Source of the DNA: Chthonomonas calidirosea
GTDB taxonomy: Bacteria; Armatimonadota; Fimbriimonadia; Fimbriimonadales; Fimbriimonadaceae
NCBI GenBank assembly: GCA_945859975.1
Contig: CAMAPH010000016.1
Coordinates: forward strand, 1 to 58,086
Direction of reading: 5' to 3'
DNA length: 58,086 nt
Shown: positions 1-58,086 of the stretch, piece by piece
Layout of the letters: every line of letters starts with the position of its first letter
Position numbering within the stretch: position 1 is the first letter of the stretch
Notes under the pieces: generated by a model
Told to the model about the DNA's origin: nothing
Databases searched by the model: none
What the model saw: only the letters and a program-made list of their open reading frames with translations
Position numbers and translations under genes: made by a program

Positions 1-223
1 GGGCAAATCGATCGTCGTAGTCGTTCTGGTACAGCAACATCGCCAGACCGAGGTTGCGCTCGTTCGACATGCACTGGGTTTGCTTCGCGCTCTGTTTTGC
101 CTGAGCGAATACGGGGAACAGAATCGCGGCAAGAATTGCGATGATGGCAATGACGACGAGGAGTTCGATCAAAGTAAACGCCCCGGATCGCTTGATCCGA
201 GGCGTTGGGGCGCGGAGTATCAC
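1..223 (-). CDS. Prepilin-type N-terminal cleavage/methylation domain protein (DUF1559-like), truncated at window edge
   Basis: Manual translation from GTG at 223: [73 protein letters not shown]. Type IV pilin-like N-terminal motif followed by the C-x-SN-x-R/K-x-LGLA-x3-Y-x2-DYD signature. Not in the supplied ORF track. Confidence 0.9.
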
Positions 224-226
224 TTC

Positions 227-1234
227 TTAATAGACGCTGTCTGGGAAGTAGTAGTTCTTCGCGTTCTCAGGAGTCACGAGTTCAACGTCAAGCAAGATGT
301 GCTTGGGCATGAACTGGCTTCTTTCCTTCGCCTTTCCGTCTCGAAGTGAGGCGGCGGCAAGGTGCATTCCAACCGCGATCATCGACGGTGGGTAAGTGAT
401 GTCGGCAGGGAAGAGAGGATCCTTGTCCATCACTCGCTTGATAACGTCCTTCATGCCGGCTCCGCCGAGCATCCAAACGTTCTTGCGGTTGGCTTCCTTA
501 AGTGCCTGCTCGGCGCCGAGGGCCATGTCGTCATCGCTCGCCCAAATCGCGTCGATCTCGGCGTGCTTGAGCAGCATGCTTTGCGTGACGTTGAGCGCCT
601 TTTCTTTGCTCCAGTTTCCGGCCTGAGAGTCCAGAATGCTGATCCCCGGGAATCGCTTCATGACTTCTCGGAATCCGGCAACTCGGTCGCTATTAACCGT
701 GCTCGGGATGCCTTCGAGGATAACGATTTTGCCCTTGCCGCCAAGCTTTTCCGCCATGAATTCGGCAGACTTTCGGCCGAAGGCCTTGTTGTCGCCTTCG
801 ACAAAAATGTCGGCGACTGGTTCGGTGAAGCCGCGGTCAACGTTCACAAGGAAGATGCCTTTCTCGTGGATCTGCTTTGCAACCGGGGTGAGCGGTGCAG
901 ATTCGGTGGCCAGAACGACCATTCCATCCAGTCCTTCAAGCATCATCGTTTCGAGATCCTTGATCTGCTTGTCTGGGTTCTGTGCGGTCGTGATCTTCCA
1001 CTCGACGTCTGGGTAGAGCGCCTTGGCTTGCTCAGCCCAGTAGCCAACGCCCGCCGTCCAGCCGTGGTCGGCCGCCGGGATCGAAACTCCGATCTTCAAC
1101 TTCTTGCCGGTGGTTGCCGCTGGAGCTTCCGTTCCGCCGGTCGAAGAAGCCGCGTCTTTGGTTGCCGTTGGGGTGCACCCGAAAAGCGCACCGAGGAGGC
1201 CGGCTGCCGCAAGAATTTTTGTTGTTAACTTCAT
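227..1234 (-). CDS. Sugar ABC transporter substrate-binding lipoprotein (RbsB-like)
   Basis: Lipobox LFGC; periplasmic binding protein type I motifs (IGVSIP, NVDR, DN..FGR, DR..GF, AIWASDDDMALGA); in an operon with a permease and an ATPase. Confidence 0.9.
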   Translation of the reverse strand: MKLTTKILAAAGLLGALFGCTPTATKDAASSTGGTEAPAATTGKKLKIGVSIPAADHGWTAGVGYWAEQAKALYPDVEWKITTAQNPDKQIKDLETMMLEGLDGMVVLATESAPLTPVAKQIHEKGIFLVNVDRGFTEPVADIFVEGDNKAFGRKSAEFMAEKLGGKGKIVILEGIPSTVNSDRVAGFREVMKRFPGISILDSQAGNWSKEKALNVTQSMLLKHAEIDAIWASDDDMALGAEQALKEANRKNVWMLGGAGMKDVIKRVMDKDPLFPADITYPPSMIAVGMHLAAASLRDGKAKERSQFMPKHILLDVELVTPENAKNYYFPDSVY

Positions 1235-1245
1235 AGTTAGTTCCT

Positions 1246-2247
1246 TTAGTCGCTTCGACCGCGCTGAATGAGCACGGCAAGCAAGATGATAACTCCCTTC
1301 ACGAATCCTTGCCAGTAGACGGACACGTCGGAGGCAGTAAGAATGTTCGTGATGATCCCGAGCATCAGGACGCCGAACACCGTTCCGGTGATTCGAGCGT
1401 AGCCTCCGCTCATGCGCGCGCCGCCGATGACAACTGCGGCGATCGCGTCCAGTTCAGCGTTGTTGCCCAGCTGTCCCGAGGTGACGCTGTTCATTCGCGA
1501 GCTCACGCACAGGGAAGCAATTCCCGCGCAGAGCCCGACGATGATGTAGGTCCAGAGCTTGATTCGGTTGGTGTTGATGGCCGAGTATTTCGCTGCCTGC
1601 TCGTTCGCGCCAACGGCAATGCAATAGCGGCCAAAGGGCGTTCGGTTAAGAACAAATCCAACTGCCGCCGCCATCACGAAGAAGATGAAAACCGGCCACT
1701 GAATGACCAGGGGCGTGGTGATCCAAAAGGGCAGGGCTGGGATGGTAACGCCGTCCTGGCCGAGCGCAGCGAAGGTGCTTCCAACGGCTCGCACTTCGCC
1801 ACCATCGGCAAACGCTTGCGCCATCGAACGGAAGCCGACGAGTCCGGCCAAGGTCACGATGAACGGGGCAATTTTGCCGCTGGTGACCAACAAGCCGTTT
1901 ATGAGTCCGGCGATCCCGCCAATGGCGATACAGCTTGCCGCTGCGACCCAGATTCCTTTGGGATCTGAGGCGTTGGTACCAAGTGCCTGGTTCATCCACT
2001 GAACGCCGAGGACTCCGGCAAGGGCCATAAGCGAGCCAACGCTCAGGTCGATCCCGCCCGCAACGATCACCAGGGTCATTCCGAGGGCCAGAATGCCAAT
2101 GCTGGCGTTCTGGTTCAGGATATTGCGGATCGATTCTGGCTGGAGAAAGATTCCCGGCTTCCAGAGCGCGCTACCGATAAACAGGATGAGGAAGGCGAAC
2201 AACGCGCCGTTGCGCTCAACCGTGGATTTCATGGACTGGGTGTTCAT
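1246..2247 (-). CDS. Sugar ABC transporter permease (RbsC-like)
   Basis: GGIDLSVGS, PFIVTL, T.FGR..AVG.NE.AA, ELDAIAAVVIGG motifs of the BPD_transp_2 family. Confidence 0.93.
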   Translation of the reverse strand: MNTQSMKSTVERNGALFAFLILFIGSALWKPGIFLQPESIRNILNQNASIGILALGMTLVIVAGGIDLSVGSLMALAGVLGVQWMNQALGTNASDPKGIWVAAASCIAIGGIAGLINGLLVTSGKIAPFIVTLAGLVGFRSMAQAFADGGEVRAVGSTFAALGQDGVTIPALPFWITTPLVIQWPVFIFFVMAAAVGFVLNRTPFGRYCIAVGANEQAAKYSAINTNRIKLWTYIIVGLCAGIASLCVSSRMNSVTSGQLGNNAELDAIAAVVIGGARMSGGYARITGTVFGVLMLGIITNILTASDVSVYWQGFVKGVIILLAVLIQRGRSD

Positions 2248-2248
2248 G

Positions 2249-3730
2249 TTAGGCTTGCTTCTCCAGCCCTGCGGCGGAGGTCATGATCGTTTTTTCGTTG
2301 AGCTGATCGCCGGCTAATTCGGCTTCACACGTGCCATTTCGGAGCACAAGAACGCGATGGCAAAGGCCAATGACTTCCGGCAATTCGCTGGAAACCAGAA
2401 TTACCGCGAGACCCTGCTTTGCAAGATCGACGATGAGGTTATAGATCTCTCGCTTCGCCCCAACGTCGACGCCGCGCGTAGGTTCGTCGAAGATAACAAC
2501 CTTCGGATCGCACTGGAGCCACTTGGCGATGGCGACCTTTTGCTGGTTGCCGCCGCTTAGCGATTTCACCGGAGCGTGAATGTTTGAAGTCTTGATCCCG
2601 AGCTTTTCGACCCAACCATTGGCGATCGAATCAACCTGGGTGTCGTTGACGCGGAAGCGGTTGGCGTCGGCCAAAGTCGGCAGGCTGGCATTCTCCGAGA
2701 TCGCAAGGGTGAGATGCAGTCCGCGACCTTTCCGGTCTTCGCTCACATAAACCAAGCCGCGCTTTCGACGGTCGCTTGGCGATAGTTTTTCAATCGCTTC
2801 GCCAGCAAGTTTCACCTTCCCAGTCGATTTCCGGAAGCCCGCGAGCGCCTCAGAGATTTCGGTTCTTCCCGCACCGATGAGGCCCGCCATGCCTAGGATT
2901 TCGCCTGAGCGGAGTTGAAAACTGACTGGCTGATGGTGAGGCGTTGTGCTGAGGTTTGTAACCTCCAGAACGACTTCGTCCGACGTTCTCGCTCCCAGCG
3001 GAGGGAAGACTTCGCCGAGCTCGCGTCCCACCATGCTCTCAGCCAAAATTTGTGGCGTTGAAGTTTTGGGGTCAAGCTCCCCGACAAACTCACCGTCTCG
3101 CAAAACCGAGATGCGGTCCGAAATCTCCAGAATTTCTGGCAGCAAGTGGGATATGTAGACCACGGAAACGTTGCGAGACTTGAGGTCGCGGATCAAAGCA
3201 AAGAGACTTCGAACCTCCGGTCCCGTAAGCACCGCGGTCGGCTCGTCCATGATCAAATACTTCGCGTCATAGCTGATCGCCTTGGCGATTTCCACCAGTT
3301 GCTTGTCGGCAATGCTGAGTCCCCGAACGCTCGTGTCCGGCCCAAACTTAGCGTTGACTTTTTCGAGCAAGCCAGCACACTCTGTGCGCATCTTGGCGTA
3401 GTCGATCGCTAGGCCCTTTCGTGGTTCGCGACCTAGGAAGACATTTTCGGCTACCGATAAGTCATCGACCAGATTTAGCTCTTGGTGGATCATTACGATC
3501 CCGCGGTCGATGGCGGATTGCACGCCCTTCAGGTTCACCGCGGTGCCATCGAGGCGGACTTCACCAACGGTGGGCTGCTCTAGTCCGCTGAGCAATTTCA
3601 TCAGCGTGCTCTTGCCCGCGCCGTTTTCACCGATGAGGCCGTGGACCTCTCCCGGACGGAATTGAAGGCTCACGCCGCGAAGGGCGATGACCGTGCCAAA
3701 CTCCTTGCGTACACCGACGACGTCAAGCAT
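2249..3730 (-). CDS. Sugar ABC transporter ATP-binding protein (RbsA-like, two ABC domains)
   Basis: Walker A GENGAGKST, IMDEPT, LSGGNQQKV, FDEPTRGVDVGAK; start placed at MLDVVGVRKEF. Confidence 0.93.
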   Translation of the reverse strand: MLDVVGVRKEFGTVIALRGVSLQFRPGEVHGLIGENGAGKSTLMKLLSGLEQPTVGEVRLDGTAVNLKGVQSAIDRGIVMIHQELNLVDDLSVAENVFLGREPRKGLAIDYAKMRTECAGLLEKVNAKFGPDTSVRGLSIADKQLVEIAKAISYDAKYLIMDEPTAVLTGPEVRSLFALIRDLKSRNVSVVYISHLLPEILEISDRISVLRDGEFVGELDPKTSTPQILAESMVGRELGEVFPPLGARTSDEVVLEVTNLSTTPHHQPVSFQLRSGEILGMAGLIGAGRTEISEALAGFRKSTGKVKLAGEAIEKLSPSDRRKRGLVYVSEDRKGRGLHLTLAISENASLPTLADANRFRVNDTQVDSIANGWVEKLGIKTSNIHAPVKSLSGGNQQKVAIAKWLQCDPKVVIFDEPTRGVDVGAKREIYNLIVDLAKQGLAVILVSSELPEVIGLCHRVLVLRNGTCEAELAGDQLNEKTIMTSAAGLEKQA

Positions 3731-3780
3731 TCCCGTGATGTTGGCGAATTCGGGGACAAAATTGCTAAGGGATCGGAACA

Positions 3781-4437
3781 ATGAACGTCCTGATTTTTAC
3801 TAAAACCACTGGCTATCGCCACTCCAGCATCGAATTCGCCGTAGCCCGTTTGGTTGAAGAACTCGGAGACCTCGGCATTAACGCCGATCACACCGAGGAC
3901 GAACAGACCTTCCGTCCCGACTCGCTGTCCAAATACGAAGGCGTCGTTTGGCTCAACACCACCGGAGAAGTCCTCGATGACGAAGGTAGGGCCGCTTACG
4001 AGGCATTCGTCCGAGCGGGCGGTGCCTGGATCGGCGTGCATGGCGCAACCATCACCGAGCCGAACTGGCCGTTCTATCAGGAACTCTCGGGTGCCTACTT
4101 TGCCGGCCATCCAGAAGGGGAGCACGAGGCCACCGTTCAGATCGAAATCCTAAGTCATCCAACGATGGCGGGAATTCCATTCCTTTGGAAGTTCAAAGAC
4201 GAATGGTACGACTTCGTCGAAAACCCACGGTCTAAAAAGGTCACGGTTCTGGCAACCGTGGATGAAAAATCGTATCCCGGCGGCGGCATGGGCGAAGATC
4301 ACCCCATCATCTGGTGCCACGAAAAGTTCAGCGGCAAGGCCTGGTACACGGGTCTGGGCCACCTAGCGGAAGCCTACGAGGATGAGTTCTTCATGAACCA
4401 TCTCATCCTAGGCATCCGCTGGGCTATCAACGTTTGA
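3781..4437 (+). CDS. ThuA-domain (class I glutamine amidotransferase-like) protein
   Basis: LIFTKTTGYRHSSI, LNTTGEVL, GGAWIGVHGA, DEWY, DHPIIWC, WYTGLGH, GIRWA. Confidence 0.85.
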   Translation: MNVLIFTKTTGYRHSSIEFAVARLVEELGDLGINADHTEDEQTFRPDSLSKYEGVVWLNTTGEVLDDEGRAAYEAFVRAGGAWIGVHGATITEPNWPFYQELSGAYFAGHPEGEHEATVQIEILSHPTMAGIPFLWKFKDEWYDFVENPRSKKVTVLATVDEKSYPGGGMGEDHPIIWCHEKFSGKAWYTGLGHLAEAYEDEFFMNHLILGIRWAINV

Positions 4438-4443
4438 GCCGTC

Positions 4444-5712
4444 CTAGTTGGCTACGCTGCCCTTGACGACCACCGTCGGGGTGTTAATGCTGAACTCTTT
4501 GCCGTCGATGCGATACCGCGCTTCGGCAAAGACCGCCACGTTTTCGCTTGGCATGAGATCTTTTCGCGGCTCAAACGTCGCAGAAGTCGCACCCGGCTCC
4601 AGCATCGTGGGCCGCGCACGGTAGACGCGCTGTCGGAAGTCGGTCGTGACGCTCACAGCGGTCCAGAACTTCAGGCCAACAAGATTCTGCGGCTCAAATC
4701 GAACGGTGTACGCGTCCTTGCGCAGGTCGTAGGTTCCAGACGGATTGACCGGAAGGCTCTTGCCTTTCGCGATGGCGCGTGCCATGGCACTGACAGACTC
4801 GATGGCCTGAACCTTGTTTCCGAGACTGTGGCCCGCGTTTGGCATGGTCACGAGCCACTTCGGCTGCTTGAGCTCGTTCCAGTAGTAGCTCGTCGCATCC
4901 GCGGCCCAGTAAGCGTCATTCGCGCCATTCACGATCATCGTGGGGACTTTTATGTTGCCCCGGTATTCGAACGGGTCCACCATCTTTTGCAGGCGCTGAC
5001 CTTCCTTGGTCGCGAGCTTTTGCTGAAGGCCGCGACGAGTGTAGTCCTCGATCTGCTCGCTGTAGGCGCCCCAATGCTCGAGCTGGTGCGACATTTGCGG
5101 GGTGAAGTTCAGGTTGTCGAACACAAGCGGGGCGATGCCGACCACGCGCTTGTCGCGGGTTGCGGCGGTCAGCCAGGTGGTCCAACCGCGCTTGCTCGCT
5201 CCGGTAACAATGAACTTGGTGACCGGGTGCCCCGTCTTGGAGGCGAAGTCCTGGATCGCGTCCATCGCCTTGATTGCTGACTTCGTCATCGGGAACAGGA
5301 GCGGCCAAGTTGGGTCCTTCGTTTCCAAATACTTGTTGAAGGTGTGGGCGATCAGGTCATCCTCCTTCATATCCCACAGCGGTTGGTTTGGAATATTGAA
5401 GAGCATATAAACGGGAAGCTGAGTCGCGCCGGAGATCAAACCCAAGTCGATGTTGTCTCCTGGACGAGGGCCGTCGCCCGTGATGAACAGGATCGCCGTG
5501 TCCGTTGGCATGTCCTTTGAGCCAGCTTGATAGAGCACGTTGTGCTTCCAGGTGGTTCCTTGCCACACTTGTGAGGTGACCTCGAGCTGCGTTCGAGGAC
5601 CGGAAGTGTCCACAACTCGGTAGGAATAAGCGGGTTCGGGCCTTTGAATGTACGCCTCAAGGGGCGAAATCGCGGGCGCAAAGAGCACAAGTGTCACGCA
5701 TGAACTCAGCAT
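4444..5712 (-). CDS. PqaA-like (PhoPQ-activated pathogenicity-related family) alpha/beta hydrolase
   Basis: TSQVW, IPNQPL, EDDLIA, WPLLFPMTKSA, GASKRGWTTW, VDP, PNAGH motifs; start placed at MLSSCV with TACAAT 8 nt upstream. Confidence 0.85.
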   Translation of the reverse strand: MLSSCVTLVLFAPAISPLEAYIQRPEPAYSYRVVDTSGPRTQLEVTSQVWQGTTWKHNVLYQAGSKDMPTDTAILFITGDGPRPGDNIDLGLISGATQLPVYMLFNIPNQPLWDMKEDDLIAHTFNKYLETKDPTWPLLFPMTKSAIKAMDAIQDFASKTGHPVTKFIVTGASKRGWTTWLTAATRDKRVVGIAPLVFDNLNFTPQMSHQLEHWGAYSEQIEDYTRRGLQQKLATKEGQRLQKMVDPFEYRGNIKVPTMIVNGANDAYWAADATSYYWNELKQPKWLVTMPNAGHSLGNKVQAIESVSAMARAIAKGKSLPVNPSGTYDLRKDAYTVRFEPQNLVGLKFWTAVSVTTDFRQRVYRARPTMLEPGATSATFEPRKDLMPSENVAVFAEARYRIDGKEFSINTPTVVVKGSVAN

Positions 5713-5769
5713 CGAACGGGATTGTACGCGCGTCCCGTCATTAAAAAGGTTAAGAAATGGCCAGGAAGG

Positions 5770-5798
5770 TTGACAACCAACGGCCATTATGAAAGAAT
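5770..5798 (+). promoter_or_regulatory. Putative sigma70 promoter (TTGACA-N17-AAGAAT, TG extension)
   Basis: Perfect -35 TTGACA at 5770-5775, 17-nt spacer, TGnAAGAAT, upstream of the gene at 5840. Confidence 0.5.
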
Positions 5799-5839
5799 GT
5801 AGACGCCACCTTGGGGGGTGGTTGTTGAGGGAAAACCAA

Positions 5840-7252
5840 ATGAACTTTTGGAACACAAAGAGTATTAGTGTAACTGCGGTAGCCGCCGCGCTGGCGACTT
5901 CGGCGATTGCGGTGCCACTGGACGCAAAGATCACCATCGATCGAGCGTTGGGGAACTCGACCCTAACCATCAAGTATTCGGGCGCATCGGCAAACTTGGC
6001 CGAACTTCGCTTGAACGGTGAAAGCCTCGGCACCAGAACGCTGGCCTCCGACAAATCGGCCGGCGAAACCAATTTCACGCTCAATCCTGCCGACCTTAAG
6101 GATGGAGAGAACACCGTCGAAGTCCGACTCTTCGACCGCACTGGCCGAACCGTAGGCGTTCAGAAGCAAATCATCCTTGCTGAGCAAAGCAGCGGTAGCG
6201 CCGTTTTCATGGCCAAGCCAAAGCTCGGACAGACCGTTCTCGGCATCGTTGAAGTTCAAATTGGATTCAACGCGTCCCTCAAGAACACCTACGTCAGCTA
6301 CTTCGTGGATGGTCAATTCAAGGGAATGACCAACTACCCACCGTACAGCCTTAACTGGGACACGTCGAAGGAAACCAATGGCTGGCACGAAGTGGAAGCT
6401 TGGGCCGTCGATGAGTCAAGCAACACCTACAAGACTCGAAAAGTCCGACTCTTCGTCAACAACCCAAGTGGTCAAACCGACCGAACGGGCGTCGAAGAAG
6501 CAACCCCGGTTGCAAACGGCGTTTCTGGCTCCACTTTCGTGGTTGCTCCTAGCGGAATGAAGTCCGTCAAGCTCGGCCGACCAACCGTCGCCGGTGCGTT
6601 GACCGCAGGCGTTACGCCAAAGACCACGATGGCCGCCGCAAAGTCCGGCGCTTCGGCAAAACCAACTGCCGTTCCAAAGGCTGTTGTAGCTGGTCCAAAG
6701 CTCATGGTTCCAACTGGAACGCGAGTTGCGGCCGCTAAGCCGCTTGTTAAAAAGTCGACAAGGCAGATCGTTAACCTTGGCGCAGTCAAGACTGCCACGG
6801 TTGCCGGAAGCAACGCTTCGGTCAACGCTGCCGTCGGCGCAATGCGAACCGCAGCAACCCTCGCGATAAGCAAGGGAACGCGACTTCCAAACGTCGGCAC
6901 TTTCGCGGTTGCCCTCAACTCGAAGTTCGTGAACTTCGATGTGGCTCCACGAGTCGAGAATGGAATCCCAATGACTCCCTTCCGCCACTTGTTCGAAGCG
7001 GCAGGCGGCAAGGTCAAGTGGGAGAACCTCACGAAGTCGGTCACGGCTTCGGCAGACGGAAGCCAGATCATGATCTTGATCGGCGATCCAAACGCTAAGG
7101 TCAACGAACTCTCGATCAAGATGGAAGCGATTCCTTACCTTGAGCGAGGCCGAACGATCATCCCAGTGAGCTTCCTCCGAGACGCTCTGAAGGTCGAAGT
7201 CGAGTACGACAAGGCCACCAACCACGTTCTCATCACCACGAAGAAGAACTAA
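5840..7252 (+). CDS. Secreted protein with bacterial Ig-like domains and a C-terminal copper amine oxidase N-terminal-like domain
   Basis: Signal peptide; PPYSLNWDTSKETNGWHEVEA (Big_7-like); Ala/Lys/Pro linker; FDVAPRVENG.PMTPFR..FEA.GGKVKW ... PYLERGRTIIPV.FL..AL...VEYD. Confidence 0.75.
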   Translation: MNFWNTKSISVTAVAAALATSAIAVPLDAKITIDRALGNSTLTIKYSGASANLAELRLNGESLGTRTLASDKSAGETNFTLNPADLKDGENTVEVRLFDRTGRTVGVQKQIILAEQSSGSAVFMAKPKLGQTVLGIVEVQIGFNASLKNTYVSYFVDGQFKGMTNYPPYSLNWDTSKETNGWHEVEAWAVDESSNTYKTRKVRLFVNNPSGQTDRTGVEEATPVANGVSGSTFVVAPSGMKSVKLGRPTVAGALTAGVTPKTTMAAAKSGASAKPTAVPKAVVAGPKLMVPTGTRVAAAKPLVKKSTRQIVNLGAVKTATVAGSNASVNAAVGAMRTAATLAISKGTRLPNVGTFAVALNSKFVNFDVAPRVENGIPMTPFRHLFEAAGGKVKWENLTKSVTASADGSQIMILIGDPNAKVNELSIKMEAIPYLERGRTIIPVSFLRDALKVEVEYDKATNHVLITTKKN

Positions 7253-7264
7253 GAAGGGAAAATG

Positions 7265-7296
7265 GCCCCGGCTCGATAAACGAGCCGGGGCTTTTT
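7265..7296 (+). terminator. Intrinsic terminator between convergent genes, probably bidirectional
   Basis: GCCCCGGCTCG-ATAAA-CGAGCCGGGGC 11-bp stem followed by TTTTT. Confidence 0.85.
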
Positions 7297-8126
7297 CATG
7301 CCTGAAGCTTCGAGATGGCCAGGGCCAGCCCCGCTGGAAACGCAGACTGCGTCAGTGGTAAGCGAACGGCGTCGCTGCCAATCACTCCTATCGACTTAAG
7401 AATGGCTTTGTGGGCCATCGGCTGCCCGCTTGCGCGGACTTGGTCTAGGATGTCGGCAATCAACGCGCTGGCGGCACTCCCGCCGGGCTGTGTGGCCCTG
7501 GAGAGCCAAAGAGGAAGCACATTCGCGGCGCCGCTGATGCTACCGCGCCAGCCTTGCGCCAAGGCCTCAGGAATCAGGCGCTCATCCCCAACAAAAAGCG
7601 AGCCACTTGGTAAGGCTTGTCGGTAGCTCTCGAGATTGCCCTTTTCGCCACTGCTGTCTTTCAAACCAACGATGTTGTCAACCTTCGCCAGTTCGGCTAC
7701 CAATTCAGCAGAAAGCGTGATTCCGGTCCGTTTCGGGAAGTTGTAGAGCAAAATCGGCGAGCTCGTCCGTTTCGCAAGTGCCTCAAACCAAAGCTGAATG
7801 TTCGCTTCGGGCACCTCGCGAAAGTACGCGGGAGGCATGACCAACACTCCAACGGCACCGGCTTTCCGCGCTTGCTCGCTGAGCCATACCGCTTCTTCTA
7901 GGCTCGGGGTCGCGATGCCGAGGATGATTGGTAGGTCGGTCAACCTCACGGCCTCGCGAACGAGATCCCGCTTCTCAACGGCGCTGAGCGATGGTCCTTC
8001 GCCGTTTGTCCCTGCCAGCACCACGCCGGTGCATTCGTTCGCCTTGAACCAGCTCAGCAGCTTCAGCAAGCTAACGTAGTCAATCTCTCCCGATTCGGTA
8101 AACGGAGTTACTGCCGCTGGATACAA
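7296..8126 (-). CDS. Dihydrodipicolinate synthase / N-acetylneuraminate lyase family protein
   Basis: PAAVTPF, GTNGEG, PPAYF, LYNFPKRTG, Schiff-base lysine in GLKDSSG. Confidence 0.85.
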   Translation of the reverse strand: MYPAAVTPFTESGEIDYVSLLKLLSWFKANECTGVVLAGTNGEGPSLSAVEKRDLVREAVRLTDLPIILGIATPSLEEAVWLSEQARKAGAVGVLVMPPAYFREVPEANIQLWFEALAKRTSSPILLYNFPKRTGITLSAELVAELAKVDNIVGLKDSSGEKGNLESYRQALPSGSLFVGDERLIPEALAQGWRGSISGAANVLPLWLSRATQPGGSAASALIADILDQVRASGQPMAHKAILKSIGVIGSDAVRLPLTQSAFPAGLALAISKLQA

Positions 8127-8134
8127 CCCGGGTT

Positions 8135-9292
8135 TTACGATGGAACCACGACTCCGCGAACTTCGCCAAGGCTGATGAAGTGACCATCTTTGCTTCCGTA
8201 GCCCCGAAGCACAACCTCGTCGCCGTCCTGCAAAAACGTCCGAGTTTGGTCTCCGACCGCAATTGGCTGACTGCCGCGCACCGTGAGCTCAAGAAGCGAG
8301 CCGAACGTGCCGGGCTCGGTGCCGCTGATAGTCCCGGTCGCATAGAGATCGCCGGATTCCAAAGCCGTGCCGTTGGATGACTGGTGGGCAAACTGCTGGG
8401 CGAAGCTCCAATAGAGTTCGGCGCTTGTGGTTCGGCAAACGACGTGCTCGACGCCGTCCACAACCAGAGCAACCTCCAGTTTCAGATCGTAATGCTGCGG
8501 GCCATCGATGGTGAGGTGCGGCAGAACGGCAGGCTCTTGTGCCGGACCTTGAATTCGAAACGGTTCCAAGGCATCGAGAGTCACCAGCCAAGGTGAGATG
8601 CTCGTGGCAAAAGACTTCGCCAAGAATGGCCCGAGCGGTTGATACTCGAACCGCTGCACATCACGGGAAGACCAATCGTTGACCAGTACCACTCCGGCGA
8701 TGCTCGAGTCCGCTTCGGAAATCGGGACGACCTCACCCAGAGCAGTGGAACGGCCAACGTAGAACCCAAGTTCAAGTTCGAAATCCAGTTCCTGAGTCGG
8801 GCCGAAAATCGGCGGCACCTCGCCTGCCGGTTTGGTGATGCCGTTTGGTCGAGTAATGGCCGTGCCTGATGGAACCACGGTGGAAGCTCGGCCGTTGTAG
8901 GCGACCGGAAGGTGTCGGTAGTTCGGCAGAAGCGGCGGCATGTCTGGCCGGAACATGCGCCCGACGTTGCTCGCGTGATTGATGCCGCTGTAGAAATCGG
9001 CAAAGGCCTTGACGGGCATGGGGGTCAACAGCTCAAGCTCGGCGATTGGAAGCAACTGTCTCGGTTCTTCCAGATATGCACGGGCTGCGCTTCGAGCGGC
9101 CCGAACTTGTGCGGTCGTGAGCGGTACAAGCGGGTCCAGCCACTCTAGAATTCCCGCGCTCGAAAGGTCATCGGTCGCGATGGCGTGATCCTCGATGCGG
9201 ATAACGTAGCCGTGGTTCAGGCATCGCCCGAGGGGCAAGTTGTCGAGTCCGAATCCCTCGGTGCCCGGTTGCAGCCAATTTGGGTGTCTCAT
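8135..9292 (-). CDS. fahA: Fumarylacetoacetase
   Basis: NLPLG, DFYSGINHASNVG, LPVAYNGRASTVV, LDFELELG, NDWSSRDVQRFEYQPLGPFLAKSF, GTISG, GSLLEL; ATGA overlap with the upstream gene. Confidence 0.9.
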   Translation of the reverse strand: MRHPNWLQPGTEGFGLDNLPLGRCLNHGYVIRIEDHAIATDDLSSAGILEWLDPLVPLTTAQVRAARSAARAYLEEPRQLLPIAELELLTPMPVKAFADFYSGINHASNVGRMFRPDMPPLLPNYRHLPVAYNGRASTVVPSGTAITRPNGITKPAGEVPPIFGPTQELDFELELGFYVGRSTALGEVVPISEADSSIAGVVLVNDWSSRDVQRFEYQPLGPFLAKSFATSISPWLVTLDALEPFRIQGPAQEPAVLPHLTIDGPQHYDLKLEVALVVDGVEHVVCRTTSAELYWSFAQQFAHQSSNGTALESGDLYATGTISGTEPGTFGSLLELTVRGSQPIAVGDQTRTFLQDGDEVVLRGYGSKDGHFISLGEVRGVVVPS

Positions 9293-10128
9293 ACCGTCCA
9301 TCCTAGCTTGCTGAGTCCCTCAGCGGGTTCCTCAACTGAGCAAGAACCAAAAGAAGCGAACAGCGCGCGCGCATCCTCGATCGCGTCGCGAGAGACATCC
9401 CAGTCGCGGAACAGGAATTGTTGCTCTTCAAATCGCCACTCACTCGGCTCTTCCGACTCGAGCACCACTTTGATCTCGGAAACCGAAAGATCGTGCTGAA
9501 TCGCCGCTGCGGTGGCGCCCAAGACGTTCACGAAGCCCAGCATTCCATGTCCACTCAGCGGCTCATGCAATCCGGCGGTGAGCTTGAACGGTAGCTCCAG
9601 CGCAACACACTCCCAAATGAAGGTCGCTACGATTTCAGTGGCGGGTGGAGTCGGCCCGGTTCGCAACTTAGCGCCGAAAGCATCAGCATCGGCGAGGGCG
9701 TCTAGAATCATCGGAAACGGCCGATCTGGGTTCAGCTCCACCAGCACCTCGTCGGCCGCACTAAATCCGCGTAACTGGCCAAGGACTTCATCCACGTCAT
9801 CGGTATCGGGCAGTTCGCATTCGTACGATCCAACCTTGCCGCCGGCTTGGAGAAAAGCATTCAGGTCACGAGCGTCTTCAAATCGATCGTTCTCCCACTC
9901 GCCGCCACGGCGACCGATGACGGCCACGGGCTCGTCGGTGAGGGTCAATACGGCCGAGTGAGAAAGCGCGGTGATCGGTGCCGAGAACCGATGCAACATC
10001 CAGCGCAGATCCGAGGATTGCAACGCTCGGTATTCGCCCACTGCCTCTTCTGCTCGTAACTTGGCTGGCGGAAACATTCCGCTGTAATCGATGCCTCTCC
10101 GCAACAGGTCTCGCAAGGATGCTTTCAT
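9289..10128 (-). CDS. Conserved hypothetical protein, translationally coupled to fahA
   Basis: IDYSGMFPPA, AKLRTG, PFKLTAGLHEPL, GFVNVL, SFGSCSVEEP motifs; its stop overlaps the fahA start. Confidence 0.7.
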   Translation of the reverse strand: MKASLRDLLRRGIDYSGMFPPAKLRAEEAVGEYRALQSSDLRWMLHRFSAPITALSHSAVLTLTDEPVAVIGRRGGEWENDRFEDARDLNAFLQAGGKVGSYECELPDTDDVDEVLGQLRGFSAADEVLVELNPDRPFPMILDALADADAFGAKLRTGPTPPATEIVATFIWECVALELPFKLTAGLHEPLSGHGMLGFVNVLGATAAAIQHDLSVSEIKVVLESEEPSEWRFEEQQFLFRDWDVSRDAIEDARALFASFGSCSVEEPAEGLSKLGWTV

Positions 10129-10209
10129 ATCATAGGTCCACAACTTTTGAAAGGTATACTCCCTCTTTCAGACCGTTGGCGTTACGGCGTCGTAGCCCTC
10201 AGGGAAAAT

Positions 10210-10785
10210 ATGGCAACGATGAGAGTTTTGATTGCGGACGACGATCCGATTATTCGTTTGGATCTTCGTCAGATGCTGGAAAGCCTCGGCTATGAAGTCG
10301 TGGCAGAAGGTGGCGACGGAAAGCAGGCAGTAGACCTCGCCCGCGAAACCCAGCCCGATGTTTGCATCCTCGACGTGAAGATGCCCGTTATGGACGGAAT
10401 TGAAGCCGTGAGCATCATCACGGAAGAGAACATCGCTCCGACGATTCTTCTGACCGCTTACTCCGACAAGGAACTGGTTGACCGTGCTAAAGATGCAGGC
10501 GTGTTCGCCTACCTCGTCAAGCCATTCAAGCCAAGCGATTTGCCGCCAAGCATTGAAGTTGCGCGAAGCCGGTTTGAGCAGAACCAGCAGCTCAATGGCG
10601 AAGTTTCGAACCTTCAGGAAAAGCTTGAGGCTCGAAAGCTGATCGACCGAGCCAAGGGCATTTTGATGGACGAGTACAAGGTCGGAGAGTCCGAAGCCTA
10701 TCGTCGCATCCAGATGCAGAGCATGAACCTTCGCAAGTCGATGCGAGAAGTTGCCGAGGCCATCATCCTCGCAAAATCGATCTGA
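10210..10785 (+). CDS. Response regulator with REC and ANTAR domains (PdtaR/EutV-like RNA-binding regulator)
   Basis: LIADDD, ILDVKMPVMDG, LLTAYS, YLVKPF; C-terminal LEARKLIDRAKGILM...ESEAYRRIQ..SMN.RKSMREVAEAII. Confidence 0.93.
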   Translation: MATMRVLIADDDPIIRLDLRQMLESLGYEVVAEGGDGKQAVDLARETQPDVCILDVKMPVMDGIEAVSIITEENIAPTILLTAYSDKELVDRAKDAGVFAYLVKPFKPSDLPPSIEVARSRFEQNQQLNGEVSNLQEKLEARKLIDRAKGILMDEYKVGESEAYRRIQMQSMNLRKSMREVAEAIILAKSI

Positions 10786-10807
10786 CCGTTCCGGTCAAAA
10801 TGACGTC

Positions 10808-11308
10808 ATGAACGACGTCTTGTGGGCTCCGTGGCGCTTAACCTACATCGAGAAGCCTGCTCAGTCGTCGGGAACCGGCGACATCTTCGTGGATCTTCCG
10901 GCCGAAAATGACGACCGGAAGAACTCCATTCTTTTTCGCGGCACGACGGCGTTCGTAATGCTCAACGCCTACCCGTACACGAACGGGCATCTCTTAATCG
11001 CCCCGTATCGGCAAGTCGCCGATATTGATCTTCTCGACGACGCCGAACTGCTTGAGATTAATCAGCTGATCGCACACGGCGTACGCTGGCTCCGCAAGGC
11101 ATACAACCCAGATGGGTTCAACCTTGGCGTCAACATGGGCAAGGCGGCCGGGGCAGGGATACCGGTCCACATCCATTGGCATATCGTGCCTCGCTGGAAC
11201 GGCGACACGAACTTCATGACCGCCGTCGGCGAAGTGCGCGTGATGCCGCAGTCGCTTGAAGCCAGCTACGACCGTCTTCGCGGAGTGATTGATGGAATCT
11301 CTCGCTGA
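10808..11308 (+). CDS. HIT-family protein (Ap4A hydrolase/phosphorylase-like)
   Basis: LWAPWR, LNAYPYTNGHLLIAPYR, GFNLGVNMGKAAGAGI, HIHWHIVPRW. Confidence 0.9.
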   Translation: MNDVLWAPWRLTYIEKPAQSSGTGDIFVDLPAENDDRKNSILFRGTTAFVMLNAYPYTNGHLLIAPYRQVADIDLLDDAELLEINQLIAHGVRWLRKAYNPDGFNLGVNMGKAAGAGIPVHIHWHIVPRWNGDTNFMTAVGEVRVMPQSLEASYDRLRGVIDGISR

Positions 11309-11891
11309 GCTTCGGTCCCGGGCATTAGTCTGCACCGCTTGTCCGCTTTCCGAGCGGCGAACCAACGTCGTTTTTGGTGAAGGCGATCCTAAGTCGCCCT
11401 TGGTGCTCGTGGGAGAAGGACCCGGCGAGAACGAGGATAAGCAGGGAAGGCCCTTCATTGGCCGCGCAGGGCAGTTGTTGGACCGAGCCCTTGTCGATGC
11501 TGGCTTGACGCGAGAAATGGTCTACATCACGAACACGGTCAAGTGCCGAGCTGCCGATTGGAGCACCGGCAAGCCAGTCAACCGTGCGCCAACCGAGGCC
11601 GAAGCGACCGCTTGCCGCGAATGGCTCGTGCCACAGCTCGCAATCATGGCGCCGAAGGTCATTCTCTGCATTGGCGCACCAAGCGCGAAGAACTTAATCA
11701 AGAAAAACTTCCAGATCACAAAGGAGCGCGGTAAGTACTTCCCCTGCGAATTCGCCAAGACCGCCATCGCAACCCTTCACCCGGCTTACATCCTGCGTCA
11801 GGCGAACATCAGTGGCGACGGCGGATACAGCCTGCTCGTGGCCGATATCGCCCGCGCTTGGGAAGCCGCTAATCGCCTGGTCCAGATGTAG
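11292..11891 (+). CDS. Uracil-DNA glycosylase family 4 (Fe-S)
   Basis: CxxC, VFGEG, GEGPG, GRPFIGRAG, YITNTVKCR, NRAP..E...C, HPAY. Confidence 0.92.
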   Translation: MESLAELRSRALVCTACPLSERRTNVVFGEGDPKSPLVLVGEGPGENEDKQGRPFIGRAGQLLDRALVDAGLTREMVYITNTVKCRAADWSTGKPVNRAPTEAEATACREWLVPQLAIMAPKVILCIGAPSAKNLIKKNFQITKERGKYFPCEFAKTAIATLHPAYILRQANISGDGGYSLLVADIARAWEAANRLVQM

Positions 11892-11947
11892 CAGGCCGGA
11901 TTCCCAATCCTGAAACGTTGTGTGATGGTTTTGGCATACTGTTTTGC

Positions 11948-14248
11948 ATGCTCGGTGCCATCACCCCGTTAATGCTCGCCTCCGCCGTCGCGGATCGCCG
12001 GCCACCCCGAACCTTTGATCTTCTCCACGTCAAGTGGGAGATCAGCATCAACAAGAACCGGCCCGGGCAGATTGTCGGGAAAGTCACGAATCGCTTACAA
12101 CTCATGCCTGGTCAGCGATCGGTAAGTTTTGATTGTCAGCGGCTCTCCGTGCAAAACGTTTTGGTAGATGGCAAGCCAAAGTCGTTTTCGCTACAGAACA
12201 ACCGCCTGAACATCCCAAACGCGGGCAAAAGCCTGCGGCCGATCAACGTAACGATCACCTACGTCGGCACGCCAGAAGCCGGAGTCTATTACGTGCCCGC
12301 CGAGCGCGCCTACCCAGCGAAAACCCCGGTGTATTACACCCAGGGAGAAATGGAGGACACCCGAAATTGGCTTCCTACCTACGACTATCCAGATGACAAG
12401 GCAACCAGCGAAGGCACATTGATCCTGCCGAAAGGCTGGAGCGGATTGAGCAATGGAAAGTTGGTCAAAAAGGTCGTCGGGAAAGCGACTGACACCTTTA
12501 GCTGGAAAATGGATCAGGCGCACTCGACCTACCTGATTAGTTTCGTCGCCGGACCGTATTCTGAGATATTCGAACAACGGTCGCCACTCCCGGTGAGCTA
12601 CTGGGTTCCAACCGGACTTGAGGCTCAGGGCAAGGTCGCGTTTCAGGGAACGGCTCGCAACGTTGCCGTCTACGAAAAGTTGACCGGCTTCAAGTATCCG
12701 TACGCAAAGTACAGCCAGTCCGCCGTTCCCGACTTCATGTTCGGTGGAATGGAGAACATCACGGCGACGACTCAGACCATCAGCACGCTCCATCCCCAGC
12801 ACGTTCACCCCCTCGAAGATTCGACCGGGTTGGTCGCACACGAACTGGCGCACCAGTGGTTTGGCGACACCGTCACGACGCCAAACTGGTCGCACATCTG
12901 GATCAATGAAGGCTGGGCCAGCTTCATGCCCGCTTTCTACACCCGCGAAATTGAGGGCCAGGATGCGTTCGACCTCCAGCGGGTCGACATCTTCTCGGGC
13001 GGCCTTGGGGCGCACGCGGGCGGCAATCGCCCAATGGTCTGGTTTGGCTACAAAGACCCCATCGAAATGTTCGACGGCTTTGCCTATCCCGGCGGAGCAT
13101 CGCGCATGTTCATGCTGATGCGAATGGTCGGCGAGCCCGCATTCTGGGACGCCACCAAGAAGTACCTGAACGCCTACAAGTACAAAAACGTCGACACGGA
13201 GCAGTTCTTCACGTTCTATTCCAAAACGCTCGGCACCAATCTCGACTGGTTCCGGAAGCAGTGGTTCTACGAGAATGCCGCGCCGAAGCTGACGGTGAAG
13301 CGAGACGGCAAGAAGTGGACGATTGAACAATCCGGCACCAACTTCCGTATTCCAACCGAGGTTCTGCTCATCAACGGAGAGCAGATTGGTATCGAGAAAG
13401 TCACGCTGACCGGTACGAAGACGGAAGTCAGTTTCCCGGCCGAACTGGTTCAGCTCGACCCGGCGGCTTGGCAGATGGCGGATATTCGCTATGAAGCTAA
13501 TCTGACCCCAGCCGAGTGGATGAAGATGTACCGTTTCGCCAGAAACGCAGGACAGCGTGCTCGACTGGCACCGGTTGCTTTCCCCACGATGTCCGAACCG
13601 CAGAAGGTCGAATTGGCCAAGCTGAGCATCAGCAACTCACTCCGAAGCCGATTGATCCCGCTCATTTCGGATGAGGCGTATCTTTCGAGCCTGCTTACAA
13701 GTGCAAGCCCGTTTGAGCGCCGCGTGGCAGTGAACCGACTCGGAGAGCTGAAGCCCAGCGAAGCAACTCAGGGCAAGATTCGCGAGCTGATGCAGTCGGA
13801 TAAGAACGATTTGATTCGGCTTGATTCCCTTCGGGCGCTGGTCCGCGTAACCGGCGACAAGAGCCTTGTCGAAGATGCCTGGGTCACCGATTCCCATCAA
13901 GACGAGTTCCGAAAGTTTGCGATGAATCACTTTGCCGATACCGACAAAGATCGAGCACGGGGCATCAGCCTCAGCCAACTGAAGACGCCACGAAACGAAG
14001 CGCTCCGAGTTCAAGCGATCGAAATTCTTGGCCGAATCAAAGATGAGCCGGGCCAGACCGAAGCCTATGACGCCCTCGTAAAGGTCACCAAGGAGAAGTC
14101 CTTCGGTGCCCGGGCGGCGGCGATCAATGCGCTTGCCGAATACGGCGACAAAAAAGCGATTCCAGTACTGGAACCGCTTTTAAGTCATCCACTGTCGTTC
14201 ATCAGGAACAACGTTCAGGGAGCCGTGGCAAGGCTCAAAGGCCGCTAG
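11948..14248 (+). CDS. Secreted M1-family aminopeptidase with C-terminal HEAT repeats
   Basis: GGMEN, HELAHQWFGD, WINEG zinc motif (HEXXH-X18-E); helical repeat C-terminus. Confidence 0.9.
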   Translation: MLGAITPLMLASAVADRRPPRTFDLLHVKWEISINKNRPGQIVGKVTNRLQLMPGQRSVSFDCQRLSVQNVLVDGKPKSFSLQNNRLNIPNAGKSLRPINVTITYVGTPEAGVYYVPAERAYPAKTPVYYTQGEMEDTRNWLPTYDYPDDKATSEGTLILPKGWSGLSNGKLVKKVVGKATDTFSWKMDQAHSTYLISFVAGPYSEIFEQRSPLPVSYWVPTGLEAQGKVAFQGTARNVAVYEKLTGFKYPYAKYSQSAVPDFMFGGMENITATTQTISTLHPQHVHPLEDSTGLVAHELAHQWFGDTVTTPNWSHIWINEGWASFMPAFYTREIEGQDAFDLQRVDIFSGGLGAHAGGNRPMVWFGYKDPIEMFDGFAYPGGASRMFMLMRMVGEPAFWDATKKYLNAYKYKNVDTEQFFTFYSKTLGTNLDWFRKQWFYENAAPKLTVKRDGKKWTIEQSGTNFRIPTEVLLINGEQIGIEKVTLTGTKTEVSFPAELVQLDPAAWQMADIRYEANLTPAEWMKMYRFARNAGQRARLAPVAFPTMSEPQKVELAKLSISNSLRSRLIPLISDEAYLSSLLTSASPFERRVAVNRLGELKPSEATQGKIRELMQSDKNDLIRLDSLRALVRVTGDKSLVEDAWVTDSHQDEFRKFAMNHFADTDKDRARGISLSQLKTPRNEALRVQAIEILGRIKDEPGQTEAYDALVKVTKEKSFGARAAAINALAEYGDKKAIPVLEPLLSHPLSFIRNNVQGAVARLKGR

Positions 14249-14858
14249 CGCGGGCTTTCTTGTCCAAGTCGAGAAGAATGTCGTAGGCCAGTGGATCAAG
14301 GAAAATGACGCGGATAAAGAACTTCATCTTGTCCGCGTCTGACTTTCCAGCAAGATCGGCGGACGGATCCAATTCTTTCCAATCAATGCTGGTCATCACT
14401 TTCTTCTGACCGGCATCGAAGCACTCGTCGATCGTCTTGTAGAGCATTTCCGAAAGTTCGCCGCGAGCCATGATTCGGCGAATGCCGAGGGCTCGTACGA
14501 GCAGGATGCACTTTTTGACAAGGTCTTTCTTGGGAAAAACGCCGTTTTCGCGGGCCTTCTTCAGCGACTCATTAACTTCCGCTTCGAGCGCCAGGAGTTG
14601 CTTGTCTTCGTCTTCCAGAACCTTGCGTTGTTCGGACTTGATCTTCGCGTAAACCGGAAGGATCTTGTCGAACTGGTCTTTTCGGATGATCAGCGGCATC
14701 AATTGCATCAGCAGGTCGATCCGGCGCATGTTCTCCTGAACCTTCTGGCTACGCGCCGCAACTTCAGGGTCTTGGAGTTTGGGGGAGGTTCCGGCCGATG
14801 CCGAAGCACCGATCACGAACATCGCAGCGATGGTGATTGCAACACGTGAAAAGCTCAT
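14235..14858 (-). CDS. Hypothetical secreted helical protein
   Basis: Signal peptide MSFSRVAITIAAMFVIGASASA; ATGA overlap with the upstream gene. Confidence 0.65.
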   Translation of the reverse strand: MSFSRVAITIAAMFVIGASASAGTSPKLQDPEVAARSQKVQENMRRIDLLMQLMPLIIRKDQFDKILPVYAKIKSEQRKVLEDEDKQLLALEAEVNESLKKARENGVFPKKDLVKKCILLVRALGIRRIMARGELSEMLYKTIDECFDAGQKKVMTSIDWKELDPSADLAGKSDADKMKFFIRVIFLDPLAYDILLDLDKKARASGL

Positions 14859-15223
14859 TTCAAATTCTCGTTCTGGTTGGACGATTGTATGGCATCGCCG
14901 GTTTGTCTTGCATCCATAGCAAGGGAAACGGCGACGCTCATCGCTGCGGTTTGGAGCCAAACGAACACCGAGCCCGATAGCGCGAGCAGCAGCCACGCCC
15001 AAGGAGCAAGCCCGGTCGGGGCGAGACCATTGAACGCCGCGATGCAAGCGATTCCGCCTCCAAGAAGCAAGATTGCCACCGGGAAGAGAAGAATGAGCGC
15101 GGTAAGGCGCTGCTTTCGCGGTCGCTTTCGGAGCTCGTGAGGCGACAATAATGGCACCCGGCGCACGGACAAGCCAGCCGCAATCCAAATGACAAAAGCT
15201 AAGCCCGTTTGAATCCAGAACAC
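14855..15223 (-). CDS. Hypothetical membrane protein (3 TM)
   Basis: Three hydrophobic segments; CATAAT 8 nt upstream of GTG; coupled to the downstream gene. Confidence 0.65.
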   Translation of the reverse strand: MFWIQTGLAFVIWIAAGLSVRRVPLLSPHELRKRPRKQRLTALILLFPVAILLLGGGIACIAAFNGLAPTGLAPWAWLLLALSGSVFVWLQTAAMSVAVSLAMDARQTGDAIQSSNQNENLK

Positions 15224-15245
15224 GAATCGGTATTATGCGTCCACT

Positions 15246-16175
15246 TTGATCCTTGTTTTTGGAACAATCTGCATCGACCGGCTGCGGCGGGTAGCGCGCC
15301 TTCCCGAACCCGGTGGGTATGTGGAAGTCGAGCAAGAGCAACTCATGCTCGGAGGCGAGGCCGCGAACACCGCGACGGCTCTTTTGCAATGGGGCGATGC
15401 TCCGGTTCTCACTGGGAATGCGATCGGTACCTCCCTGGAATCAGACGTCCTGTGGTCCGCGCTTCGGGCCAAGAACCTACCGGTCGAGAACCTGCGGGCG
15501 CTCCCGGAAGGGCGACAATCGGGCCCGATGCTCTCGCCAGTATGTGACGTGTACATCACGCCAGATGGACAGCGGACGATGTTTGGCACGGGCTTTGGCC
15601 GAATGGGGCCAGGGATTCCGGTTGCCGGGCTGCCTTACTCTGAAGGAGACTGGTTCACCGTCGAATCCAACATGTCTGGACCTTCCCGAGATGCCGTTCG
15701 CGCCGCTTCCGAAGCGGGAATGAAGGTTTATGTGATGGACTTCTTTCGAGAGGAAGAGCCGATCAAAGAACATATGTTCTGGCAAAGCAGCACCGACTGG
15801 GTTGGTGTGCGCGGTAACACCCAGCGAAATGTGCGGTGGGTGAAAGATTGGGTGGCAAAGTACGGCTGCTTTGCCATCTTAAGCGATGGCCCGAACGGCT
15901 TTGTCGCTGGATCGCCAAACCACCCGGTGCGGATGTATCCGCCGTTTCCCGCGCCGGACATGGTGGACAGCACGGGCGCGGGGGATATGTTCCGCGCAGG
16001 GATGCTACATGGCCTTTCACGCGGCTGGTCAATCCCGGATTGTTTACGGTTTGCCGCGTCGGCCGGATGCCTCAAGTGCGGCTACTTTGGTGCCACGTCG
16101 CATGTTCCGCCGATTGCGGACATCGAGAGCTTAATCGCAGAAAACCCGGATGTCGCCGCTCAGTACGAGCGATGA
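15246..16175 (+). CDS. PfkB/ribokinase-family carbohydrate kinase
   Basis: GGEAANTA and VDSTGAGDMFRAG signatures. Confidence 0.9.
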   Translation: MILVFGTICIDRLRRVARLPEPGGYVEVEQEQLMLGGEAANTATALLQWGDAPVLTGNAIGTSLESDVLWSALRAKNLPVENLRALPEGRQSGPMLSPVCDVYITPDGQRTMFGTGFGRMGPGIPVAGLPYSEGDWFTVESNMSGPSRDAVRAASEAGMKVYVMDFFREEEPIKEHMFWQSSTDWVGVRGNTQRNVRWVKDWVAKYGCFAILSDGPNGFVAGSPNHPVRMYPPFPAPDMVDSTGAGDMFRAGMLHGLSRGWSIPDCLRFAASAGCLKCGYFGATSHVPPIADIESLIAENPDVAAQYER

Positions 16176-16199
16176 CAGCCGGGTTTTCGAGTTGCGTAG

Positions 16200-17612
16200 T
16201 TAGCGGACTTGGCAGAAGACGGCGATGATGACGTCACCGTCCAGACGTCCCTTAACCTTGACCACCGCACCAGGTGCAGCGATGAGTTCGAGGAAGCTAG
16301 CCGCGGAAATCATGTCACCGGACTTGTTCTTGAACTGAGATTCGGCAGCGTTGACGCTGACGACCTTGCCAAGCGCTCCAGGGAATCCTTCCCACTCGGA
16401 GAGAGTGATCTTGAATTTCTTTTCCACAACGTTGATGTCCGAAACGGCACCCTTGCCTTCGACCTCGTTTCCAGGACCGCCGTCATCTTCACCTTCAAAG
16501 TGAACGGACTTAGCGGTGAGCGTGTTCGTCTCGGCGTTGTAGAGGCCCTCAGCTTCCACCGGTGCTGCTGGTTTGGCCAAGGCAAACCATTCAGCTTTAG
16601 TCGCGGTGAGTCCGCGTCGGAGGCGGAACCGGGTCGTGTCGGAGGTCTGAATTTTCACCGTGCTGGCTGCAGGGATGAAACCGCGGACCAACTTGGCTTC
16701 AACCACGAAAGTTCCAGCCGTCGCATTGATCTCAGACATCGGTCCGAATACCTTTGGTTCTTCGGCTCGAGCATCTTCGATCTTAATGCTCTTGGCTTCA
16801 ATTGTTCGCGTCGTGATGTTGAACGTGCCGCGAACTTCCGCTCTCTGGCCGTTCGCCAATACTGGGTTCACACCACCGTCTTCGCGGAAGATGACCGTGT
16901 TTGCCGTCGTGACAACGTTGATTGCCGCGCCTCGACCGCTGAGGGTGAAGGTTTGGGTTGGAATCGTTCCGGCAAGGGCGCCGACGGTGCCCTTGTAGTC
17001 CTCATCTCGATGGCGATCGTCGTTGCCAAGATTTGGATCTTCAACGCGCTTCGCAACTGGAGTGACGTGGGTTGCCGTCTCGGTCCAGTTTTCAAGATCG
17101 AAGTCAACAATGACGTTGGTCGTGCTGTTGACTTCTGCCTCGATTGAGACCGGGATGTGCGTTTTGCCGTCTGGCCCGTCAAACGAGGTAGCGAACTGCT
17201 TCGTTACACCAACGCCCGCAATGTTGACCAAGGAGACGGAATGGTCGACGATGACGTCGGCTCGCTTGTATCGGCCAATCGGAATGTTGCCCTGTGCGAG
17301 GAAGGAGAATCGCCGAGTGCCCGCTTGGTTAAGCGCGCGAAGGTCAGTCACGGTGCCAGCCGCATCTTCGAACACGGTGACGGCGGTGCCGTCCGGTCGA
17401 ACAAGGCGAATACCGTGGACCTTGACCCAAACTTGAGCGTAGTCGTTAACTGCATCGGTGGCAAACATAGCAACAGGAACGGTTCCAGCGGTTGAACCCG
17501 TAGAACCGCCACCACCACCACATCCAGCCAACAACGCTGTTGTGAGGATCGCGGCACCTGCCACGAACGAGTGGAAGCCAATCAGCTTCTTAGTGAAGCA
17601 ATGAAATCTCAT
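16200..17612 (-). CDS. Lipoprotein with a DUF4382-like domain and repeated DUF5666-like domains
   Basis: Lipobox LAGC followed by GGGGG; ATDA...VWVKV...VDFDL (DUF4382-like); three OB-like repeats (GTV..L..T..F ... VEVRG). Confidence 0.7.
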   Translation of the reverse strand: MRFHCFTKKLIGFHSFVAGAAILTTALLAGCGGGGGSTGSTAGTVPVAMFATDAVNDYAQVWVKVHGIRLVRPDGTAVTVFEDAAGTVTDLRALNQAGTRRFSFLAQGNIPIGRYKRADVIVDHSVSLVNIAGVGVTKQFATSFDGPDGKTHIPVSIEAEVNSTTNVIVDFDLENWTETATHVTPVAKRVEDPNLGNDDRHRDEDYKGTVGALAGTIPTQTFTLSGRGAAINVVTTANTVIFREDGGVNPVLANGQRAEVRGTFNITTRTIEAKSIKIEDARAEEPKVFGPMSEINATAGTFVVEAKLVRGFIPAASTVKIQTSDTTRFRLRRGLTATKAEWFALAKPAAPVEAEGLYNAETNTLTAKSVHFEGEDDGGPGNEVEGKGAVSDINVVEKKFKITLSEWEGFPGALGKVVSVNAAESQFKNKSGDMISAASFLELIAAPGAVVKVKGRLDGDVIIAVFCQVR

Positions 17613-17701
17613 CCCTTCTACGATATCGGACAGAAAGTTGGAGAACAAGATTGTTTCCAATGTATTGACCGATTTTCGCGCGATTCCCCCGATTAACTAG
17701 C

Positions 17702-17726
17702 AAAAATCTCACGATTTCGATCGTGA
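17702..17726 (-). terminator. Possible terminator of the PepSY gene
   Basis: Minus strand TCACGAT-CGAA-ATCGTGA followed by GATTTTTG. Confidence 0.4.
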
Positions 17727-17768
17727 TGGCGAATTATGGCGTCGGCAATTTGGCGAATTAAATGTCAG

Positions 17769-18329
17769 TTATTCCGCGTCGCGCCGGTTGGATTTCGGGT
17801 CGACTGCGCTGGCCTTTTCCTTGAGGAACTTGCGTTTTCGAAGAATTGGCGTGAAGAACATGCCGATGCCGCTAATTGCCAAAGTCAAGAGCCCGAGTGC
17901 GGTGATCGGAAGTCCATACTCGTGCATCAGGTCCGAAAAAATGCTGAAGTCATGAATGTCCTCGGCTAGTTGGTCGTTTCGGAAAGAAACGGTAAGTACC
18001 TTGCCCGTCTTGCCGTCAACCTGAACTTCTTGATACCCCTCTTTGCTTATGATCTTAAAAATGTTTGACTTCGGCCGGTAGTCGACCCGGTCAACATCCT
18101 TCATTGTGCGAAGCTCGGGGATGCCCTTGGCAAAGGCCGCTTCCACGGCGACTTGCACCGAGACGATCTCTGCTGGAGATTCCACCTTCTCGGCTTTCGC
18201 CTCGGCTGGCCGCATCCATTCAATCTTGCCCTTCGTGGCGAGCAAGAAACCGGTGGTCGCAAGGACAACCAGCAACAGGGAGGCAACGACGCCGACCCAC
18301 TTGTGGGATTGCCGGAGGATTCGGAACAC
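17769..18329 (-). CDS. PepSY-associated TM helix domain protein
   Basis: RQSHKWVG...TTGFLL, VQVDGKTGKVL, EDIHD, AISG.GMF. Confidence 0.8.
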   Translation of the reverse strand: MFRILRQSHKWVGVVASLLLVVLATTGFLLATKGKIEWMRPAEAKAEKVESPAEIVSVQVAVEAAFAKGIPELRTMKDVDRVDYRPKSNIFKIISKEGYQEVQVDGKTGKVLTVSFRNDQLAEDIHDFSIFSDLMHEYGLPITALGLLTLAISGIGMFFTPILRKRKFLKEKASAVDPKSNRRDAE

Positions 18330-18392
18330 GCCTTACAATACGTCAAACTTTCCTTGCCCCGCTCTATCGGCGTAGCGTAGTAAGAAATCAGC

Positions 18393-20237
18393 ATGGCCAG
18401 ACGATCCTTGAACGAAACCGTGAACGAGCGGCTGGAGAAGCTCCCGGCCACTCCGGGTTGCTACATCTACAAGGACGAGAAGGGTGCCGTGCTGTATGTC
18501 GGCAAGGCGATTTCGCTCAAGAACCGGGTTCGGAGCTATTTCCAAGCTTCCGCCAAGCATGGCCCGCGTATCGCACGGCTGGTCGGCAAGGTCCGCGATA
18601 TCGAATGGATTGTCGTGGACACCGAGTTGGAAGCGCTCGTGCTTGAGTGCAACCTCATCAAGCAGTATCGGCCCCCGTACAACGTCCGGCTTCGCGACGA
18701 CAAGTCGTACCCTTACGTCGCGATCACGAACGAAGCTTTTCCTCGCTTGATTTTTACGCGAAAGGTTCGAAAGGATGGCGCAAAGTACTTCGGTCCGTTC
18801 ACGAGCGCTTTCGCGGTGCGGGACACGATCCAGCTGCTCCACAAGATCTTTCCGTTGATCCCGTGCGGAAAGAGCTGGACCGGTGCGGAGGTGCAGAAGC
18901 CGTGCTTGTACTTCCACCTCGGACGCTGCCTCGCACCTTGCGCGGGTAAGAGCGATCAGGCCGAGTACAAGAAAATCCTCGACAAAGTGGAGCGGTTCCT
19001 CCAAGGGAAAGAGGAAAGCATTGTCGCTGACCTCACCGCGGATATGGAGAAGGCAGCGGAGAACCTTGACTTCGAGAAAGCTGCCGGGATTCGAGACCAG
19101 ATCCTCGCGATCGAAAAGGTGCTTCAACGCCAGAAGGTGCTGAGTTCCGATGCCGTGGATCAAGACGTCATCGCAGTCGTGAAAGACGAACGTGGCGCGG
19201 CGATTCAGATGTTGTACATCCGAGGCGGAAAGCTCATTGGGCAGCGGCAGTACATGCTGGATGGCGCCATGGAGGTTCCGCCCGCCGAAGCGGTGCAGGA
19301 ATTTGTGAAGCAGTACTATGCCGACGCGCCGGAGATTCCGCGCGAGATTTTGCTGCCGCTCGAAATTGAAGAGCGAAACATCGTGCAGACCTGGCTTCGC
19401 CAGAAACGCGGATCGACCATGACGGTCGAAGTTCCGCAGACGGGAGAAAAAGCGCGCCTCGTCGATCTTGCGGCGGCCAACGCGGAACAGGCCCTCAACC
19501 AGTTCTCCCAAGAGATGGCGAAAAAGGAAGCCTGGGTCGAAGAGGCACTTGTGCAGCTTCAGGAAGCACTCGGTTTGCCGACTTTGCCGTCGCGAATCGA
19601 GGGCTACGATATCTCCAACATCCAAGGCACCGCACCGGTTGGCAGCATGGTGGTTACGGAGAACGGTGAGCCAGCGAAGGCGGAGTACCGGCGATTCAAG
19701 ATCAAGTGGTTGCCCGAGGTGCCGAACGACTTCGCGATGATGAATGAAGTCCTGATGCGGAGGCTCCGGGCTTACACCGACGGCGACGAAAAGTTCGCCA
19801 AGCTCCCGGACCTGATCCTGATCGACGGCGGAAAGCCGCAGTTGAGCGCAGCGCTTAAGGCCAGGGATGAATTCGGCATGACCGTGCCGATGGTCGGCCT
19901 CGCCAAGCGGCACGAACTGCTGTACATGCTCGACGAGAACGGCTTCCGCGAGATCGAACTGCCGCTCAATTCCCCGGGCTTGATGCTGCTTCGGCGCCTG
20001 CGAGACGAGGCCCACCGGTTCGCTTTGAGCTTCCACCGAAAGATTCGCGACAAGCGGATGGGCGGCTCGGCGTTGGAAGAAATCCCAGGCGTAGGGCCTC
20101 GGCGTCGACGATTGTTATTGCGAACGTTTGGCTCGATCGACGCGATTCGGCGAGCGACCATTGAAGACCTAGCTTCTGTTCCCACGATGACCAACGCGCT
20201 CGCTGCAAAAGTTAAGGATTATCTTCAAGAAGCCTAA
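18393..20237 (+). CDS. uvrC: Excinuclease ABC subunit C
   Basis: GIY-YIG domain (PGCY, LYVGKA.SLKNRVRSYF, EALVLE.NLIK...PPYN), UVR domain, RIEGYDISN, LILIDGGKPQL, RDEAHRFA, HhH. Confidence 0.98.
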   Translation: MARRSLNETVNERLEKLPATPGCYIYKDEKGAVLYVGKAISLKNRVRSYFQASAKHGPRIARLVGKVRDIEWIVVDTELEALVLECNLIKQYRPPYNVRLRDDKSYPYVAITNEAFPRLIFTRKVRKDGAKYFGPFTSAFAVRDTIQLLHKIFPLIPCGKSWTGAEVQKPCLYFHLGRCLAPCAGKSDQAEYKKILDKVERFLQGKEESIVADLTADMEKAAENLDFEKAAGIRDQILAIEKVLQRQKVLSSDAVDQDVIAVVKDERGAAIQMLYIRGGKLIGQRQYMLDGAMEVPPAEAVQEFVKQYYADAPEIPREILLPLEIEERNIVQTWLRQKRGSTMTVEVPQTGEKARLVDLAAANAEQALNQFSQEMAKKEAWVEEALVQLQEALGLPTLPSRIEGYDISNIQGTAPVGSMVVTENGEPAKAEYRRFKIKWLPEVPNDFAMMNEVLMRRLRAYTDGDEKFAKLPDLILIDGGKPQLSAALKARDEFGMTVPMVGLAKRHELLYMLDENGFREIELPLNSPGLMLLRRLRDEAHRFALSFHRKIRDKRMGGSALEEIPGVGPRRRRLLLRTFGSIDAIRRATIEDLASVPTMTNALAAKVKDYLQEA

Positions 20238-20285
20238 CAAAATTTTCCGATCCTGAAGCCAAATCTTGCTGTAATATGTGCGAGC

Positions 20286-20322
20286 CTCGGCAACGGTGAC
20301 GAGCAGATTCCCAACGACGGGA
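20286..20322 (+). promoter_or_regulatory. ANTAR-binding dual-hairpin RNA motif in the gltB 5' leader
   Basis: CTCGGC-AACGGT-GACGAG (one mismatch), 5-nt linker, then TCCC-AACGAC-GGGA. Both loops are hexamers with A1 and G4 closed by C-G. A -10-like TGcTGTAAT lies at 20267-20275. Confidence 0.75.
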
Positions 20323-20336
20323 CGTTCTGAGCCTCA

Positions 20337-23300
20337 ATGTTTCAAGTCATTCGTCACGGACGCCCTCATCTCGAAGCCGACGCTTGCGGCATCGGATTTC
20401 TTGCAAGTCGAAAAGGAGTTGCCGACCGCACCGTTGTTCAGCACGCCCTTGAACTGTGCCGTCAATTCGACCACCGCGGCGCTCCTGGGCATGGAGCCGG
20501 TGTGCAGTTGGACATCCCCTGGCCGCTCCTTCTCGATCGGTTTCCTGACCACGCAAAGCTCATCGCGCAACAGGACTTGGCGCTCGGAATGTTTTTCCTT
20601 CCGTTGGAAACCACAGACCGTCGTCGCTGCACCGCCATCGTAGAGGAACTCGCTCACCTTGCCGGGTCGGAGGTTCTGCAGTGGGCAGAAGTGCCGATTA
20701 ACCCGGATGCGTTGCCCGAAGGCAGCTCTGCCCGCATGACGATGCCAAAGGTGAGACAGGCGATCTTCCGCCGACCCGAGGGAATGAGCGAGGACGGTTG
20801 GTTTGCTTGTCGGTACTTGCTTCGTCTCGCGATTGATGAGGAGGCGAACAAGATGTATGGCGACAACTTTGCCATCGTCAGTCTCTCGAACCGAACGGTT
20901 GTGTATAAGGGCCTTGCCGAACTCTCAAAAATCGGCGACCTGTATCCCGATCTCCAAGACCCGCATTTCCGCTCTCGGTACGTTCTGTTCCATAGTCGGT
21001 ACTGCACCAACACCACCACCGCATGGCGTCGCGCTCAGCCGTTCTGGGCTCTGGCGCACAACGGTGAAATTTCGACCATCCAGGGGAACGTTGCTTGGAT
21101 GCAGGCGATTGGCCGCGACCTCATTGCAAACCTCGTTGAGCAGTTCCCGTCGATCCAAAAGCTCGCCAGTCGCATCACGAGCGTCGTGTGCCCGGGTGGA
21201 TCAGATACCGCGAATCTGGACGATATGCTGATCGCCCTTCTCGCGGGCGGCATGAATGTGCCGCAGGCGATTCTCGCATTGCTTCCGCAAGCGACCAGCA
21301 CGCTGCCGGACGGTTCGCCCCTTCGCAAATTCAACGAGGCCATGGAAGTCTTCCTCGGCGCGTGCGACGGACCTGCAGCGATCGTCGCCTGCGATGGGGA
21401 TGATGCCGTCGCCCACCTCGACCGAAATGGTCTGCGGCCGCTTTGGATGACGGTGACGAAGGACTTTGCCTTTGCGAGCAGCGAGCCGACGGGCACCTTC
21501 CCGCTTGGGCCATTCCAGTCTCAGCGCATCATGGGTCCGGGCGAAACGATGCTCGTTCACCTCGCAGATGGCGCGATCCTTACCAACGAACAGGTTCACG
21601 ACGAAGTTGGCCGCAAGGACTATCCCGGTCTCCCTCACGATGTCGTTCCGCTCTCGAGCGCTGAAGAGATTCCTGAATTCGGAGACCTGACTCGGCTGCA
21701 ACGGGCCTTTGGGATGGGTAAGGAAGACATCGACGTCGTCCTCGCACCGCTGCTCAAGACCGGCAAGCCTGCGGTCGGCTCGATGGGAGACGACACTTCT
21801 CCCGCCGCCATTCTGGACCACTTCCCGCGCCGGATCGAAGACTACTTTGCGCTCCGATTTGCTCAAGAAACCAGCCCACCGATTGACCCGATTCGGGACG
21901 CGTGGGTGTTCGATTCCAGCGCTTCCATCGGTAACAGATCTGGACTTTTCGGTGGTGAAGAAGGGCTGGTCTTCCGCTCCGAGCATCGCGTCATTTCCCT
22001 CGGCGAATGCGCTTGGTTATCTTCCCAGGCTAGTGCTCACGTGCTAGATGCGACCTTCGATGCCGCAACCGGAAGCGAAGGTCTAGAAGCGCGTCTTTCG
22101 GAGTTGGTCGCCGAGGCGTCCGCCCTTGATGCCACGGTCCTCATCTTGAGTGACCGAAATGTTGATGCCGGTCGAGTGGCGGTACCGATGTTGCGCCTCG
22201 TTTCGCGGCTTCATGAAGCGTTGATCCAAGAAAACCGTCGTCACCGCGTCGGACTCGTCGCGGATGCCGGAGTGTGGGACATCCACCACTGCGCGTTGCT
22301 GGTGAGCGTCGGGGCAGACGTGGTGTGTCCTTGGCTCGGTGCTGCTTCGAGCGGCGAAGAGGAATACAACTATCTAAAAGGTATTCGCTCAGGATTCGTC
22401 GAGGTGATGTCGATGATGGGCGTCACGCCGTCTTCGGCTTACTGTGGCGCGCGATTGATCGAAGCTATTGGACTCGACAAGGACTTTCTTGCTCGGGAGT
22501 TTCCGAATGTTCCCGGACACCTGGAAGGCATTGGGGTCGACACCCTCAATTCGGAGTGGCTGCAATTCCACGCGGAAGCGTTCGTCGAAGAGTGCGCCCT
22601 GCCCGACTTTGGCGAATATCGGCACACCAAGTCTGGACGCGCCCATGCGAATAATGCCGACATCGTTCGGAATCTTCAGTCCGCTACGGGTTACTCCAAG
22701 AAGATTCACGAAGGAAAACCCGGGACTTACGAGGCTTATCAAACCTACGCAAAGTTGGTCAGCGAGCGAACGCCGATCACGCTTTTGGACTGTCTCCACC
22801 TGAAGCCCGGCTCACCCATCCCGATTGAGGAAGTGGAATCGGAGCTTTCGATTGCGTGGCGGTTCATGGCACCCGGGATGAGCGAAGGCGCCCTGAGTTC
22901 GCCCGCGCACATGGCGGTTGCGAGCGGTCTGAATCTCCTGCGCCGCTACATTTCGGTCTTCGAGAAGTCGGCAACCCTAAGCGGCATTGGCCCGATTGCG
23001 AACAGCGGTGAAGGTGGGTTTGAGAAAGAGCGCATCGGGACTCGCTTCGGTAACCGAAGCGTGCAGTATTCCGGCGGGCGCTTCACGATCACTCCCTGGA
23101 CCGCGGCCACCGCACTGGAAGCAGAAGTGAAGTTTGCCCAAGGGGCCAAGCCCGGAAAGGGCGGACAACTGCCCGGCAAAAAGGTCTCGGTCCAAGTGGC
23201 CCGACAGCGTGGATGCGAACCCGGTTACGAGCTCATTAGCCCGCCGATTAACCACAATCTCTACTCGATTGAGGACGTCAAGCTGATGATCGAGAGCTGG

Positions 23301-24764
23301 CGTCACTTGAACCCCAAAGTTAACTGCGCGTTGAAGTTTGTCGCCACCCACGGCATCGAAATGGTTGTGATGGGCGGCGTAAACGCCGGAGCCAACCGAT
23401 TGCACATCAGCGACGGATGCGGCGGTACCGGTGCGGCCAAGCGGGTCGACCAAAAGCACGCCGGAATTCCGGTTGCGGCGGTTTTGCCGAATGTCCACGA
23501 GACCTTGCTGGAAGAAGGCGTGCGGCACCTCGTCGAGATCAGCGTCGATGGCGGCGTTCAGAATGGAGAGCAGGCGCTAAAGTTGATCCACCTGGGTGCG
23601 GACCGAGTTGGGATTGGCACGAGCTTGCTTATTGCCGTGGGTTGCTCGATGCTTCGAAAGTGCCACCTTGCGGGACCAGATCCAGCGGATCCCACCGGAA
23701 AGCGGCGTCTCGGCTGCGCGCCAGGAGTTGCTACGCAAGACCCAGCGCTCGTCGCAAAGTTCCAAGGGAAAGGGAAGCACGTAGCGCGGTACCTGCTGTT
23801 CATGGCCCGCGAAGTGCGTGAGCTGATGGCGGCAAACGGGATTCGCAGCCTGAGCGAGATCGTCGGTCGGCGGGATCGCCTTGAGCCGAAGCCTTGTCTC
23901 ACCGGAAAGTCAGCCCAGCTTGATTTCGGCGTGCTGCTAGCACCACCGATTTCCCGGGAAAGTAAGCGCGACTACGCGTTGCAAACCCGGAGCCACGCGC
24001 CAACTTTGCGGGCGCAGGAGCTTGCGGCGGCCGAAGTTGCGCTACGAGGAGAAAGCGATCAGCTCACTGAGCAACTCGCGAATGTCGACCGATGCGTTGG
24101 CATCGCGGCGGCTGGTCAGATCGCACGGGCAAAGGGTGACCTTGGATTAACCGAGGGCAAGCTCGAAATGCACCACACCGGTGCGGCGGGCCACTATTAC
24201 GGCGCCTATCTGGTCAACGGGATGGATCTGCGCCTCACGGGATCGGTAGCCGACTCGGCCTTCACGGCGGCATACGGCGGAAAGCTAGTGATCCGACAAG
24301 CCGAGGGCCAAACTGGTCTCACCGTGGTTGGTAACGCGTTTGGCTACGGTGCCCGTGGAGGCTCGGCCTTCATTGCGGGTCGTGCCGGGAACCGGTTTGG
24401 CGTTTGCTTCCGAAAGAACCCGGAAGGTGGCGGCCCCACGGTTGTTGTAGAAGGCGTGGAATCAAACGCGTTCCAATACATGACCGGTGGCGTTGCCGTT
24501 GTACTCGGTCCCACTGGCTTCAACTTGGGCGCCGGAATGACAGGAGGGAAGGTGTATCTCCTGGCAGCCGACCTTGCCAACCTGAACCCAGATTACGTTC
24601 ACGCCATTGCACTAGACGAGTCCGATCTAGCGCTTGTACAAGATCTGATTCAACGGCACATCGTTGACACAGGTAGCGAAATCGCGAAGAAGGCTCTGAG
24701 CAAAGTATCGAACGAGCATTTTGTGAAGGTGGTCACCAAACTACTGCCCGAGTCACTCGAATGA
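20337..24764 (+). CDS. gltB: Glutamate synthase large subunit (divergent; no adjacent gltD)
   Basis: Propeptide then DA|CGIG (Ntn Cys), AHNGEI, DRNGLRP, SMGDD, FAQ.T.PPIDPIR, NSGEGG, AQGAKPG.GGQLPG.KV, YSIED, GGTGAA, three-Cys cluster motif, C-terminal GXGXG domain. Confidence 0.93.
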   Translation: MFQVIRHGRPHLEADACGIGFLASRKGVADRTVVQHALELCRQFDHRGAPGHGAGVQLDIPWPLLLDRFPDHAKLIAQQDLALGMFFLPLETTDRRRCTAIVEELAHLAGSEVLQWAEVPINPDALPEGSSARMTMPKVRQAIFRRPEGMSEDGWFACRYLLRLAIDEEANKMYGDNFAIVSLSNRTVVYKGLAELSKIGDLYPDLQDPHFRSRYVLFHSRYCTNTTTAWRRAQPFWALAHNGEISTIQGNVAWMQAIGRDLIANLVEQFPSIQKLASRITSVVCPGGSDTANLDDMLIALLAGGMNVPQAILALLPQATSTLPDGSPLRKFNEAMEVFLGACDGPAAIVACDGDDAVAHLDRNGLRPLWMTVTKDFAFASSEPTGTFPLGPFQSQRIMGPGETMLVHLADGAILTNEQVHDEVGRKDYPGLPHDVVPLSSAEEIPEFGDLTRLQRAFGMGKEDIDVVLAPLLKTGKPAVGSMGDDTSPAAILDHFPRRIEDYFALRFAQETSPPIDPIRDAWVFDSSASIGNRSGLFGGEEGLVFRSEHRVISLGECAWLSSQASAHVLDATFDAATGSEGLEARLSELVAEASALDATVLILSDRNVDAGRVAVPMLRLVSRLHEALIQENRRHRVGLVADAGVWDIHHCALLVSVGADVVCPWLGAASSGEEEYNYLKGIRSGFVEVMSMMGVTPSSAYCGARLIEAIGLDKDFLAREFPNVPGHLEGIGVDTLNSEWLQFHAEAFVEECALPDFGEYRHTKSGRAHANNADIVRNLQSATGYSKKIHEGKPGTYEAYQTYAKLVSERTPITLLDCLHLKPGSPIPIEEVESELSIAWRFMAPGMSEGALSSPAHMAVASGLNLLRRYISVFEKSATLSGIGPIANSGEGGFEKERIGTRFGNRSVQYSGGRFTITPWTAATALEAEVKFAQGAKPGKGGQLPGKKVSVQVARQRGCEPGYELISPPINHNLYSIEDVKLMIESWRHLNPKVNCALKFVATHGIEMVVMGGVNAGANRLHISDGCGGTGAAKRVDQKHAGIPVAAVLPNVHETLLEEGVRHLVEISVDGGVQNGEQALKLIHLGADRVGIGTSLLIAVGCSMLRKCHLAGPDPADPTGKRRLGCAPGVATQDPALVAKFQGKGKHVARYLLFMAREVRELMAANGIRSLSEIVGRRDRLEPKPCLTGKSAQLDFGVLLAPPISRESKRDYALQTRSHAPTLRAQELAAAEVALRGESDQLTEQLANVDRCVGIAAAGQIARAKGDLGLTEGKLEMHHTGAAGHYYGAYLVNGMDLRLTGSVADSAFTAAYGGKLVIRQAEGQTGLTVVGNAFGYGARGGSAFIAGRAGNRFGVCFRKNPEGGGPTVVVEGVESNAFQYMTGGVAVVLGPTGFNLGAGMTGGKVYLLAADLANLNPDYVHAIALDESDLALVQDLIQRHIVDTGSEIAKKALSKVSNEHFVKVVTKLLPESLE

Positions 24765-24857
24765 CAATGGATCAGCGGTTTAGGATCAAAGAATCGAATG
24801 GGTTAGTACCGCTTTAGAGGTACGTTAGAGCACAAGGCAAGCACCAATTATTTGCAT

Positions 24858-27776
24858 GTGCGTCTACACTTTTTGGCTTTGTCATTGCTTGGATTGCTGG
24901 CTTCTTCGAGCTCGGCGATTGGTGCCGATCACCTGCCGTCCCAGTCGAGCAATTTGTCAGACATTTCAGACAGGCTAGCGCGAGGTTTTGATCAAACGGG
25001 AACGGGGTACATCGCTCGGCAACCTAATCGGTTTTCCGCGGAGTTTTCGAACACCGGCGCAGTGAAGCTCCGGGCGAACGCTGATAGCATCGCCATTCGA
25101 ACCGTTGCGTTTGGAAGCGGAGCATCACGAGTAGCCACTGGCGCGGCTCAAGTCAGCCGAGGCGTGGACAATTTCGGTTGGCCAAGGCTGAACCTCACGC
25201 GACCCAATTTCCGGGAGTGGTATGTCAATGAACGCGCGGGATTGCACCACTGGATGCAAGTTCAAAGCAAGCCAGGAATCGGCCAAAACCTGTGGGTCAA
25301 GTTGGCCGTCAATGGCGCTACCGGTCTCGAACAGATTGACGAGCAAACGGTGGAGTTCAAAACCTCGACGGCCAAGTTTTCCTATGCTGGCCTTTCGGTT
25401 TGGGATGCCAACGGAACCATGCTTCCTGCTCATCTGGAAGCCGCGAACGACGCGATGTACGTTGTGGTCGATGACCAAAACGCTCAGTATCCGGTGACCA
25501 TCGACCCCGTCTGGACGCAGCAGGCCAAGCTCATTGCCAGCGACGGCGCGAACAGCGACCAATTTGGATTCAGCGTTGCCGTATCTGGCAATTTGGCGGT
25601 CATTGGTGCACCCTACGTTAACCTGCCCGGCAGTGACTTCGGTGCAGCGTACGTTTACCGTCGAGAGGGCGTGACTTGGACTCAAGAGGCCAAGCTCGTG
25701 GCGTCCGACGGTGCTAGCGGTGACTACTTGGGTTACAGCGTCGGGATCTCCGGCGAAACCGTGGTGCTGGGCGCATATGGTGACGGTGGTGGCTCCGCTT
25801 ATGTTTTCGTGCGGAATGGTACGTCCTGGTCGCAACAGCAAAAGTTGGTTGGCAATGATACGGGATCTTCTGACCAGTTTGGTTTTGCGGTCGGAATTTC
25901 TGGCAACACGGTAATCGTTGGTGCCCGGAACGCGGATCCAGGTGGAAGCAATCGCGGGGCTGGATACGTGTTTGTCCGAAGTGGTAGCACTTGGACCCAA
26001 CAGGCGAAGCTCACCGCAAGCGATGGTCGTAACTCGGATCAGCTCGGCTACAGCGTTGGGATTTCCGGCGACCGAGTTGTGATGGGCGCTTATGGTGTTG
26101 ATGCTGGAGCGACAAACGGTGGCGCCGCCTACGTTTATGAGCGGAGCGGAAACACATGGACGCAGGCATTAAAGTTCGTCGCTCCAGACGCCGGCCCCAA
26201 CGATCGACTCGGTTTTAGCTGTGCCATGTCTGGCGATACTTTCATCACGGGTGCTCGATTTGCCGATACCGGAGGCACTGACCGTGGTGCCGCGTATGTT
26301 GTGTCCAAGGCATCTGGCTCGTGGGCAATGCAAGCCAAGCTGGCGGCAAGCAATGCGACGAACGGCGATAACTTCGGCTTTGCCGTGGGTATCTCGGGAG
26401 ACCTCGCGGTGGTCGGCGCGTTCAGCTCGGACATTGGCGGATCAAATCGCGGGGCGGCCTACTCCTACACTCGTACGGCGGGAGTTTGGGGATCGGAATC
26501 TTTGATCCTGGCTGCAGACAGTGCGAACGGAAATCAATTCGGCTGCAGTGTGAGCATCGATGGAGAGTCCGTTCTCGTTGGCGCGCGACTTGCCGATCCA
26601 GGCGGTTCCAACCGAGGTGCGGCTTACGCTTACGCGGTCTACCGGACCATGTTGATTAGTTTTGCGACCCAAGGGGTAACGACCAGTAAGGCAACCACGG
26701 GCACGGTTACGATCAGCAGCGCATCCGCAACCGACACCGTCATCAATCTTTCCAGCAGCACACCGGCTTTGGCGGTTCCAAGCACCGTCACCGTTCCGGC
26801 CGGGTCCACGTCGGCGACCTTCCCGGTTTCTGCCGGTAGCGTAAATGCAGATACAACCGTGACGGTAACGGGTACGGCGACGGCGTTCACGTCTGGGACC
26901 GGAACGATTATCGTCCGCATCCCTCGAGTTGGGGCAGTCACGTTTGACCGTACGCAAGTAGAAACGGGGCAAACGGCGACGGCAACCATTTTGCTGCAGG
27001 CACCGGCTCCTGCCGGCGGAATGACCGTCAACCTGAGCAACTCGATGCCGAGCGCGCTCGATTGCCCGGCGACTGTTTCGGTACCGATGGGGGCCACGCG
27101 TGCTTCCGTACTGGTCACAGGAAAGCCCGTCCCGACGGACTTCACGGCTAAAGTTACGGCAACTCCTACGTTCAGCGAAAAGTCGGCCACGATTCTCGTC
27201 AAGCATGGCGCAGTCTTGAGCGCGTTCAGTTTCCAGGAGTCCAGCATCTCCACCTTCGGAAGCACGGTGGGAATGGTCACCCTCACGGCCCCGGCGCCGG
27301 TCGGTGGGGTTGAGATCGCCCTGAGCACAAGTTCAAACCGCTTGACGGTTCCCGCAACCGTCACCGTGCCAGAAGGGGCCACATCGGCTACCTTCCCCGC
27401 AGAGAGCGGTGCGCTATCGCATCCATCAGTCGTTGTTCAGGCATCCAGCAGTGGAGTGACTCGCACAAGTTCTGTCGCCATCGTGCGTAGCGCGATCACC
27501 TCGGTCACCGCTCCGTCCAGCGTTGTCTCTGGAGACTCAGCAATCATGACCATCTCTATCACCGGGGTTGCTCCGGCAAGCGGGACGGTTGTGACGCTTG
27601 GCACAGACGCCCCGGCTGTGGCGTCACTGCCCGCTTCGGTCATCATTCCAGCCGGTCAAAGCTCGGTGCAGGTGACGGTTAGCACGACTCTTGGTAAGCG
27701 TGGGCGAGTGAACCTCTACGCAAATCTCCAGGGTCAAGGCACCAAGAGCGCTCGAATGGAAGTCACGGAGAACTAG
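24858..27776 (+). CDS. Secreted FG-GAP (integrin-like beta-propeller) protein with C-terminal Ig-like repeats
   Basis: Signal peptide; N-terminal domain ending YPVTIDP; seven W.Q.AKL.ASDG...D.FG.SV.ISG...V.GA...GAAYV repeats; repeated P.TVTVP.G.TSATF units. Start could also be the TTG at 24852. Confidence 0.85.
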   Translation: MRLHFLALSLLGLLASSSSAIGADHLPSQSSNLSDISDRLARGFDQTGTGYIARQPNRFSAEFSNTGAVKLRANADSIAIRTVAFGSGASRVATGAAQVSRGVDNFGWPRLNLTRPNFREWYVNERAGLHHWMQVQSKPGIGQNLWVKLAVNGATGLEQIDEQTVEFKTSTAKFSYAGLSVWDANGTMLPAHLEAANDAMYVVVDDQNAQYPVTIDPVWTQQAKLIASDGANSDQFGFSVAVSGNLAVIGAPYVNLPGSDFGAAYVYRREGVTWTQEAKLVASDGASGDYLGYSVGISGETVVLGAYGDGGGSAYVFVRNGTSWSQQQKLVGNDTGSSDQFGFAVGISGNTVIVGARNADPGGSNRGAGYVFVRSGSTWTQQAKLTASDGRNSDQLGYSVGISGDRVVMGAYGVDAGATNGGAAYVYERSGNTWTQALKFVAPDAGPNDRLGFSCAMSGDTFITGARFADTGGTDRGAAYVVSKASGSWAMQAKLAASNATNGDNFGFAVGISGDLAVVGAFSSDIGGSNRGAAYSYTRTAGVWGSESLILAADSANGNQFGCSVSIDGESVLVGARLADPGGSNRGAAYAYAVYRTMLISFATQGVTTSKATTGTVTISSASATDTVINLSSSTPALAVPSTVTVPAGSTSATFPVSAGSVNADTTVTVTGTATAFTSGTGTIIVRIPRVGAVTFDRTQVETGQTATATILLQAPAPAGGMTVNLSNSMPSALDCPATVSVPMGATRASVLVTGKPVPTDFTAKVTATPTFSEKSATILVKHGAVLSAFSFQESSISTFGSTVGMVTLTAPAPVGGVEIALSTSSNRLTVPATVTVPEGATSATFPAESGALSHPSVVVQASSSGVTRTSSVAIVRSAITSVTAPSSVVSGDSAIMTISITGVAPASGTVVTLGTDAPAVASLPASVIIPAGQSSVQVTVSTTLGKRGRVNLYANLQGQGTKSARMEVTEN
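25512..26636 (+). repeat. Seven intragenic FG-GAP repeats (~54 aa each)
   Basis: Visible periodicity in the translated protein. Confidence 0.8.
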
Positions 27777-28279
27777 AACAGACTCGCTTGAGGGGGAATC
27801 GATTCCACTGCGACCACTCGTTGCGGAACCGGTTCCCCTTCGTCGTTTAAGTGCATCAACTCCACGCCGCGGTCCAAAAGCGCGGGCCCGAGCAGTCGTG
27901 AGCGATGACAGCGGTGCGGTCGGAGACAGCCGCACATCAAGCACAAGAACCGGTCTGGACTCTCAGCCGCTTTCAACAGTCGATCGATCCCAAGCGCAAG
28001 TTTCGGTTCGTCGAAAAGGGGTGGTAACTCCACGGTCTCGGGATCTTTGCACAGCACCGGGCTGTCGGCAATTCCGCCCAGGGTGTCGCCCATGTAGACA
28101 TAGCGAAGACCGGTCGGTGGTACGAGGCGTTCTAGGTTCTCGCGCCGAAAATCAGTCCAGTAGCTGGATTGCGGCACGCTGCGGACATCAACAAGGTGAG
28201 TCACCCGGTGCCGCTTCATCAGCTCGATGAACGCTGGAAAGCCCCGGTTGCCGTAGCCGGCGGTCAGGATCGGGTTCAA
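27773..28279 (-). CDS. DUF488 family protein
   Basis: TAGYGNR, LVDVRSVP.S, Y..MGD.LGG, LMC....P..CHR. Confidence 0.85.
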   Translation of the reverse strand: MNPILTAGYGNRGFPAFIELMKRHRVTHLVDVRSVPQSSYWTDFRRENLERLVPPTGLRYVYMGDTLGGIADSPVLCKDPETVELPPLFDEPKLALGIDRLLKAAESPDRFLCLMCGCLRPHRCHRSRLLGPALLDRGVELMHLNDEGEPVPQRVVAVESIPPQASLF

Positions 28280-28280
28280 G

Positions 28281-28835
28281 TCACTTGACCTTGACGTTCT
28301 GCGGCGCGGGCTTGGCTTCCACCGAAGGGGCCATTTCCTGCTTGCCGGCGTTCACCGTGGTCATCGCTTTACTGAGAACATGCTCGAGTTGCGACAGTAC
28401 GTCGTAGGCATATTTCTCGGCTCCGCGCCGCATCTGAAGCGAGTCTCGGTCGGCGGCGTTTCGAATCTCTTCGCTTTGAGCTTTACTGAGCTTCAGGACT
28501 TCGCTCTCGGCGACCATCTGCTGCTGCTTCAATCTCGCTTGTTCGAGGATCCGCTCTGCTTCTTGCTGCGCTTCTACGAGGATCCGTTCGGCATCCTTTT
28601 GCGCGTTCAAGAGTGTGAGGGCAACGTCCTCTTTGGCACTTTCGAGCAGCCGCTCACTTTCGCGGGCAGTGTTTGCTGCCGTTTTCATTTCTTGCGGCAA
28701 GCTCGCACGAATCTTAGTGATGAGCAGCGAAATCTCGTCCTTGTCTAAACCCCAATAAAGCGGAATGCCAGGAAGATGTGAAGGCTTCTCAATCGTTAAA
28801 TCGTGTAGTTGATCCAGGAGGCGAAGGGTGTCCAT
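28281..28835 (-). CDS. Coiled-coil protein downstream of coaD (SepIVA/DivIVA-like)
   Basis: LLDQL.DL...P ... I..L...IR..LP.E...A ... A...AERI...A repeats ... SEV...A ... GA..YA..VL..LE..L...V..G; position after coaD matches the known synteny. Confidence 0.7.
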   Translation of the reverse strand: MDTLRLLDQLHDLTIEKPSHLPGIPLYWGLDKDEISLLITKIRASLPQEMKTAANTARESERLLESAKEDVALTLLNAQKDAERILVEAQQEAERILEQARLKQQQMVAESEVLKLSKAQSEEIRNAADRDSLQMRRGAEKYAYDVLSQLEHVLSKAMTTVNAGKQEMAPSVEAKPAPQNVKVK

Positions 28836-28853
28836 TGAGAGCAGTTGTCTAGT

Positions 28854-29375
28854 TTAGCCGTGTTGCGAAGTTTCCATCGCCGGAATATGATCCCGTGCTT
28901 CGAGCGCCGCCGCGACAATGGGGACAACTGGCTCGGGAACGAGGGTGGAATAGTCTCCGCCGAGGACCGCCACTTCGCGGACCATCGAACTGCTGAGGTA
29001 GCTGTAATCCCAGCGAGTCATAAGAAAGACGCTGTCGACGTCGCTCGCGAGTCGCCGATTGATCATCGCCATCTGAAATTCGTACTCAAAATCGGCCGTC
29101 GCCCGAAGGCCCCGAACAATCGACTTTGCGCCGACGCTCCTGGCGTATTCAACCAACAGCCCGCTGAAGCTTGCGACTTCCACGTTCGGAAAGTGGGCAG
29201 TGGAAAGCCGAAGGGCTTCGATGCGTTGATCGGTGGTCAGCAACGGCTGCTTAGCCGAATTGACGCCCACCGCGATGATCAGTCGATCAAACAGGTGAGT
29301 TGCCCGCTCGATGACATCAAGATGCCCGAGAGTCGGCGGGTCGAAACTCCCGGGATAGATGGCAAGCATTTTCAT
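28854..29375 (-). CDS. coaD: Phosphopantetheine adenylyltransferase
   Basis: AIYPGSFDPPTLGHLDVIERA, IVRGLRATADFEYE, LSSSMVREVA. Confidence 0.97.
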   Translation of the reverse strand: MKMLAIYPGSFDPPTLGHLDVIERATHLFDRLIIAVGVNSAKQPLLTTDQRIEALRLSTAHFPNVEVASFSGLLVEYARSVGAKSIVRGLRATADFEYEFQMAMINRRLASDVDSVFLMTRWDYSYLSSSMVREVAVLGGDYSTLVPEPVVPIVAAALEARDHIPAMETSQHG

Positions 29376-30955
29376 CACTTTTCGGCAATTTCTACCGTGG
29401 TATGCACCATTGTGCCAAAAAGATTCGTGCGCAAGCCCTTGACCTGAGGTTTGACCAAAATCATGTCCCGACCGAAGTAAGCCGGAATGCGGGCCGCGTC
29501 TTCGAGAAGGAGATCTTCGGCTTCTTGGTACATGGCCCGCCGCTTTTCTACATCTGGCTCGACATCTGCCCGTGCGCAGAGATCATCGACTTTGGCATTT
29601 GAATACCCGTCGCGGTTTTCGACCGCTGTGCTGGTCAGCAGGAAGCTAATGAAGTTTTCGGGATCGAGGTAGTCGGCGAACCAACTCAGACCAACGAACT
29701 GGAGCTTCTTGGCGTTTCTTGCTTCAAGGAAGGTTCGCCATTCCATTGCCCGAGTCGCGACTTCAACTCCGAGATTCTTCTTCAGATCGGTCACCGTCGA
29801 GACGGCGAGAAGCTGGCTATCCGGCCGACCTTCTCGGTACGTAATCGTGAGCGGCGGCAGGCCCTTTCCGCCGGGATATCCCGCCTGGGCGAGCAGATCG
29901 CGCGCCGTGGCTGGATCGAACGGAATGCCCTTGATGTCCGGTCGATGGCCATCAATGCCCGCCGGGATGAAGCCTTTAGCCTCGGGGAGGTGGATGATGT
30001 CCCCGGCAATCTTTGCGCGGTTAATTGCCATCGCAAAGGCCTTCCTAACCCGAACGTCCTTGAACGGAGCGTAGAGCCCCTGGTTCATTCCGATGTAGTA
30101 AATCGCCGGTCGGTCTACTGCCTTTAGTTCGGCTTTGAGCTTTGCATCGGACTCTACGGCAGGAAGGTCTTGCCGCTCAAGGGTGAGAATGTCCAGCTCA
30201 TTGTTTCGATACTTCAGTAGGCGCGTGGAAGCGTCCTTGATTACGGGGCGAATCAGCTTTCCGATCTTCGGCGGTCCCAGATAGTAGTCCTCAAACGGAG
30301 CCATTTCGAGCTGCTGATCCTTTTCGTACTTCGCCAGCTTGAATGGTCCCGTGCCGATCACTTCCTCGATGTCGTTGATCTCCTCGTCTTTAGCGGTTTC
30401 CTTTGCGACCACGAAGGCGCATGGGTAAGTCAACTTTCCGAGGAAGTACGGTCGAGGCTTGTCGATGGTGATCTTGATCGTTTTGCTGTCCACGACCACG
30501 AGACCGGAAATCTCTTTCGCTTTGCCTTCAAAGCGCTCAGCAAAGCCAACGATGTCGGCCAAGTAGCTGCCGGCCGTTGGTGAACCAAACTTGGGATCGC
30601 TGTTGCGCTCCAGGCTGAACTTCACGTCCTCGGCGGTGACGTCTCGTCCGTTGTGAAACTTCGCGTTCGCACGGAGCTTCATGACGTAGGTCTTGCCGCC
30701 GTCCTCCATTGTCCAGCTTTCGGCTAGCTGGGGGATGATCTTGTTCTCCTCGGAGTAACTCACCAGACCTTCGTAGAGGTTCTGAATGAGGTCGCCGGTG
30801 TCGACATCCTGCACTTTGCCGGGGTCCAGCGTTGTGGGCGAGGTGTGCATCGCGTACCGGAACGTGGACGTCGAGGACGTATTCCGTTTGCTGAACCCAC
30901 CCTGGCTGCAGCCAGCGAGCAATACGGGAACGAGGAGCCAAGAACTTCGTTTCAA
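29375..30955 (-). CDS. Peptide ABC transporter substrate-binding lipoprotein (SBP_bac_5)
   Basis: Lipobox LAGC; TLDP, LYEGLV, PQLAESW, KFHNG..VTAEDVKFS, GTGPFKL, PFKDVRVRKAFAMAINR. Confidence 0.92.
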   Translation of the reverse strand: MKRSSWLLVPVLLAGCSQGGFSKRNTSSTSTFRYAMHTSPTTLDPGKVQDVDTGDLIQNLYEGLVSYSEENKIIPQLAESWTMEDGGKTYVMKLRANAKFHNGRDVTAEDVKFSLERNSDPKFGSPTAGSYLADIVGFAERFEGKAKEISGLVVVDSKTIKITIDKPRPYFLGKLTYPCAFVVAKETAKDEEINDIEEVIGTGPFKLAKYEKDQQLEMAPFEDYYLGPPKIGKLIRPVIKDASTRLLKYRNNELDILTLERQDLPAVESDAKLKAELKAVDRPAIYYIGMNQGLYAPFKDVRVRKAFAMAINRAKIAGDIIHLPEAKGFIPAGIDGHRPDIKGIPFDPATARDLLAQAGYPGGKGLPPLTITYREGRPDSQLLAVSTVTDLKKNLGVEVATRAMEWRTFLEARNAKKLQFVGLSWFADYLDPENFISFLLTSTAVENRDGYSNAKVDDLCARADVEPDVEKRRAMYQEAEDLLLEDAARIPAYFGRDMILVKPQVKGLRTNLFGTMVHTTVEIAEK

Positions 30956-30993
30956 GGCGGATATGTTACACCCGGTTTTGCAAAATCAAAGCG

Positions 30994-31025
30994 AAAAAAA
31001 GACCCCGTTTGAATTCAAACGGGGT
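30994..31025 (-). terminator. Intrinsic terminator downstream of secA
   Basis: Perfect 24-bp palindrome ACCCCGTTTGAATTCAAACGGGGT (31002-31025) followed on the minus strand by C and 7 T. Confidence 0.88.
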
Positions 31026-31064
31026 ACCTGATGAGTAATTGCAGTCTGTCACAACCGCATTGAC
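30994..31064 (-). ncRNA. Candidate ~70-nt small RNA (ECF promoter to terminator)
   Basis: Lies between a GGAAC-N16-CGTCAA motif and a strong terminator; 5' hairpin GTCA..TGAC, unpaired middle, terminator stem. Confidence 0.4.
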
Positions 31065-31070
31065 ATCTTG

Positions 31071-31097
31071 TTGACGACGAGTTTCTCCAGAGGTTCC
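31071..31097 (-). promoter_or_regulatory. ECF-sigma-type promoter GGAAC-N16-CGTCAA
   Basis: Minus-strand GGAAC at 31097-31093, 16-nt spacer, CGTCAA at 31076-31071, starting 3 nt after the secA stop. Confidence 0.5.
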
Positions 31098-31100
31098 CGG

Positions 31101-34100
31101 TTAGATCACGCCATCGGCACGAAGTTGCTTGTAATGGCACTCCTTGAACTTGTGACCACTTCCGCAAGGACAAACGTCATTTCGACCGACACGCTTCGCA
31201 TCGATGTCCTTGGGGAACGGCAATGTGCCGGGCTCGGCCTTCGTCATCGTTGCCACGCCACCCGACTCGGTGCCTTCCGGTAGCGCCGGAGCACCGCCGA
31301 GGAGATCGAGTTCGAGTGGAGTTGGATTCTCCACCTGAATGTTCATGCGGAAGATGAGCTTTGCCGCATCGGTTCGGATTCCCTTATCGGTGCGCTGGAA
31401 GAGATCGTAGGTCTCTCGCTTGTAAGCGACCAGTGGGTCAACCTGACCGTAACCGCGGAGGCTGATACCGTCTCGAACGTACTCGACCATCTGTAGGTGG
31501 TCCATCCAGCGATCGTTGACCGCCTTGAGGATGACAAACCGCTCGAGTTCGTTCATTGCGTCGCTCAGGCGAGCAACCTTTTCGTCGTAAGCCTTCATCG
31601 CGACGCCGTAGAGAAACTCGACCAGGTCTGGGCCAGGCTGGTACTGCTCCAACTCGCTTAGGGTGACGTGGTCAACCAGCGGGAAGAGCTCGTTCGCGTC
31701 TTCAAACAGCGCCGAGTGGTCATAGAACTGCTCGCCGGAGGTTTCGTCCACCATCCAAGCATCGTCCACGAGTTCGGCCATTGCTTCGCGCAAGTAGGAC
31801 TGAAGCTCCGTTCGGACATCCTTGCCCAACAGCACTTCTCGTCGCATTCCATAGACGTGTTCGCGCTGGGCGTTCAACACGTCGTCGTATTCGAGAACGT
31901 GCTTTCGGGCCTCGAAGAAGTGGTTTTCGATGCGCTGCTGGGTCTTCTCGATCATGCGCGAGAGGAACCGCGTGTCCACCATTTCCATTGGTGGCCACAT
32001 CTTCAGCGCCGGGTTCTCCATCATGTTCGCGTTAAAGATCTTCCAGAGGTGATCTTCGAGCGCAACAAAGAATCGCGACTCGCCTGGGTCGCCCTGTCGT
32101 CCGGCTCGACCTCGGAGCTGGTTGTCAATTCGGCGAGACTCGTGTCGCTCCGTTCCGAGGATAAACAGACCTCCGAGGGCGCGGACTTCTTCGGCGGCAG
32201 CGCGGCGCTCTTGGTCGTCGAGCGGAAGCGGCGGAGCGGCTCGCTCCATGCCTCCACGTCGGAAGCTAACGTAGGTGTCTCCGTACTCGTCGAGTCCGTC
32301 TTGAGCAACTTCGGTTTGAGCACGAGCTTGTCGGACAAGCTCGTCCTCGATGCGTCCGCCAAGGAGAATATCAACGCCTCGACCGGCCATGTTCGTGGCA
32401 ATCGTGACGGCGCCCTTTCGTCCGGCTTCCGCGATGATGACGGCTTCGCCTTCGTGGTTCTTTGCGTTCAGAACGTTGTGAGGGATTCCGTGCTTGAGCG
32501 CTTCTCGGAGATATTCCTCGGCTTCGGTCGGAAGCTTGAACTCGTTGAGGCACCACGAGATGTGGTCGCCCTTGAAAAGGTCAGCTTCCAGATCGATCTT
32601 GGCAAGCAAAGTGTTGAGGCTTTGCTTATCGATGTCGGGAAGATTCGTTTCGTAAAGTCGCTTCGCTTCTGCGCCGTTTTCGCCCTTGAGGTCCTTCTTG
32701 ATCTCAACTCGCTCTCGGAGTCGATAAATCAATACCAGTCGCTGAAGCATGTCGCCGGTCAATCGCGCGGAGACTCGCTCCGACATTTCGATGGATCGCG
32801 TTCCAACCAGAACGGGCTGTTGCTTGGAATAAAGGCGAAGGAGTTCCCAGCCGATGCCTCGGAATTTTGCCTCAATGGTCTTGTAGATCAGGTCGGCTTG
32901 GTCTTCTCGCTTGCTCGGACGGTGGGTGGGCACCGAGACCACGTCGAGGCCATAAATCTTTCGGAATTCGTCCTCTTCGGTCTTGGCCGTACCGGTCATT
33001 CCGCCCAGCTTTTCGTAAAGTCGAAACAGGTTCTGGAAGGTGATGGTCGCCACGGTTTGGCTTTCTCGCTGAACGGTGACGCCTTCCTTCGCTTCGAGGG
33101 CCTGGTGCAGGCCATCGCTAAATCGGCGACCGAACATCATTCGACCCGTGTTCTCGTCGACGATCACGACCTCGCCGGAGCGGACCACGTAGTCGATGTC
33201 CTTATCGAAAAGCGCGTGCGCTTTAACGCTGGCGTTGACGTGGTGGAACAATCGCGGATCAGCGGCGATGTTCTCGATCTCCATCATCTGCTCGATCATG
33301 TCCATGCCTTCTTCGGTAAGGCTGGCGCTGTGATTCTTCTTGTCCGCCGTGAAGTGGACCTCGGGTTGAAGCTGCTTGACGTATTCGTTGACCTTTGCGT
33401 AAACGCTAACGTCTTCGTTCGACGGACCGCTGATGATGTGCGGGGTTCGTGCTTCGTCGATGAGGATCGAGTCGACTTCGTCAACGATCGCGAAGTTCAG
33501 TTCGCGCATGACAAGTTCGCCTTCGCTGAACGCCATGTTGTCGCGAAGATAGTCGAAGCCAAATTCGTGGTTCGTTCCGTAAACGATGTCGCAGCCGTAG
33601 GCATCGCGTCGCGAACATGGCACGAGGTTCATGTATCGCGGGTCTTCCATGGCGTTCGCGCCGGGAACGTAAAGGTAGGAACCGCCTAGCTCGTCGCTGT
33701 CTTGGCTTTGGCCCTGGATGATTCCGACGCTCAAGCCCATGAAGTGGTAGATCGGCCCCATCCAGACGGCATCTCGTCGAGCAAGGTAGTCGTTGACCGT
33801 AACAAGATGCGCGCCCTTTCCGGGAAGTGCGTTAAGGACCATCGGCGCGACGGCAACGAGGGTCTTTCCTTCACCGGTCTTCATTTCGGCGATTCGGCCC
33901 TGGTGGAGAACCGTTCCTCCAATCAGCTGAACGTCGAATTGGCGCATGCCGAGTGCTCGGCGACTGACCTCTCGGACAACCGCGAATACTTCGGGCAGCA
34001 TCTTGTCGAGGCTTTCGCCGCCAGCGACACGCGACTTGAACTCGTGCGAGATTGCCTTGAGTTCGTCGTCCGTGAGGTTGGTGTAGTTGGCTTCGAGGCC

Positions 34101-34178
34101 GTTGATTTTGGTGATGATGGGCGAGACGGCGTCTACGTCGCGTCGGCTAGTGTCGAAAAGTTTGCGTAAAAAGTTCAT
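31101..34178 (-). CDS. secA: Protein translocase ATPase SecA
   Basis: MKTGEGKT, VTVNDYLARRD, DEVDSILIDEARTP, GMTGTAKTE, IATNMAGRG.DI, RHESRRIDNQLRGRAGRQGDPG, C-terminal SEC-C GRND.CPCGSG.KFK.CH. Confidence 0.99.
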   Translation of the reverse strand: MNFLRKLFDTSRRDVDAVSPIITKINGLEANYTNLTDDELKAISHEFKSRVAGGESLDKMLPEVFAVVREVSRRALGMRQFDVQLIGGTVLHQGRIAEMKTGEGKTLVAVAPMVLNALPGKGAHLVTVNDYLARRDAVWMGPIYHFMGLSVGIIQGQSQDSDELGGSYLYVPGANAMEDPRYMNLVPCSRRDAYGCDIVYGTNHEFGFDYLRDNMAFSEGELVMRELNFAIVDEVDSILIDEARTPHIISGPSNEDVSVYAKVNEYVKQLQPEVHFTADKKNHSASLTEEGMDMIEQMMEIENIAADPRLFHHVNASVKAHALFDKDIDYVVRSGEVVIVDENTGRMMFGRRFSDGLHQALEAKEGVTVQRESQTVATITFQNLFRLYEKLGGMTGTAKTEEDEFRKIYGLDVVSVPTHRPSKREDQADLIYKTIEAKFRGIGWELLRLYSKQQPVLVGTRSIEMSERVSARLTGDMLQRLVLIYRLRERVEIKKDLKGENGAEAKRLYETNLPDIDKQSLNTLLAKIDLEADLFKGDHISWCLNEFKLPTEAEEYLREALKHGIPHNVLNAKNHEGEAVIIAEAGRKGAVTIATNMAGRGVDILLGGRIEDELVRQARAQTEVAQDGLDEYGDTYVSFRRGGMERAAPPLPLDDQERRAAAEEVRALGGLFILGTERHESRRIDNQLRGRAGRQGDPGESRFFVALEDHLWKIFNANMMENPALKMWPPMEMVDTRFLSRMIEKTQQRIENHFFEARKHVLEYDDVLNAQREHVYGMRREVLLGKDVRTELQSYLREAMAELVDDAWMVDETSGEQFYDHSALFEDANELFPLVDHVTLSELEQYQPGPDLVEFLYGVAMKAYDEKVARLSDAMNELERFVILKAVNDRWMDHLQMVEYVRDGISLRGYGQVDPLVAYKRETYDLFQRTDKGIRTDAAKLIFRMNIQVENPTPLELDLLGGAPALPEGTESGGVATMTKAEPGTLPFPKDIDAKRVGRNDVCPCGSGHKFKECHYKQLRADGVI

Positions 34179-34258
34179 GTGGATAGGCCGGAGGTTTTCC
34201 GTGGGTTGGACCCCGCGCTAGGCGCAAGGAAAGGGAAGCCGAGGGAGCAGGGTTTTGC

Positions 34259-34552
34259 TCAGGCCACGGGTCCGGCACGGTTTCGGCGGCACTTTCTGCG
34301 GCCCGCTACTTCGCTTGGGCATTCATCGGAATCGATCCTAGTGCTCGGTTGCTTGGGTGCTTGGGCGGCGATGGGTTCCGGTTTTGCCGGGGTTTCGGGA
34401 ATCTCCCGAGAAATTTCGTTTACCCACGCCAGCGTCAAATTCCGGCTAATGCGGCTGATAGCGAGTTGCCGAGCCGCGTCCGAAACGCTAGGGTCGTGTG
34501 CCCATGTGCCCTGCCAAAGGATCAGGAATAGGGCGGGAAGAAACGAAAACAT
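34259..34552 (-). CDS. Putative SecM-like translation-arrest leader peptide (signal-like N-terminus, C-terminal RAGP)
   Basis: 97 aa MFSFLPALFLILWQGTWA...RRNRAGPVA*; 80 nt upstream of secA on the same strand; CATAAT 10 nt before the ATG. Confidence 0.75.
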   Translation of the reverse strand: MFSFLPALFLILWQGTWAHDPSVSDAARQLAISRISRNLTLAWVNEISREIPETPAKPEPIAAQAPKQPSTRIDSDECPSEVAGRRKCRRNRAGPVA

Positions 34553-34613
34553 GCGACTGCCTATTATGACGCTTGCCGAGGGAAGGAGATGACTGGGGCC
34601 TAAGGCACTTGGA

Positions 34614-34916
34614 TTACGCGTCGTTCTTTGGACCGTCCGCTCGATGGGCGGATGCAGCAATTAAGTTTGCCCCTCGGTTCGCGATCCAGCTTCCGACTGC
34701 ACCCATAACCAGGAGCAGTACGATTCGAATGAGAATTCCCGCCAAGTTCGTTTGGGCGGTGTTGTAATTGATGTCCTTTCCGGCTTCGACACCAAGCGCT
34801 TGTGCCGGGGGAGTTCCGAACATTTGCAATGCGAGCTGGAACGTGTAACCGAGGATTGCGACGCCACCTAAAAAGGTGAGAAGTCCGAGCACCATGCTAA
34901 ACGGATCGCGTCTCAT
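34614..34916 (-). CDS. Hypothetical membrane protein (2 TM)
   Basis: Two hydrophobic helices; CATAAT 6 nt before the ATG. Confidence 0.7.
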   Translation of the reverse strand: MRRDPFSMVLGLLTFLGGVAILGYTFQLALQMFGTPPAQALGVEAGKDINYNTAQTNLAGILIRIVLLLVMGAVGSWIANRGANLIAASAHRADGPKNDA

Positions 34917-34952
34917 GTTGGCATTATGGCGAGCTTAGCTCGGACTTGTTCC

Positions 34953-36227
34953 CTAGGCTTCGGTTATTGTCGTTTCGGCTTGCGCGGGATCCTTGAGCGT
35001 CCAGGCCGCCATCGCGGGGAACAGAATGGCGGCAGCACCCAAAAGGTACGGGTATTCCGGCCGCGCCGCGAAAAGTGGGTTGCCAATAATCGGGCCAACG
35101 AGCCGGGCTAGCGCGCCGAGGGACTGCGTGATCCCAAAGATTCCGCCTTGGATTTGAGGAGGCGCATTTCGGGAGACAAGGCTGGAAAGTGAAGGCTGAG
35201 AAAGTCCGCTCCCAACGCCCTGTAGGATCACGACGCCAATCACGGGAAGCCACAGGGGTGCATAAGGTACGAGCGCCAAAGCGGGAACGAGCATGATCAT
35301 CCCGACCCGCAGCAGGTTGATCTCCCCAAACTTTGCTTGGAGCTTCGGCAAGAATCCGCCTTGAATCACGGCGCCGGTGATACCTACGATCCCCAGAATG
35401 TAACTGCCGTACTCCTTCGCATGCGTGACGTTTAGGTGAAAGACCGACCTCGGATCGGCAAGTAGCCGAAAGAACGTGGTCTGTAACATCGCGAAGCCGA
35501 AGTTAAATGCGAAGAGCATGCAGAGCAAGAGCACCAAGCCCTTGGTGGAGAACGCAATTCGCATCTCTTGCATCCAAGAAGCACGCTTGATCTCGGTCCC
35601 GGGTTTAAGGCTTTCCGGTAATCCGAAAATGATGTAGACCGCGTTGATCAGCGCAAGGCCAGCTCCGACGTAGCCGAGCAGCATCGGGGAATCGTTTCCA
35701 ACTCGGATGAGCAATCCGCCGATGACGGGTCCCAGGATGAATCCCATGCCCAGGGCCGCTCCAACCATCCCGAGACCTTTGGCCCGATCCTGAGGAGCGG
35801 TAACGTCGGCCACATAAGCGAAGGCGACACCGAGGTTCGCGGCCGCGATGCCGGCGATCAGGCGACTGCCTAAGGAGAGCCAAAATTCCGTGGCATTGGC
35901 ATAAACGACATAGCTCAGAACCGACAAGATCGTCGTCGCGAGGAGAATCGGTCGACGGCCGATTCGGTCGCTCAGTCTGCCAAGGATTGGGGAAGCAAAC
36001 AGTTGGCAAAGGCTGAAGCCGGCGATCAACAGGCCGACCATGTAGCCGACTTCGCGATTCGAGCCCGCTTGGTCGAGGGGAATTTTCAGCATTTTTGCAG
36101 CAAGCGACTCTCCTCGCAGCTGCAGGTCCGGAATGAATAGTCCGAAGCTGAACAAGTCTAGGAAAACGGTCAGCAGGATCCCTATGAGTAGTGAACGAGA
36201 AGGTGGGCTGGCCGTTGACTCAGACAT
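34953..36227 (-). CDS. MFS transporter (TetA/DHA1-like)
   Basis: Motif A GRLSDRIGRRP, AYVADVT...RAKGLG..GAA.G.GFILGP..GG; about 12 TM. Confidence 0.9.
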   Translation of the reverse strand: MSESTASPPSRSLLIGILLTVFLDLFSFGLFIPDLQLRGESLAAKMLKIPLDQAGSNREVGYMVGLLIAGFSLCQLFASPILGRLSDRIGRRPILLATTILSVLSYVVYANATEFWLSLGSRLIAGIAAANLGVAFAYVADVTAPQDRAKGLGMVGAALGMGFILGPVIGGLLIRVGNDSPMLLGYVGAGLALINAVYIIFGLPESLKPGTEIKRASWMQEMRIAFSTKGLVLLLCMLFAFNFGFAMLQTTFFRLLADPRSVFHLNVTHAKEYGSYILGIVGITGAVIQGGFLPKLQAKFGEINLLRVGMIMLVPALALVPYAPLWLPVIGVVILQGVGSGLSQPSLSSLVSRNAPPQIQGGIFGITQSLGALARLVGPIIGNPLFAARPEYPYLLGAAAILFPAMAAWTLKDPAQAETTITEA

Positions 36228-36335
36228 GGGGTGTACTGGAGATTGTACTGGGTCGTCTGATAGAAGCACCGATCTGCGGATTCAAGAATTCGTATTCTCA
36301 AGTCTGCGCCGGTGTTGTATAGTGGTACCGACCAG

Positions 36336-38786
36336 ATGAGATGCCGACGTCCTATCTTGGCCGCGCTCGGGTGCGCACTTGCAACATTTGCATGGGCAGC
36401 ACCGTCCGACCCCGGCAGTGTAACCCCGAAACGAGACCTCGTCATTTGGGGCGTCAGCATCGGAGCCGACTCGAAAGGCCAGAGCGCCGTCATCCGAGAG
36501 TTTGAGCGCCGAAACCCGGACGTGCGCGTTCGCATCCTGAGCATGGGCGCGGGTCAGATGGACCCGCAGAAGTTGATGACGAGCATCGTTGGGAACGTTG
36601 CTCCCGACGTGATCAACCAAGACCGCTTCACGATCGCCGACTGGGCGAGCCGCGGCGCATTCCGGTCGCTCGACGACTTGATTGAGCGAGATAAGGATAA
36701 AGATCCCCTCACTCCCAAATTTGAGGACTACTACGAGGCGCCTTGGAAAGAGGCGATGTATGACGGCAAGATTTACGCCATCCCGACCGGTGCCGACAAT
36801 CGCATCCTCTACTGGAACCGAAAGATTTTTCGTGAGCAATCGGCCGAACTTACTGCGGCTGGTCTCGATCCGAGTCGACCCCCGCGAACCTGGCCCGAAC
36901 TGCTCGCTTACAGCAAAGCCCTTACCATCCGAAACAGCGACGGTTCGCTAAAGCGAGCAGGGTTCATTCCTAACTTCGGCAATGCATGGTTGTACATGTA
37001 TTCCTTCCAGAACAACGCTGACTTCATGACGGCGGACGGGAAGAAATGCACGTTATACAGCCCGGCCAGCGAGGAAGCCCTCAACTTCATGAAGGAGGGC
37101 TATGAACTCCTCGGGGGTTATGAGAACGCGAAGTCATACGAATCCGGATTCCTTGGCAAAGAGAACGATGCGTTCATAACCGGCAAAGTCGCCATGAAGA
37201 TTGATGGCGACTGGATATTGAACGACCTTTCCCGCTACGCACCGCAACTTGAATTGGGTGCGGCCCCACCGCCGGTACCCGAAGATCGATTCAACAAGGT
37301 CGGTCGATTCAAGGACGAGAAAGACACGTTTATCACTTGGTTCGGTGGCTTTTCCCTCGCCGTCCCGAGAGGGGCCAGAAATGTGGCCGACGGCTGGGAG
37401 TACATCAAGTTTGCTACCAGCACGGAGGGCCGCATGATCGAGTACGCCGCCCAAAGGGATTGGGAGCGTCGCCGTGGTCGGACCTTCATTCCGCGAATGC
37501 TCGCCAGCCGAAATGCGAACGAGCAGGCATTTGAGCGATTCAAGCCAGCCGACAAAAAGTTTGCCGATGCGCTGTCCATGCACATCGAAATGGCACCCTA
37601 TGGCCGAGTTCGGCCAGCGACGTTCGTCGGCCAAACACTATGGAGCGAGCACGTTAAGGCCATGGAAGCCGCGCTCTATGGCAAGGCCACCTCGAAGGAA
37701 GCGTTGCTGGCCGGACAGGCCGCCGTGCAGCGGGAACTTGACGCCTTTTACAGCAAATCAAACTATCCCGTCATCGATTTGGCGATCCCAACCTACATCG
37801 CGATCGGAGTTCTTGTTGTAGCGCTTGCGATTGGTGGCGTTTGGTTCTCGAAGCTGAACCTCGGAAGACTCGCGAAGAACGAGGCGAAATGGGCTTACCT
37901 ATTTGTTGCGCCTTGGGTGATTGGGTTTGTCGTGCTCACGCTCGGGCCGATGATCGCATCGCTGTTCTTCAGCTTCACGCAGTACGACGTTCTGAACGAA
38001 GCTCGATGGGTGGGTCTCCGCAACTATCAGGAGATGTTCACCAGCGACCGAACCACGGTTCTCAAGGCATTTAGCAATGCGGCTTATCTTGCGATGGTTG
38101 GTGTTCCTCTTGGGCTCGCAACTGGGCTAGCCGTAGCAATGCTGCTCAACGTATCGACGAAAGGCATGCGGTTCTATCGAACTCTCTTCTACATGCCGGC
38201 CATCGTTCCGGTTGTAGCGAGCGCCGTTCTCTGGACATGGGTGCTCACTCCCGACCCAAGCAAGGGGCTCATCAACTCGTTTTGGAAGGAGACCTTGACC
38301 GCGTGGCTTTCCGTACCGCCACCGACTTGGCTTCAAAGTGCGGACTGGGCAAAGAACGCGCTGATCCTCCAAGGACTTTGGGGGGCGGGAAGCGGAATGT
38401 TACTTTGGCTCGCTGGATTAAAGGGTGTTTCCACGACGCTTTACGAAGCTTCCGGGATTGATGGAGCCACCCCAAGGCAGCAGTTCTGGAACGTTACGTT
38501 CCCGATGCTCACGCCAATTGTCTTCTTCAATTCGGTCATGGGCTTCATCGGGGCGATGCAAGAGTTCGACCGGCAGTACGTTATGAAGCCATCGAAGGAT
38601 GGCCCGATCGGTCCGGACGATGCGCTCTTGACTCCGGTCTATCACCTCTTCCGAAACGGCTTTGCCTTCTTCAAGATGGGCTATGCCTCCTCCCTCGCCT
38701 GGTTGATCTTCGTGGTCATCATGGTCCTGACCTTCACCCAGTTTCGACTGCAAGATCGCTGGGTCCACTACGAGACAGATAAGTGA
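36336..38786 (+). CDS. Fused carbohydrate ABC substrate-binding protein and permease
   Basis: Signal peptide; SBP_bac_1-like region (FERRNPDVRV, APDVI, DGKIYAIP, LYWNRKIF, PPRTWPEL); C-terminal permease (YLFVAPW..GF, WVGLRNY, RTLFYMP, LYEASGIDGA EAA motif, MGYASSLAW). Confidence 0.9.
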   Translation: MRCRRPILAALGCALATFAWAAPSDPGSVTPKRDLVIWGVSIGADSKGQSAVIREFERRNPDVRVRILSMGAGQMDPQKLMTSIVGNVAPDVINQDRFTIADWASRGAFRSLDDLIERDKDKDPLTPKFEDYYEAPWKEAMYDGKIYAIPTGADNRILYWNRKIFREQSAELTAAGLDPSRPPRTWPELLAYSKALTIRNSDGSLKRAGFIPNFGNAWLYMYSFQNNADFMTADGKKCTLYSPASEEALNFMKEGYELLGGYENAKSYESGFLGKENDAFITGKVAMKIDGDWILNDLSRYAPQLELGAAPPPVPEDRFNKVGRFKDEKDTFITWFGGFSLAVPRGARNVADGWEYIKFATSTEGRMIEYAAQRDWERRRGRTFIPRMLASRNANEQAFERFKPADKKFADALSMHIEMAPYGRVRPATFVGQTLWSEHVKAMEAALYGKATSKEALLAGQAAVQRELDAFYSKSNYPVIDLAIPTYIAIGVLVVALAIGGVWFSKLNLGRLAKNEAKWAYLFVAPWVIGFVVLTLGPMIASLFFSFTQYDVLNEARWVGLRNYQEMFTSDRTTVLKAFSNAAYLAMVGVPLGLATGLAVAMLLNVSTKGMRFYRTLFYMPAIVPVVASAVLWTWVLTPDPSKGLINSFWKETLTAWLSVPPPTWLQSADWAKNALILQGLWGAGSGMLLWLAGLKGVSTTLYEASGIDGATPRQQFWNVTFPMLTPIVFFNSVMGFIGAMQEFDRQYVMKPSKDGPIGPDDALLTPVYHLFRNGFAFFKMGYASSLAWLIFVVIMVLTFTQFRLQDRWVHYETDK

Positions 38787-40531
38787 TTTCTCCCCAATTC
38801 CTCTTCGCCATTGGGACCCTCCTTGCCTGGATCGGCTGGGGATTCGCGCTGTCTGCTGTCGCAAAGTTGGCCAGATACTTCGGCCGCGATCCGCGAGTTA
38901 ACCGGCCAGCGGAACTTCGTGGCGCTTTTGTGGCCGCTGCCATCGGCGGAGGGACTTTGCTCGTGAGTAGTCAAGCGAACCTCCTCACTCCGACCAAGGC
39001 GACCGGTGTATGGCGATTTCCGCTGACCTGGTTTGTCATGCCGTTTACAGCCTGGCTTATGGCGATATCGGTTGTGATGATCAGCATTCGCTCGGTGCAG
39101 TCCTTCTTGGCCATCACGCCAGAAGAGCGAACCGAGAAGTTGCAGACCCTCTTTGGATGGGTTGTCGTTATCGCAATTGCCGGCACGCTTTACTTCACCG
39201 ACAAGACCTCCAAGATTAACGTCTTGACTGGTGGGATCGAGGTCACTCCCGCGACCGGAGCCGGGCTCCTGTTCTTGGCGGTCGCTGCCGTCGCTGGAAT
39301 GACCTTAGCGGCTCAGGCCACGCGATCGCGCGATATTGCCCGGGGACTCACGAGCCAGCTGATGTTGTTGATCGGGTCATTCGTCTTCGGAATCCCGTTC
39401 GTCTTTGCGTTGGTTACGAGCTTTAAAGAGGACCAGGACATGGTCTCCCCTTCCGGTGGAATCGTTTGGATTCCTCGAGTGCAGCAGACCGTTCCATACA
39501 TGGACAAGAAGACTCCGCTGTATGCCGCTGATTACAAAGGGAAGAGTATTCAGGGCACCGTTCTCGACCGAAATGCGGACGGATCGGTGACGGTTGACAT
39601 CTTCAAGCCTCTTTCGATCCGCGGGACAACCTTCCAAACCGACGCATCAAAGCTCAAGGAGATTCCACGAGACGCTCCCGTCGTGACGGCCAAGTTCGGA
39701 TCACAAGAAGTGACTGGTTTTGTCACGGAAGAGATGGAAGACGGCCGCCGGCGGGTGGAGATCACCGAGCCGGAGTCGCTCAAGGGGAAAGTTCAGGTTT
39801 TCGAGCCGGCCCAGGTGCAAGCGGTACGTAAGACCGGCCTTCGCTGGCAGAACTATGAAGACACGTTCAGCTACCTGCCGCCCGAAACCAACAACGGGCT
39901 GGTGTATCTCAAAAACACACTCATCCTCGTGATCTTTTCCGTGATCGGCACGATCATGAGTTCGGCAATCGTGGCTTATGCCTTCTCCCGAATGTCATTC
40001 CCTGGCAAGGAAGCCCTGTTCAAGTTGTTGCTCAGCACGATGATGCTCCCGGCGGCGGTGACGCTATTGCCCCAGTTCCTGATCTTCCGGGGGCTAGGTT
40101 GGATCGACACGCTCTTCCCGTTGTGGGTGCCGGCGTTCTTCGGCAGCGCCTTCAACATCTTCTTGTTGCGGCAGTTCTTCAAGAACATCCCGATGGAGCT
40201 TGAGGACGCGAGCAAGATTGATGGCTGCTCCTACATTCGGACCTTCTGGGACATCATGCTGCCCCAAATCAAGCCAGCGCTGGCCGTCATCGCCATTTGG
40301 ACCTTCATGGGTGCGTGGAACAACTTTATGGGGCCGCTGATTTACATCAACTCTCCCGAGAATATGCCGCTGAGCTATGCACTTCAGCTTTTCCAAGGCG
40401 AACGTTCCGGTGAACCTGGCTTGTTGATGGCGTTCAGCGTGATGACGATGATGCCGGTGCTCTTGCTGTTCTTCTTCGCCCAGCGGTACTTCATTGAGGG
40501 CGTGACGCTGAGCGGGTTGGGCGGCCGCTAG
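38783..40531 (+). CDS. Carbohydrate ABC permease with extra N-terminal TM region and a large soluble insert
   Basis: [59 protein letters not shown] overlap with the upstream gene. Confidence 0.9.
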
Positions 40532-41271
40532 AGCTTCAGAAACTCTTTCATCTCGGCGAACTTCTTTGGACCAATGCCTTTGATCTTGAGAAGTTCGTCG
40601 ATGCTTGCAAATCCGCCGTATGCTTGACGATAGTCGATGATTCTTTGTGCGGTCGCTGGGCCAATGCCCGGCAAGGACTGAAGCTGGTCTGCGCTGGACG
40701 TATTGAGTGAGATCGGACGGGCAGGCGGTTGTTTCTTGCTACTCGCCGGCTTCTTGACCGGAGATTCGTCCGAGCGTTTGCCAACATATTCCGGTGGCAT
40801 CGCGAGCGGAAGTGGGGCGAGGCTGCCAGTGAGCGGCGTAGGGCGGCCGGCTTTGGCTACACGGCTTCCTTTTGATCGGCTGGATCGACTGCTTGCCGGT
40901 GCGGCTTCGCTTCCGCGCTGAGAAACAAAAATCTGGCTGCCGTCAATCACCTTCGCCGCAAGATTTAGCCCGCTCAGATCTGCGTTCTTGGTCGGCTTGG
41001 CTTTGGCAATGGCCTCCTTGAGGCGAGTCGACGGCGCAAACGTGTAGATCCCGGGAAGTTGGACAGCTCCGGTGATGTGAACAACGGCCTCGGAAGGTTT
41101 GCCGGACTTGTTCTCAGGTTTTGGCTCAGAGAGGGCAGAGTCCCACCGCATCGGAGCCGGAGCTTGCCGAGAGCTGGTCGCCCAGTATCCGAATCCTGCA
41201 GCGATCACAAGTCCAACCAGCGACGCCAGATTTCGGCCGGTTTGGTTGAATTTGCCGTCTAAGCCGCTCAT
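40528..41271 (-). CDS. comEA: ComEA-family DNA-binding protein (SLBB and HhH)
   Basis: N-terminal [63 protein letters not shown]. Confidence 0.85.
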
Positions 41272-41290
41272 CTTGCCCCTTGCGGCAAGT

Positions 41291-42202
41291 TTAGACCAAG
41301 TTCAACATCGCCCATCGCCAGCCGCGGATAGAGACGTAGCACTCGGGCGCGGCGAGGGAGTTGAGCATCCGTTCCAAAATGAGCGCCGCGATATGAATCG
41401 TCGTGCCACGCCCCTTTTGAACGCCGATGACGACATCTCGCTCGGCGTCCGTCATCCGCATGAGCCATCCGACTGCTTTCCCGACTTCTTCATAGTCCAG
41501 CCGTGCGCCGTGGACCTCGTCGGGTCGCCAATCTTCCCAGCCTTCGCGAACGCAAACAAGATCGGTTCCCGGAGCTCCGAGGCAAACGATCTTCCCAGGG
41601 TCTGCCGGATTGATCGCGGTGCCAATCGTGTCGTCGATCCAGCTTGAAGCTCGCATAATCTCGGCTGGGCCGGGCGTTTCAATCGCGAGCAGTTCTCCTC
41701 GCAATTGCAACGTTCCGATCCCGAAACTTTTTTCGAAGCTCTTAACCCAGCCGCCATCCGTTCGAGTGGCCTGAACGACTTCGGTGCTCTGCCCGCCCGG
41801 ATCAATGATCGTGATTCGGCTGGCATCGGCAAATGCCGCGTCATCCGCAACGGCTAGGAACCCAAGCTCGGCCTCTTGAACATCCGAAAGAACGACTACG
41901 GGGGTGCCCTGTTGCTCAGCCGCCTGCAGAAACTCTTGGGCGTTCTGGGCGAGTCGAAGGGCGGCCGTACCTCCGGCGAAGATTGTGGCCGCACCCTCGG
42001 AATGAGCAATCGCCCAAAACTCAGCCAAAGTTGCGAGGGTGTCCGCCTTTCGGTGGGCGAGAATTTGCCCAGTTTGTTTGACGCCTTCGCCAAGCAAAGT
42101 CACTTTGCTTCGCTCCGCAACTGCATTCCAGCCGGCCTCCGATTTCTCGGCAACCAACAGCAGAATGGATCCCGATCCAACATCAATTACGGCGTGACGC
42201 AC
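41291..42202 (-). CDS. Ppx/GppA phosphatase family protein (short form)
   Basis: [39 protein letters not shown]. Confidence 0.85.
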
Positions 42203-42248
42203 CGGGAGAGGGTACCGCCGGAATCCACTTTGCAACGGGTAATTTGAG

Positions 42249-43700
42249 GTGGTGGCGAAACTTCTTGGCATCGACATCGGCACTTCCGGCTGCAAAGTCA
42301 TCCTCATCGACGAGACCGGCAAGGTTCTCAAACAAGCTTCCGCCGAGTATCCGCTGAGTTCGCCTCAACCCCTTTGGTCCGAGCAGAACCCCGAAGATTG
42401 GTGGACCGGGGTCGAAAAGTGCCTTGTTGAAATCGGTGAGCCAAATCCAGACGCAATCGGAATCGCCGGTCAAATGCATGGTGCGGTGTTCCTCGACGAG
42501 AACGACGCCATCATTCGCCCTGCCATTCTTTGGAACGATCAGCGGACCGCCGAAGAGTGCGCAGAAATCGACGCCACCGTTGGCAAAGATCGGATGCGAG
42601 ACATCACTTTCAACCCACCTCTCACCGGGTTTCAGCTGCCAAAACTGGTCTGGCTCCGAAATCATGAGTTGAGCAAGTACTCGCAAGTTCGGTCGCTGCT
42701 GCTTCCAAAGGACTACATCCGATTCCGGATGACGGGCGAGAAGGTCACGGAAGTCAGCGATGCAAGCGGAACGAGCATGTTGGACGTGACGAGCCGAAAT
42801 TGGTCGCAAGAAATTCTCTCAGCGCTAGAGATTGATGCCGCGATCTTGCCAAGGGTTGTTGAGTCGGACGAAGTGACTGGGCACACCAAGGCGGTTGCCG
42901 GGTTGTCGGCGGGAACTCCGGTCGTCGGCGGCGGTGGCGACCAAGCCGCGGCGGCGGTTGGAACTGGAGCTGTTTCGCCGGGAATCATCAGCGTCAGCCT
43001 GGGTACGAGCGGCGTCGTTTTCACTTCGGTCGAGAAGCCGATCTACGATGCCACCGATGCAACTCACACTTTTTGCCACGCTAATCGCGGCTGGCACCGA
43101 ATGGGCGTGATGTTGAGCTGCGGAGGGGCGGTTCGATGGCTGCGTGACACTTTGTATGCCGATTCACCGTTCGACGACGTGACGGCGGCCGCAAACTTGG
43201 TCCCGGTAGGTAGCGGTGGTTTGACTTTTGCTCCGTACCTCGCGGGTGAGCGAACGCCACAGAATGATCCTTACCTTCGCGGTGCGTGGGTCGGGCTTAC
43301 GCTCTCGGCCGGGCGAGCAGAAATGGCCCGGGCTGTTTTTGAAGGCGTGACGTTTGGTTTGCTCGATGGGTATCGCGCGCTGGTTGGCGATTCTGCCGCC
43401 GACGCAGAAGTCAGGATTACGGGCGGCGGAGCGAAGAGTCCGTTTTGGGCTCAGATGATCGCAGACGTCTTTCAAGCCAAATGTGCAAGTTTGGAAACCG
43501 ATGAGGGACCGGCGTTCGGAGCGGCGATTCTTGCCGGAGTTGGTGTCGGAATTTGGCCAAATGTGGCTGAAGCGTGCGCGGCAACCGTCCGTTCTCGGGC
43601 GGTCACCGTACCTAGCGGCGCGGATTATTCTGAAAGTTACGCAAGATTTTCAGAAATCAGTGCTCCGTTACAGAAATGGTGCGCTCGTTACCGGTCATAA
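42249..43700 (+). CDS. xylB: Xylulokinase
   Basis: LGIDIGTSGCK, WSEQNPEDWW, GQMHG, RPAILWNDQR, LLPKDYIR, SDASGT, GGGDQAAAAVG, SLGTSG, PYLAGERTP, GGGAKS. Confidence 0.9.
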   Translation: MVAKLLGIDIGTSGCKVILIDETGKVLKQASAEYPLSSPQPLWSEQNPEDWWTGVEKCLVEIGEPNPDAIGIAGQMHGAVFLDENDAIIRPAILWNDQRTAEECAEIDATVGKDRMRDITFNPPLTGFQLPKLVWLRNHELSKYSQVRSLLLPKDYIRFRMTGEKVTEVSDASGTSMLDVTSRNWSQEILSALEIDAAILPRVVESDEVTGHTKAVAGLSAGTPVVGGGGDQAAAAVGTGAVSPGIISVSLGTSGVVFTSVEKPIYDATDATHTFCHANRGWHRMGVMLSCGGAVRWLRDTLYADSPFDDVTAAANLVPVGSGGLTFAPYLAGERTPQNDPYLRGAWVGLTLSAGRAEMARAVFEGVTFGLLDGYRALVGDSAADAEVRITGGGAKSPFWAQMIADVFQAKCASLETDEGPAFGAAILAGVGVGIWPNVAEACAATVRSRAVTVPSGADYSESYARFSEISAPLQKWCARYRS

Positions 43701-43721
43701 TTCCGTCGTACGTCTAGGTTG

Positions 43722-43749
43722 TTGCCAGAGTTTCTGACTCTGGTACATT
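43722..43749 (+). promoter_or_regulatory. Putative sigma70 promoter of rpsA
   Basis: TTGCCA-N16-TACATT with TGn extension; overlapped by the inverted repeat CCAGAGT-N5-ACTCTGG. Confidence 0.5.
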
Positions 43750-43784
43750 CAAATCTCAGCCGTAGGAGCTTTTTCCTGTTTCCC

Positions 43785-45563
43785 ATGACCATCGACCAGA
43801 ACCAGACGCCTGCGGAGGCGGACACCAACGTGACCCCCGAAGCTATTCAGGCGCCCGACATTGAAGCCGTGACCACCGATGCCGTTACCACAACGGTAGA
43901 CACCCCCGATACATCATCGGACGTTGCGGAGGCAGCGTTGGACTCAGCCATTTCGACACCGGAAGCACCCGTTGCCGAAGCGCCCGCTGTTGAAGCGGTT
44001 CCCGCGGAAGCAGTTGCCGAAGTTGTCGAGACTGCACCGGCAGTTGAAGAAGCTTCTTCAGAGCCAGTTGCGGTTGCGACCGAGCCACAGGCAGCCGAAG
44101 TTCCTTCTTCGGACGCAGTAGCAAACGACTCGGCCGCGGTTGCGGCGCTGGCAAACGAAGCGCCAGCACCAGCACCCGTTGTCGAGGCCGTTGAAGAGCC
44201 AGTGAATGCAGGCGTAAGCGTTGATCCAGGCGGAATGGACCTGTTCGATGCCTTCATGAGCGGCAACTTTGCCGTTGATGGAGACGGAGCAGAAGGCGGC
44301 TTCAAGCGACTCAGCAAGGGCGAGCGAATTGAAGCGACGGTTATTCAAATTGAGAACGACCGCGTATTCGTTAACCTTGGAACGAAGTCGGAAGGAATTC
44401 TGCCGCTCGAGGAGCTTAGCGACGAGAACCTGACCACCGCAATCGGTCAGCTGACCGTCGGTCAGAAGATCAACGTTGTTGTTCTTCGCCCAGAAGGCGC
44501 AGAAGGCAACCCGATCGTTTCTAAGAAGCGAGCCGATTTTGAAGAGGTTTGGGATCGCGTTGAGCGAGCCCACCAGTCCCAGGAAACCTTGAACGCCATG
44601 GTCGTAGACCGGGTCAAGGGCGGCCTGGTAGTCGACGTCGGAGTTCGAGGATTCGTTCCGGCAACCCACGTTGGCAGCGGAAAGCTTCGCAACATCGAAA
44701 AGTACGTTGGGCAGGTTCTCTCGCTCAAGGTTCTCGAAATCGATCGAGATCGCCGAAAGGTAGTTCTCTCGAACCGAGTTGCAGAGGAAGAAAACAAGGC
44801 AGCCGCTAAGGAAGCCATTTTCACCACCGCAAAGCCTGGTGACATTCTTGAAGGAACGGTCCGACGACTTGCCGATTACGGCGCATTCGTTGACCTTGGC
44901 GGCGTGGACGGACTCCTGCACATCTCAGAAATGAGCTGGGCACGAATCAACCACCCGAAGGAAATGTTCAAGGAAGGCCAGGAAATCAAGGTCATGGTCC
45001 TTCGACTCGATCCATCGGTCGGAAAGATCAGCCTCGGACACCGACAGGTGCTTCCAGATCCTTGGAACTTGATCAAGGATAACTACCGAAAGGGCCAGAA
45101 GCTCACGGTCAACATCAGCCGAATCGTTCAGAGCGGTGCGTTCATCCGATTGCCAGAAGGTGCAGAAGCCTTTATGCCGGTCAGCGAGATGAGCGTTCGC
45201 CGAATCCGAAAGCCACAAGACGTGGTTGAGGAAGGACAGGTTGTCGAGGCGGAGATCATCGATCTTCGAACCGAAGACCGACGAATGGTTCTCTCGATGC
45301 GATCTTTGGGAGGCGGTGCCGAACTCCGACCTGGCGCAGAAGTCATGGAAGATGACGGACGCGGCATGCGCGGACGACGCAACAGCAAGACGGGCCGACG
45401 AGAGGGCGATGATGATGACGCCTCCGGCAGCCGACGCGGCGGGTTCAGCAGCGGTGGTGCAACCATCGGCGAGCGACTCGGAATGCTTAAGGGGCTTCTC
45501 AATCGAGAAGAGCCAGCAGAAGAGAAGGGCGACGACGCGGCCGAAGAGCCAGCAGAAGCCTAA
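43785..45563 (+). CDS. rpsA: 30S ribosomal protein S1 (four S1 domains, long acidic N-terminal extension)
   Basis: KSEGILP, VKGGLVVDVGVRGFVPA, YGAFVDLGGVDGLLHISEMSW, GAFIRL; followed by coaE. Confidence 0.93.
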   Translation: MTIDQNQTPAEADTNVTPEAIQAPDIEAVTTDAVTTTVDTPDTSSDVAEAALDSAISTPEAPVAEAPAVEAVPAEAVAEVVETAPAVEEASSEPVAVATEPQAAEVPSSDAVANDSAAVAALANEAPAPAPVVEAVEEPVNAGVSVDPGGMDLFDAFMSGNFAVDGDGAEGGFKRLSKGERIEATVIQIENDRVFVNLGTKSEGILPLEELSDENLTTAIGQLTVGQKINVVVLRPEGAEGNPIVSKKRADFEEVWDRVERAHQSQETLNAMVVDRVKGGLVVDVGVRGFVPATHVGSGKLRNIEKYVGQVLSLKVLEIDRDRRKVVLSNRVAEEENKAAAKEAIFTTAKPGDILEGTVRRLADYGAFVDLGGVDGLLHISEMSWARINHPKEMFKEGQEIKVMVLRLDPSVGKISLGHRQVLPDPWNLIKDNYRKGQKLTVNISRIVQSGAFIRLPEGAEAFMPVSEMSVRRIRKPQDVVEEGQVVEAEIIDLRTEDRRMVLSMRSLGGGAELRPGAEVMEDDGRGMRGRRNSKTGRREGDDDDASGSRRGGFSSGGATIGERLGMLKGLLNREEPAEEKGDDAAEEPAEA

Positions 45564-45575
45564 GTTTCTGACCAG

Positions 45576-45611
45576 AAAGAGGTCCGGCATAATGTGCCGG
45601 GCCTCTTTTTT
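45576..45611 (+). terminator. Intrinsic terminator of rpsA
   Basis: AAAGAGGTCCGGCAT-AAT-GTGCCGGGCCTCTTT stem running into a T tract. Confidence 0.8.
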
Positions 45612-45614
45612 CGT

Positions 45615-46184
45615 ATGAACCCCCGAACTTTTCCTGATCCAGCTTCATTTCAGTATCGCATTGCGATAACGGGAGGCATTGCAGAAGGGAAAAGCACGGT
45701 GCTCGGAATGATCCGTGAGGCGGGCTTCTACACAGAGAACGCGGACGTGATCGCTCGCGATGTGCTGAACTCAACTGCGGTAGCCACGGAGGTGCATGCG
45801 GCGCTTGGAACAGTGGACCCTGTCGCGCTTCGATCTTTGATCCGCTCATCGGATTCGGCCCGCGCAACCCTGAACGGCATTACCCATCCGCGAATCATTC
45901 AGCGCTTGATCGAGGGAAGACCCGGGTTCTATGAAGTGCCGTTGCTGTACGAAACATGCATTGCGAGTGCCTTCGACCAGGTCTGGGTGGTCACTTGTGG
46001 CGCCGCTGAGCAACTTGCTCGATTGACCTTGAGATATGGCTCAGAAACCGAAGCAAAGGCCATGTTGGCCACTCAACTCCCAACTTCGGTTAAGAGTTCC
46101 CTTGCCGACCGAGTTTTTCGAACCAATCTTGGTTTACAAACCGTCCGGGACCTTGTATCAGACTCGATCTTAAACCTGAGTTAA
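45615..46184 (+). CDS. coaE: Dephospho-CoA kinase
   Basis: AITGGIAEGKSTV, ADVIAR, LNGITHPRI, EVPLLYE, QLARL..R, QLP...K...AD. Confidence 0.9.
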   Translation: MNPRTFPDPASFQYRIAITGGIAEGKSTVLGMIREAGFYTENADVIARDVLNSTAVATEVHAALGTVDPVALRSLIRSSDSARATLNGITHPRIIQRLIEGRPGFYEVPLLYETCIASAFDQVWVVTCGAAEQLARLTLRYGSETEAKAMLATQLPTSVKSSLADRVFRTNLGLQTVRDLVSDSILNLS

Positions 46185-46191
46185 CCTTAGG

Positions 46192-46220
46192 TTGCTTGCG
46201 CGAAAGTATCGTGCTATACT
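46192..46220 (+). promoter_or_regulatory. Sigma70 promoter TTGCTT-N17-TATACT (extended -10)
   Basis: Correct spacing with TGn extension; implies a ~200-nt leader before the gene at 46430. Confidence 0.65.
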
Positions 46221-46429
46221 CGCCGTGCCCTTGCGGTTAGGTCTTCGGACCTTATTGTGCGGGCCCAGCGATCGCGGGTTAAAGATCAAGGCAGAGGGTT
46301 AACACAATTGATGGAGATCAGAGGAAGGACTCAGCGCTCCGGATTGAAGGTCGCCGATCGGCGCTTGAATCCGCAAACAAGGGGCGATCGCCCAAATTTC
46401 AAGAGGATGTACATGGAGGACGCGTCAAA

Positions 46430-48457
46430 GTGAGGCGATTCATAGATTCACTGCCCGGAAGGGTTATCAGCCAACTGGTCGTCCTGGCCTTACTGTTGCC
46501 GACTTTGACTCTTGGCCTACTCGCTCGGGCGATGGCGCAGGATGGAGTCGGTGGCATTCGAACGCCGCGAAATTTCGTAGCTGTAGTTGAGTTCAACAAC
46601 CTTAAAGAGGGTGGAACGGACTACGGTGCACGAGCACAAGCGGCTTTGATTGGCGAATACGCCAAGGTCGGGGATCCAGATCTCGAACTTTTGCCGCAGG
46701 AGGTTGTCAAACTGGCAATCGACCGCCTTGGGGTGGATTCACCACCAAAGGGATTGGTCAACCTACTGCGCGTGGCCCAAGAAGCTAAGGCGACGCGAGT
46801 CGTGACTGGCGACGTCGTGGACTACATGATCCGCGAAGTTAGTGGCGGCAAGCAGGCCGTCGTATCGGTTCGTGTTGTTGTTTACGACGTTGCCTCTGGC
46901 CTCACGGTCAACGGTGCAGCGGTTAAGGGCGAATCGACGATTCGACCCAGTTCGGTTGACAATCGATCTCTCGTCAACGACGCAATCAGCCAAGCTGCTA
47001 GCGTTGCGATCCGAGACATCACGGCAAGAAAGCTTCCGTTCGGAACGGTTCTCAACACGCTCACCACGAGCGCGCTGATCAACCAAGGAACCCGAACCGG
47101 ATTCCGACCTGGCATGCAGGTCATCGTCAAGCGAGGACGCGAGCAGGTTGCAACGGCTCGAATCTCGGAAGTTGAGCCAGACAGCTCTACAATTCAGATT
47201 CTCAACTCAACGAAGGGCCTCAAGCCTGGAGACCGAGTTGAAGCGATCTTCACCGTTCCAGCGGTTGCTGCAGGCTTCACCTCTTCTGGTCAGCCTCGAA
47301 TCGAGCGACCACGAAAGTCCGGTAACCCAAGCGGTCTTATCACTGCTTTGATCGTTCTCGGTCTTGCTGCAGTCCTTCTTGGCGGCGGCAACTCTAGCGG
47401 AAACAATCCAACTTCGGATGTGTTTGCCCAGACCTACATGGATGCGACGCTTGCTCCAGAAGACAGCGCGATCCAGATCAACTGGCGCATCAACGGATTT
47501 GCTAACGGCCGAGACAAGGTTCGATGGCAGGTTTGGCGAACGGACGTTCCAGAAGCTCCAGTTACCTTTGCTCAGGGTTCTGACAGTCAAGTCATTAACC
47601 GAAGCACCGATAACGCAACCACGAACTTTACGTGGCTCCAGAATACGGGCACTCCAGTAGGGCAGTGCTACGGAAATCCAGGCGCGAGCTCCGCCGCATT
47701 CCGACCGGTAACGGCTGGCACGGTTTACAACTACTCGGTTGAATTGGTTCAGGCCATTGACACGCTCAATGATCCAAACCAGACCGGTGGTGGTGGTGGT
47801 GGAAACGCAGGTGGTAATGCTGGTGGAAACGCTGGTGGTACTGCTGGCAATGCCGGCGGGACGACCGCAACTGCAGGTGGAACCACGGCAACTACGGGAA
47901 CCGGCGGCTTGACTACCGGCGGCACGACGACCACGGGTGGCACCACGGCTACGACTGGTACCACGGCAACCACGGGTACTGCTGGCACCACGGGAACAAC
48001 CTCGCAGACCATCTGCTGGGTTCTCTCAGACCGAGTTGCAGCTCGTGGATCGGCAACGGCTCTTCGCCGACCGACTCCTTCGGCTCCAACGGACGGTGCT
48101 CAGCTCAATGGAGTTAATGTCTTCTCCTTCGCAGTGACCGGTGCGACTGGCTTCAACACCCAGCTCGAAGCGGTTCTCGAGTTCTCGAACGACATCAACT
48201 TCGCGCAGCGAAATACGGCGATCGTGGCTCGAAAGAGTACGCGAGTCGGACCAGACAGCTTCCCATCGGTTGATGTCGGCTCCGCCGCGATTCCAGCGGC
48301 TATCCGCACGGCAGCAACCGTGTTCTGGAGAGTTGGAATCCGAAACGCATCAGACAGGCCTGGTGTCAAGCCAGAACGAAACGGATGGGGAGCGTATGTA
48401 TACAGCCTCAGCCGAACGTTCAAGCCACCGGTCGGTCCTCCGCCCCCGCCTCAGTAA
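46430..48457 (+). CDS. Large exported protein: CsgG/FlgT-like N-terminal domains, internal hydrophobic helix, beta-rich C-terminal region with a Gly/Thr tract
   Basis: GGAGG SD; signal peptide ending AMA|Q; VAVVEF.N...VVTGDV..Y...V.V.VYDVASG; ALINQG...G..PGM...V.R...VA...I..V......GLKPGDRV (FlgT C-like). Confidence 0.7.
   Translation: MRRFIDSLPGRVISQLVVLALLLPTLTLGLLARAMAQDGVGGIRTPRNFVAVVEFNNLKEGGTDYGARAQAALIGEYAKVGDPDLELLPQEVVKLAIDRLGVDSPPKGLVNLLRVAQEAKATRVVTGDVVDYMIREVSGGKQAVVSVRVVVYDVASGLTVNGAAVKGESTIRPSSVDNRSLVNDAISQAASVAIRDITARKLPFGTVLNTLTTSALINQGTRTGFRPGMQVIVKRGREQVATARISEVEPDSSTIQILNSTKGLKPGDRVEAIFTVPAVAAGFTSSGQPRIERPRKSGNPSGLITALIVLGLAAVLLGGGNSSGNNPTSDVFAQTYMDATLAPEDSAIQINWRINGFANGRDKVRWQVWRTDVPEAPVTFAQGSDSQVINRSTDNATTNFTWLQNTGTPVGQCYGNPGASSAAFRPVTAGTVYNYSVELVQAIDTLNDPNQTGGGGGGNAGGNAGGNAGGTAGNAGGTTATAGGTTATTGTGGLTTGGTTTTGGTTATTGTTATTGTAGTTGTTSQTICWVLSDRVAARGSATALRRPTPSAPTDGAQLNGVNVFSFAVTGATGFNTQLEAVLEFSNDINFAQRNTAIVARKSTRVGPDSFPSVDVGSAAIPAAIRTAATVFWRVGIRNASDRPGVKPERNGWGAYVYSLSRTFKPPVGPPPPPQ
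47786..48000 (+). repeat. Low-complexity Gly/Thr/Ala coding repeat (GGNA x3, then GTTATT-type units)
   Basis: Degenerate 12-nt units GGTGGAAACGCA / GGTGGTAATGCT / GGTGGAAACGCT / GGTGGTACTGCT. Confidence 0.8.
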
Positions 48458-48495
48458 ATCGAAGGAATAACTTCTCTGAAGTGACCCTTTAACCC

Positions 48496-48530
48496 GCTTA
48501 ACCCCGTCTAATACGCGGGGTTAAGCCTTT
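48496..48530 (+). terminator. Intergenic hairpin (terminator or mRNA-stabilising stem)
   Basis: GCTTAACCCCG-N9-CGGGGTTAAGC 11-bp stem followed by CTTT. Confidence 0.55.
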
Positions 48531-48549
48531 CGCACCTAGGAACTGAATC

Positions 48550-51375
48550 ATGCGCGTTAGAAATAAAAGTTTTGGAATTGCCGCTCTCATCGCGTGCAGT
48601 GCCTCCGTTTTTGCCCAAGGTGGAGCGTCATTCGACCCCTCTTGCTGGCCGCCAATGAGTACGACAGGTCCCAGCACGGACTACCTCGTCTACAAGCTGA
48701 CCGATGATGTGCCCTTCATCGCTGGACCGCAAACAAACAACTTTCTGTTTGGCGTTTCCATCGGCGTAAGTGGAACCGACGCATACGGCGCTCAGTGCGT
48801 AGGTCCAAACGGTGCCACATTCAATACGCCTGGCCGTTTCGGATTTACAACCGGTTCTCTAGGTTCAATTCAAACGACCGCTGACGATTTTCTCCGAACC
48901 AACTTTGGAATGCCTTACATGGTGGGTGGCTCGATTGGCTACACCATGCTCATTCAGCAAAATGCTGATGGCTCCAACCAACAGAAGATTCGCTTCGGCG
49001 GTAACGGAATCCGTCTCGCGTTCGTCGGCGCTAGCGACCGATACTGCATCACCGAAACTGAAGCTGGTGACTTTACGATTCGTCTTCAAACAGACGTGAT
49101 CGGCGATGCCGCGCGCATGAGCTATCGCCTCACGAACAACGCGACTGAAATTCGACGCGCTGGCCTTTGGATGGGCAGCGAAATTCAGCTGACCGACCAG
49201 AACGGATTCAGCGGAGCTCCTGGCTACGTTTTCGCTCCCGGCTACCGACCGTTTACTACAGGAAGGCGGTTCCGACGCGGTGCAGATGGCACGACTTTTG
49301 ACGCAGAAGGCGTTCAAGTTCTTCCGATGCCGAATACGGTGTCGTTCGGAATCAATCAAGAACTTGCATACGGCCTCCAGGTTGTGACCACGGCTGCCAC
49401 GAGCAATGGTCGAGCAACGAGCGATCAGACTCCATCGGACGAAATTGCAGTCGGTAACGCTGACTTCGGCGCAGCTGATAATGGTCTCATCGGCAACTTC
49501 GCCAATAACGGTGCGACGATGGCGGACCAGCTCATTTCACCCGACATCCTCGTCGTTGACTGGGCGTTCCTCCAGAAGTGGAACCCAGAAATCGTTGCTG
49601 CTGGTTCTTCGCGAACGATCAACGCTTACTACAAGACCACTTGGGGTGTTTCTGACTATGCCGCTCCATTTGCGGTCGTCGCAGACGCACCACCCGTGAT
49701 CACGACGGCAGCCGGAGACGCAAACACTCTGACGCCGAATCCGTCCACCTTCCGCGTTTATGTGGACAACACTCGGGGCTACTCGACGATCGATCGTGAA
49801 TTCACCCTCACGAATGTTCGTGTTGAGTTGAACCTGCCGCCGGGCATGACCGATGCCGCGGATCCGACTCGAACGCGAATCACTCGAGTGATCAACCAGA
49901 TTCTTCCGCGAAACATTGGTTTCGTGGACTTCCAGGTCCAAGTAAGCAACGAAGCCAACGGAATTCTTCCGTACACGGTCAAGGTTGACTCAACCACCGG
50001 TGCATCGAAGACTCTCACGGGCTCGATCAACGTAGCTACCACTCCACGACTTGGTCTGCCTGCAACGGCTAACCTGGTCGGATCGCCTTGGACGTATCAG
50101 GTCACGAACTGGGAAACCATTTTGGGCTTGCAGGTCAACCAAGACTTCCAGGCGTTCACTTACGATCCTGCCCAGCGAGAGTATGTGATCCAGACTGGTC
50201 CTCAGCGAGGCCGCGGTACCTGGCTCGTATTCGGTCAGCCACAGGGAACGGTTGTTCTCGGCGGCTCGCCAACGACCCCAGCCGACACCACTACCGGAGC
50301 GGCGCCACAAACGCTGCAATCAGGCTGGAACTTGATCGCGAACCCGTATAACTTCTCGGTGCCGCTCGGACAGCTCAGCGGTATCTCGGCAGCGGACCCA
50401 GGCAACGTTCTCACGTTCCAAGAACTGGTCAACGCCAGCTTCGTGAGCGGATCGCTCGCTTACTGGGACAACACCAGTCCAACGCCAGAGTACAAGTACA
50501 TCTCGAACACGACTGACTTGATCCTTCCGAACAAGGGTTACTGGATCTTCGTGAACACTCAGCAGCAGCTCACGATGTCCTTCCCGCCGGTCTTCGAACC
50601 ATTCCTCCCAAGCGGCGCAGCCGTTCAGGGTAACTCGGCGAAGTCTTGGAAGCTCCAGCTTTCGGCTCGAACGGACAAGATGGTCGACGCTCAGAACTTC
50701 GTTGGAATCGCTGCAAGCGCAGCGGCCGCAGAGAAGGCAACTGCCTACGAAGCACCAATCGCTCCGCTCGACGGCGCGATCAGCCTGTCCATTCGACAGG
50801 AGAAGGGTGGAAAGGTTGAGAAGCTCGCTCAGTCCTTGGTTGAAAAGGTCGCTAAGCAGACTTGGAACGTCGAAGTCTTCACGAAGGAAGATGGCCCGGT
50901 AACCGTTACCTGGCCAAATCTTGCTGGCGTCCCACGAAACGTTCAGTTCCGCATCACCGACAAGGCAACCGGCCGCTCGACGAACCTTCGACGAGCTTCT
51001 GGTTACACGTTCCAGGCTGAGGCCCGAACCACTCGACAGTTCACGGTCGAAATGGAGCCAGGCGCAACGGCCCGACCAGTCATCGGAATGGTAACGGCGA
51101 TTCGAAGCAGCAAGCTCGCCAACGCTCCTCTCAACATCACCTACACGCTGTCTTCCGAGGCAACGACTACGGTGCGAATCTTGAGCGGTGGTCGAGAGAT
51201 CAGCACGGTGGTTCGAGCTCGAGCGGATAAGACCGGTCAGAACTCGATCGTGTGGAATCTCCGAGACGGTGCAAACCGAGCGGTCGCTCCTGGACCATAC
51301 ACGGTTGAAATCACTGCGGAATCGGCAGACGGCGAACGCGTCCGACGCTTCTTCCCAGTCAACGTCACCCGATAA
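48550..51375 (+). CDS. Large secreted beta-rich protein with a C-terminal FlgD-Ig-like domain
   Basis: Signal peptide ending VFA|Q; L.SGWNLIANPY; C-terminus ITYTLS...VRI...GREI......G.NSIVWN.RD...R.VAPG.Y.VEI.A. Confidence 0.8.
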   Translation: MRVRNKSFGIAALIACSASVFAQGGASFDPSCWPPMSTTGPSTDYLVYKLTDDVPFIAGPQTNNFLFGVSIGVSGTDAYGAQCVGPNGATFNTPGRFGFTTGSLGSIQTTADDFLRTNFGMPYMVGGSIGYTMLIQQNADGSNQQKIRFGGNGIRLAFVGASDRYCITETEAGDFTIRLQTDVIGDAARMSYRLTNNATEIRRAGLWMGSEIQLTDQNGFSGAPGYVFAPGYRPFTTGRRFRRGADGTTFDAEGVQVLPMPNTVSFGINQELAYGLQVVTTAATSNGRATSDQTPSDEIAVGNADFGAADNGLIGNFANNGATMADQLISPDILVVDWAFLQKWNPEIVAAGSSRTINAYYKTTWGVSDYAAPFAVVADAPPVITTAAGDANTLTPNPSTFRVYVDNTRGYSTIDREFTLTNVRVELNLPPGMTDAADPTRTRITRVINQILPRNIGFVDFQVQVSNEANGILPYTVKVDSTTGASKTLTGSINVATTPRLGLPATANLVGSPWTYQVTNWETILGLQVNQDFQAFTYDPAQREYVIQTGPQRGRGTWLVFGQPQGTVVLGGSPTTPADTTTGAAPQTLQSGWNLIANPYNFSVPLGQLSGISAADPGNVLTFQELVNASFVSGSLAYWDNTSPTPEYKYISNTTDLILPNKGYWIFVNTQQQLTMSFPPVFEPFLPSGAAVQGNSAKSWKLQLSARTDKMVDAQNFVGIAASAAAAEKATAYEAPIAPLDGAISLSIRQEKGGKVEKLAQSLVEKVAKQTWNVEVFTKEDGPVTVTWPNLAGVPRNVQFRITDKATGRSTNLRRASGYTFQAEARTTRQFTVEMEPGATARPVIGMVTAIRSSKLANAPLNITYTLSSEATTTVRILSGGREISTVVRARADKTGQNSIVWNLRDGANRAVAPGPYTVEITAESADGERVRRFFPVNVTR

Positions 51376-51384
51376 GAAAACTGT

Positions 51385-51417
51385 GGCCGCGCGACGTACT
51401 TCCGTCGCGCGGCCTTC
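51385..51417 (+). terminator. Intergenic GC-rich hairpin
   Basis: GGCCGCGCGACG-TACTTC-CGTCGCGCGGCC perfect 12-bp stem; weak T tail. Confidence 0.55.
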
Positions 51418-51436
51418 GTCTATCTCATAGGCCCTC

Positions 51437-53479
51437 ATGCTCCTGCGGCACCAACATCGAATCCTGGCATCGGCGCTGCTTCTTGCGTCTCTCGCTAGTG
51501 TTGCGTCCGCGCAACAGGGCATTCAACTTTCAAGCTTTCCGCTACGCAGCGCCGCCGACGGTCGCAGCACCGTAACCATCACCGCCATCGTGCGTAGCGC
51601 GAACGGTTCCGTTGTTCCCGACGGAACGCTGGTGAACTTCACCGCGAGTCAGGGCCGATTTCGGCAGGACAGTGTCCCAACCCAGCGCGGCGTCGTTAAT
51701 GCCGTCTACATTGCGGGCAATCTCCCCGGCCTCGTCACCATCTCGGCCTCCGCATTGGCTGGAAATGTCCCACCGGCAACGCTACAGGTTGAGCTTGTCG
51801 CCGATCGAAGCCAACTCTCATCCGCGCAGGAATACATCGAGGTCTATAGCGATGGCTTCCTTGAGTACACCGCTGACAGTCGGTTCGTTTCCGCCACTAC
51901 GCCAGATCAAGGCGTGAGCGTCCGATACCGCGACATCCTGATCAAAGCGGACGACGTCCAGATCGACTCCGGAAACTACATCGTCCGAGCCAAAAACGCG
52001 CGCCTTCGCCACGGAAAGATCGATCAGGTGTTTGAAGAGCTGTACATGCAGCTCAATCAGCGCACGGGCCAGGGCATTACGGCGATGCCGAGCAGCAGTT
52101 GGGAGACTGTTTTGTGGAATGGACATGGGCTGTCGTTCATGGAAAGCGATGGCGAAGAGGGCTGGAAGCTGGCAGAGATCCGTCAGCGAGTTGTCCCGGT
52201 CGAGATTCAGTTCGGGAAACTAAAGTTTGTCAACCCAAAGACTTTTGATCCGGAACGTACGCGCTTCCAAGAACTCGAAGTCTCTCCGAGCACGATCCGG
52301 GCCAAGAAAGCGGTCGTATTTCCAAACCGCGGTGTCCAGTTCCAGAAGGCGGAAGTCTTCGTCGGCGATACAAAAGTACTGTCGATGCCGATGTACGAGC
52401 TGAGTCAGTCAGCCCTGTCTCAGTCACCTCTCGTCACCGACCAGTTTGTGAGCATGTGGAACAACTCGCTCACCGTCAACTATCCGTACTTCACCTCGGT
52501 GAAGCCCGGGCAGACTAGCCTGTTCCGATTCCGAACCGGTGAGCTCTACGGCCGTAGCTCGGTGGCCAGCCGTGGCATGTTCCTTGACTATGAGCTCAAC
52601 TGGAACAAGGGAGATGAGCTTGACGGTTCCGTGGGTGTACAAGGACTCGGAAGAAACGATTGGGTGGCTTCCGCGCGGCAGTCTTGGCAGATTGGCGACC
52701 GAGCCAATGCTTTCTTCCAGGCCCAGAGCCCCGGCTTCAATAGCGCGTTCGGCTCGTTTGGCGCTACCAACCAGTTCAATGGTTTTCAGGGCCAGTTCAA
52801 CGGGAGCCTCAACAAGACTTTCCGCGGTCTCAAGTACACATCGCAAGATTACGGTCTTTCGCTCGAGAAGGACCCCATCAAAGTCGGGAAGCTTCCTGCC
52901 CAACTGAACATCGGAGTGAACGCCGCCTCCACGTCGAATAGCCTGCTGGAGACAACTGATCAAAGCAGCGGCGTCTATGCTCGGCTTCAATCCAATGTTT
53001 TAGCGGTGCCGGGCGTCGGAACGCTTCGGCTAGCTGGCCAAGTTCGACAAGCCAACAGTTCCAGAACCGGGGGCCGCACGAGCTATCTCGGCACCGCGAC
53101 CTTCTTTACTCCGGTCGCGCGCTGGGCGAGCCTGACTACAACTTACGACTACGTCCAGGATGGCGTTGAAGATCGGGTCCTGGGCAATCACCGCGTGTCC
53201 GTTCAAGGCTTCGCCCGATTGGGGCGCACCGAGCTAGACTTTAATGGTCTGCGAGCGCTCGAGGCCGATCGATTTACGCTCTATGGAAACCTTTCGTACT
53301 TCGTGAGCAAAATCTGGCGGCTTGGCTACCAATACACTTTCGACCGATTCAATGAATCTCAGTACCTGGATTACTTCGTCACTCTCGGCTACAGCATCGG
53401 CTGGAGAGAAGTGGGACTTATTTGGTCCCGCCAAACGAACCGTATTGGTTTCCAGATTCTCGGCTCTCGCATTTACTAG
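51437..53479 (+). CDS. Outer-membrane protein: invasin/Big_1 Ig domain, LptD-like jellyroll segment and predicted beta-barrel
   Basis: Signal peptide; ADG.STVTITA.V....G..VPDGT.V.F; V.VRY.D..I.AD.V; alternating aromatic beta strands; terminal Tyr. Confidence 0.65.
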   Translation: MLLRHQHRILASALLLASLASVASAQQGIQLSSFPLRSAADGRSTVTITAIVRSANGSVVPDGTLVNFTASQGRFRQDSVPTQRGVVNAVYIAGNLPGLVTISASALAGNVPPATLQVELVADRSQLSSAQEYIEVYSDGFLEYTADSRFVSATTPDQGVSVRYRDILIKADDVQIDSGNYIVRAKNARLRHGKIDQVFEELYMQLNQRTGQGITAMPSSSWETVLWNGHGLSFMESDGEEGWKLAEIRQRVVPVEIQFGKLKFVNPKTFDPERTRFQELEVSPSTIRAKKAVVFPNRGVQFQKAEVFVGDTKVLSMPMYELSQSALSQSPLVTDQFVSMWNNSLTVNYPYFTSVKPGQTSLFRFRTGELYGRSSVASRGMFLDYELNWNKGDELDGSVGVQGLGRNDWVASARQSWQIGDRANAFFQAQSPGFNSAFGSFGATNQFNGFQGQFNGSLNKTFRGLKYTSQDYGLSLEKDPIKVGKLPAQLNIGVNAASTSNSLLETTDQSSGVYARLQSNVLAVPGVGTLRLAGQVRQANSSRTGGRTSYLGTATFFTPVARWASLTTTYDYVQDGVEDRVLGNHRVSVQGFARLGRTELDFNGLRALEADRFTLYGNLSYFVSKIWRLGYQYTFDRFNESQYLDYFVTLGYSIGWREVGLIWSRQTNRIGFQILGSRIY

Positions 53480-55277
53480 TCTGGCCCTCGCGGGAACGGT
53501 TTCCGCACAACCCTTTGGTCGATTCGGCTACGGAAAAACCCCGTTCCACGACCTCGTCCAGTTCCGAAACGAAGGCATCGATTCAGAAGGGTCAGAGTCC
53601 CTGACGTTTCAAACCCCGCTGACAAAGCGAAAAATCCTAACCAGTTCATCCTTCGAGCAAACAATCGGCTATCTGCCACTTCCCGATTGCCCTACAAAGT
53701 TTAAAGTCTCCCTCACGGCCCCGGGCTTCTCGATGTTTGTCGATGGCAAACTCGTTCTCGGTTCCACCCAAATCGGTGCGCCCTACCTTACATGGTCCGA
53801 GGGTTCCGTGCGACAGGGAGTTCCTACGCCGGCCGTTCAATGGGTCGTCGTTTCATTCTCGCCAAACCAGCCCGCCTACATCTTTGGCTTTCCCGGAACC
53901 CCTGGAGCCATGATAATCCAAGGTAAGCCCGGCAATTGGCGCCTGGAACTGGCACCGCGAACTGGATGGATCCGAGTCGGGCGAGTGCAGGCCGTGGTTG
54001 GCACCAACTCCGCCGCTAGTCTCGGACAGCTCAAGCTAGCCGCACAAAAGTCCGCGTGGCTGTTCGCTCAGCCAGCTCCAGTATTGCTACAGACGAAAGT
54101 TGCGGCAACCAACAACTCGATCCAAGCAACGTGGACTTTCGACCGCCCTGGTGCTGTCCTTCCGGCCCCAATCTTTTTAGCGCGACTAGATGGGTTAAAC
54201 GTACGGCTCTTGAGCAAAACAGAGCGAATAAGCTCTACCGGTCCCCTCGGCCCGGTAGAAGTAGCGCTCGGAAAGGAACTCATCGTCCATCTACCCCTCA
54301 AGCGAATACCGACAGGTCGACCAGCTGCAATTGGATCTCCAACAACAAGTCCACCAGGCACCGTTTCACCGCTGGATGTGCCAAGCATTGCCGAGCTTGC
54401 TTTCGAAGTCATCCCGGCCTCGAGAGAACCGGAGGTCATCAAGATCGCTGAATCCGCCTATTCAGAGTTTCTAAGTCAGGTCCACTTTTCTCCCGAACCA
54501 GTTACCGGAACCCAGTTGCCGTTCCTAGAATCCGGGCGAGGTGCCGACCTGGCGGCCGCGCATGCCCTCTTGTCCCAAATCCTCGTGTCCACAAAGCGAG
54601 CATCCTCGGAAGAAAACTCGCTGTTTACCGGGCTGATCTGGGGGCAAGACTGGTTGACCTGGAAATTCACAGCGGCAGATCCAGCCATAAATCGACGGGT
54701 CGGTGCCTTTGCAGCCATTACAGGGGCATTTTGTCCCGAGCCAGAGCGAAGGCTCAGTGCCGCAATGTTTGAAGCCGGACTGGCAGCCGAGCGCGGCTAC
54801 ATCAGATGGCAAAATCGGCTGCATGCAAGTCCCGTCATTCGTACGATCACTCCAGACCTGTTAGAACCCATGTGGAATCTGCGAAAGACCATCTTCGGTT
54901 ACACCAATGTCTATTCCCCGATTGACCCCCCCGACCCTTTTGTATCACTTCTACGGTCCCCAATCCGGGCATATGCGGAACCGGCCTTCACCATCACCAA
55001 GGATGAAACCGGCCTAACGTGCACTTGGAGCGCCCTGCATTTGAGAAGTCAAGGACTCGCCTTTGCATCCAGCGCTCCGATCAAGTTCTTCGCGAAACAA
55101 AACCTAACCGATCTCACCGCCACTAGCGCCCTAGGAATCGCCGAAGTCCGGTTCACACCCGAAACAACCGGTGCCTGCACCGCGAAGCTGGATTGGCCTA
55201 CTTGGGCGCCGGAGATTCCGGCTTGGGCTCCGCCGCCTCGCTACTCTGAAACTCCGCGGCCAATAGATCTTCGTTGA
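53445..55277 (+). CDS. Hypothetical secreted protein
   Basis: About 610-aa ORF with a signal-like N-terminus (SRFSALAFTSLALAGTVSA|Q); start uncertain; overlaps both neighbours. Confidence 0.6.
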   Translation: MVSRFSALAFTSLALAGTVSAQPFGRFGYGKTPFHDLVQFRNEGIDSEGSESLTFQTPLTKRKILTSSSFEQTIGYLPLPDCPTKFKVSLTAPGFSMFVDGKLVLGSTQIGAPYLTWSEGSVRQGVPTPAVQWVVVSFSPNQPAYIFGFPGTPGAMIIQGKPGNWRLELAPRTGWIRVGRVQAVVGTNSAASLGQLKLAAQKSAWLFAQPAPVLLQTKVAATNNSIQATWTFDRPGAVLPAPIFLARLDGLNVRLLSKTERISSTGPLGPVEVALGKELIVHLPLKRIPTGRPAAIGSPTTSPPGTVSPLDVPSIAELAFEVIPASREPEVIKIAESAYSEFLSQVHFSPEPVTGTQLPFLESGRGADLAAAHALLSQILVSTKRASSEENSLFTGLIWGQDWLTWKFTAADPAINRRVGAFAAITGAFCPEPERRLSAAMFEAGLAAERGYIRWQNRLHASPVIRTITPDLLEPMWNLRKTIFGYTNVYSPIDPPDPFVSLLRSPIRAYAEPAFTITKDETGLTCTWSALHLRSQGLAFASSAPIKFFAKQNLTDLTATSALGIAEVRFTPETTGACTAKLDWPTWAPEIPAWAPPPRYSETPRPIDLR

Positions 55278-56745
55278 AGTGCAGCCCAATATTGCGGTCT
55301 CGGAGCAGAGCTCCGCGCACCACGTGCTGAGCGGCGAGCATCACGTTTCGGCTTTCCACCGGATACCGCGCGAACGGTGCGGTAGGTAACTGGTGGTACC
55401 GATGAAGCGTTTCTGCGATCATCTTTTCGGCGGCGCGCAATCCCTCAAAGTTTCGGACGATGCCGACGTGCTGGGTCATCATCTTCTGCAAAGCACGACG
55501 AAGCCGGATGGCTTCGGTCTCGTGAATGCACGGAGGAGCCTCGCCTTCGCCGAGTTTGCGGAATGGCTCGTCCCGAACTGCTCTAGCCGCCGCGTCTGAA
55601 AAGACCATCGCTTCCAAGAGCGAATTGCTGGCTAGGCGGTTTGCGCCATGAACCCCGGTGCAAGCGACTTCGCCACTGGCATACAGTCCAGGCAAACTCG
55701 TGCGACCATCAAGATCGGTGACCACGCCACCGCAGGAATAGTGTTGAGCCGGGACGACCGGGATCCACTCCTTATCCATCTCGATTCCAATACTCAGCAA
55801 GCGCTCGTAGATGGTCGGGAACTCGTGGTGAATACGGGCAGGATCGAGGTGGGTGAGGTCGAGATAGACGCACCATGTTTCGTGCTTCTTGATTTCTGAA
55901 TCGATGGCGCGGGCGACGATATCTCGTGGTGCGAGTTCTAGCCGTTCGTCGTAGTCGTACATGAAGCGCCGCCCAAGGTGGTTGCGCAGGGTCGCTCCTG
56001 CACCACGAACGGCCTCTGTAATGAGGAAGCTCCGCATCTGCGGGTGGTACAGCGTGGTCGGGTGGAACTGCATGAATTCCATCTGCGCGATGGTTGCTCC
56101 GGCCTCGGTTGCCAAGGCAATGCCATCCGCCGTTGCAACCGCAGGGTTGGTGGTGTGCTGGTAAATCTTTCCGCTTCCGCCGGTGGCCAGCATCACGGCT
56201 CGGCAGGAGAATGCCGCTTCGCCTACATCTTCGATGTTCGCAACCACGCCCGTACACTCGTCATCGCGAATGAGCAGGTGGGTGACAAACGCACGCTCAA
56301 TGACGGTGATGTTCGGATTCGTGCGAACGGACGCGACGACCGCGCGCTCAACTTCCGCACCGGTTCGGTCGGCAGTGTGAACAATGCGGTTGCGGCTGTG
56401 GCCGCCTTCTAGGCCGAGGTCGAGCACACGGCCATTGGAATCAAAATCCGCGCCGAGATTTACGAGCCATTCGATGGCTCGAGGAGCATTTTGAACAAGG
56501 AATCGGACCGCCTCGGGATCACAAAGTCCCGCGCCGGCGATGAGCGTGTCTTGCTCATGCAGCTCCCAAGAGTCGGCTTCTCCAACCGCGGCCGCGATGC
56601 CGCCTTGCGCCCACTTGGTGTTGCTATCGGTAATGTCGCTCTTCGTCAGAACACAAACCCGACCATGCTCGGCAACCTTGATGGCAAAACTGAGCCCGGC
56701 GATTCCGCTGCCGATGACAATGTAGTCGTACTGGTAAGTGTCCAT
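55198..56745 (-). CDS. nadB: L-aspartate oxidase
   Basis: VIGSGIAGL, SNTKWAQGGIAA, EGGHSRNRIVH, LATGG, EFMQFHPT, LITEAVRG.GA, ELAPRDIVARAI, TGVHGANRLASNSLLE. Confidence 0.96.
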   Translation of the reverse strand: MDTYQYDYIVIGSGIAGLSFAIKVAEHGRVCVLTKSDITDSNTKWAQGGIAAAVGEADSWELHEQDTLIAGAGLCDPEAVRFLVQNAPRAIEWLVNLGADFDSNGRVLDLGLEGGHSRNRIVHTADRTGAEVERAVVASVRTNPNITVIERAFVTHLLIRDDECTGVVANIEDVGEAAFSCRAVMLATGGSGKIYQHTTNPAVATADGIALATEAGATIAQMEFMQFHPTTLYHPQMRSFLITEAVRGAGATLRNHLGRRFMYDYDERLELAPRDIVARAIDSEIKKHETWCVYLDLTHLDPARIHHEFPTIYERLLSIGIEMDKEWIPVVPAQHYSCGGVVTDLDGRTSLPGLYASGEVACTGVHGANRLASNSLLEAMVFSDAAARAVRDEPFRKLGEGEAPPCIHETEAIRLRRALQKMMTQHVGIVRNFEGLRAAEKMIAETLHRYHQLPTAPFARYPVESRNVMLAAQHVVRGALLRDRNIGLHFNEDLLAAEFQSSEAAEPKPESPAPK

Positions 56746-56755
56746 TTGCCCGGCC

Positions 56756-58086
56756 CTACTTGCGATTTACTCGGATCGCAAGGTCCTTCTCGAAGCTAGG
56801 TACGGGAATGCGAACGGCTCCGTTCGCACTCACCGAGACATTTGCCCGTTTGAATATCTCGCCGGTCCAAGTGTCCCAGTACTGAACTTCCCACCGTCCA
56901 GGTGCTAGACCTTTTAATCCGAGCACGGCGGGAGCCGACTTCGCGAACTTTCGCTTCTCCTCAATCACCGCTTTCCAGCTTCGGCCGGCCGGGCGCATCC
57001 ATAGGAGCGAGTAGTCGCGGCCGTTCAATGCCCAGACGTCAATCGCGGGCTTTGTCAGTTTGACGGCATCCTTGAACCGGTACGAGACTTGAATCCAGTC
57101 GTTGCCATTGTTTCGCACGGCCACGGAGTGAGCACCAGGCGAAAGGTCCACCCCGTACTTGCCGTTGTACTTTTTGACGATGGCGCCGTCCACCGCATTT
57201 TCTGCTGCGGAAAACGGTTTTGCGGCGACCCGCTCGTTGTCCACCCAGATTTCCAAGCGACCACCACCATAGCCGGACACGCCACGCACATCTACTTCAA
57301 ACCGAGTCTTGCGCTCGAAGTTTACGGAGAACGCGACGGGGTTGTGCCAGGTCGGATGATTCCGCTGACCGTGTAAGAGTCCCGAAACCGGCACGTTACC
57401 GGTAACCGCTCCGGTGCGGGAGATTTTGACCCGCTGCGGCTGGTTTTGCGGCGCGGGTTCCCAGGCTTCCGGTCCGCCCGAAATCTCGATGTCTTGATAA
57501 GATGCAACCTTCGGCTTGGTTTCAAAAGCTAGCGTTGGTCGGGTCACGCGGAACTCTTCTTCCGAGAAGTTGATTCCCTTCGTGAACTCGCTAACGGGCT
57601 TGAAGAGCTTGAAAAGGTCTTTCGGAGCGATGAAGTTGTCCCACCACCACGGCATTGCGGCTGCGGCTCCGCCGGTGACGACGGATGCCCACATTGGATC
57701 ATGAATTTGAAGACCGGTCGGGTCTTCCTCCCCGCGTGGGCCCGTCCAATCGGCGCCGACCTCGCCTACGTAATGCGGCTTGTCGAGGCTTGCCTTTCTC
57801 ACCTGTTGATTGCTGATCGTGCCGACAATGTCTGGACTCGAATAGTGGTGGGTTTGGACGTAGTCCAGTTCGGGCATGGCGTCAATCTCTCGAACGCCGG
57901 TGGCAGACGAAAAACTTGTGGTCTGCAAGTGCTTATAGGGGTCCAGGCCGCGTAACACGGTCGACATCCGTTGGTGCCATTTTTTGACGGTCACGGGATC
58001 AAAGTCGGTCGTAATGTCGCACTCATTCCAGAACTCCCATGCGAACATGTTGGTGTACGCACCGTACCGAGCGACCAAGTACCGCA
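56756..58086 (-). CDS. Glycoside hydrolase-like protein (clan GH-A / GH5-like), N-terminus outside the window
   Basis: ARYG....FAWEFWNE (acid/base), DPYKHL.TTS, DYVQTHHY, KPHYVGE.G (nucleophile), WWWD. Confidence 0.75.
   Translation of the reverse strand, partial: RYLVARYGAYTNMFAWEFWNECDITTDFDPVTVKKWHQRMSTVLRGLDPYKHLQTTSFSSATGVREIDAMPELDYVQTHHYSSPDIVGTISNQQVRKASLDKPHYVGEVGADWTGPRGEEDPTGLQIHDPMWASVVTGGAAAAMPWWWDNFIAPKDLFKLFKPVSEFTKGINFSEEEFRVTRPTLAFETKPKVASYQDIEISGGPEAWEPAPQNQPQRVKISRTGAVTGNVPVSGLLHGQRNHPTWHNPVAFSVNFERKTRFEVDVRGVSGYGGGRLEIWVDNERVAAKPFSAAENAVDGAIVKKYNGKYGVDLSPGAHSVAVRNNGNDWIQVSYRFKDAVKLTKPAIDVWALNGRDYSLLWMRPAGRSWKAVIEEKRKFAKSAPAVLGLKGLAPGRWEVQYWDTWTGEIFKRANVSVSANGAVRIPVPSFEKDLAIRVNRK

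Follow-up and report, generated by a model that had tools for sequence, protein, structure and literature searches.

Within the 58,086-nt stretch of DNA analyzed here (contig CAMAPH010000016.1, hereafter the window), the secA gene is located on the minus strand at 34178..31101, with its ATG at 34178-34176, and encodes a protein of 1025 aa. It is preceded on the same strand by an upstream open reading frame (uORF) at 34552..34259, which starts with the ATG at 34552, ends with the TGA stop codon at 34261-34259 and encodes 97 aa plus the stop. The spacer between the uORF stop codon and the secA ATG is 80 nt long. The uORF product begins with the hydrophobic sequence MFSFLPALFLILWQGTWA and terminates in ...RRNRAGPVA. 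The mean hydropathy of its 12 N-terminal residues was 2.45, a value obtained by hydropathy scan only, whereas the published survey of such peptides used SignalP (Fujiwara et al., Nat Commun 2024, PMC10987492). The RAGP sequence is encoded by the codons CGU GCC GGA CCC (34268..34279, minus strand) two residues before the stop, and fits the arrest motif (R/Q/H)-(A/G/D)-(P/G/S)-(P/G) near the stop codon as defined in that paper. For this motif class, the measured stall position places the third motif residue (Gly) in the P site (Fujiwara et al., 2024), from which we infer that a ribosome stalled at this locus would have GGA (34273-34271) as its P-site codon and CCC as its A-site codon. The uORF product matched no Pfam family at E ≤ 0.01 and showed no detectable sequence relation to SecM.

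Relation of the uORF to the uA_RQH_Fimbriimonadales peptides

Five uORFs ending in RDGP and located 5' of secA have been named uA_RQH_Fimbriimonadales; for each of the five listed, a SignalP signal and a P site at the Gly codon are given (Fujiwara et al., 2024; PMC10987492). A 131-aa member of this group was reported to stall Bacillus subtilis ribosomes in vitro, to act less well in the Escherichia coli system in vitro, and to stall in E. coli in vivo (Fujiwara et al., 2024). The genome G024, which belongs to the same genus as the window genome, places the host in the order Fimbriimonadales, and its secA at 797902 together with its uORF sequence was found to be identical to the Fimbriimonas ginsengisoli row of that paper. 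The tail of the construct assayed there is that of locus L147 in our set. The uORF of the window resembles the listed members in being a same-strand reading frame directly 5' of secA, with a signal-like N-terminus, a length of about 90–130 aa and an R-x-G-P sequence 0–11 residues before the stop. It differs from them in the second residue of the motif, as all five listed carry RDGP and the window carries RAGP, like 25 of the 140 uORFs described below.

A protein search with the uORF gave G014, a near-identical sequence, as the sole significant match; the uORF of G024 was matched at E 0.14, at the correct position. When metagenomes were scanned for the uORF, two near-identical loci and a single weak match appeared, and nothing of intermediate divergence. 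The relatedness of the uORF to the listed members is drawn from its synteny and architecture and from the ...R-x-R-(D/A)-G-P tail that they have in common, and on these grounds it is assigned to the published secA-upstream arrest-peptide family uA_RQH_Fimbriimonadales, its own arrest being predicted. As the family has already been published, the arrest-peptide reading is known, and what the window adds to it is the RAGP variant.

The N-terminus of SecA was conserved and matched in 168 of 175 genomes of the family Fimbriimonadaceae, and 145 family loci were examined. A uORF ending in R(D/A)GP followed by 0–11 residues was present 5' of secA in 140 of them, with RDGP in 115 and RAGP in 25. The other five comprised one doubtful QNPP, the locus L150, for which no uORF was found in the 1494 nt upstream of secA, and three loci at contig ends (L175, L237, and L261). 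All 24 loci of the genus, the window included, carry a uORF ending in R(D/A)GP just 5' of secA, and such a uORF was found in none of six loci from other families of the order. Across the family, the spacer between uORF and secA ranged from 45 to 180 nt (median 79), the hydropathy scan indicated a hydrophobic N-terminus in 136/140 uORFs, and the tail after the motif was 0–4 codons long in 103 of 115 representatives. Two broader searches were less productive: a search of genome contigs with the SecA N-terminus returned universal SecA matches, among which one named Armatimonadota record was useful, and a DNA search with a degenerate QRSRDGP codon pattern gave, among the matches listed, chance matches across all phyla.

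Predicted pairing between the uORF end and the secA leader at the locus

The secA AUG has none of the 4-mers GGAG, GAGG, and AGGA within the preceding 25 nt, which bears out the statement of an earlier note on this DNA that secA is without a strong Shine-Dalgarno (SD) sequence. This property is not special to secA, as an SD-like 4-mer at −18..−4 of the first ATG was present in only 257 of 1497 long ORFs (17%, against a background of 7%; the starts were not curated), and the genome seems, from these sequences, to use Shine-Dalgarno sequences rarely. Among the secA leaders of the family, 2/141 carry an SD-like 4-mer, and the composition at −12..−1 is 39% A, 35% C, and 11% G.

Two segments at the end of the uORF are complementary to two segments of this leader (all coordinates on the minus strand). 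The 5' strand of the outer helix, GCCGGA (34276-34271), is formed by the Ala-Gly codons and is Watson-Crick complementary to UCCGGC (34192-34187), which lies at −14..−9 from the secA AUG. The 5' strand of the second helix, CCGUGG (34269-34264), is derived from the Pro-Val-Ala codons and pairs with CCACGG (34204-34199) at −26..−21. The helices are nested, with the outer one stopping 8 nt short of the AUG. Enclosed by both is an inner hairpin, CCUUGCGC-CUA-GCGCGGGG (34229-34211), the core of which had a pair probability of 0.94–0.98. All these elements are present as the earlier note had described them. A further hairpin, GAGCA-N6-UGCUC (34245..34260), begins within the UGA stop codon and appears in the MFE structure of the 141-nt context as well as in the RNAalifold consensus of close relatives. 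A possible outermost helix between AGAAAGU in the uORF codons (34297-34291) and ACUUUUU in secA codons 2–4 (34174-34168) is likewise part of the MFE structure and of the consensus, and two of its seven pairs are broken in the close relative G063. The A/C-rich segment CUAUCCAC (34179..34186) immediately before the AUG had a probability of being unpaired of 0.54–1.00. Rfam covariance models gave no match at E ≤ 1 over 33900-34800 on either strand.

The same leader segments have a second set of candidate partners slightly further upstream. In this shifted register, CCGUG (34280-76) pairs with CACGG (34203-199) and GCCG (34290-87) pairs with CGGC. In a 116-nt context, the two-helix structure came out as the MFE, at −35.7 kcal/mol and with pair probabilities of 0.48–0.97. 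In the 141-nt context, which is the one put forward in the earlier note, and in a 191-nt context, the MFE was the shifted register, and the two-helix structure was placed 1.3 and 1.0 kcal/mol above it, with pair probabilities of 0.14–0.27 and 0.21–0.42, respectively; those of GCCGGA were 0.90–0.97 in 116 nt, 0.25–0.27 in 141 nt, and 0.39–0.42 in 191 nt. A stem between the uORF end and the secA leader was thus predicted in every folded context in one of the two registers, and the leader cores CACGG and CGGC were paired throughout (probability of being unpaired 0.00–0.31 for CCACGG in three contexts and 0.00–0.13 for the CGGC core of UCCGGC). The stretch −8..+3, including the AUG of secA, was predicted to be open in all of them.

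The overall stability of the fold at the locus is ordinary. The 141-nt stretch had an MFE of −41.5 kcal/mol (z −1.27), and 22 of 200 shuffles were as stable; for a 241-nt stretch, the z score was +0.82. One alternative considered was that the hexamer matches are fortuitous complementarity between GC-rich segments and play no part in regulation; the leader hexamers would then be invariant for a different reason, for instance as a binding site for a protein or the 30S subunit. To assess this, the 80-nt intergenic region was shuffled 2000 times with its dinucleotides preserved, and a 30-nt arrest footprint was compared with the terminal 30 nt together with 10 nt of secA. One or more perfect helices of at least 6 bp arose in 375 of the shuffles and the observed duplex energy of −20.6 was matched or bettered in 416, as such a fortuitous origin would allow. 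However, two nested helices of at least 6 bp arose in only 7 of the 2000, and when −30..−1 alone was shuffled, the energy of −20.6 was reached in 2 of 100.

The effect of a stalled ribosome was modeled with the ribosome covering R−9..R+21, numbered from the first base (R) of the Arg codon, and with the upstream sequence also blocked. Counted from the first base in the P site, the two 5' strands occupy −3..+2 and +4..+9, and by geometry they lie within a stalled-ribosome footprint of the usual size. The opening energy of −20..+10 was 3.77 kcal/mol for the free mRNA, 4.69 with the upstream sequence blocked, and 4.88 with the footprint also blocked; that of −30..+3 was 8.58, 7.30, and 5.95 kcal/mol, respectively. 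The modeled relief at this locus is accordingly 0 for −20..+10 and 2.6 kcal/mol for −30..+3. The failure of the blocked footprint to open −20..+10 in the model implies that alternative upstream partners exist, a point that counts toward a fortuitous origin. Of the folding comparison that the earlier note had put forward as a check, the presence of the stem in all contexts was upheld; the shifted-register MFE and the lack of relief at −20..+10 speak against the proposal. Modeling of this locus alone thus indicates a stem that is real, thermodynamically modest, and register-ambiguous.

Conservation was examined in a close clade of five near-identical sequences, made up of the window locus, the relatives G014 and G063, and two contigs from metagenomes. 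For this clade, RNAalifold gave as its consensus the two-helix structure together with the stop-codon hairpin and the outermost helix to secA codons 2–4. Among the 80 intergenic positions, 35 vary in the clade, and none of these falls on the 12 leader partner bases (hypergeometric 5e-4, a value somewhat inflated by misalignment of a replaced hairpin and by the contiguity of the bases). By comparison, four of the six bases between the leader strands and three of the eight bases before the AUG are variable. GCCGGA, CCACGG, and UCCGGC are each invariant in all five sequences, and a single synonymous GUG→GUU change in G063 breaks one pair of the CCGUGG helix. In G063, whose MFE is the shifted register, the inner hairpin has been exchanged at the same place for a different, self-complementary perfect hairpin, UCGAACGC-CUU-GCGUUCGA. 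The stop-codon hairpin is variable at 2 of 16 positions, and an analogous hairpin is present in the consensus of the L048 subclade. No compensatory changes were seen in the outer helices in the alignment of the five sequences, which vary too little for such changes to appear. The lack of compensatory change leaves room for chance matches; against them stand the rarity of two nested helices in the shuffles, the invariance of all 12 partner bases beside the variation of four of the six between them, the identity of the two-helix topology with the consensus fold, and the family-wide complementarity described below, which survived its controls. A fortuitous origin is for these reasons considered quite unlikely.

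One strand of the outer helix consists of the codons of the arrest motif itself. The pairing is consequently constrained by coding and, contrary to the earlier note, does not support the arrest-peptide model independently of the protein motif.

Complementarity of the uORF end to its own secA leader across the family

A single covariance model was not suited to the family. The model built on the L048 subclade gave 11 matches in 100 of the 145 loci, of which eight were its own training sequences and three were further weak matches (E 0.13–0.7), and this candidate was rejected. In the MAFFT alignment of that subclade, some helices were seen by eye to lie in shifted columns; compensatory change was present in only 3 of 22 consensus pairs and was given no weight. 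The divergence of the spacers exceeds what one model can cover, so that column covariation could not be counted family-wide, and swap and shuffle tests were used instead on 115 representatives with a mutual edit distance of at least 30%.

Full partition-function folds of the 115 representatives gave 6.69 expected pairs between the footprint and −30..+10 of secA, against 3.69 with a dinucleotide-shuffled leader. The own leader was above the shuffle median in 92/115 and above all 10 shuffles in 34/115, where about 10 would be expected. Pairing peaked on the uORF side at R+12..R+23, which corresponds to the tail and the stop codon, and on the leader side at −22..−8; the AUG was about 0.75 open. 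The same topology, with different sequences, was thus found to recur across the family, as the earlier note had required of homologues.

The swap test compared the score of a uORF end on its own leader with its scores on all other leaders, with 5000 permutations. For the footprint against −30..+10, z was −6.3, and none of the permutations reached the observed value. The four motif codons alone gave z −1.7 (238/5000), and an upstream control window gave z −2.6 (22/5000), both against −30..+10. The stretch from the Pro codon to three bases beyond the stop (stop+3) gave z −11.8 against −30..+10 and −12.1 against −30..−1 (0/5000 in each), and z −0.3 (1839/5000) against the control region +1..+30 of secA. 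When the set was reduced to 40 mutually dissimilar loci, the stretch from the Pro codon to stop+3 still gave z −7.3 against −30..−1 (0/5000), and 14 of the 40 ranked in the best tenth. The footprint window had been fixed beforehand; the Pro-codon-to-stop window is post hoc, having been chosen after the pairing profile.

The shuffle test, in which the 5' window at each locus was compared with 100 shuffles of its own −30..−1, gave a similar ranking; 5.8 of the 115 loci are expected by chance at p ≤ 0.05. The number of loci at this level was 35 for the stretch from the Pro codon to stop+3 (mean z −1.06), 12 for the footprint (mean z −0.40), 7 for the upstream control (mean z −0.22), and 6 for the four motif codons (mean z −0.14). 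The earlier note's view that the RAGP codons form the pairing strand therefore does not extend to the family, and the motif codons as the conserved strand were rejected, as their duplex energy carries no signal. At the window locus itself, both motif (GCCGGA) and tail (CCGUGG) contribute to the pairing. Since the signal is carried by the Pro codon, tail and stop and not by the four motif codons on their own, the conserved strand would correspond to the codons in the A site and the entry channel of the stalled ribosome. Across the family, judging from these sequence comparisons, the 3' end of the uORF is complementary to −22..−8 of its own secA beyond what is seen with shuffled or swapped leaders. 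For covariation, the other check proposed for the pairing, the outcome is own-leader complementarity above the controls, with no compensatory change in the outer helices of the five close sequences.

Modeled over the 115 loci, the arrest footprint lowered the opening energy of the leader by a mean of 2.1 kcal/mol, against 0.2 for a footprint placed 36 nt upstream. The relief was at least 2 kcal/mol in 54/115 loci and at least 4 in 35/115, and it was −1 or worse in 20/115.

The position of the signal also bears on plain translational coupling, by which any ribosome reaching the end of the uORF would unwind the stem, the RAGP stall would add little, and the structure would mainly make secA translation dependent on translation of the uORF. 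The strongest complementarity falls in the Pro codon, tail and stop, which a terminating ribosome also covers; the tails are short and the motif codons alone are without signal, as such coupling would predict. The dependence of basal secA expression on translation of secM in E. coli is of the same kind. Classical overlap or reinitiation coupling, however, needs shorter distances than the 45–180 nt of these spacers. Moreover, R(D/A)GP is retained in 140/145 loci and arrest has been published for a member of the family (Fujiwara et al., 2024), which argues that dwell time at the site matters. Coupling of this type as the main explanation is regarded as unlikely; it and a switch driven by arrest are not mutually exclusive.

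The composition of the spacer raises another alternative, in which a C-rich and G-poor spacer would act as a Rho loading site, as the earlier note had also suggested, or as a nuclease target, with access modulated by the stem and hairpins, so that the position of the ribosome at the uORF end decides whether transcription reaches secA. The window spacer contains 35 C and 16 G among its 80 nt, the family spacers average 37% C and 21% G, and a Rho gene is present in the genome (PF07497, 94.9 bits). Structured RNA is unfavorable for Rho loading, however, and most of the spacer is predicted to be folded, as is evident from the pair probabilities of the inner hairpin. Consensus scans of the minus strand of the spacer found neither terminator-like sites nor a sigma-70-like promoter. 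RNA-library contigs from four metatranscriptome libraries of four studies, representing a related strain with about 3–7% other letters, bridge the uORF, spacer and secA in three of the four runs. All of these contigs end at 34524-34544, and 34568-34655 is uncovered in 4/4 runs. The contigs, in which carry-over of DNA is possible, are compatible with a single transcript starting just 5' of the uORF, for which they provide a weak hint and no proof. The excess of C in the spacer would in part follow from the need to pair with G-rich codons, and Rho or nuclease control leaves the locus-specific complementarity to −22..−8 unexplained. These data leave control of this type neither favored nor refuted, and it is given a low probability.

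Putative SD-independent coupling of arrest to secA initiation

The reading that we consider probable, with moderate confidence, is a SecM-like switch, in which arrest on the uORF would free the secA leader from a stem formed with the end of the uORF. The uORF product would act as a secretion-monitoring arrest peptide, with its signal-like N-terminus and C-terminal RAGP, and would be co-transcribed with secA. In the free mRNA, the last codons of the uORF would pair with the secA leader at about −26..−9 and close a structured 80-nt intergenic region containing the stop-codon and inner hairpins, thereby tying up the stretch on which the 30S subunit lands on an SD-less, A/C-rich leader. A ribosome stalled with its P site on the Gly codon (GGA) and its A site on the Pro codon would hold both 5' strands in its mRNA channel; while the stall persists, the leader strands would be free, and initiation of secA would rise. 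Pull on the nascent chain by the Sec pathway would end the stall, termination would follow two codons on, and the stem would re-form. The working steps of this switch would be repression of secA translation by the stem and its relief through arrest. The proposal of the earlier note that arrest opens the stem and frees secA initiation is favored by the location of the 5' strands in the footprint and the recurrence of the topology; it is weakened by the open AUG and a relief of only 0–2.6 kcal/mol at this locus.

The proposed switch shares with E. coli SecM-secA an R-A-G-P arrest in which Gly occupies the P site and Pro the A site, and a peptide that is itself a secreted monitoring substrate. 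In SecM, the initiation region of secA is tied up by a stem that the end of the upstream ORF helps to form, and the stalled ribosome is thought to open it, as outlined in the introduction of Fujiwara et al. (2024). Here, in contrast, there is no SD to hide, the stem covers −26..−9 and leaves the AUG open, and the arrest site lies two codons before the stop. Sequestration of an SD or start codon, as in the SecM type, was hence not found, the paired stretch being −26..−9. In Alteromonas uDF_RQH_Enterobacterales-secDF2, MifM-yidC2, and VemP-secDF2, the stall disrupts a stem-loop and exposes the downstream ribosome-binding site; the mechanism was demonstrated by stem mutations in the Alteromonas case, and MifM and VemP are cited as summarized in the introduction of the same paper (PMC10987492). 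The Fimbriimonadales arrangement resembles these in combining an arrest peptide with a stem-loop, which here is a predicted pairing only, and differs in the target genes and motifs and in the masked element, which in those systems is the SD. Fujiwara et al. (2024) describe stem-loops for SecM and the Alteromonas secDF2 uORF, and full-text searches, which led to that paper, its preprint and one unrelated article, found no published description of pairing between the uORF end and the secA leader in uA_RQH_Fimbriimonadales.

Extended to the Fimbriimonadaceae as a whole, the switch may be SD-independent, with arrest freeing a G-poor, A/C-rich stretch at −22..−8 and with the codons just 3' of the P site serving as the regulatory strand. 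This extension is put forward tentatively, as a possibility on which we would place somewhat less than even weight. If true, regulatory codons just 3' of the P site would account for the tail of 0–4 codons after R(D/A)GP. At the window locus, the two registers that arise from the repeated CCGUG and GCCG words could on this reading allow the stem to return step by step, either in the wake of the ribosome or in front of it.

Many phyla are now known to have arrest peptides encoded 5' of sec or yidC genes, and the relay from the stall to the downstream gene has been demonstrated for few of these peptides, all with a masked Shine-Dalgarno sequence. The general picture set by SecM is unchanged. The peptide family was known already; the proposed RNA coupling is new as far as the full-text searches reach, and differs by the lack of an SD target. 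With about 140 natural variants whose uORF end and secA leader change together, the family is a comparative data set for the coupling of arrest to initiation on an SD-less leader, in which the exact bases to mutate are named.

Predicted pairing between the uORF 3′ end and the secA leader

The upstream ORF (uORF) of 97 aa, located at positions 34552-34259 of the minus strand and carrying RAGP two residues before its stop, is predicted to pair through its 3′ end with stretches of the leader of secA (34178-31101, minus). The words GCCG and CCGUG were each found in two copies inside 27 nt of the minus strand (34264-34290; GUGCCG...CCGUGCCGGACCCGUGG), and therefore identical leader segments can be paired in either of two registers. 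The upstream register was used in the minimum free energy (MFE) fold of G063, a close relative, and this fold was unusually stable (z = -3.19; 1 of 200 shuffles equally good). In addition, both the MFE fold of the window locus and the consensus fold (RNAalifold on the window locus and its four closest relatives, including G063) predicted a helix AGAAAGU/ACUUUUU on the minus strand (34291-34297 with 34168-34174), joining uORF codons ∼15 nt upstream of the R(D/A)GP motif to secA codons 2-4. Two of its seven pairs are broken in G063.

Local hairpin at the uORF stop codon

In many secA loci of Fimbriimonadaceae, the uORF stop codon falls inside a local hairpin where the uORF-secA spacer begins, for example, GAGCA/UGCUC in the window locus and GCUUAG/CUAAGC in the family locus L048. 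Across the family loci, complementarity of the uORF tail (the codons after the motif) to the first 30 bases of the spacer was greater within a locus than between loci (z = -4.5).

Possible transcript boundary, neighboring genes, and translation initiation signals

Upstream of the uORF on the minus strand are a 100-aa ORF (34614-34916) with hydrophobic stretches, for which a Pfam search returned no match, and an MFS transporter gene (34953-36269; PF07690, E = 2e-43); a family-5 solute-binding protein gene (29375-30955) lies downstream of secA. A transcript boundary directly upstream of the uORF start (34552) is weakly suggested by RNA-library contigs from four studies: every one ends at 34524-34544, none covers 34568-34655, and cover restarts at ∼34678-34702 in three runs. 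A consensus scan around 34524-34655 found no sigma-70-like promoter. Genome-wide, GGAG, GAGG, or AGGA occurred at -18 to -4 of the first ATG, taken as the uncurated start site, in 17% of 1497 long ORFs as against 7% in the background, and such 4-mers formed a shallow peak at -14 to -9. The genome holding the window appears to make little use of Shine-Dalgarno sequences.

A family locus lacking the uORF

Among the family loci with ample upstream sequence, L150 (G048:C1, secA at ∼1838728, minus) is the sole case where the uORF is absent; no R(D/A)GP uORF precedes its secA despite 1494 nt of upstream sequence. The arrest peptide could have been naturally lost at this locus, and its secA leader would be a useful contrast to the uORF-bearing loci.

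Follow-up and report, generated by a model that had tools for sequence, protein, structure and literature searches.

The closest described relatives of the reading frame reported here come from the survey of Fujiwara, Tsuji, Yoshida, Takada and Chiba (2024, Nat Commun 15:2711; PMC10987492), who searched more than 30,000 genomes for upstream open reading frames (uORFs) of secA, secDF and yidC. The survey looked for an N-terminal localisation signal together with a conserved C-terminal motif, with RDGP among the query motifs, and one of its eight secA-upstream 'RQH' groups is uA_RQH_Fimbriimonadales (PMC10987492). This group occupies five rows in the accessible table, all RDGP as far as the counts there show; for a homologue, a column headed 'SignalP-6.0' gives a predicted N-terminal localisation signal at residues 1-21. 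A 131-aa representative is reported to arrest efficiently in vitro with B. subtilis ribosomes and weakly with E. coli ribosomes; in vivo, arrest is efficient in E. coli and lower in B. subtilis. Its stalling depends on the R and the GP of RDGP—R124A and GP126AA are among the constructs listed—and in the toeprints reported for all RQH members the P site holds the third motif residue (PMC10987492).

Other arrest peptides share parts of this design with our locus. ApdA, ApdP and ApcA, the RAPP/RAPG arrest peptides (Sakiyama et al. 2021, NAR 49:1550; cited in PMC10987492), likewise combine a signal or transmembrane segment with a C-terminal RAPP-like motif and are described as stalling at its third residue; however, they carry proline at that third position, precede secDF or yidC, belong to other phyla and have no homology to our uORF, which has RAGP and precedes secA. 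B. subtilis YwcI is a short peptide with RAGP near its end, and its stall, with Gly in the P site, is abolished by a Pro-to-Ala change; in contrast to our uORF it lies before sacT, with no Sec link and no export signal reported in the accessible part of the same paper (PMC10987492). Finally, E. coli SecM resembles our uORF in its place before secA, its signal-like N-terminus, its RAGP, the stall expected with Gly in the P site and Pro in the A site, and a proposed export-monitoring logic.

The locus lies in a stretch of 58,086 nucleotides that was analysed as a whole and is called the window here; its features are collected in the table below. Like the members of uA_RQH_Fimbriimonadales, the uORF stands immediately ahead of secA in a Fimbriimonadaceae genome, begins with a hydrophobic, signal-like stretch and closes with R-x-G-P, a few further residues and the stop codon; it differs in its motif, which is RAGP where the five listed rows have RDGP. 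By profile homology and position, the uORF is a local, RAGP-bearing member of this group.

Table 1. Features of the secA-upstream locus, in order of transcription (positions are those of the window).
Feature	Position	Strand	Remarks
-10-like box GCGTCATAAT, CATAAT at 34568-34563	34563..34572	minus	10 nt upstream of the uORF ATG; conserved
uORF, 97 codons + TGA	34259..34552	minus	ATG at 34552, TGA at 34261-34259; Fimbriimonadaceae secA-upstream arrest-peptide group, assigned by leave-out profile, synonymous changes and alignment A1
N-terminal hydrophobic segment MFSFLPALFLILWQGTWA, residues 1-18	34499..34552	minus	putative export/insertion signal; conserved pattern
Arrest motif R92-A93-G94-P95	34268..34279	minus	predicted stall: P site Gly94 (34273-34271), A site Pro95 (34270-34268)
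uORF-secA spacer, 80 nt	34179..34258	minus	C-rich, G-poor, without Shine-Dalgarno core; bridged by RNA contigs
secA, 1025 aa	31101..34178	minus	presumed regulated gene; Pfam SecA_DEAD, SecA_PP_bind, P-loop_SecA, SecA_SW, SEC-C

Two loci in our set tie the window to the published group. The locus of genome G024 is the Fimbriimonas ginsengisoli row of the survey, with identical peptide and coordinates, and the locus of genome G041 is the tested 131-aa representative (PMC10987492). The host genome belongs to the same genus as G024, which places it within the GTDB order Fimbriimonadales. In BLASTP the window's uORF matched the G024 copy with an E-value of 9e-6 and the tested representative weakly (E 0.32). 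A leave-out profile, built from 23 same-genus peptides that include the G024 copy and exclude those of the window and of its near relative G014, was run on the 20,521 own-genome ORFs of at least 50 aa; it found the uORF as sole match, over its full length and with E 3.6e-10, the runner-up standing at E 0.19.

The preliminary description of this DNA had suggested comparison with published arrest-peptide families and had hinted at an independent or unsurveyed one; the comparison led instead to uA_RQH_Fimbriimonadales, homologous by profile and already published. Since that group has been in print since 2024, the novelty of the locus is small—it is a new RAGP-bearing member. Its peptide end, NRAGPVA, was absent from the supplementary material searched (PMC10987492). 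A literature search for RDGP together with arrest peptide returned nothing beyond Fujiwara et al. 2024, and one for Fimbriimonas together with secA returned no relevant paper.

The uORF is not a chance reading frame; it is coding and under purifying selection. Compared with G014, whose SecA N-terminus is 99% identical, it carries 12 substitutions, 11 of them synonymous and one non-synonymous, and the 80-nt spacer carries 9. An alternative, longer frame of 133 aa is listed with a TTG start at 34660; the profile of relatives aligned over residues 1-97, that is, from the ATG at 34552, which is residue 37 of the 133-aa frame. Both the size of the ORF (97 aa on the secA strand) and its distance of 80 nt from the secA ATG agree with the preliminary description, as do its Pro/Ala/Glu-rich spacer segment and the RAGP near its C-terminal end at codons 34279-34268. 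The peptide runs from MFSFLPALFLILWQGTWA through the Pro/Ala/Glu-rich middle to RRKCRRNRAGPVA. As exact sequences, the 97-aa and the 133-aa form are both absent from a collection of 15 billion proteins. Searched directly against 40 relatives at the protein level, the 97-aa peptide found G014 alone, all other matches having E > 0.01 and lying at other genome positions, so synteny and a profile were needed to follow the family further.

We therefore read the secA-upstream DNA of these 40 relatives and the window. An equivalent ORF precedes secA in all 25 same-genus genomes, the window's own included; these ORFs are 92-126 aa long, stop 62-163 nt from secA, and end in R-(D/A)-G-P followed by 0-7 residues (25/25). 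In 16 genomes drawn from four further families of the order, no such ORF was seen upstream of secA. The profile from alignment A1 matches 130 of 175 family genomes and 38 of 50 genera, with a single copy in each. Among the new matches we read 80 further loci, and in 80 of 80 the SecA N-terminus lies directly downstream and R-[D/A]-G-P stands near the end of the peptide. Five profile-negative genomes were also examined: by eye, four carry the uORF (with TRDGP, PRAGP, IRDGP and PRDGP), so the profile tally is an underestimate, and in the fifth the contig ends 172 nt before secA. In a sample of 401 genomes from the phylum Armatimonadota, the profile matched 33 of 47 Fimbriimonadaceae genomes in addition to the window's own, and none of the 353 genomes that represent 48 other families. 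The uORF is thus nearly universal in Fimbriimonadaceae, a census that goes beyond the published survey, and among its carriers is a cultured species of the genus, Fimbriimonas ginsengisoli.

Across the family, what is kept is the two ends of the peptide. All 105 family loci read carry R-(D/A)-G-P, 87 as RDGP and 18 as RAGP, a tally in which L120 (ending PRDGPTANLS, read by eye) is taken as RDGP and for which the automated start was wrong at L053 and L073. The tail after the proline is 0-24 residues long with a median of 2, the median distance from stop to secA is 78 nt, and uORF length ranges from 61 to 138 aa. In alignment A1 the invariant positions are M1, R92, G94 and P95 only, and the middle is unalignable; some subgroups keep parts of it, for example ERLAxEGRLP after the hydrophobic segment. 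In the window, the RAGP is preceded by EVAGRRKCRRN and followed by Val, Ala and the stop codon, which leaves two residues between Pro and stop; it fits the RAPP-like definition (R/Q/H)-(A/G/D)-(P/G/S)-(P/G). Taken together with the toeprints published for other RQH members, this makes a stall with Gly94 in the P site the probable one in the window's uORF. At one family locus, L071 (G048), RAGGP comes immediately after RDGP and the tail is unusually long (…SRDGPRAGGPPMAVVGPGTSER), an arrangement that resembles a near-duplicated motif.

At the other end of the peptide, residues 2-14 are hydrophobic and conserved as read from the sequence and alignment A1. The consensus across the family is M-x-x-x-L-P-x-L-L-L-L-L-x-Q-G (A1, with the same pattern in 105 loci), L5, P6 and L10 being kept in at least 90% of A1; the same-genus type is M-L/F-x-x-L-P-x-L-I-L-L-L-L-Q-G (25/25 genomes). 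The window's N-terminus is without a basic n-region. The hydrophobic, signal-like N-terminus noted in the preliminary description is hence both present and conserved, with a putative role as an export signal. The same description had let its reading hang on whether the ORF and its motif persist before secA in relatives; they do so in 25 of 25 same-genus and 80 of 80 further family loci, with the hydrophobic N-terminal pattern and R-(D/A)-G-P together in 105 of 105. Its broader proposal—an arrest-peptide-type uORF that monitors secA in a non-proteobacterial lineage—is supported by the conserved ends, the constant position before secA and a homologue that stalls.

Conservation of this kind could also be expected of a small protein, exported or membrane-bound, that has a separate function; R-x-G-P would then be kept for that function, and secA would not be regulated by the peptide. 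Purifying selection on the ORF, the conserved hydrophobic N-terminus and the subgroups that keep parts of the middle would all agree with such a protein; however, family-wide only the two ends are kept, in peptides of 61 to 138 aa whose middles do not align, the ORF always lies directly before secA (80/80 and 25/25 loci), and a homologue is reported to stall ribosomes at the motif (PMC10987492). We regard a separate function of this sort as very improbable.

The motif shared with SecM raises the question of descent, as the uORF could be a true homologue of proteobacterial SecM through common ancestry or transfer. The two have the same position before secA, the same RAGP tetrapeptide and a stop codon close behind it. 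Of the SecM element FxxxxWIxxxxGIRAGP, however, only the RAGP portion is present in the uORF, and beyond it the sequences are unrelated. A search of the uORF against Pfam, which includes a SecM model, gave no family at E up to 0.01. Among solved chains there was no match at E up to 10 except EMC7 (E 0.37, signal-peptide-like), and no SecM chain. The preliminary description had likewise seen no similarity to SecM apart from RAGP, and the missing FxxxxWI, the Pfam search and the solved chains bear it out. The distribution of the motif also speaks against SecM ancestry: RDGP is the common family form (87/105), and outside the family the profile finds nothing (353 genomes, 48 families of the phylum). 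RAGP was found in eight genera of the sample, is one base change away from RDGP, and alternates with it through at least 10 D/A changes on a FastTree tree of SecA residues 1-130 (100 rows, 5 short rows excluded; a rough tree). As RDGP is commonest and RAGP scattered, the window's RAGP is a local variant rather than an inherited SecM motif, and we find descent from SecM scarcely credible. Read on this rough tree, RAGP is a recurrent allele within the family, present in scattered lineages; the swaps between RDGP and RAGP form a natural allelic series, a ready test of tolerance at the second motif position.

We favour the reading that the uORF is the RAGP form of the Fimbriimonadaceae secA-upstream arrest peptide, with an export-monitoring stall that raises SecA, and give it a probability of roughly three in four. 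Under this reading, uORF and secA would be co-transcribed from a promoter whose -10-like box lies 10 nt before the uORF ATG. A ribosome on the uORF would stall when the Gly94 codon occupies the P site and that of Pro95 the A site, at which point the N-terminal hydrophobic segment, some 76-80 residues upstream, should already be outside the tunnel. If the Sec machinery engages the segment and pulls, the stall would be relieved and translation would terminate two codons on; if export is slow, the stall would last longer and more SecA would be made from the downstream cistron. Three steps of this scheme are inferred: that the RAGP copy stalls, that export force releases it, and that more SecA is made as a result of a lasting stall.

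Evidence on transcription comes from the box and from RNA. Upstream of the uORF start, at a distance of 8-28 nt, all 25 same-genus loci carry GCGTC(T)ATAAT or ATACT, and the core GTC(T)ATA[AC]T precedes the uORF in 68 of 105 family loci. In the window's own genome GTC(T)ATAAT occurs at just 23 sites, and TATAAT is strongly under-represented (107 observed, with about 646 expected from base composition). The preliminary description had assigned the uORF its own -10 box; the CATAAT is indeed present and conserved, but a sigma-70 consensus scan of 34000-35200 found no complete -35/-10 pair to go with it, so that it is conservation that argues for the box.

Four lake-water metatranscriptome runs from four studies yielded contigs of a strain about 96% identical, which were mapped on 33900-34950. 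Three contigs, from three runs, pass unbroken from secA through the spacer into the uORF (33900-34524, 34002-34544 and 34131-34536). In all four runs contig cover ends at 34524-34544, that is, 8-28 nt inside the ATG; no RNA contig covers 34548-34655 in the four runs, and a separate contig lies on the upstream gene. Since these are contigs from metatranscriptomes of relatives, neither strand nor transcript ends nor a single shared transcript can be read from them; the uncovered gap is no proof in itself, and some of the signal may be carried-over DNA. Together, box and contig ends hint weakly at a transcription start immediately ahead of the ATG, with a very short leader, and at an RNA shared by uORF and secA. 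Upstream of the uORF lies a 100-aa ORF (34614-34916, minus strand) with two hydrophobic stretches and no Pfam family, covered by RNA contigs separately from the uORF-secA block. In another part of the family, a GC-rich palindrome of 14 bp stands further upstream than the -10-like box, some 50 nt from the uORF (L027, 1042-1073; similar in L029 and L032); the L027 copy scores as an opposite-strand terminator. This palindrome suggests that in that subgroup the uORF-secA unit starts its own transcript.

How a stall might reach secA is a separate matter, and here the locus departs from SecM: secA has no Shine-Dalgarno (SD) sequence, and no hairpin that a stalled ribosome would open is predicted. 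An SD-like core precedes secA in 1 of 105 loci. In the window's own genome such cores precede 19% of crudely called long-ORF starts as against 10% of random windows, which marks an SD-poor organism. The fold of 34150-34300 is no better than its shuffles by thermodynamic prediction (z -0.95). Over 25 loci, the secA start region is predicted to be unpaired at 0.60, rising to 0.64 with a ribosome footprint at the motif and to 0.61 with a control footprint. Predicted pairing of the 32 nt under the stalled ribosome with the secA start averages 0.156 against 0.077 in shuffled sequences and exceeds the shuffled value in 59 of 104 loci; in the window itself it is not raised (0.137 against 0.111). A SecM-like RNA switch was accordingly tried and set aside: the predictions of fold, accessibility and pairing give a weak signal at most, and none in the window. 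On these models, the textbook SecM link, an SD hidden in a hairpin, does not appear to fit here.

Attenuation by an intrinsic terminator was considered too. A terminator scan of the gene strand over 34000-35200 found none. In the spacer of some relatives a GC hairpin with a T-rich run behind it can be seen by eye; the scan of the gene strand in two of them, L027 and L032, was negative as well, and the intrinsic-attenuator reading was dropped for that reason. In the MFASLPFILLLILQGF subgroup (L027-L032 and relatives), a small hairpin seen by eye (GCTTAG…CTAAGC, at one locus GCTTAA…TTAAGC) has the last sense codon and the stop as its 5' arm, which sits exactly where a Gly-stalled ribosome would be.

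What the spacer does keep is its composition. C exceeds G at 103 of 105 loci, with 37.8% C and 21.6% G, though the sequence itself is unconserved; in the window the figures are 44% and 20%. The skew begins at the first base past the stop, and G makes up 12-15% of the 20 nt that adjoin secA. Only 0.7% of 1,596 5' flanks in the window's own genome match the C skew of its spacer; this control set is crude, each ORF having been taken to begin at its first start codon. An unstructured start site that needs no SD, or a loading site for Rho beside the leader stop, would each fit a spacer of this kind.

The second of these possibilities leads to a different link between the same arrest peptide and secA. 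In E. coli TnaC, a ribosome held at the end of the leader peptide blocks Rho loading on adjacent C-rich RNA. By analogy, Rho might load on the C-rich, G-poor spacer once the uORF has been terminated and end transcription before or within secA, and a ribosome held at RAGP might block the start of the loading site so that transcription enters secA. The possible likeness lies in a ribosome held at a leader end beside C-rich RNA; TnaC differs in stalling at its own stop codon and in response to tryptophan. Besides the skew, which runs from the first base after the stop and is rare among the genome's flanks, this idea draws on the Rho gene present in the genome, on a secA without SD or convincing inhibitory hairpin, and on the median two-codon tail after Pro, which is short enough for a stalled ribosome to reach over the stop codon into the start of the spacer. 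However, at a median of 78 nt, and 62 nt in some loci, the spacer is short, and the ribosome would cover its first few bases only; the C-richness could instead serve an unstructured, SD-independent start, and the rarity of the skew depends on the crude flank set. Rho dependence is not known to have been described in this phylum. We consider it possible, though unlikely, that in this SD-poor lineage the stalled ribosome shields the transcript from Rho rather than unmasking a ribosome binding site. If this were true, the locus would couple protein export to antitermination in the manner of TnaC, by way of a near-leaderless uORF.

RAPP-like endings also occur elsewhere in the window's own genome, where 44 ORFs of 50-220 aa end in such a motif, five of them with a hydrophobic stretch. 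Two others of these ORFs were considered as Sec arrest uORFs and rejected, as neither adjoins a recognisable sec or yidC gene. An ORF of 143 aa on contig C68 (5724-6155, plus strand; L131:925-1356) has a signal-like N-terminus and many Cys and ends in GRAPPIVLG. It is followed by a 388-aa ORF with a YtkA-like domain, which is not a Sec/YidC gene; the 143-aa ORF may be an unrelated RAPP-ending leader, or its ending may be due to chance.
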